A DNA stretch of 27,357 nucleotides from Bacteroidota bacterium (GCA_046307935.1 JBKCAB010000043.1:1-27357), one strand, 5' to 3'. Positions 1 to 27,357 are shown, counted from the first letter of the stretch. The notes: generated by a model not told the origin, from the sequence alone. Translations and numbers: made by a program.

Positions 1-63
1 CCATACAGACATCAGAACCAGTGCCAAAAGCACCATGGAGCAACTTTTCCAGACTTTGATCAT
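1..63 (-). CDS. 5' end of a gene running off the left edge; probable secreted or membrane protein (partial)
   Basis: The reverse complement of 63..1 reads MIKVWKSCSMVLLALVLMSVW with no stop: a basic N-terminus plus a hydrophobic stretch, like a signal peptide. It has an A-rich upstream region and a -7 box at 145-152. It is too short for the ORF track. Confidence 0.5.
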   Translation of the reverse strand, partial: MIKVWKSCSMVLLALVLMSVW

Positions 64-144
64 CTTTTCATTTTTTAATTAAACCACTTGAACCGAAATG
101 CCGAACCATTCACATGAATGATGATCTGAATTCAGTTCAGGGCG

Positions 145-152
145 CAAATATA
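145..152 (-). promoter_or_regulatory. Bacteroidota sigma70 -7 element (TATATTTG) for the left-edge gene
   Basis: Exact match to TAnnTTTG on the minus strand in the divergent intergenic region 64-269. Confidence 0.5.
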
Positions 153-228
153 CTAGGTTTAAAGGAGATAGAGGCACAACCTGATTTCCATTCCTTGATT
201 TATTGTCATCCAGAAATAAAAATCTCAC

Positions 229-236
229 TACTTTTG
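229..236 (+). promoter_or_regulatory. -7 element (TACTTTTG) for the permease-serine hydrolase pair
   Basis: Exact TAnnTTTG match, 33 nt before the TTG start at 270. Confidence 0.5.
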
Positions 237-269
237 GGCCTGCGCTAACAATGCACTTAAAATTCTACT

Positions 270-1601
270 TTGGCACTTAAATACAACAGGCGTGTTGCGA
301 CGAACATGGTCGTTGCCAACATGATCGGCACAGGGATCTTCACTTCCATCTGCTTTCAAGTAATGGCACCGCCTTTCGGTATACCGGATGCATTCTCAAT
401 TTTATTCATCTGGTTCATCGGAGGAGTGCTGGCTATCTGCGGAGCTATGAGCTATGCCGAGGTTTCAACGACCATCCGGCAGTCTGGAGGGGAGTACACC
501 TTTCTCAGTAAGATCTACCATCCGATCGTTGGCTTTACAAGTGGCTGGGTATCGATGGTCGTCGGTTTTTCTGCGGCTGTAGCTGCATTGGCGATTGCCG
601 CTGCAGATTACCTGAATCCGCTCTTTCTCTATCTGTTCGACCTCGAAAGTACCGGAATTATCAAGCCAACGGCCATCGGGATGATCCTGCTGGTCACGGT
701 GATCCAACTTTCAGGAACGAAATACGGCGGAACTTTTCAAAATATCATTACGTATTTCAAGGTCGTGCTGATCGCCTTTTTCATTCTGATCCCTTTCCTG
801 TTCTCCGAGAGTTCTCAACTGAGTGGAGTCAGTTTTTCACCAACGGACAATAGCTGGAATACGATCTTCAGTCTTCCGTTCGCCGGTTGTCTGGTGTACG
901 TCATGTTCTCCTACAGCGGGTGGAATGCCTCATCTTACATCGTCGGTAATTTGCAGAACCCGAGGAAAGATCTTCCTTTTTCGCTGATCACAGGAACTTT
1001 CGTCGTGATGCTGATCTACGTTCTTTTGAACTTTGTTTTCCTCTACACCTGTTCGATGGAGGAGCTTGAAGGAAAAACAGGGATTGGAAATATTGTGATC
1101 GGAAAGATCCTTGGTAAACCATGGGAACAGATCTTCTCCGGACTCTTCGCCATTTCCTTCATGGCGGGAATAAATGCCATGTTCATTGCCGGTCCGCGCG
1201 TTACAGAACAGATCGGCAGGGACTACCGACTCTTTTCAGTGTTCAATAAACAGAACAAAAACGAAGTGCCCATCTATGCGATCCTGCTTCAGACAACCAT
1301 TTCCATTTCCATTGTTCTTTTGATGAACTTTCAAACCATTCTGCAATACATTGAATTAACGCTTTCATTGTTCTGCTTGCTCACGGTGATCGGAGTTTTT
1401 GTGCTGCGTGCTAAAAAAATGGAGACAGGAGAAACAGTTAAAACATGGGGATATCCTGTAACTCCGTTGCTATTCATACTTATAACAGTCTGGATGATGG
1501 CATTTTTTATAATCAATGAACCGATTCGATTATTATGGACATTCCTGACAATCCTTTCGGGCGTTGGTCTCTATTTTGCCGCAAAACGTTTTCAAAAATG
1601 A
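270..1601 (+). CDS. APC-superfamily amino acid permease (443 aa, TTG start)
   Basis: About 12 hydrophobic segments. TM1 motif VVANMIGTGIF, then GGEYTFL, and TM6 FSYSGWN, typical of LAT/APA-type APC transporters. Confidence 0.9.
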   Translation: MALKYNRRVATNMVVANMIGTGIFTSICFQVMAPPFGIPDAFSILFIWFIGGVLAICGAMSYAEVSTTIRQSGGEYTFLSKIYHPIVGFTSGWVSMVVGFSAAVAALAIAAADYLNPLFLYLFDLESTGIIKPTAIGMILLVTVIQLSGTKYGGTFQNIITYFKVVLIAFFILIPFLFSESSQLSGVSFSPTDNSWNTIFSLPFAGCLVYVMFSYSGWNASSYIVGNLQNPRKDLPFSLITGTFVVMLIYVLLNFVFLYTCSMEELEGKTGIGNIVIGKILGKPWEQIFSGLFAISFMAGINAMFIAGPRVTEQIGRDYRLFSVFNKQNKNEVPIYAILLQTTISISIVLLMNFQTILQYIELTLSLFCLLTVIGVFVLRAKKMETGETVKTWGYPVTPLLFILITVWMMAFFIINEPIRLLWTFLTILSGVGLYFAAKRFQK

Positions 1602-2857
1602 ATGGATGGAGCGTTGTTCTTTTAGTTCTCCTCTTTCCTTACAACGCTTACAACCAGTCTAATACCCGTGAGCTACTGGAGGCAGTAAAGGGGACGGATT
1701 CTCTTGTTGATGCTGTCCTTGCCAACTCAGATAAATTTCGACTACAGTTTATCATCACCACAATAAACCGGAGCGAAGGTGCTAAAACAACATGGAAGGA
1801 CTACCCGATGATCACGGGACAATACTTCTTCCCTGCCAGTGTAGTTAAACTCCCAACAGCGATCATTACCGGAGAACAACTGGATTCTTTGAACGTGGGA
1901 TTGAACTCGCGGATCGTTATGAACCAGGATGTTACCTGCGGTTCCTCCCGCTTCGTGAAGCGATCCGTCGACAATGACCTCAGGTTCGCGAATGTCCTGG
2001 AGGAGATGCTCACGATCAGCGACAATGACCATTTTTCTCTGCTCTTTCATTTTTTAGGTCCGCGGGCGCTGAACAATGGTTTGATGCAAAGGAAAATCCT
2101 GAACACAAAAATCTACTCGTCTTATTCCGGGTGTGAAAAGCGGGCAGCGATAACCACTAACTCTTTCACCATTTATGATGAAGCGGGGCAAAAACAGTAT
2201 TTCAGACCAATGCAATCACTCGAGCTAAATTACTTCGAAGACAGGTTGAAATACTCCAAACAGAAACTGATCGGCACCTCTTACTATTCCGGAAAAAAGC
2301 TCATCAAGGAGCCCTTCGATTTCAACTTTTACCATGACTATCCGCTCACCGATATTCACAACACGTTAAAACGGCTAATATTCCCACAGCTTTTTGAGCA
2401 AGGCCAAGCATTTGACCTGTCGGAAAACACCCGGGATCACTTGCTGCGGTCAATGGGGAAATTTCCATGTGAAATGGTCAATCCTATCTATCAGGACCGA
2501 ACCAAATACCCTGACAATTACCACAAATATTCCATCTTCGGTGAGGACAGTCTTGGTGTCAAAAGGGAGCGCTTCCGAACCATCAGTAAAATCGGGATCT
2601 CCTACGGTTTTATTACAGAAACAGCGTACATAATCGACTTTGAACAACAAAAAGATCTCCTATTCACTGTCAGTATGTACGTCAATACAGATGGTGTCCT
2701 GAATGATGCCCGATATGACTATGAGAATATCGCCCGGCCATTCTTAGCCCGTTTCACACAGCTCATTTGTGATCATTTGTTCGTACAACCGGAAATCAGC
2801 AACATGTCGGACGCTGAGATCAATAAATATTTAAAGCTTTTCGGCATGGACCATTGA
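1598..2857 (+). CDS. Serine hydrolase of the class A beta-lactamase / penicillin-binding fold
   Basis: SxxK (FPASVVKLP), SDN (TISDND) and a KTG-equivalent (KIG). The start is moved from 1535 to ATG 1598, which overlaps the permease stop (ATGA) and gives a hydrophobic N-terminus, MNGWSVVLLVLLFP. Confidence 0.8.
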   Translation: MNGWSVVLLVLLFPYNAYNQSNTRELLEAVKGTDSLVDAVLANSDKFRLQFIITTINRSEGAKTTWKDYPMITGQYFFPASVVKLPTAIITGEQLDSLNVGLNSRIVMNQDVTCGSSRFVKRSVDNDLRFANVLEEMLTISDNDHFSLLFHFLGPRALNNGLMQRKILNTKIYSSYSGCEKRAAITTNSFTIYDEAGQKQYFRPMQSLELNYFEDRLKYSKQKLIGTSYYSGKKLIKEPFDFNFYHDYPLTDIHNTLKRLIFPQLFEQGQAFDLSENTRDHLLRSMGKFPCEMVNPIYQDRTKYPDNYHKYSIFGEDSLGVKRERFRTISKIGISYGFITETAYIIDFEQQKDLLFTVSMYVNTDGVLNDARYDYENIARPFLARFTQLICDHLFVQPEISNMSDAEINKYLKLFGMDH

Positions 2858-3031
2858 CTCCCCTTGTTGTTCAATGCGGAATTGATCAGGATAGAGGAGA
2901 CCAGACGCAAAAGGCAGTGTGCCTGAGAATGAAAAAAAGATGCAATCGCTTCTTTTATTTCTTTCGTTAACCCGACTTTTAGTACTTTACTACCCTGTAT
3001 TGGTACGAACAACGCATCAAATTAATCGAAA

Positions 3032-3862
3032 ATGGAAAGTACATTTGAAATACTCACTTCTGACGGAATTGATATAAAAGGATACCACGAAAGTCCTGAA
3101 TCTCCCCGGGCGCTTCTGCTGCTGATCCACGGAATGGGAGAACATGCCGGTCGATACTCCCATGTTTCAGAGTTCTTTGTGCAAGCCGGTTTTGCCGTTG
3201 TGAGAGTTGACTTGCGCGGACATGGTTTATCCGCAGGAAAGCGGGGACACACTCCCTCCTATGAACTGCTGATGGATGACCTTGTAATCGCCTGTGCTAA
3301 AGCGCGCGAATATTTCCCGGAGATTCCATTTGTCTTATACGGTCATAGCATGGGCGGAAATCTTGTACTCAACTACCTCATCAGAAAAACACCTTCGCTG
3401 GACGCTGCGGTCGTAACTTCCCCCTATCTCAGGCTGGCATTCGCTCCTCCAGGATGGAAAGTTGCACTCGGCAAGCTATCGGCAGGATTAATTCCGGGAC
3501 TCACGCAGCCCACCGGCCTGGATGTAAGTGCTATTTCACGTGATCCAAAAATAATTGAAGCATATATAAAGGATCCATTGGTACACGACAAGATCACCGC
3601 ATCCTTTTTCATTCATGTGCACGCTTCAGGTCCTTATGCCATTCTGCATGCTGACCAGTTGAAGGTGCCTACTCTGCTCATGCACGGTACATCTGACCGA
3701 ATTACCGATCACACTGCTTCCGAGGAATTATTTCAAAACGCAAAGGGAAATGTTGATCTTAAGATGTGGGATGGATATTACCACGAGCTGCACAATGAAC
3801 CAGAACGGGAGGAAGTACTTAACCATACCTTGAGCTGGCTGAATCACGCGCTCTTACACTGA
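3032..3862 (+). CDS. Alpha/beta hydrolase, lysophospholipase / monoacylglycerol lipase family
   Basis: HGMGEH oxyanion motif, DLRGHG, nucleophile elbow GHSMGG, acid in GTSD, His in YHELHNE. Confidence 0.9.
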   Translation: MESTFEILTSDGIDIKGYHESPESPRALLLLIHGMGEHAGRYSHVSEFFVQAGFAVVRVDLRGHGLSAGKRGHTPSYELLMDDLVIACAKAREYFPEIPFVLYGHSMGGNLVLNYLIRKTPSLDAAVVTSPYLRLAFAPPGWKVALGKLSAGLIPGLTQPTGLDVSAISRDPKIIEAYIKDPLVHDKITASFFIHVHASGPYAILHADQLKVPTLLMHGTSDRITDHTASEELFQNAKGNVDLKMWDGYYHELHNEPEREEVLNHTLSWLNHALLH

Positions 3863-6800
3863 TCAGATCCGAACGCCGAAAACACAGACGTCATCGATCT
3901 GCTCGTATCCTTCCAGCCAAGTTTCAAACTCACGGATCAGCTCTTTTCCAATCGTTTCTGTGTGTGCAGTGCTCAATCCTGTCAGCAGTAGCTTAAACCG
4001 CGTGTATTTGTATTTTTTACCGAGATCCCCACCAAACTGATCGGCAAAACCATCACTAAAGAGAACGATCAGGTCTCCTGCCTTTAACTGCAACTCATGA
4101 TTGGTGAATGGCACCCTGTCCTCGAAGAGACCAACGGGCTGTTTGTTGCCTTTAAGCTCCATCAGTTCCTCATCGGAGATCACGTACAAAGGATTGTTGG
4201 CACCAGAAAACTCCAACTTACCTGTGCTAAGGTGAAGACAGCACAGGGCAATGTCCATACCGTCCCGAACATCCCCATATCCCTGCTGTCGGAATGCTTC
4301 CTCAACAAGCTCACTCAATTTATCGAGGATCTCTGCCGGGTGTTTGAGGTCATATTCTTTAAGCGCCCTATTCAGTCCATTGTAACCGACGATACTGACA
4401 AAAGCACCTGGCACTCCATGGCCTGTGCAATCAACAACGGCGAAGTAGACCCTGTCAGCAACCCTCCGAACGAAGTAAAAATCCCCTGAGACAATATCTT
4501 TTGGCCGGTAAAAGACAAAGGTGTTCTTCAGGCAATCGGCGACGTAATCTTCTGTTGGCAGAATGGCATCCTGCAAGCGCTTCGCATACCGAATACTGTC
4601 CATGATATCCTGGTTCTTTTGCTCAACAAGCTCTTTTTGTTTTTCGATCTCCGTCTTTTGGGTCATTACCTCAGCTGTTCGCTCTCTGACAACCTCCTCC
4701 AGGTGTTCTTTTTGCTTCCGAATTCTGCGGCTGCTCAGGCGAATTGACAAATAAATCACCAATACAAACAACACAAGATAAAGAAAATAAGCCCAAACGG
4801 TCCTGTACCATGGTGACAAGATCTTGAATCGATACGTGCCAATTTGAGATTCAACACCAAACATGTTCTTGGCTTTGACCATAAATACATATTCACCATC
4901 ATGCAGGTTGGTGTATGATTTTTCTGTATTCGCACTCCAGGCGGACCAATCGTCATCCTGCCCTACCAGCTTGTAGCTGTACTGAATGGTCCTTTCATCC
5001 AGGAAGCTGACTGCCGAGAAGCGAAAACTGATGCTTTTGGAAGAGTAGGGTATAGCATAAACGTGATCTTTCGATTGTACTGATCCAACGAGACCCTTTG
5101 GATTTGTAAAACTTCCTGAGAACAAGACGGAATCGCCCACAGAAAAAGCACGAATCAGGCAGTTGTATGCGATGTTGTAGTTCTTATTGATCGAGGGATT
5201 GTAAAGCATCAGCCCACTGGGGCCTCCCAACCAGGTCATTCCGTTATCGTCGTGAAAGAGACCGTGCACAATATCTACAGAATAGCGCTGAAAATCCCGT
5301 GACTCCCATTTTCTGTCGGGATCATTTCCGAAATATCCGATCTCGAACTTGTTGTTTTCCAAAACCAATACAGCCCACACCTTTCCGCTAACATCCTTCA
5401 TTACCCGGTGCACTCCACATTTACGGGGCAGCTTGTAATCTGAATCGGCAACTAAACGGTCTCCGGAAATTTTAAATAAGCCTTTATCATTGCCGACATA
5501 AGGTGTTCCATCCATGATTGTTACGTAGCTGGGGCCATCATCTTTGGAACCGATCACTTTCCGGATCATTTTTCCATTGGCATCGAACTTACTCACGTGC
5601 GAGCGGATCACTCCATTACTGATCGTTCCTAACCACAGCGTGCCATCCGGCTCAACTGAAATGTTAAAGATATCCTCTGAAAAGCCTTGTACATAACCCT
5701 CATCTTTGAAGCCGGAACCTGTCCATCGGATCTTACTCAGGCCATCGTAATTGGCCACATAAACAAGCGCCGGATCCATTGGAGACTGAATAAAGTTGTA
5801 TGGGCCACTTTTGGCGACAAAGGATAATAGTCCACCGTTCTCACGCAACATCCAGACACCGTTATTGGCAGCAACAAGGAGGACGGTATCATTGCCAAAC
5901 ACCATTTCCTTCACTCCGTAACAGTCGATGGTAAGCCCGGGTACTTTTGCAATACGCTCACTGGTCTTGTCAAAGCTTTCATTCAAATAATACAAGCCGC
6001 TCAAGGTGGCGAAATACGTTCTTCCACGAAAATTGCAGATGCTTTCTACACCGCTGTTCATGCCAAATTCCACTCCGAAACGGCTAACGGGCGAGATGAC
6101 CTCCACCTTTGAGATCCCTTTATTCGTTCCTATCCAGAGGTTTCCTTCGCGATCAAGAAACTGGCATTTTACATTTCCGTCGATCAATCCACTGCTCTGA
6201 TCAATTCGGTAGGTCAATCTGAAGCTTCTGTCAAAAATGAGCAGCCCGTCTGAAAAGGTGCCCAGCGAATAATACTGATCGTAGACATTCAATGCATTGT
6301 ATGCCGGTAATGTAAATGATAAACTCACTTTCTTAGGTGAAGCATGATCCGTATAATCGTCAATATGCCCCTCTGAAGTTTGAATGTATGTTCTGCCTGC
6401 ATAATTCAGCATAGCATAGATCTTTTTACTTTCGATGTAACCCTGTCCTCCCACCGCCGGAACGAACTTGCCGTCTTCTAAAACATAAAGTCCTGTTTGC
6501 TCCTTTGCGGCATATACTCTCCCATTTGCACAGAAAACACCGTAGTAAGGATCCTTTTCAGGAGATCTCCAAATCTGGAAATTGCCATTAGAATAGCCAA
6601 AAACAGCGTTGCCATAGTGAAACAGAACCATCCCGTCACTGAAAGAGACAGACCTTGGATTTTTCAGATCTTGGCCCCCGAGCATTCGAGCGAGAGAAAA
6701 GAAGCACAACTTACCGCTTCTGTTTGCTTTTAAGTAACCCAGATCTCCTTTTGCGGCTACGAAAACAGTACCATTCCTATCTGCTACCAGTCCGCTTACC

Positions 6801-7084
6801 TCTCTGCTATCTTTGTTGTCTTCATTCGGAACGATAATGGTTCGCCAGCTCGTGCCGTCGTATTCGAGTACACCCGACTTATTTCCAAAATACAAGAGTC
6901 CGCGACCATCCTGAGTTATGGAAAAGACCTGCGCATGACCATTGTATTCCGAGGTAGCGTAGTTCCTGAGGTAGAGTGCTCCTTGCAAAAGAGTGCGTTG
7001 CGCATGCCCGGGAAAGGAAAGCAACAACGCGATCAAAACGATCAGGCTGACATTGGTGAAGACCGATCTACTTAACAAGGACAT
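3863..7084 (-). CDS. Membrane sensor phosphatase: signal peptide, beta-propeller repeats, Y_Y_Y domain, one TM helix, coiled coil, SpoIIE/PP2C domain
   Basis: Propeller repeats (QDGRGLLYFG, DREGNLWIGT, EPDGTLWLGT). Y_Y_Y signature YSYKLVG..W..W..YTNL..GEYVFMV. TM segment WAYFLYLVLFVLVIYL. PP2C motifs SGDFY, VDCTGHGVPG, LFSDG and the terminal DD. Confidence 0.88.
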   Translation of the reverse strand: MSLLSRSVFTNVSLIVLIALLLSFPGHAQRTLLQGALYLRNYATSEYNGHAQVFSITQDGRGLLYFGNKSGVLEYDGTSWRTIIVPNEDNKDSREVSGLVADRNGTVFVAAKGDLGYLKANRSGKLCFFSLARMLGGQDLKNPRSVSFSDGMVLFHYGNAVFGYSNGNFQIWRSPEKDPYYGVFCANGRVYAAKEQTGLYVLEDGKFVPAVGGQGYIESKKIYAMLNYAGRTYIQTSEGHIDDYTDHASPKKVSLSFTLPAYNALNVYDQYYSLGTFSDGLLIFDRSFRLTYRIDQSSGLIDGNVKCQFLDREGNLWIGTNKGISKVEVISPVSRFGVEFGMNSGVESICNFRGRTYFATLSGLYYLNESFDKTSERIAKVPGLTIDCYGVKEMVFGNDTVLLVAANNGVWMLRENGGLLSFVAKSGPYNFIQSPMDPALVYVANYDGLSKIRWTGSGFKDEGYVQGFSEDIFNISVEPDGTLWLGTISNGVIRSHVSKFDANGKMIRKVIGSKDDGPSYVTIMDGTPYVGNDKGLFKISGDRLVADSDYKLPRKCGVHRVMKDVSGKVWAVLVLENNKFEIGYFGNDPDRKWESRDFQRYSVDIVHGLFHDDNGMTWLGGPSGLMLYNPSINKNYNIAYNCLIRAFSVGDSVLFSGSFTNPKGLVGSVQSKDHVYAIPYSSKSISFRFSAVSFLDERTIQYSYKLVGQDDDWSAWSANTEKSYTNLHDGEYVFMVKAKNMFGVESQIGTYRFKILSPWYRTVWAYFLYLVLFVLVIYLSIRLSSRRIRKQKEHLEEVVRERTAEVMTQKTEIEKQKELVEQKNQDIMDSIRYAKRLQDAILPTEDYVADCLKNTFVFYRPKDIVSGDFYFVRRVADRVYFAVVDCTGHGVPGAFVSIVGYNGLNRALKEYDLKHPAEILDKLSELVEEAFRQQGYGDVRDGMDIALCCLHLSTGKLEFSGANNPLYVISDEELMELKGNKQPVGLFEDRVPFTNHELQLKAGDLIVLFSDGFADQFGGDLGKKYKYTRFKLLLTGLSTAHTETIGKELIREFETWLEGYEQIDDVCVFGVRI

Positions 7085-7094
7085 GAATCAAAAA

Positions 7095-7122
7095 TAAAAA
7101 AAGCCCTGCAAAAGCAAGGCTT
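7095..7122 (-). terminator. Intrinsic terminator after the T9SS type A gene
   Basis: The minus strand reads AAGCCUUGC-UUUU-GCAGGGCUU followed by UUUUUAUUUUU: a 9-bp stem with one G-U pair, 5 nt after the stop. Confidence 0.75.
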
Positions 7123-7127
7123 CAAAT

Positions 7128-10100
7128 TTAGTGTCGGATAATTATTCGCCTGTGGAAACTGTTCTCTCCAAACGTTATTTGCAATGTGTATACACCCGCA
7201 GCTGCCATTTTGGAGTCAATGGTATGCTGATCCCCGTCGGACAGCTTGTACAATGTTTCGCTTGAAATCTCTCTGCCCTGAGCATCGATCAAACGATAAT
7301 TCAGTACCGGGACATTGCCCATGTTGAAGCTCAGGTAGATGATTCCGTCTGATGGATTTGGATACACAATCAGCGCATCATCAGGATGAAGTTCAGTAAT
7401 ACCGGTATCATCCAACGGCCCGGCTACGGCTTCAGTCCGGTTGGAACGTGTCGTATTATTGTTTTCTGCTCTCGTTGAAACACACGCCTCTTCCAACGTG
7501 ATGTCAATGAAATAATAAAGGGATGTTGCTGTTGCCATTGGGGCGTTGAGGTCAGTATACGAATTCACATTACTCGGCAACGTAGCTATGATTTGCCATC
7601 CATCTGCATCATCATACCTCCAGACATTATAGCTGGTGTAACTGAAGCCCTCGTAGTTGTCCCAGATCAGATTCACTTCATCATTCAGTCCGATATTCTG
7701 TGTAAGGTGGATGGTCTTGTGGTGGCTGGATAAATACGATTCCGTGCCACAGCTGTCGACTGCAGCGATTTTATACCGATAAGCCTGCACCGCGGGATTA
7801 GAAATGGTGTCTATCCAAGTACTCAATGAATCATAGGGTACGCTCCCCACCAGGTAATATAGCCCGGCCGCACTACTTTCCTTGTAAACATTGTAGTAGG
7901 CTACCCCTGTTTCCGCGAGTTTTTCCCAAGCAACCTTGTTGTGCTGTCCGGGACCAACTGTGACAACACAAATTGGATTGACCGAGGGGATCTCATATTC
8001 TATTGCATAGATCGCATTTGATTCACAGCCATTCGCTCCGGAAACCGTGAGGGAATACTCTCCTGGTGCCAGACCGGATATGCCATTTCCAGTGGCTCCA
8101 TTGGACCACAGGTAGCTGTATGGAGCTGTTCCGCCGATCGCCGAAACATAGATCCCGCTTCCACCCAAACCACAACCCACATCGAGGAGAGAATCCAAAA
8201 TAATTCCTGGAGCATTTGTTTCACTGATAGCTACACTTCCTTCAGTAACACAGCCCTCGTTGTCAATAACCGCAACTGAGTGTATGCCTGCAGGTAGCCC
8301 ATTTGCTAAGGGTCCTGAGTCGCCATTGGACCAAACATAAATGTACGGCCCGGTAGTGCCTGTTACCACCGCTGCTGCTGCTGCATTTGCCCATCCGCAG
8401 GTTGCCTGCGTTGAAGTGAACTCCAGCTCAACCTGGCCGGGCTGCTCAACAGTTACACTAGCCACAGAGATGCATCCCTGACCGTTGGTGACAACCACTT
8501 CATAAGGCCCTGCAACCAACCCGCTGACATCCTGACTTGTAGCCCCGTTAGACCATTGATAGGTTACACCCTCCGTATTTCCAATTGGTGTAATGTCGAT
8601 GGCTCCGTTATCCTCACCATAACAGCTGACATCCACTACATTGGAGACCGCAATCGTTGGCGCTTCTGCATCTGAAACGGTGGCCAGAGCAAAGTCGACA
8701 CAACCCTCGCTGTCGGTCACGTTCACAATGTATGTCCCGGCGCTAAGGTTCGCATTGATATTAGATGTAACCGCATTCGACCAGACATAGGTAAAAGGTG
8801 CGTTCGGACCTACGACGTATGCAACAGCCGTTCCATTGGATTCTAAGCAGTTTGAATTGCTTGAATTGGTGATGATCTGCATTTCGGAATCAGGAATATC
8901 GATCATTTGAGTAATGATCACTGTATCTCCACAATTGTTCCTGGCAACCATTGTGACCGTGTAAGTTCCCGGCTCCGCATACGCATGCGTGACGGGTTCC
9001 AGGGCCTGGCTCGATAATTCAACGCCTGAATTATCACCGAAATTCCAGAAGAACTCATTTCCTCCAAATCCACGGAAAACAAGTGGTTCATTCAAGCAGA
9101 AATAATTATCCTCCTCCACAAAGAATCCGGCTTCTTCGATCTCACTACCCGGTGCTATCGTCAGCACGATGTCCTCGGTAGCCGTAAGTCCACAACCATT
9201 GGTCAGGGATACCTGCACATTATACACACCCGGCACTGTATATAAGTAATACCCTTGGTGAAAAACCATTTCAGACTCTTCCGCACTTAGAGCCAATGAG
9301 TCGGTTATCGTAACCAGATCATTGTTGCCCATGTTCCATACCACAGTATTTGAAGCGCTGTACGGATAAGTTAGCAACATGATATTGTCTCCGGGACAGA
9401 ATTCATCCTGAATAGTCGTGGCCAAGAAATTCCCCGGAGGGACATTGGAGCCTGCACTTATGCTCGTGTACAAGGTCGTATCATTACCGCATGAATTTTC
9501 GATCGTGCACGATACTGTGTAAGTACCGGAAGCAGCATATGCATGATAACCCGATATCGCGTCACTGGTGTTGCCATCTCCGAAATCCCAGGTGAAACTA
9601 CCACCCTGTTGTGACAGTAACCATGCCCCGGAAATATCATAAATGAATGCATCTCCAACACAGATCTCCTCAGGCAGCTGGCTGAATTCTACGTTGGGAT
9701 CAACAGGTATATTGTTCGTTATGTTCACAGCCAAATATACCGTCGTGTCATTCCCGCATCCATCCATGAGTGTAAGCCCTACATTATACTGTCCGGGATT
9801 GTTGAAAGCATGGTAAGGCTCCATGATGTTGCTGGTTCCACCATCACCAAAATTCCAAAGGTAAGTAGTAGCAGGAGGACCATAAAAACGGATCTGAGCG
9901 CCCGGACAAAATGTTGCATTGCTGTTGCCGTCCACGCTTATGCTTGCAGAACCGGTAAAATAGTTGACATCAGAAACGACTACCGGAATATCCTCATAGG
10001 TAGCAGTATTGCCACAGCCATTCTGAACCGTAACTGTAGGGTAATACGTACCGTAATTTGAGTAAACATGATTGCCTGCTGTTCCCGTTGTACCATCACC

Positions 10101-11105
10101 ATAATTGAATAAATAACTTTGACTCCAATCCGTGTAAAGATTGACCATTGTACCGGGACAGATCGGATTGTTGGCGGCCCAACCAACCTCAAGAAAACTT
10201 TGTACCGGAATATCCGAACCTACATGAATCATTGTATCAATGATCTGAGTTCCACACTCAGAGTTCACTGTGAGCGTTACCGGATAATTACCTGTGGCAG
10301 TGTAGGCATGGAAGAAAGTGAACCAATTGTTGTCTGAAGTTTGTGTAGTTCCATCGCCGAAATTTATCGAATACGATGCGTCGAACGTGTTGTTAAAATA
10401 TGCTGCATCCCAAAAAGTGATCTCATCTCCAACGCAAACAGTGTCCTTTGTGATGTTGATCTTTGGTCTGTGACCTCCGACGATCACGTATTGGCTCGTA
10501 GTACCAACCTGCACTCCGAGCGCATTGAATCCGCGAAGGGTAACCCAGTAATACCCTGCTTCGGCATAGGTGTGTGATGGCGAAGCTTGAGTGGAGGTTG
10601 AACCATCACCAAAATCCCACTGATACCCCGAAATACACTGCGAATTATTCGCAAAGGGAACCGGATCTCCGAAACAAATGTAATCCGGCGCATCAAAAGC
10701 AACTGCTTGCTGCTGACCATCCGACAAGGTGACCGCCATGTTCACAGTAACATTGTCATTGTAATTGTCGCTCGGATTGTCATACACCCTAACGGCTACA
10801 GAGCTTAACGGCATAAAAGGCGTCAAGTCAACGGTGGCCCCTGAACAAAAACTGTTTGGTAACTCAACGCCGTCAATGATCACTCTGGCAAGCGTCCAGT
10901 TACAAGGTGTTGAATAATTGAAAGCTAATGATGCAGACACAGGATTATTCACACCGCATGAAAAATTAGTGATGGTAGTTGTAAACCCGGGTAGATCTGA
11001 TCCGGTCTGGGTTGCCGTTACGGAACATGGACAAGCCGATGCATTGAAACTACTGATGATCAAAAGGAATAATGCTCCAGCTTTCACAAGGAACTTTACT
11101 GACAT
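7128..11105 (-). CDS. Large T9SS type A cargo surface protein: about 7 PKD-like domains, 4 SprB-like repeats, 2 FnIII-like modules, C-terminal sorting domain
   Basis: Signal peptide (..SSFNASA). Repeated W[DN]FGDG..H.Y...G.Y.V.L. Repeated C..NG......Y.WSNG....L..G.Y.V.V....GC. The C-terminus LIVYPNP..G...GVYTLQI..RIIIRH is typical of type A CTDs. Confidence 0.88.
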   Translation of the reverse strand: MSVKFLVKAGALFLLIISSFNASACPCSVTATQTGSDLPGFTTTITNFSCGVNNPVSASLAFNYSTPCNWTLARVIIDGVELPNSFCSGATVDLTPFMPLSSVAVRVYDNPSDNYNDNVTVNMAVTLSDGQQQAVAFDAPDYICFGDPVPFANNSQCISGYQWDFGDGSTSTQASPSHTYAEAGYYWVTLRGFNALGVQVGTTSQYVIVGGHRPKINITKDTVCVGDEITFWDAAYFNNTFDASYSINFGDGTTQTSDNNWFTFFHAYTATGNYPVTLTVNSECGTQIIDTMIHVGSDIPVQSFLEVGWAANNPICPGTMVNLYTDWSQSYLFNYGDGTTGTAGNHVYSNYGTYYPTVTVQNGCGNTATYEDIPVVVSDVNYFTGSASISVDGNSNATFCPGAQIRFYGPPATTYLWNFGDGGTSNIMEPYHAFNNPGQYNVGLTLMDGCGNDTTVYLAVNITNNIPVDPNVEFSQLPEEICVGDAFIYDISGAWLLSQQGGSFTWDFGDGNTSDAISGYHAYAASGTYTVSCTIENSCGNDTTLYTSISAGSNVPPGNFLATTIQDEFCPGDNIMLLTYPYSASNTVVWNMGNNDLVTITDSLALSAEESEMVFHQGYYLYTVPGVYNVQVSLTNGCGLTATEDIVLTIAPGSEIEEAGFFVEEDNYFCLNEPLVFRGFGGNEFFWNFGDNSGVELSSQALEPVTHAYAEPGTYTVTMVARNNCGDTVIITQMIDIPDSEMQIITNSSNSNCLESNGTAVAYVVGPNAPFTYVWSNAVTSNINANLSAGTYIVNVTDSEGCVDFALATVSDAEAPTIAVSNVVDVSCYGEDNGAIDITPIGNTEGVTYQWSNGATSQDVSGLVAGPYEVVVTNGQGCISVASVTVEQPGQVELEFTSTQATCGWANAAAAAVVTGTTGPYIYVWSNGDSGPLANGLPAGIHSVAVIDNEGCVTEGSVAISETNAPGIILDSLLDVGCGLGGSGIYVSAIGGTAPYSYLWSNGATGNGISGLAPGEYSLTVSGANGCESNAIYAIEYEIPSVNPICVVTVGPGQHNKVAWEKLAETGVAYYNVYKESSAAGLYYLVGSVPYDSLSTWIDTISNPAVQAYRYKIAAVDSCGTESYLSSHHKTIHLTQNIGLNDEVNLIWDNYEGFSYTSYNVWRYDDADGWQIIATLPSNVNSYTDLNAPMATATSLYYFIDITLEEACVSTRAENNNTTRSNRTEAVAGPLDDTGITELHPDDALIVYPNPSDGIIYLSFNMGNVPVLNYRLIDAQGREISSETLYKLSDGDQHTIDSKMAAAGVYTLQITFGENSFHRRIIIRH

Positions 11106-11131
11106 AGCGCGTTTATTAGGTTTAACAGGCT

Positions 11132-11139
11132 CAAAGTTA
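11132..11139 (-). promoter_or_regulatory. -7 element (TAACTTTG) giving the PKD gene its own promoter
   Basis: Exact TAnnTTTG match on the minus strand, 26 nt before ATG 11105. Confidence 0.5.
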
Positions 11140-11234
11140 GGATAATCCGTTCAATAATTAAAACACAAACCCTGTTCTTAACAATACCACAACCTGTGTT
11201 TGTTTCCGAACTTAACCCAACCGTAAGTAGCAGA

Positions 11235-13730
11235 TCAAAATTTCAGCGTGAGTCGAACCATGAAATTCCTGCCTGCCTGCGGATAAACGAAATTCTCGAT
11301 CACTCGTTGGCCTCCGAAAATATAGCCCCAGGTATAACCGTTGTTCGCATAGCGGAAGTTCAAAAGGTTATTGACGTTCAATCCAAGGCTCAACTCCTTC
11401 ATCATCCACTTCGCAATTGAATAGGAAGCCCCGGCGTTGACGATGAAATACGCATCCAGCATCCGGTCCTCGCTCGAAGTATTATCAAGAAACTGACTGC
11501 CAACATACTTACTGAGAAGGGTTAACTGAAGATCCTTGACGGGCTCGTAAGCCAAACCGAGTGTCGCAATCATTCGCGGAGAAAAGGCAAGATCCGTGTT
11601 CTGATGGAGGATAGTGTCCTGGATCATGTTCCCTTCGCTATCGTAATTGTCGTAATTATCGACAAACTCGGTAAAGGAGACTATCTTATTCTGACTCAAG
11701 GCCAAGCTTCCAGACATGTTCAGGTTATTCAAGATGCGGTAACCTGCTTCCAATTCCAGTCCTGCTCGGTAGCTTTTGTCGACGTTGGTGCGAATGTAAG
11801 CACCTACATCGTTGATCTCTCCAGTCAAGATAAGCTGATCGCGATAGCTCATGAGATATACATTGGCATTGAAGAATAATTTGTGCGCGTTGTATCGGAA
11901 TCCTGCCTCCACATTGCCAAGCTTTTCAGCTTTCGGTGTCACACCCGGCGCACTTGAAATAAAATCGTCCCTCACCGGTTCGCGGTTGGCTACACTGTAT
12001 GAAGCATAGAGGAGTGATCGCTCATTGAGATCATAGGAAAATCCCAACTTCGGATTGAAAAACAGGAAATCTTCCTCCTGCTGCACGGAAATGATATCAC
12101 CCATAAACTGATCCATTCCCAGATACGCGTAATTCAGGTAACGCCCCTGAAGGTCCAGGAAGAAATTAAAGCGTTTGTAGTTGTAATTCGTTTTAAGATA
12201 GAGGTTCGCCTCGTTCTTTTCCGCATCGTTGTCATAGTAGCGCTGACCGATCTCGCTCTGTGAAGCATTTCGCGCCCAGACCACTTCCCCAAAGTGCTTG
12301 CCGATGTATTGGTTGGCTCCACCTCCCAAAATGAAGCGGAATCCGTTCACGGGAGCGAAGGACATGGAGAATACCGTTCCGTAGAAATGAGTATCGAGCC
12401 AACGCTGACGGATCAGATCGGTGGTGGTGATCGTGTCTGCACCGTAAATCAGTGGTTCGAGGCCGTAATCTGCAAAATCATCTTCCCTGCGGTACTGCTC
12501 GAAGTAGCCCCTGCCACGGGTGTAATGCCCGGAAACATTCACCAATACTTTCTTAAAATCATAGGTGTAATGCAACTGGTAATGGTCTTGCTGGTAGTTA
12601 TCGGTCTCGTTTTCGTAGGTGTAGTAATTGTAGGTGTTGCTGCCTGAATTGAACAAGTTGATCGAATCCTGGGCTGTCTGGTAGGTTCCACCCGGGTAGT
12701 AATTGTTATAGAAATGCATGAGCAGACCATCCTCATCCCCATTGAACTTTGCCTGAGGAACTCCCCACCAGGCTTGATAGGTTCTTTCTTTTCCGCTGAA
12801 TACATTGGCCTTGAGTACGCTCTTCTTGCCAACATAAGCACCTGAAATATAAAATGATCTTAAGTTCGACGAAGCACGATCGATGAACCCGTCAGACGAG
12901 ATGCGAGAGAGTCGCATGTCCAGGGCAAAGCGGTCGTTAATAAGTCCCGTTCCTGCTTTAACGGTATTTCTCCAGGTGTTGAAGGATCCGGTCGAATTGT
13001 CGATCTCGGCGAATGCCTTGCGCTGGATGTTATCCGTCTTAATGTTGATGCTGGCTCCGAAAGCAGCTGCACCATTGGATGATGTTCCTGCCCCGCGCTG
13101 CACCTGGATGTTTTCCGCAGACGATGCGAAATCGGGCATGTTTACCCACCAAACGCCGTGCGATTCAGCATCGTTGAGCGGGATTCCGTTCACTGTCACA
13201 TTGGTGCGCGTTGGATCTACGCCTCGGATGCGGATCCCTGTATACCCCACTCCTGCGCCGGCATCGGATGTGACCACTGTCGAGGGAACCGTTTCCAGCA
13301 AATACGGCAGATCCTGCCCGTAATTCGCCTTGTCGATCTGACTGCCACTCAGGTTGGTGTAGGTTGTCGGCGTTTTCTGATCAGCCCGCACTCCCACCAC
13401 CTGTACTTCCTCGATGTTGAGCGCAGAAGGCGACATAACCAGCTCGAGCCGCACGTCGGCTCCTTCTACTTTCACCGATCTTTCAAGGGGCTCGAAACCA
13501 ATCAGCGAGGCTTTCAGCGAATAGCTGTTGGATGGAACCGTAGTAATGCGGAAGTTCCCGTTGGGATCGGAATACGTACCGAAAAAGGTTTCTTCCAGCG
13601 TGACCTTCACACCGGGCAGTGTTTCTCCGTCGGAACTTCTTACCGTTCCCGAAATGATGTGTTGATTGAATGCGTTCAGCGGCACCGCACATGCGACTGC
13701 CCAGAACAAACGAACCATTCTTGTTTTCAT
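11235..13730 (-). CDS. TonB-dependent outer-membrane transporter, probably for thiamine
   Basis: Signal peptide, carboxypeptidase-regulatory-like N-domain (ISGTVRS..GETLPGVKV), plug motifs (IRIRG, NGIPLND, QVQRG, GASINI), barrel C-terminus NVNNLLN..Y..GRNFMVRLTLKF ending in Phe. The substrate is inferred from the TPP riboswitch in its leader. Confidence 0.92.
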   Translation of the reverse strand: MKTRMVRLFWAVACAVPLNAFNQHIISGTVRSSDGETLPGVKVTLEETFFGTYSDPNGNFRITTVPSNSYSLKASLIGFEPLERSVKVEGADVRLELVMSPSALNIEEVQVVGVRADQKTPTTYTNLSGSQIDKANYGQDLPYLLETVPSTVVTSDAGAGVGYTGIRIRGVDPTRTNVTVNGIPLNDAESHGVWWVNMPDFASSAENIQVQRGAGTSSNGAAAFGASINIKTDNIQRKAFAEIDNSTGSFNTWRNTVKAGTGLINDRFALDMRLSRISSDGFIDRASSNLRSFYISGAYVGKKSVLKANVFSGKERTYQAWWGVPQAKFNGDEDGLLMHFYNNYYPGGTYQTAQDSINLFNSGSNTYNYYTYENETDNYQQDHYQLHYTYDFKKVLVNVSGHYTRGRGYFEQYRREDDFADYGLEPLIYGADTITTTDLIRQRWLDTHFYGTVFSMSFAPVNGFRFILGGGANQYIGKHFGEVVWARNASQSEIGQRYYDNDAEKNEANLYLKTNYNYKRFNFFLDLQGRYLNYAYLGMDQFMGDIISVQQEEDFLFFNPKLGFSYDLNERSLLYASYSVANREPVRDDFISSAPGVTPKAEKLGNVEAGFRYNAHKLFFNANVYLMSYRDQLILTGEINDVGAYIRTNVDKSYRAGLELEAGYRILNNLNMSGSLALSQNKIVSFTEFVDNYDNYDSEGNMIQDTILHQNTDLAFSPRMIATLGLAYEPVKDLQLTLLSKYVGSQFLDNTSSEDRMLDAYFIVNAGASYSIAKWMMKELSLGLNVNNLLNFRYANNGYTWGYIFGGQRVIENFVYPQAGRNFMVRLTLKF

Positions 13731-13735
13731 TTTTT

Positions 13736-13769
13736 AAAAATTAAAACAAGAACAAGGGGCCAATTCTTG
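13736..13769 (-). terminator. Putative riboswitch expression-platform terminator
   Basis: The minus strand reads CAAGAAU-UGGCCCCUU-GUUCUUG then UUUUAAUUUUU: a 7-bp stem, 9-nt loop and U-rich tail just before the ATG. The stem is AU-rich and weak. Confidence 0.45.
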
Positions 13770-13792
13770 GTGGTGAATACTCAAATTGACTT

Positions 13793-13890
13793 GTCATCTT
13801 CCCTGCGCAGGCATTACCCTGTATCAGGTTCAATGGGTATGATCTCAGCTCCGTCCGATAGCTATCGGAATCGGGGCACCCCTTAGAGAC
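13793..13890 (-). ncRNA. TPP riboswitch (THI element), cis-regulatory aptamer
   Basis: The minus strand reads GUCUCUAAGGGGUGCC..GCUGAGAUCAUACCCAUUGAACCUGAUACAGGGUAAUGCCUGCGCAGGGAAGAUGAC. It contains the conserved GGGGUGC, CUGAGA, UACCC, AACCUGAU, AAUGCCUGCG and AGGGAA blocks. P1 is GUCUCU/AGA(U)GAC. Confidence 0.93.
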
Positions 13891-13894
13891 AGGA

Positions 13895-13902
13895 CAAAAA
13901 TA
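13895..13902 (-). promoter_or_regulatory. -7 element (TATTTTTG) of the riboswitch-TBDT transcript
   Basis: Exact TAnnTTTG match. A 4-nt spacer places the likely +1 on G13890, the first base of P1. Confidence 0.6.
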
Positions 13903-13935
13903 ATGATGAAATGTGAATTACGAATCATTAATTGG
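13901..13935 (+). repeat. Degenerate heptamer tandem array, left arm (5 units)
   Basis: TAATGAT GAAATGT GAATTAC GAATCAT TAATTGG in exact 7-bp register. Confidence 0.55.
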
Positions 13936-14026
13936 AAAACAGACTCAAAACCTGTCAGTTCGTTTGTCCCGACTGAAGTGAAGCGCATAGAAGGGATTTA
14001 TCGAGAACGACAGAATCCAAAAAACC

Positions 14027-14061
14027 TTCATTCATAATTAGTCATTTGTAATTCGTAATTC
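14027..14061 (-). repeat. Degenerate heptamer tandem array, right arm (5 units), inverted relative to the left arm
   Basis: The minus strand reads GAATTAC GAATTAC AAATGAC TAATTAT GAATGAA. It has an 11-bp perfect inverted match to the left arm (13915-13925 vs 14051-14061). Confidence 0.6.
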
Positions 14062-14547
14062 TATGATCTTCCGGCACAATTCAATCCGCTCCTCATTGTA
14101 TCCCTTCACAACAGTAAACGGCAGTCTGCGCTCCTGCAGTTCTTTGAGATAAAGCGCAAACAGTTCCATGCGTTGTTCAGGATGTTCGCGCAAAGGATCT
14201 TCTTCCCACGCTATATCCGGATAACAGAGAAAATAATGGTCGAACCGTTGATTTGACAGTGCATCAAGGATAAATGGATCTACTTCGCCGTATTTGAATT
14301 CGGACCAGATCTTTAAGACGATCATTTCTGTATCGCTCACTAGGCGTGGGGCTTTTTCGTTTTGCACCCATAAATTCAACTGACCTTTGGCGATGGCAAG
14401 GAGGTCCGATTGGTCATAGATGCCCTGCCTCTCCAAAAGGTAACTTCGCGCGAATTCCGGAATGCAGGTGGCGCCGAGATACTCGGCCAGCAACACCGCC
14501 AGGGTCGTTTTTCCCGTCGACTCCGGACCCGTTAGTGCAATCCTCAT
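14038..14547 (-). CDS. Stand-alone NadR-type P-loop kinase (AAA_28 family, ribosylnicotinamide-kinase-like domain), 169 aa
   Basis: Walker A GPESTGKT, then PEFARSYL, DT, and WEEDPLR, as in the NadR C-terminal domain. There is no HTH or NMNAT domain. The start is moved to ATG 14547, overlapping the pnuC stop (ATGA). Confidence 0.85.
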   Translation of the reverse strand: MRIALTGPESTGKTTLAVLLAEYLGATCIPEFARSYLLERQGIYDQSDLLAIAKGQLNLWVQNEKAPRLVSDTEMIVLKIWSEFKYGEVDPFILDALSNQRFDHYFLCYPDIAWEEDPLREHPEQRMELFALYLKELQERRLPFTVVKGYNEERIELCRKIIELRITND

Positions 14548-15146
14548 ACTCGCGCCTGTTTTCGGTATGCTTTCAACCATTTATAATATCCGAATATTGC
14601 AATTACTGTATAGGCACTATACATCAGCGCCGTCATATTGAGCTCTTTGTAATAATACAGGTATACAGAAACCATGTCAATGATGACCCAGTAGACCCAG
14701 TTTTCCAAAACTCTCCGCACCACCATAAAAGTAGCACCAATACTGAAAACTGTGGTAAATGCATCCAGATAGGGAAGTGACTGATCTGAAAAGGTATCGA
14801 AAAGATAACCCAACAGCAAGGTTAGGACTGCACTGAACAGAATGTATTGCAGATGATGATAAGACCTCCACCGGGTAATGAATTCAGCACTGTTCTCCGA
14901 TCGATGCCATGAAAACCAGCCCCAGCATGCCATGCCTACATAAAAGATCTGAAGCAAGGTTTCGAGATACAATTGACTGACAAAACAAATGTACACGTAT
15001 ACTCCGGATGAAATTACCGCGAAAAACCATCCAACAGAACTCTTGCGGGCGATGAATATAACATAGGCCAGACTTGCAAAAACTGCTATCCACTCTACAA
15101 CAGTAGTGTTCAGAATCTCAAGACCAATATTATCGAGCTTGTCCAT
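14544..15146 (-). CDS. pnuC: Pnu-family vitamin transporter (PnuC nicotinamide riboside or PnuT thiamine type)
   Basis: 200 aa with about 7 hydrophobic helices. Motifs GWFSW, PYLDAFTT, ENWVYWVIID and GYYKW are characteristic of the Pnu family. Confidence 0.88.
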   Translation of the reverse strand: MDKLDNIGLEILNTTVVEWIAVFASLAYVIFIARKSSVGWFFAVISSGVYVYICFVSQLYLETLLQIFYVGMACWGWFSWHRSENSAEFITRWRSYHHLQYILFSAVLTLLLGYLFDTFSDQSLPYLDAFTTVFSIGATFMVVRRVLENWVYWVIIDMVSVYLYYYKELNMTALMYSAYTVIAIFGYYKWLKAYRKQARV

Positions 15147-15226
15147 AGGATGAGAACGCGAAGGTCATAAAAATGTTTGATAGATTTAAGATCCATCCAA
15201 ATGGTAATAAATGAACCAAATGGAAC

Positions 15227-15234
15227 TATTTTTG
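15227..15234 (+). promoter_or_regulatory. -7 element (TATTTTTG) for the AsmA-like gene
   Basis: Exact TAnnTTTG match, 25 nt before GTG 15260. Confidence 0.55.
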
Positions 15235-15259
15235 TGGTGCTCAGATTAAACTAATTATC

Positions 15260-18200
15260 GTGGTCTTAGAGTTCTACAAGAAAAAACGTTTCTGGAAGCG
15301 TCTACTGCTGATCACTGTTATCGTTCCCTTAATACTCTTCTCGATTGTACTGGGAATTGTCTATTCAAAACAGGATGCGATCGTTCAGGAAATGATCAGA
15401 ACCGTAAATGATGACTTTGTAGGCACGCTGAAAATTAAGGATAGCCATATTGCACCCTTTGCGAATTTCCCTTATATCTCTGTAGATCTTGAAAATGTAG
15501 AGGTCTTCGAGGGGAAAAAGCCACGGAAGAAAAATAGGATTGCCCAAATTAGGGATGTTTACATCGGTTTTGATATGTTCAAATTACTCGGCGGCAAGGT
15601 AGAAATTAAAAAGATCAAGCTAAAAGAGGGAGATCTGCGAATCGTGCAGCACACGGATGGTAGTTTCAACCTTACCAATGCCCTGTCCAGTAAAAAACCG
15701 CTAAAGGAAGTGAAAGAAGAGCTTCATCTGGATCTAAAATCGATCAAGCTGGAAAATTTCGATATATCCAAGCTGAATGAAGCGAACAACGTACTTGTTG
15801 ATGCCTATATTACATCTGCAAAATCTCAGTTCAGAACAAAGGAAGAACATCTATTCATCGCACTCGAAAGCCGCTTCGAGCTCAGCCTGATTAAAGACGG
15901 TGACACCACCTTCATCAAAAACAAGCACTTCCATGTCGATACGGAGATAGATCTGGACAAAAAGGCCAACTTCATGACCATAGCGCCAACACAGATCGAA
16001 CTGGAAAAAGCGAGCTTTGGATTTGACGGAAGCATTGACCTTAAGAATGATATCGATCTCGATCTGCATTTCCACGGTAATAAACCCGACTTCAACCTTT
16101 TCCTTGCCCTTGCTCCGGAAGAGTTGGCCCCAACTCTTGAAAAGTTCGAGAACAAAGGAAAGATTTTCTTTGAAGCCAGTGTAAAAGGAAGATCACTGAA
16201 TGGACAGCCCGCTATCAATGCACGTTTTGGCTGTAAGGAAGGATTCTTCAACAACATAGAATCGGGCAAACGCCTCGATAAGATCGGTTTTAAAGGTTCA
16301 TTTACAAACGGGAAAGATCGGAATACAAAGACAATGCGCTTTGAGCTGGAAAACTTCAGCGCCAGACCGGAAGCCGGATTGTTCAGTGGTAAACTGGTTG
16401 TCGAAGACTTCGAATCACCAGAGATCGACATGAATCTGCATTCTGATTTCGACCTTGATTTCCTGTCCAAATTCCTTGATTCAAAAGAGCTTAAAGGACT
16501 TTCAGGACGTGTGGCATTGACCATGAACTTCCACGACATCATCGACATCGATCAGCCGGAAAAGAGTATCGAACGACTCAATGAATCCTATTACACGGAA
16601 CTACTAGTTGAAAACCTAAGGTTTAAAAGCGAAGGTCTGGCGGTTCCCGTAGATGATCTGGATCTCAAGGCAACTATGAATGGTCATGAGACCAAGATAG
16701 AACGATTCGATGTTAAAATGGGGCGAAGTGACCTTCATATCAATGGATCGGTAAGTGATCTGCCTGCAATCATTCATCATACCTCTATTCCGGTTACCAC
16801 AAGCCTGAACATACGCTCTAAATTCATTGATATACATGAACTTACTTCCTTCAAAAAAAGTGAAAAAGGAATTGACGAACAGATCCAAAATCTAACGCTT
16901 AAACTGCATTTCAACAGCTCCGCCAAATCCATCACAGAATCACCAAACCTGCCTATCGGAGAGTTCTTTATTGATGATCTCCATGCGAAGTTGAAACATT
17001 ATCCGCATACGTTGCACGACTTTCATGCTGATGTTTTCGTGGATGAACGAGACTTTCGGGTGATGGATTTCTCGGGAATGATCGACCGTTCTGATTTCCA
17101 TTTTTCCGGTAAATTGGTGAATTATAATCTTTGGTTCGAAGAAAAAATGCACGGTGATACCAAAGTTGAATTTGATCTCACTTCCAGTCATCTTCAACTC
17201 GACAACCTTTTTACCTACAAGGGTGAACGTTTTGTCCCGGAAGATTACCGCCACGAAGAAATTACAGGACTGAAATTGCACGGCATCACTTCGCTGCACT
17301 TTGACCATGGTTTGCGTTCAACGGATCTGCGTCTCTCCCATTTTGAAGGATCCATGAAGGTACATCCATTGCGCTTTGAGGATTTCAGCGGGAATGTGCA
17401 TCTGGAAAAAGGACACCTTAGCGTAAAGGATTTCAAAGGTAGGCTGGGCTATTCCTCTTTTACAGTTGATCTGGAATATACACTGGATGAAAAACAATCC
17501 AATAAGCAGAATTCATTGACCATCAAAGGGGCTCATCTCGATATCGATGAATTGTCGAATTACAACCTCAAGTCGAGCTCGTCCTCGTCCAAACAGGTGG
17601 ATCACGACGCTGGATTCAGTTTGTACGATCTGGAATTCCCAAACATGAACTTCCACTTCGATGTGGGACATCTAAACTATCACCACCACATGATGGATCA
17701 TTTCAAAGCCGATGTCCGGATGAGTAAGGACCACATGGTGCATTTTGACAGGCTTTCGTTTGATGCGGCGGGCGGGCACTTCGATCTGAAAGGATATTTA
17801 AGTGGAAAAGACAAGAAACACATCTATTTTAAACCGGATATACGGGTCAAAAACGTTGATCTGGATAAGTTTATGGTAAAGTTCGAGAACTTTGGGCAAG
17901 ACCATGTTGTTTCAGAAAACCTCCACGGAAAGTTCTCCGGACATGTTACAGGAAAGATCCATCTTCACGCCGACCTCGTTCCTGATCTGGATAATTCCGA
18001 ACTGAAGATCGATATGACGGTGCTGAACGGTAAACTGGAGAATTATGCCCCGATGCAGGCTCTAGGCGAATATTTTCAGGACAAGAACGTGAATAAGGTC
18101 TTGTTTGATACGCTGAAAAATGTGTTTACACTGAATAAAAATGTGCTCAAGATTCCATCCATGACCATCAATTCCAGCCTTGGATTTATGGAGATCAGTG

Positions 18201-18424
18201 GCGAACAGCGTATTGACGGCAAAATGGACATGAACTACCTGATCGGTGTGCCGTGGAAGATGATCACGCAGGTGGGAAGTCAAAAGCTTTTCGGTCGAAG
18301 AAAAGAATCCGGTGAAAGTGATGACGAGATCCAGTACCGGCAGAAGAACTCGAAATTCGTTTACATACGCATGACAGGCGACCTGGAAAATTACAAAGTG
18401 GGGCTGGCGAAAAAGGAGAAATAG
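15260..18424 (+). CDS. AsmA-like envelope protein (1054 aa, GTG start)
   Basis: Basic stretch plus one N-terminal TM anchor (KKKRFWKRLLLITVIVPLILFSIVLGIVY), followed by long alternating hydrophobic/polar beta-strand runs with recurring F.G...S.F...G units. The family call is from overall pattern. Confidence 0.75.
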   Translation: MVLEFYKKKRFWKRLLLITVIVPLILFSIVLGIVYSKQDAIVQEMIRTVNDDFVGTLKIKDSHIAPFANFPYISVDLENVEVFEGKKPRKKNRIAQIRDVYIGFDMFKLLGGKVEIKKIKLKEGDLRIVQHTDGSFNLTNALSSKKPLKEVKEELHLDLKSIKLENFDISKLNEANNVLVDAYITSAKSQFRTKEEHLFIALESRFELSLIKDGDTTFIKNKHFHVDTEIDLDKKANFMTIAPTQIELEKASFGFDGSIDLKNDIDLDLHFHGNKPDFNLFLALAPEELAPTLEKFENKGKIFFEASVKGRSLNGQPAINARFGCKEGFFNNIESGKRLDKIGFKGSFTNGKDRNTKTMRFELENFSARPEAGLFSGKLVVEDFESPEIDMNLHSDFDLDFLSKFLDSKELKGLSGRVALTMNFHDIIDIDQPEKSIERLNESYYTELLVENLRFKSEGLAVPVDDLDLKATMNGHETKIERFDVKMGRSDLHINGSVSDLPAIIHHTSIPVTTSLNIRSKFIDIHELTSFKKSEKGIDEQIQNLTLKLHFNSSAKSITESPNLPIGEFFIDDLHAKLKHYPHTLHDFHADVFVDERDFRVMDFSGMIDRSDFHFSGKLVNYNLWFEEKMHGDTKVEFDLTSSHLQLDNLFTYKGERFVPEDYRHEEITGLKLHGITSLHFDHGLRSTDLRLSHFEGSMKVHPLRFEDFSGNVHLEKGHLSVKDFKGRLGYSSFTVDLEYTLDEKQSNKQNSLTIKGAHLDIDELSNYNLKSSSSSSKQVDHDAGFSLYDLEFPNMNFHFDVGHLNYHHHMMDHFKADVRMSKDHMVHFDRLSFDAAGGHFDLKGYLSGKDKKHIYFKPDIRVKNVDLDKFMVKFENFGQDHVVSENLHGKFSGHVTGKIHLHADLVPDLDNSELKIDMTVLNGKLENYAPMQALGEYFQDKNVNKVLFDTLKNVFTLNKNVLKIPSMTINSSLGFMEISGEQRIDGKMDMNYLIGVPWKMITQVGSQKLFGRRKESGESDDEIQYRQKNSKFVYIRMTGDLENYKVGLAKKEK

Positions 18425-18668
18425 GTCCTGTCCTCACGCGGATTCCGGAAAATTCGCAAATATTCTTGATGATTAGGCTGTTGGAATCAAGAGCCTGGAG
18501 TATGCATTGTGCCTGTGATCCTCTGTGTGCTGTCCTCGATAAGCTCTCTACTTCTCTCCGAGCAATTGGTGAGCTTTAATAGATCACCTTGTGTCCTCTT
18601 TGCCTATGCGGTTGGGCGCTTATTAGAGAAGTCCTTTTAAATTATTTAACTCATTCTGTAACAAATAA

Positions 18669-18700
18669 TTTGCGCAACCGTTAATGAAACGGTAAATTCG
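18669..18700 (+). promoter_or_regulatory. Promoter of the small peptide gene: -33 TTTG, 20-nt spacer, -7 TAAATTCG
   Basis: TTTG at 18669-18672 and TAAATTCG at 18693-18700 (one mismatch to TAnnTTTG), with spacing typical of Bacteroidota. Confidence 0.5.
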
Positions 18701-18729
18701 CGCCGTTGTTTAACCTAATGATCAATCTA

Positions 18730-18930
18730 ATGAAGCAATTGATTTTAGCGTCTGTCCTGTTTTCAACTTTTACGCTATCGGCAAAGGAAGTGTCTGTTTC
18801 TGTCTGCTCTGCACCAGAGACCACAATTTCTTCATCGATCGACAAGAAAAAACAGCGCAGGAACAAGAAAATGAACAAGAAGCGCAAAAAAGCGTGTGCC
18901 AACTGGGCAAAGCGCAGTTACGCAGGATGA
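18730..18930 (+). CDS. Small secreted, highly basic protein of unknown function (66 aa)
   Basis: MKQLILASVLFSTFTLSA resembles a Sec signal peptide. The gene is flanked by a promoter and a terminator. An alternative in-frame ATG lies at 18718. Confidence 0.7.
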   Translation: MKQLILASVLFSTFTLSAKEVSVSVCSAPETTISSSIDKKKQRRNKKMNKKRKKACANWAKRSYAG

Positions 18931-18950
18931 TCATTTTCACGCAAAGTACG

Positions 18951-18979
18951 AGCGGGTTCTAATAGGATCCGCTTTTTTA
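18951..18979 (+). terminator. Intrinsic terminator after the small peptide gene
   Basis: AGCGGGUUC-UAAUA-GGAUCCGCU followed by UUUUUAU: a 9-bp stem with two G-U pairs. Confidence 0.7.
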
Positions 18980-19000
18980 TTGCGCTGAACTCGGAATATT

Positions 19001-19008
19001 TACCTTTG
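19001..19008 (+). promoter_or_regulatory. -7 element (TACCTTTG) for the MFS gene
   Basis: Exact TAnnTTTG match, only 4 nt before the GTG start. Confidence 0.55.
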
Positions 19009-19012
19009 TGCT

Positions 19013-20266
19013 GTGTCACGCAACAAAGAGAAACACGATCCTTTTGCCGTACTGCGTTACCGCGAGTACAACCTTTTTCTTAGCTTCCGTTTTTTTCTTA
19101 CGCTGGGAATACAGATGCAAAGTGTGATCGTTGGTTGGCAAATCTATGAGCTGACAGACGACGTACTCTACCTGGGCTTGATCGGTCTTGCCGAAGCGAT
19201 CCCGTTCATTATCGTCTCTCTCTTCTCGGGTCATGTTGCCGACACCTACAAGCGGAAACACCTCGTGGTGTTCTTTACGTCACTTTTCCTGTTACTGACC
19301 GGATTTCTATACTGGTTGTCCCTGCATGTGAACTTAGTGATCATTGAAGAACACGGCAGCTGGCCGATCTTTGCTGCCATCTGTGGGGTTGGCATCATCC
19401 GCGGCTTTCTTTCTGCGGCAATACCGGCCTTCATGGCACAGATCATTCCCCGTGAACTCTACGCCAATGCAGCCACTTGGAACAGCACAGTGTGGCATGT
19501 GGCTTCCATCATTGGGCCTTCACTCGCGGGTTTCATGATCGCAGCGGGATATACCGCCGCCTACACTATGGACATTTCCTTCATAGCAATCGCTCTTGTC
19601 GCCTTTGCGCTGATAGCAGGAAAACCAAAGCCGGTCCGTGAAAAGTCAGAAACACTTTATGAAAGTCTTTCGGCGGGCGTGAAATTCGTATTCAAGAACC
19701 AGTTGATACTCGCAGCTTTGACACTTGATCTGTTCGCTGTGCTATTCGGTGGTGCGGTGGCCCTGTTGCCTGCATTCTCAGAAAAGGTACTGCACACCGG
19801 GGCGATTGAATTGGGATTTCTGCGGGCAGCACCTGCGATCGGTGCAGTGATCATGGCACTGATCATCGCATACCGCCCACCAACGCACAACGCGGGACGT
19901 AATCTTTTGCTTTCTGTGGCGCTATTTGGGGTATCAACGGTGCTATTTGGTCTCTCTACAAACTTTTATCTGGCCTTTTTCTTCTTGTTGCTTACCGGCG
20001 CCTTCGATAACGTAAGCGTGGTGATACGACACACGATCCTACAACTCTCCACACCGGATAACATGCGTGGAAGAGTCTCTGCCGTAAACGGGATCTTCAT
20101 CGGCTCCTCCAACGAGATCGGTGCTTTTGAATCGGGTGTGACTGCCCGTATGTTCGGGATCCGGCCGGCCATCGTTCTCGGTGGAGTGCTGACCATGGCT
20201 GTTGTAATGGGTACGGCTCAGTTGGCTCCGAAGCTCAGAAAACTCAATATCGATCAACTTCATTAA
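19013..20266 (+). CDS. MFS transporter, DHA3/EntS-like exporter type
   Basis: About 12 TM segments, motif A-like GHVADTYKRK, Q..TPDNMRGRV, and IGSSNEIGAFESG. Confidence 0.88.
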   Translation: MSRNKEKHDPFAVLRYREYNLFLSFRFFLTLGIQMQSVIVGWQIYELTDDVLYLGLIGLAEAIPFIIVSLFSGHVADTYKRKHLVVFFTSLFLLLTGFLYWLSLHVNLVIIEEHGSWPIFAAICGVGIIRGFLSAAIPAFMAQIIPRELYANAATWNSTVWHVASIIGPSLAGFMIAAGYTAAYTMDISFIAIALVAFALIAGKPKPVREKSETLYESLSAGVKFVFKNQLILAALTLDLFAVLFGGAVALLPAFSEKVLHTGAIELGFLRAAPAIGAVIMALIIAYRPPTHNAGRNLLLSVALFGVSTVLFGLSTNFYLAFFFLLLTGAFDNVSVVIRHTILQLSTPDNMRGRVSAVNGIFIGSSNEIGAFESGVTARMFGIRPAIVLGGVLTMAVVMGTAQLAPKLRKLNIDQLH

Positions 20267-20287
20267 GTTTCCGTACCTTAGTACCAC

Positions 20288-21526
20288 ATGAAATTCACAG
20301 AACTCGGCCTGAACGAACAGATCCTTGATGCCATCGATCACATGGGATTTGTCAACGCCACTCCTATTCAGCAACAAGCTATCCCTCTCATACTAGCCGG
20401 AAAGGACCTCATCGCCTGTGCGCAGACCGGAACGGGAAAAACAGCAGCTTTTATTCTTCCTGTCCTTCACAAACTGGCTGGAAAAGAGGATCTGTCCATC
20501 AATACCCTCATTATCGTTCCAACTCGTGAGCTGGCAGTGCAGATCGAACAAGAGATCCAGGGACTTTCCTACTTCGTTTCCGTGGGATCGATCGCTATCT
20601 ACGGAGGTGGAAGCGGGAAAGACTGGGACGAACAGAAAGCAGCGCTCACAGAAGGACGCGACATCATCGTTGCAACACCAGGTAAGCTGATCTCACACCT
20701 CACTCAGGAATACATCGACCTGTCAAAAGTACAGCACCTCATCTTGGATGAAGCGGATAAAATGCTCGATATGGGTTTCTCCGATGACCTGCTGCGCATC
20801 ATTTCCTTCCTGCCAAAGGAACGGCAAAACCTCATGTTCAGTGCCACTATGCCTCCAAAGATCCGTGACCTTGCGAAGCATATTTTAAAGGCCCCGGAAG
20901 AGATCACCCTTTCGATCTCCAAGCCCGCTGCAGGTGTTACCCAGCGTGTAGCCCTAACCTACGACAATCAGAAGATACCGCTGATCAAAGACATCTTGGA
21001 TAAGCGACCAGAGTACACCAGTATCATCATCTTCACCTCCTCCAAGAGTCGCGTAAACGAGATCGTTCATTCTTTGAAGAAAAATGGATTCAAGGCTTAC
21101 GGTTTTTCCTCCAATCTCGAACAGGAACAGCGTGAAGAGATCCTCAGAGGTTTCCGTTCCCGCAGAATACGGATACTTGTTGCTACTGACGTGATGAGCC
21201 GCGGGATCGATATCAAGGAGATCAATCTGGTGATCAATTTTGATACTCCATACGATGCTGAGGATTACGTTCACCGTGTAGGAAGAACGGCACGCGCCAA
21301 TACCAAAGGGGAAGCGATCACATTGGTCAATGAAAAGGACATGCGGAAGCTGGCCCAGATCGAACGGCTTATAGAAGCGGAGGTCCCGCGCATGGAATTG
21401 CCGGCTGATTTAGGTCCTGGACCGGAGTGGAAAGTGATGTCATCCGGAAATAAAAAGAAAAAGCGGCCTTTCAAACGAAAACCCAAAATTAAAGGCCCCA
21501 CATCATCACAGCAGGGGAAAGTTTAA
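20288..21526 (+). CDS. DEAD-box RNA helicase (RhlE-like)
   Basis: Q motif GFVNATPIQ, AQTGTGKT, PTRELA, TPGKL, DEAD, SAT, RGID, HRVGRTAR, and a basic C-terminal tail. Confidence 0.95.
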   Translation: MKFTELGLNEQILDAIDHMGFVNATPIQQQAIPLILAGKDLIACAQTGTGKTAAFILPVLHKLAGKEDLSINTLIIVPTRELAVQIEQEIQGLSYFVSVGSIAIYGGGSGKDWDEQKAALTEGRDIIVATPGKLISHLTQEYIDLSKVQHLILDEADKMLDMGFSDDLLRIISFLPKERQNLMFSATMPPKIRDLAKHILKAPEEITLSISKPAAGVTQRVALTYDNQKIPLIKDILDKRPEYTSIIIFTSSKSRVNEIVHSLKKNGFKAYGFSSNLEQEQREEILRGFRSRRIRILVATDVMSRGIDIKEINLVINFDTPYDAEDYVHRVGRTARANTKGEAITLVNEKDMRKLAQIERLIEAEVPRMELPADLGPGPEWKVMSSGNKKKKRPFKRKPKIKGPTSSQQGKV

Positions 21527-21530
21527 CAAG

Positions 21531-24167
21531 CTACCTCAAAAGGTTAACGTGTCCTGTGATGAATTGTTTATCGTCGTTATCTCTGCTTTTGAATTCGATC
21601 TTCCAGATATATGTCCCTTGCTGGCAAGTATAAATGGTATCACCATTGGTATAACTTCCATCCCAACCGTAATTTGGATCATTGGACTCAAATATGAGCT
21701 CTCCCCAACGATTGAAGATCTTTAGATTGTAATTGTAAGGATCAAACCCGGAGGTGAAAACCGGTTTAAAGGCTTGATTAACGATGTCTCCATCCGGTGT
21801 AAATGAATTGGGTACATAGTAGATCAACTCTTCCAAGACTTCCACGTAATTAACTGCTGTATCGAGACATCCAAGCGGTGATTCGGCCACTAATGTAATC
21901 CAGTAGCTACCTGCCTCTCCGAGCGGAAATTGATGGGTCGGTTCAACCTCGTTGCTAGGCGCTGAACCATCCTGAAAATACCAGGTGTAGCTTTCTCCCC
22001 CGACACTAGTGTTCATAAATGACACCTCTGTACTCCAGCTCGTCACCTGCTGAGGTATCGGAAGGAATGAAGCGATCGGCGGCGCCTCTGCACAGATCAT
22101 ATTTTCTTGTGTCAGCGAACTAAAACAGCCACTTGAAAATTCAGTGGTCAATGTCACGTCGTAGCACCCCCCCTCTTCAAAAACAGCCTGCACCGTTCCA
22201 CATCCGGAAATTGTTGTACCATCCGATAACGTCCAGACACAACTCGTTGTTCCTTCGGTCGTATTGGTGAAATTGACGGTAAGCGGCGTACATCCCGAGT
22301 TTATATCTGCTGTAAAGGAGATTTGCGGCGAGCTGCCTGTGGTAATGGTAATATCATCTGTATCTGTACATCCAAAGGCTGATGTTCCTGTAACCGTGTA
22401 AACTGTTGTTCCGGCGGGAGGGAAGAATGCGACGCCATTGGACACTCCATTGTTCCATGTATAACTCGCGGCACCTGTTCCCGTAAGGGTCGCCATTGAA
22501 CCTTCACAGAGTGAAAGATCATTTCCGGCATTGACATTTGGTATGGGATTCACTGTGACTGAAATCTGATCTGAAGCTTCACATCCCTGTGACTCGACAG
22601 TTACCGAATATGTCCCTGTCTGGTTAACCAATAAAGTGGCACCGGTCGAATTATCCTGCCACAAGTAATTTCCACCGGGTACTGTAGCATCCAGTAAAAG
22701 CGTTTCACCAGCACAAAATGATGCATCATTCCCAAGATCTACATCGGGTGAAGGATTCACCAAGACTGAAAGGTTATCGGTTGCTGTCCCACAAGAATTC
22801 GTCACATTCACGGTATAACTCCCGGGAAGTGACACATTGTATGTTGACGTCGTAGCACCATCCTGCCACGTATAGTTTGCGCCGGGAAAGGAGGCGTCTA
22901 AGGTGACTGTTTCTCCCTGACAGATCGTTAGATCAGGTCCAAGATCCACCAACGGTGAACCTACATATGTAACTGTAATGGCATCCGTCACAGATCCGCA
23001 GTTATTCGTGAGCGTTACGGAAAAGTCTCCCGCCAGGGTTACATTAAACGTAGGCGACGTAGATCCATCCTGCCATAAGTAGGACGCTCCCGGATCAGTT
23101 ACATTGAGCAGCTGAGTTTGTCCATTGCACAACACCAGATCAGGACCAAGATTCAACACCGGAGGAGCATTGTAAATGGCCTGAACAGCATCTGTTGCAG
23201 AACCGCAATTGTTGGTGACCGTTACCGAATAGTTGCCCGCCTGTGTAACTGTGAAGGTAGGAGATGTTGATCCATTCTGCCACAAATAGCTTGCTCCGGG
23301 AGTTGTTGCGTTCAACACTTGTGATTGCCCCGTGCAAAGCGTTAGGTCAGGACCGAGGTTCAGAACCGGCGCGGAGCCAAAATTAACAGTTACAGCATCG
23401 GTTGCTGTACATCCGTTGACATTGATGGTTACACTGTAGGTTCCGGCTTGCGTCACGTTAAAGGTTGGTGCTGTCGAACCGTTTTGCCATTGATAGTTAG
23501 CACCGGGGGTTGTTGCATTGAGTGTCACGGTTTGTCCGGCACATAAATTCTGATCCGGGCCCAAATTCACGGAACAAGTTGTTGAGGGAACGTTACACCC
23601 TACACATAGATTATTTACAAATCCTGATGATCCTGTAGCACCTGAATGGATAATAAGCCAGGTATGTCCCGCTTGAGCAGCAGTCGCCGTAAACGTAAAC
23701 GGATTGGTCACCCATGAAGTTCCTGCGGGTGTCAAATTCCCTACCAGGGTTCCCGGATACATTGCTGTGGAATTGGTATACACTGCGGGAGAAAAGTTGG
23801 CGTTGCTTCCGAAACCGTGACTGACAGTTGTGAAATTGAAGGTGTAGGTTTGTCCGGCAACAAGCGGTGCATTCAATTGAACAGCAAAGCCCTCGCCACC
23901 TGTGGTCCATGAATTACCATTTCCGCACCAGATGACACGACAGCCCTGACCACCAGCGGGTGGAGGCAGTGTCAGATTGGCTCCCGACCAGCCACCAACC
24001 CAGGCCGAACCGTTCCATTGGCACAGATCAGCATCGAAACTTACCAAATTTGCACTGGGTGGAAATCCTGTTGATGGAGTGCTAGTCGAAAAACAAGAGT
24101 CTATTATCTGTTGTCCAAATCCATTGAAAGTCGCAAGAATTGCCAGGAACGTATAGATATGTTGCAT
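21531..24167 (-). CDS. T9SS type B cargo (gliding-motility-associated C-terminal domain) with six Ig-like repeats and two PKD domains
   Basis: The start is moved to ATG 24167 (MQHIYTFLAILATFNGFGQ, a signal peptide). The C-terminus YVPNSFTPDGD..N..F..IFNRWGELIFES..WDG..GTYIWKI..GHVNLLR is the type B CTD signature. Confidence 0.9.
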   Translation of the reverse strand: MQHIYTFLAILATFNGFGQQIIDSCFSTSTPSTGFPPSANLVSFDADLCQWNGSAWVGGWSGANLTLPPPAGGQGCRVIWCGNGNSWTTGGEGFAVQLNAPLVAGQTYTFNFTTVSHGFGSNANFSPAVYTNSTAMYPGTLVGNLTPAGTSWVTNPFTFTATAAQAGHTWLIIHSGATGSSGFVNNLCVGCNVPSTTCSVNLGPDQNLCAGQTVTLNATTPGANYQWQNGSTAPTFNVTQAGTYSVTINVNGCTATDAVTVNFGSAPVLNLGPDLTLCTGQSQVLNATTPGASYLWQNGSTSPTFTVTQAGNYSVTVTNNCGSATDAVQAIYNAPPVLNLGPDLVLCNGQTQLLNVTDPGASYLWQDGSTSPTFNVTLAGDFSVTLTNNCGSVTDAITVTYVGSPLVDLGPDLTICQGETVTLDASFPGANYTWQDGATTSTYNVSLPGSYTVNVTNSCGTATDNLSVLVNPSPDVDLGNDASFCAGETLLLDATVPGGNYLWQDNSTGATLLVNQTGTYSVTVESQGCEASDQISVTVNPIPNVNAGNDLSLCEGSMATLTGTGAASYTWNNGVSNGVAFFPPAGTTVYTVTGTSAFGCTDTDDITITTGSSPQISFTADINSGCTPLTVNFTNTTEGTTSCVWTLSDGTTISGCGTVQAVFEEGGCYDVTLTTEFSSGCFSSLTQENMICAEAPPIASFLPIPQQVTSWSTEVSFMNTSVGGESYTWYFQDGSAPSNEVEPTHQFPLGEAGSYWITLVAESPLGCLDTAVNYVEVLEELIYYVPNSFTPDGDIVNQAFKPVFTSGFDPYNYNLKIFNRWGELIFESNDPNYGWDGSYTNGDTIYTCQQGTYIWKIEFKSRDNDDKQFITGHVNLLR
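22327..23577 (-). repeat. Six intragenic tandem repeats of about 69 aa (about 207 bp)
   Basis: Recurring LG[PN]D..[LIF]C.G....L.A..PGA.Y.WQ.G.T.....V...G.YSV......C....D. The NLGPD-type codons recur at about 207-bp spacing; the sixth copy is more diverged. Confidence 0.85.
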
Positions 24168-24210
24168 AACCAGCTTAGTGACGAATTGAAAGGCGATGAG
24201 TTGCCTGTAT

Positions 24211-25212
24211 TTACGTAATTGTTCGGTAAACACTATCTACAGTAATTTGTGTGATACATTTACACGTTTTGCCCTTTTTACAGATCGGACAGCTCTCATC
24301 GTATACCAGGATTTCCACATCACGACCCAATGCCGCCCAACGTCCGGGATGTATGGGTTTTCTGGGAGAAAAGAGTCCAACTGTTCGAATACCGGTAAAA
24401 GCAGCTATGTGCAGCGGACCCGTAGAGCACGCCACAAGGGCATTGCATTTTCCGATGAATGTGATCAGTTCAGTCAGAGTCATTTGTCCCGTTGTGTCCA
24501 TGATCAGTGCATGATCGGGAATGAGGTGTCTGAACTCTTTACCTTCGTTTTCTGTACCGGTAAAGAAAACTTGTGCGCCTTTTTCTGCCAGTCGTTTCGC
24601 TAACTCGACATAATTTTCGATCGTCCATTCCAAAGCACTGCCCTGAGATTTAGGATGCAAAACAACGTTTTCACGGGAATTCTGAACACGAGCGGCAATT
24701 TCGGCAGGTAATGCAGTTTGTGTCGGCACGAAAGCATCCAACATCTCTCGGACCGCATTCAGCGTGGGTATTTCACGCAGTCCAAAAGGTCGAAGTAATT
24801 CGAAGTTCAGCTGGGACTCATGCAGATCAGAACGTTTGCGCGTAAAACTGATGCGGTGGTTACAGGTAAGCAAATGAAAGGTGCGGTGCGACGTTCCAAC
24901 CCTGAAGGGTATCTTCGCTTTTTTGGCCAGCGAGGCGATTTCTTTTACCGGGAAAACGTGAATGATGGCGTCTGCTCTCAATTCCGAGAATCTACTCACC
25001 CGTTCAGCCGTTGGAAGCATTTCAAGCTCCTTCCAGTCAATGAATCGATCTACTACTGAAAAACAATCTACAACGGGCCTTGTATAACCGCTTCCCAAGT
25101 AGATGAGTTCTGACTGTGGGTAATTCTTTTTCAACCATACGAGCATGGGAAGTGTCAACATGACATCTCCGATGCTGTCAGTTCTCGATATTACAATTCG
25201 CTCGAAATTCAC
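24211..25212 (-). CDS. Glycosyltransferase family 9 (heptosyltransferase-like, LPS core), GTG start
   Basis: RTDSIGDVMLTLP, HP motif (LHPKSQGS), and STGPLHIAA, corresponding to the GT9 DSGPxH motif. Confidence 0.88.
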   Translation of the reverse strand: MNFERIVISRTDSIGDVMLTLPMLVWLKKNYPQSELIYLGSGYTRPVVDCFSVVDRFIDWKELEMLPTAERVSRFSELRADAIIHVFPVKEIASLAKKAKIPFRVGTSHRTFHLLTCNHRISFTRKRSDLHESQLNFELLRPFGLREIPTLNAVREMLDAFVPTQTALPAEIAARVQNSRENVVLHPKSQGSALEWTIENYVELAKRLAEKGAQVFFTGTENEGKEFRHLIPDHALIMDTTGQMTLTELITFIGKCNALVACSTGPLHIAAFTGIRTVGLFSPRKPIHPGRWAALGRDVEILVYDESCPICKKGKTCKCITQITVDSVYRTIT

Positions 25213-25216
25213 TTTA

Positions 25217-25224
25217 CAAAGTTC
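25217..25224 (-). promoter_or_regulatory. Possible -7 element (GAACTTTG) for GT9
   Basis: One mismatch to TAnnTTTG, 4 nt before the GTG start. Confidence 0.35.
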
Positions 25225-25333
25225 TGTTTTTATTCCTTGTTCTGAGCTTTTTCGTTAAAGAAAAGACCCGAAAACTAAACAGTAGAAAGTGGATGAAATA
25301 ACAAATTAGGACTCAACAATCACCACGACATTG

Positions 25334-26089
25334 TCAATCATACCGCCGCAGCCTCCTTAGCTCTCTGTATTTGAGCACGTTCGACTGTGCACTGATCCAT
25401 GCGATCATGAGTCCCATCCTGCCGTCGAGAAAACCAAGCTGGATGCAATACATGGAAAAGAATCTGGCCACACCACTAAAAAATGGCTTCAAGGGACCGC
25501 ATTTCTTGCCCTGTTCAGCATATTTTCTGGCGGTCATAAGTGAATATCTATGTGCTCTTTCTCGGTGCTGTTTAAAATCGTAATAGGAATAATGTTCCAA
25601 AAGTCCCTCCAAAAGTACTGTTTCAGTCCCTTTATCCACGTCCAGTTCCTCATGAACGATCTCTCCGATCCAGCGGGCTTTATCCCTTGGGAACAAACGA
25701 ACCTTGACGTCCGGAAACCATCCGGAATGGCGAATCCACTTTCCACAGTAATTCGTTATGCGGTTAACGGAATAAGCGCCGTCGAGACCTTCACTCTTTA
25801 ACCTGGACAAGGTCTCCCGAAGTTCAATACTAAGCGCCTCGTCTGCGTCGATCGACAAGATATAATCACCGGTGGTTTGCTCATTGAGAAAGTTCTTCGC
25901 TGCCGCATATCCCATCCATTCCTTTTGGACGAAACGCACTCCTTTCGCACGACAGATCTCAGCGGTACGGTCGGTTGAGTTCGCATCCAGCACAACGATC
26001 TCATCAACACATCCCTTTAGCGAATCTATGCACCTTTCGATGTTCCGCTCCTCGTTCAACGTAATGATCGCAGCTGAAATGGTTGTCAT
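25334..26089 (-). CDS. Glycosyltransferase family 2 (WaaE/LgtF-like LPS glucosyltransferase type)
   Basis: ISAAIITLNEERNI, DANSTD, DxD motif IDADE, GWFPD and VHE. Confidence 0.88.
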   Translation of the reverse strand: MTTISAAIITLNEERNIERCIDSLKGCVDEIVVLDANSTDRTAEICRAKGVRFVQKEWMGYAAAKNFLNEQTTGDYILSIDADEALSIELRETLSRLKSEGLDGAYSVNRITNYCGKWIRHSGWFPDVKVRLFPRDKARWIGEIVHEELDVDKGTETVLLEGLLEHYSYYDFKQHRERAHRYSLMTARKYAEQGKKCGPLKPFFSGVARFFSMYCIQLGFLDGRMGLMIAWISAQSNVLKYRELRRLRRYD

Positions 26090-26092
26090 GTA

Positions 26093-27166
26093 TCAGAGTA
26101 CCTCTACACTTTTGAGAATAGCCTGGATCTCTCTCAGGGGAGCTGTCCAGCTGGCTGTCGACGGGGCATCTACATAACCACTGACGCAAATCAATTTTTT
26201 GCGTTTCGGATGCACGAAATGGAAAGCCCAGAATGCCCCTCCGGTAGCATGCACCGGCTTCCCTGTGAAAACGAACATTCCTCTGACCTCATACCCTTTT
26301 ACATTTCCGCTTGCCGTAATCATTTCATTGCCTTCCGGATAAACAAGTTCAGCGTACTGTGTTCCCATATACAATCCTTCGATCTCGTGCGGTGCATTGT
26401 ACTTGAGCATCGTATCCCTGGCCATAAGAAGGTTTTCGAGAATGAACTGTGAGGAATCCTTGTAATCATACTGATAGATCATGACTCCTGAAAAGATCGC
26501 TCCGGCCTCTTGTGTGCCGGCACCCACAAACTCAAGTGGGCGGGCCTTATCCGGAAATTCAAGCCGGTAGAAGTTCTTGCGCTTGGTTAGTATCCTGGTT
26601 CCCTCGGGAAGTGCGAGGTCTATACCGAACTGTTTACGCACCTCCTGCTGTACCGCCCTGTTCTCGTCCTTGCGAAATTGTTTTAACAAGCGTTTCCACT
26701 CCATGAGATCAAATTCGCGGTGAACAGCTTTCAGTCCGACCTTACACGCTTCAAGAAGCTGGTTGTAATCCTTTCCTACGATATCAATCACCAGCTGATC
26801 GTTTGCCCATACTCCAACTCGTTTGTTAATATTGGCTTTATTGCCTTTATGTTTCGGGTCAATGGTGACGAACAGTGTATTCCTATACCGCTTTATTCCC
26901 TGCTCAAATTTGGATGGTACACGATGAATGAGTTCAAAGGTCGCTACATCCGGAAAATAGGGCATTATGAACTGTGTAAGGTTCGAATCGAGGTATTGTT
27001 TGATCTCCGAGTTCCAGATACCGCTTTCACAAACAACAAGGATCTCTCCAACATTTCCGGTTACGGAAAGCCCATCCGAAGTGAACTTGCGGTCTGAAAT
27101 TCCACAATTCTGCAATGTGAAGGCGAGGGAAAGGACCAGAAAACCTGCAAAGATCAGCTTGTACAT
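26093..27166 (-). CDS. DUF4837-like lipoprotein
   Basis: Lipoprotein-type signal ending LQNC (Cys21). The segments GMYMGT-like GLYMGT, EVRGMF and GGAFW and the position downstream of a LysM gene fit DUF4837 as I recall it; an HMM search is needed. Confidence 0.65.
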   Translation of the reverse strand: MYKLIFAGFLVLSLAFTLQNCGISDRKFTSDGLSVTGNVGEILVVCESGIWNSEIKQYLDSNLTQFIMPYFPDVATFELIHRVPSKFEQGIKRYRNTLFVTIDPKHKGNKANINKRVGVWANDQLVIDIVGKDYNQLLEACKVGLKAVHREFDLMEWKRLLKQFRKDENRAVQQEVRKQFGIDLALPEGTRILTKRKNFYRLEFPDKARPLEFVGAGTQEAGAIFSGVMIYQYDYKDSSQFILENLLMARDTMLKYNAPHEIEGLYMGTQYAELVYPEGNEMITASGNVKGYEVRGMFVFTGKPVHATGGAFWAFHFVHPKRKKLICVSGYVDAPSTASWTAPLREIQAILKSVEVL

Positions 27167-27203
27167 ACATCCGTTTTTTCAATTCTCTTCAAGTTCGGGC
27201 ACA

Positions 27204-27357
27204 TCATTTTACCCGAATACGCTGTCCCACCCTCAACAGGCTGATATTTATCCCGGGATTCAGTTTTTTTAGCTCGTTCACTGACACATTGTGCCGGTCG
27301 GCAATTCGGGAGAAAGTGTCACCTGACTTGACGGTGTAATATTTTTTTGCCGGTGGC
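27204..27357 (-). CDS. 3' end of a LysM-domain protein (partial, runs off the right edge; possibly a lytic transglycosylase)
   Basis: Manual translation gives ..PPAKKYYTVKSGDTFSRIADRHNVSVNELKKLNPGINISLLRVGQRIRVK*, a canonical LysM domain. It is not in the ORF track. Confidence 0.85.
   Translation of the reverse strand, partial: PPAKKYYTVKSGDTFSRIADRHNVSVNELKKLNPGINISLLRVGQRIRVK

Follow-up and report, generated by a model that had tools for sequence, protein, structure and literature searches.

A stand-alone NadR-type kinase with a probable role in thiamine salvage, encoded between a Pnu channel and a TPP-riboswitch receptor in a freshwater Bacteroidota bacterium

Known salvage systems and comparison with the locus

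Enterobacteria salvage thiamine by means of ThiK, a kinase of the aminoglycoside-phosphotransferase-type fold that forms TMP, and of ThiL, which converts TMP to TPP. Thiamine uptake in gut Bacteroidetes involves OMthi (BT2390), the channel PnuT (BT2396) and the thiamine pyrophosphokinase Tnr3/TPK (BT2397) (Costliow and Degnan 2017, PMC5613172), a system predicted by Rodionov et al. 2002. The PnuT protein from Shewanella woodyi transports thiamine by facilitated diffusion and binds neither TMP nor TPP (Jaehme et al. 2018, PMC5749112). In nicotinamide riboside (NR) salvage, the channel PnuC is paired with the kinase NadR, and facilitated diffusion is followed by metabolic trapping (Kurnasov et al. 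2002; structures 1LW7, 6GYE and 8X7F; PMC7221760).

The window, i.e. the whole analysed stretch of 27,357 nucleotides, derives from a freshwater Bacteroidota bacterium (genome G000, 96.8% complete, 866 contigs). As in the OMthi-PnuT-Tnr3 system, it clusters a TPP-riboswitch TonB-dependent receptor (TBDT), a Pnu inner-membrane channel and a putative cytoplasmic trapping kinase. Unlike in that system, however, the trapping enzyme has the fold of the NR kinase (RNK) domain of NadR and is not a pyrophosphokinase (PF04263), the order is pnu-kinase-riboswitch-receptor, and the expected product is TMP, which requires ThiL, rather than TPP directly. The canonical form was found in other classes of the phylum, as TPP-TBDT-TPK-Pnu (locus L214) or as Pnu-TPK (L210, L211, L221). 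With PnuC-NadR the locus shares a Pnu channel, a kinase that agrees in fold and in its Walker A, Walker B and lid residues, and, as we assume, the mechanism of diffusion and trapping, whereas its kinase lacks the NMNAT and HTH domains of NadR and the distribution of the pair follows thiamine genes and not NAD genes. The proposed chemistry equals that of ThiK and ThiL, but the P-loop kinase has a fold unrelated to ThiK.

We propose, with a probability of roughly three in four, that the locus enables a thiamine auxotroph to salvage the vitamin in three steps. The receptor would carry thiamine over the outer membrane and would be switched off via the TPP riboswitch at high cofactor levels; thiamine would then diffuse through the Pnu channel over the inner membrane, and the translationally coupled kinase would phosphorylate it to a product, most likely TMP, that is trapped in the cell and could be converted to TPP by ThiL. 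The kinase would thus take the role that Tnr3/TPK has in Bacteroidetes, and the pnu-kinase pair would stay outside riboswitch control. This reading is supported by genomic context and co-occurrence, in the absence of biochemical evidence.

Organization of the locus

All four elements lie co-oriented on the minus strand. The pnu gene (14544..15146) encodes a channel of 200 amino acids, and the kinase gene (14038..14547) a stand-alone protein of 169 amino acids. According to our reading of the sequence, both genes overlap by 4 bp (ATGA), with the kinase ATG at 14547-14545 and the pnu TGA at 14546-14544. The kinase frame has an upstream in-frame ATG at 14580; orthologues begin at the MRI position instead. 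Searches of the 12 remaining large ORFs in the window gave neither a TPK nor an NMNAT domain. Sequence and domain searches confirmed the initial annotation in these respects, i.e. the overlap, the co-orientation upstream of a TPP riboswitch and a TBDT, and the lack of TPK and NMNAT genes in the window.

The element at 13783..13893 (minus strand) aligned with the full RF00059 model (positions 1-105, E 3.9e-9) at a score of 53.3 bits, one bit short of the Rfam gathering cut-off of 54.3; its P3 stem is shortened. The corresponding aptamers of relatives scored 49.8-65.9 bits, and a covariance model built from the relatives found the same element 3' of the kinase in other loci. We accept the element as a predicted TPP riboswitch in spite of its score; no other was found in G000. 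Directly 5' of the aptamer, TATTTTTG (13895..13902, minus strand) matches TAnnTTTG, the consensus of the Bacteroidetes -7 promoter box, and most relatives in the alignment have a TTTG at the same place. This suggests that the receptor may have its own promoter, and its separate transcription is inferred from this box. Between aptamer and receptor, immediately ahead of the start codon of the latter, lies a terminator-like element (13736..13769, minus strand), in which a hairpin (CAAGAA...TTCTTG, 13769-13747) is followed by a T-run (13746-13736). The hairpin loop contains GCCCCUU, which base-pairs with the aptamer's 5' strand in the minimum-energy fold; hairpin and T-run together form a probable expression platform, though no experiment is at hand.

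The receptor gene (11235..13730, minus strand) encodes an OMthi/Omr1-type TonB-dependent outer-membrane receptor of 831 amino acids with Plug, TonB_dep_Rec_b-barrel and CarbopepD_reg_2 (CarboxypepD_reg) domains. In relatives, the gene 3' of the riboswitch is an orthologue with 43-65% identity; TPP-TBDT-TPK operons from other classes encode receptors that are only 25-26% identical. Plug and barrel directly 3' of a TPP riboswitch, in a layout shared with relatives and with canonical TPK operons, qualify the protein as a thiamine-regulated receptor. In none of the sampled loci was a riboswitch seen before pnu-kinase. Thus, the pair has no direct regulatory link to thiamine, except for an unlinked Pnu in genome G074 that is directly preceded by a TPP riboswitch. 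The gene order implies riboswitch control of the receptor alone; the initial annotation had drawn the same inference, and the conserved -7 box fits it.

Assignment of the Pnu channel

The channel matched PF04973 (174.7 bits, model positions 2-175), TIGR01528 (98.9 bits) and the structure of PnuC (4QTN, E 5.6e-10). Pnu proteins are characterized by WxxW(x)3D/N in TM6 and by gate tryptophans at the ends of TM3 and TM7 (PMC5749112); the translation carries W150xxW153xxxD157 together with W80 and W190, fulfilling the criteria of the family. It shares the seven-helix core, the WxxW(x)3D motif and the two gate tryptophans with S. woodyi PnuT, whose trapping logic is assumed here as well; the S. woodyi sequence itself was not compared. 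No further Pnu gene was found in G000.

In phylogenetic analysis, the protein fell into a family-specific clade A (SH-aLRT 99-100), which also holds all 15 Pnu proteins of ThiC-negative genomes with TPK. Its identity to the NadR-linked Pnu proteins that occur in this family is only 24-30%. In a quick tree, clade A and canonical PnuT proteins were joined with moderate support (SH-aLRT 82), but the deepest branching remained unresolved, and the AU test did not reject a grouping of clade A with NadR-linked PnuC (p 0.65). Three of four tnr3-adjacent PnuT anchors nested among kinase-linked Pnu proteins of other families (SH-aLRT 95-99), as did the riboswitch-preceded Pnu of G074 (SH-aLRT 95-99). 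The placement among Pnu subfamilies proposed earlier as a check was therefore achieved in part: the protein is distinct from NadR-linked PnuC of its own family, and its deeper origin is not settled.

The genomic context resembles that of PnuT, i.e. the gene adjoins a TPP-TBDT unit and occurs in thiamine auxotrophs, though without a riboswitch directly before pnu. It does not resemble that of PnuC, as the neighbouring kinase has no NMNAT domain; moreover, searches detected no NAD riboswitch in the region and no NadR-type NMNAT in G000 as a whole. We read the protein here as a PnuT-like thiamine channel; transport of thiamine is inferred.

Properties of the kinase and its possible substrates

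Only AAA_28 (106 bits) and AAA_18 matched the kinase among domain families. Scores with TIGR01526 (73.6 bits, cut-off 341) and NF005988 (43.6 bits, cut-off 201) were far below those required for NadR. The AF2 model (pLDDT 95.4) fitted best to the NadR RNK domain 8x7f_A (TM 0.89, rmsd 2.0 Å), and GPESTGKT, D72 and W114/D117/R120 aligned with Walker A, Walker B and lid residues of 8x7f and 1lw7. Of the invariant positions of the kinase family (G7, E9, G12, K13, E31, R34, Q56, D72, W114, D117, R120, R126), nearly all recur in NadR RNK domains, and no signature of a substrate change was found in the sequence. Overall identity to RNK domains is only 20-24%, and the stand-alone kinases branch apart from RNK domains that belong to true NadR proteins within the family (SH-aLRT 88). 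No match to TPK_catalytic (PF04263) was found, in a search that did not cover ThiK, and no paper describing such a kinase was found.

The shared active site leaves room for the channel and kinase to accept both thiamine and NR, which are both cationic N-heterocycles with a primary alcohol. In line with this, the WxxW(x)3D/N site is common to Pnu proteins that differ in specificity, and G000 contains a homologue of CinA/PncC (NMN deamidase), which would allow the use of NR-derived NMN. We nevertheless consider dual use improbable: there is no positive pointer to NR, and three family genomes keep a true PnuC-NadR pair (NMNAT plus RNK) as a separate second system besides pnu-kinase, which argues for distinct roles.

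Ordinary NR salvage would assign NR import to PnuC, phosphorylation to a stand-alone RNK and the conversion of NMN to NAD to PncC/NadD, leaving the receptor as an unrelated syntenic neighbour. All automatic annotations and family names, which give PnuC or NR kinase, speak for it, as do fold and catalytic residues, the missing riboswitch in front of pnu-kinase and the presence of PncC, so that the NR route is not excluded. Against it stand the separate loci of genuine PnuC-NadR pairs in the same family and, above all, the distribution of the pair described below, and we regard it as even less probable than dual use.

From the comparison of hundreds of genomes, and without biochemistry, the protein probably represents a type of thiamine kinase that has so far escaped recognition, with TMP as the most likely, inferred product. 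The role of a non-canonical thiamine kinase claimed in the initial annotation is thus supported, whereas the accompanying claim of misannotation as NAD salvage is likely but not demonstrated, the substrate being unproven. If the assignment is true, the kinase is the enzyme lacking from the annotation of G000.

Thiamine genes in G000 and co-occurrence within the family

Neither ThiC nor ThiD was found in G000, and TPK (PF04263) had no match anywhere in the genome. A lone match to ThiE turned out to be HisA/F, so ThiE is absent as well. ThiL is present (316 bits). Consequently, G000 needs a thiamine kinase for the use of intact thiamine. ThiL had internal stop codons in three of four genomes of the TPK-using genus g21 and in none of the kinase-bearing genomes, which is what a kinase route reliant on ThiL would predict. 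It is, however, kept in nearly all genomes including TPK users, and is therefore only weak evidence for TMP as product.

Kinase, ThiC, TPK, Pnu and NAD genes were counted in the same 101 genomes of the family. Kinase and ThiC, each present in 42 genomes, overlapped in a single one (Fisher 8e-13), and the kinase never occurred with TPK (15 genomes). Pnu was present in 56 of the 59 ThiC-negative but only two of the 42 ThiC-positive genomes (4e-22); 55 of the 59 have Pnu plus either the kinase (41) or TPK (14). Because the genomes are related and hence not independent samples, significance is overstated by the Fisher values. ThiC-positive and kinase-positive members occur side by side in nine genera, eight of which partition perfectly. 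NAD genes did not track the kinase: NadA was found in 9/42 genomes with and 11/59 without it (p 0.8), and NadC in 99/101.

In genus g20, the kinase beside Pnu and an unlinked TPK are swapped in place. G046, G084 and G100 contain Pnu-kinase-TPP-TBDT and no TPK; in G066, Pnu is followed after 100 nt by the TPP riboswitch and TBDT, the kinase is missing and TPK is unlinked. The Pnu protein of G066 shares 76% identity with its counterparts in G046 and G100, and 56% with the one in G084.

The co-occurrence test called for earlier thus yielded a kinase and a channel that track ThiC loss, exclude TPK and ignore NAD genes. NR salvage leaves the restriction of the pair to ThiC-negative genomes and the exclusion of TPK unexplained, and it would deprive 41 genomes of the family and seven from other families of a route from thiamine to TPP. 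The independence from NAD gene content also weighs against dual use.

Conservation of the adjacency beyond the family

The TPP riboswitch directly follows the kinase in 16 of the 42 kinase-bearing family genomes, far beyond chance with only one to two TPP riboswitches per genome. The adjacency recurs in eight genera of the family and in four further families (f4, f8, f11 and f17, in f8 without adjoining Pnu). Its survival in five families despite Pnu loss and DUF4301 insertion speaks against NR salvage. Together with the ThiC and TPK patterns, this conservation supports the thiamine salvage reading of the initial annotation, in which receptor, channel and kinase form one route. Seven complete genomes from the other families with kinase-TPP-TBDT lack ThiC, and no TPK was found in their families. 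In the class without genus g35, TPK was present in one of 73 genomes with a kinase match and in six of 12 without (p 1.4e-5); the single exception (G470) has a NadR-like match.

Genus g35 breaks this complementarity, with TPK in 15/15 genomes and the kinase also in 11, fused to DUF4301, a domain of the UDP-sugar-pyrophosphorylase fold. The fusion resembles the NadR design of a kinase joined to a nucleotidyltransferase, which is in favour of NR salvage, and persistence of the kinase beside TPK is easier to understand with a second substrate, as in dual use. A kinase for another thiamine-related compound (precursor, analogue, degradation product, or TMP for conversion to TPP), or a regulatory ATPase instead of a trapping kinase, would suit these fusions, which hint at chemistry past simple trapping, and a link that is to thiamine in general without a specific substrate, but is highly improbable, since precursors are unusable for G000 without ThiD and ThiE, ThiL already forms TPP from TMP, the complementarity with TPK fits an enzyme acting on thiamine itself, and all catalytic kinase motifs are intact.

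The order proposed to serve thiamine salvage was also conserved in metagenomes, where a TPP riboswitch lay on the same strand 3' of the kinase in 18 of 80 loci, followed by the receptor in 16/16 loci with enough remaining sequence.

Organization and regulation of the pnu-kinase-receptor locus

Domain, riboswitch and ORF searches of the window identified the following order on the minus strand: a Pnu-family gene (15146-14544, 200 aa, PF04973 with 174.7 bits), a P-loop kinase gene (14547-14038, 169 aa, AAA_28 with 106 bits), a spacer of 144 nt, a TPP riboswitch aptamer (13893-13783, 53.3 bits, E = 3.9e-9, whole model aligned), a hairpin (13769-13747) followed by a T-run, and the gene of a TonB-dependent receptor (13730-11235, 831 aa). 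The ATG of the kinase gene overlaps the pnu stop codon in an ATGA motif. These searches upheld every point of the locus described in the initial annotation, which had placed the overlapping pnu and kinase genes directly upstream of a TPP riboswitch and a receptor gene. The riboswitch was not detected by Rfam at the gathering score (cut-off 54.3 bits), and its assignment rests on the E-value threshold; in relatives, the equivalently placed aptamers scored between 49.8 and 65.9 bits.

The module is flanked by a 1073-aa sensor phosphatase of the SpoIIE type (3863-7084), which also carries Reg_prop/Y_Y_Y propeller repeats, and by two large proteins that combine PKD repeats with a type IX secretion sorting domain and of which one also has an SprB repeat (7128-11105 and 21531-24233; all on the minus strand). 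The remaining large ORFs code for two transporters (one of the MFS type and one amino acid permease), two glycosyltransferases, an AsmA-like protein, a DEAD-box helicase, an alpha/beta hydrolase, a beta-lactamase-family protein and a DUF4837 protein. None of these ORFs, the sensor and the PKD proteins included, is linked to thiamine or NAD.

No riboswitch was found upstream of pnu in the window, which fits the earlier inference that TPP represses the outer-membrane step only. In most relatives, the sole riboswitch of ThiC-negative genomes precedes the receptor gene, wherever this gene is located, and the same restriction fits there as well. In this design, TPP would be sensed solely at the energy-costly outer-membrane step, with the passive channel and the kinase outside riboswitch control. 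The sequence TATTTTTG at 13902-13895 fits the consensus of the Bacteroidetes -7 box, and a TTTG is kept here in most aligned relatives. Read-through cannot be excluded because no convincing terminator was found between kinase and aptamer. A sigma-70 promoter/terminator scan of this interval, which does not model Bacteroidetes promoters, gave nothing usable, and folding of the spacer revealed no significant structure (z = -1.1). Judged by its sequence, the hairpin with T-run downstream of the aptamer resembles a terminator, and the minimum-energy fold pairs its loop with the 5' strand of the aptamer.

Thiamine and NAD genes of the host genome

The window is contig 43 of the G000 assembly (3.0 Mb, 866 contigs, 96.8% complete), and the closest named record is a Crocinitomicaceae MAG. 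A contig search with the kinase alone as query returned one locus. Near-identical DNA to positions 11235-15200 (56-98% of sampled words) was present in some 20 metagenome runs from freshwater, which belong to 10 or more studies, indicating that the organism is widespread in lakes. None of the public RNA runs contained the window sequence.

The G000 genome harbors one Pnu gene and one TPP riboswitch, the one in the window. ThiC, ThiD, ThiE and TPK were not found; a weak 'ThiE' match was rejected as HisA/F. ThiL was identified with 316 bits. In the absence of the four enzymes, the organism should, as far as gene content tells, depend on intact thiamine and require an enzyme that forms TMP (or TPP). 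No known enzyme for this conversion was found in G000 in a search that included TPK and did not cover ThiK. On the NAD side, NadC and a CinA/PncC homologue were present, and neither NadA nor an NadR-type NMNAT was found.

Co-occurrence of the kinase with thiamine genes in the Crocinitomicaceae

The same 101 family genomes were searched for the kinase, TPK, Pnu, ThiC, TPP riboswitches, ThiL, NadA, NadC and DUF4301. The link between this kinase and thiamine genes that had been proposed from the window alone was borne out, with the kinase tracking the absence of ThiC and excluding TPK. The kinase and ThiC were each present in 42 genomes, with a single genome shared (Fisher 8e-13; one weak kinase match with 31% identity was left out), and none of the 15 TPK genomes contained the kinase. 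The 59 ThiC-negative genomes comprised 41 with the kinase, 14 with TPK and four with neither, two of the latter being only 59% and 79% complete. Pnu was found in all kinase genomes, all TPK genomes and one incomplete genome (4e-22 versus ThiC), not counting a sub-threshold match of 22.7 bits in one ThiC-positive genome. NadA was similarly frequent with the kinase (9/42) and without it (11/59, p = 0.8), and NadC was present in 99 of 101 genomes. The presence of ThiL was rejected as a discriminator, since 98 of the 101 genomes carry it. The Fisher values ignore kinship; as related genomes are not independent, the real weight is carried by repeated switches within genera. Of the nine genera with ThiC-positive as well as kinase-positive species, eight show no overlap between the two sets.

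In genus g20, three genomes (G046, G084 and G100) contain the Pnu-kinase-riboswitch-receptor arrangement, and TPK was not found in them. In the fourth ThiC-negative genome of this genus, G066, the kinase is absent, and Pnu is followed after 100 nt by the riboswitch and the receptor; its TPK is located on another contig. The G066 Pnu shares 76% identity with those of G046 and G100 and 56% with that of G084, suggesting that the same channel works with either enzyme. At the level of sequence, the pattern looks like that expected of a non-orthologous displacement of the trapping kinase. Directly upstream of the G066 pnu, a YceI-like lipid/polyisoprenoid-binding protein is encoded (L121:5324-5833, minus strand), the stop codon of which adjoins the pnu start.

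In a ThiC-negative genus that uses TPK, the ThiL matches of three out of four genomes contain one internal stop codon (G085:C8:1782-2771, G047:C37:27015-28004 and G067:C83:6138-7127); no such stop was found among kinase-bearing genomes. These stops may mark the decay of a ThiL that is no longer needed in the presence of TPK.

Conservation of the arrangement beyond the family

Within the family, the kinase is directly followed by riboswitch and receptor in 16 of the 42 kinase genomes (eight genera). Outside the family, kinase homologues with 38-46% identity were found in most genomes of the class (84 of 100) and were rare elsewhere in the phylum. The kinase-riboswitch-receptor order was also found in families f4, f8, f11 and f17, in f8 without an adjacent Pnu. 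ThiC was not found in seven complete genomes with this layout, and no TPK was found in their families. When genus g35 was left out, one of the 73 class genomes with a kinase match contained TPK, versus six of the 12 without a match (p = 1.4e-5); in the single genome with both, the match was an NadR-like 324-aa frame. In family f3, the only kinase-less genome (1/21) is also the only one with TPK. In family f24 of the phylum sample (87 genomes), neither TPK nor an NadR-like kinase was found.

Eighty metagenome loci were retrieved with an alignment of six kinase sequences and scanned with a model built from the riboswitches of relatives. In 18 loci, the kinase had a co-oriented TPP riboswitch downstream, and a receptor homologue followed this riboswitch in all 16 loci with enough sequence; none of the 80 loci had a riboswitch upstream of pnu-kinase. 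One metagenome contig, L158, has two tandem TPP aptamers (1389-1490 and 1496-1602) between kinase and receptor. No TPP riboswitch was found within 6 kb of the distant kinase homologues of family f52 and two others (loci L124-L129).

Relation of the kinase and Pnu to NadR and PnuC

The kinase matched NadR only weakly at the sequence level (PDB matches with E = 2e-6 to 2e-5; TIGR01526 score of 73.6 bits versus a cut-off of 341). The AF2 model (pLDDT 95.4) superimposed on the RNK domain of 8x7f with a TM score of 0.89, and the catalytic residues are those of NadR RNK. In the tree, all 68 stand-alone kinases were separated (SH-aLRT 88) from the RNK domains found in the family's three true NadR proteins, which comprise 328-330 aa and have an NMNAT domain with HxGH motif. 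True NadR adjoins its own Pnu, with its own TonB-dependent receptor upstream, and forms a second system beside pnu-kinase in G056, G022 and G079. These modules of receptor, PnuC and NadR without HTH (NMNAT plus RNK; L050:504-3383, L120:2605-6213 and L053:1-2812, all on the minus strand) had no detectable riboswitch and look like the NR counterpart of the thiamine module, with an outer-membrane receptor of their own.

In one clade (SH-aLRT 99-100), the Pnu of the window was intermixed with the family's other kinase-linked Pnu proteins and with all 15 from TPK genomes. Three of four tnr3-adjacent PnuT anchors from other classes nested (95-99) among kinase-linked Pnu proteins of other families, as did the G074 Pnu (L067:1483-2070), the gene of which has a TPP riboswitch directly upstream (1306-1420, 45.8 bits; contig G074:C5). 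This Pnu, of the canonical PnuT clade, is the only one of its genome, and the stand-alone kinase lies alone on another contig (L020). The window clade grouped with the canonical PnuT clade with only moderate support (SH-aLRT of 82); a grouping with NadR-linked PnuC was not rejected by the AU test (p = 0.65), which also showed that the quick Pnu tree search had missed the optimum. In the WxxW(x)3D/N motif, the D/N position was rejected as a separator of thiamine- and NadR-linked Pnu because both carry D.

Substrate of the stand-alone kinase

The closest described system is the TPP riboswitch-controlled OMthi-PnuT-Tnr3 uptake system of gut Bacteroidetes (PMC5613172). Its canonical form was recovered here in other classes of the phylum; the window module differs from it in its type of kinase, in where the riboswitch lies and in an inferred dependence on ThiL. 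A diffusion-plus-trapping mechanism has been demonstrated for S. woodyi PnuT (PMC5749112), and a recent field study counts Bacteroidetes 'pnuC' among the B1 uptake genes (PMC12442306). No description of an NadR-like thiamine kinase was found in the literature.

We consider it probable (about 0.65 for all parts jointly) that the stand-alone NadR-like kinases of the class represent a third, so far unrecognized family of thiamine-phosphorylating enzymes, unrelated to TPK and ThiK, that has repeatedly displaced TPK as the trapping partner of PnuT and carries the wrong label, NR kinase or NadR, in a very large number of environmental genomes. No biochemistry supports this assignment, and several further points keep a role in NR phosphorylation, alone or as one of two substrates, in consideration as an unlikely alternative. 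Nearly all residues conserved in the kinase family are also conserved in NadR RNK, so that no change of substrate can be read from them, and PncC would permit the use of NMN. In genus g35, TPK is present in 15 of 15 genomes with the kinase alongside in 11, and the kinase sometimes travels with DUF4301. A single purified protein would suffice for a direct test of the assignment as thiamine kinase.

Thiamine auxotrophy is common among aquatic bacteria, and predicting B1 need and recycling from genomes hinges on recognition of the salvage kinase. If the kinases do act on thiamine, predictions of B1 auxotrophy and B3 salvage would be systematically wrong at the kinase step in abundant freshwater and marine Bacteroidota. 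A pathway hole would be filled in ThiC-negative, TPK-negative members of the phylum, which in this family alone would concern 41 of the 59 auxotrophs, and a widespread annotation would be corrected, the homologues found here being named NR kinase or NadR-type NMNAT. It would also provide a clear example of a kinase fold recruited to another cationic vitamin together with a matching change of the Pnu channel.

Fusions of the kinase with DUF4301 and other domains

In the 11 kinase-bearing g35 genomes, the kinase lies inside an open frame of 733-800 aa; the only one examined (L103:1-2253, minus strand) is a fusion with DUF4301 (PF14134). In this genus and in several metagenome loci, DUF4301 is joined to the C-terminal end of the kinase, and in seven metagenome loci it lies, fused or separate, between kinase and riboswitch-receptor. 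Further DUF4301 examples are L171:5965-8049, L199:5953-8076, L205:867-2981 and G000:C33:5649-7043. DUF4301 was present in 101 of 101 family genomes irrespective of their thiamine genes and is thus not specific to the thiamine module. It had no sequence match in the PDB and only one passing mention in the literature, and is uncharacterized; its predicted fold is that of UDP-glucose/UDP-GlcNAc pyrophosphorylases (pLDDT 87.7, Foldseek E = 2e-11). By analogy, a kinase joined to a nucleotidyltransferase recalls NadR, and the fused kinase may supply another nucleotidylated derivative of unknown identity. One family genome encodes a kinase with a GNAT acetyltransferase domain fused to its C-terminus (L006:1465-2451, plus strand, 328 aa).
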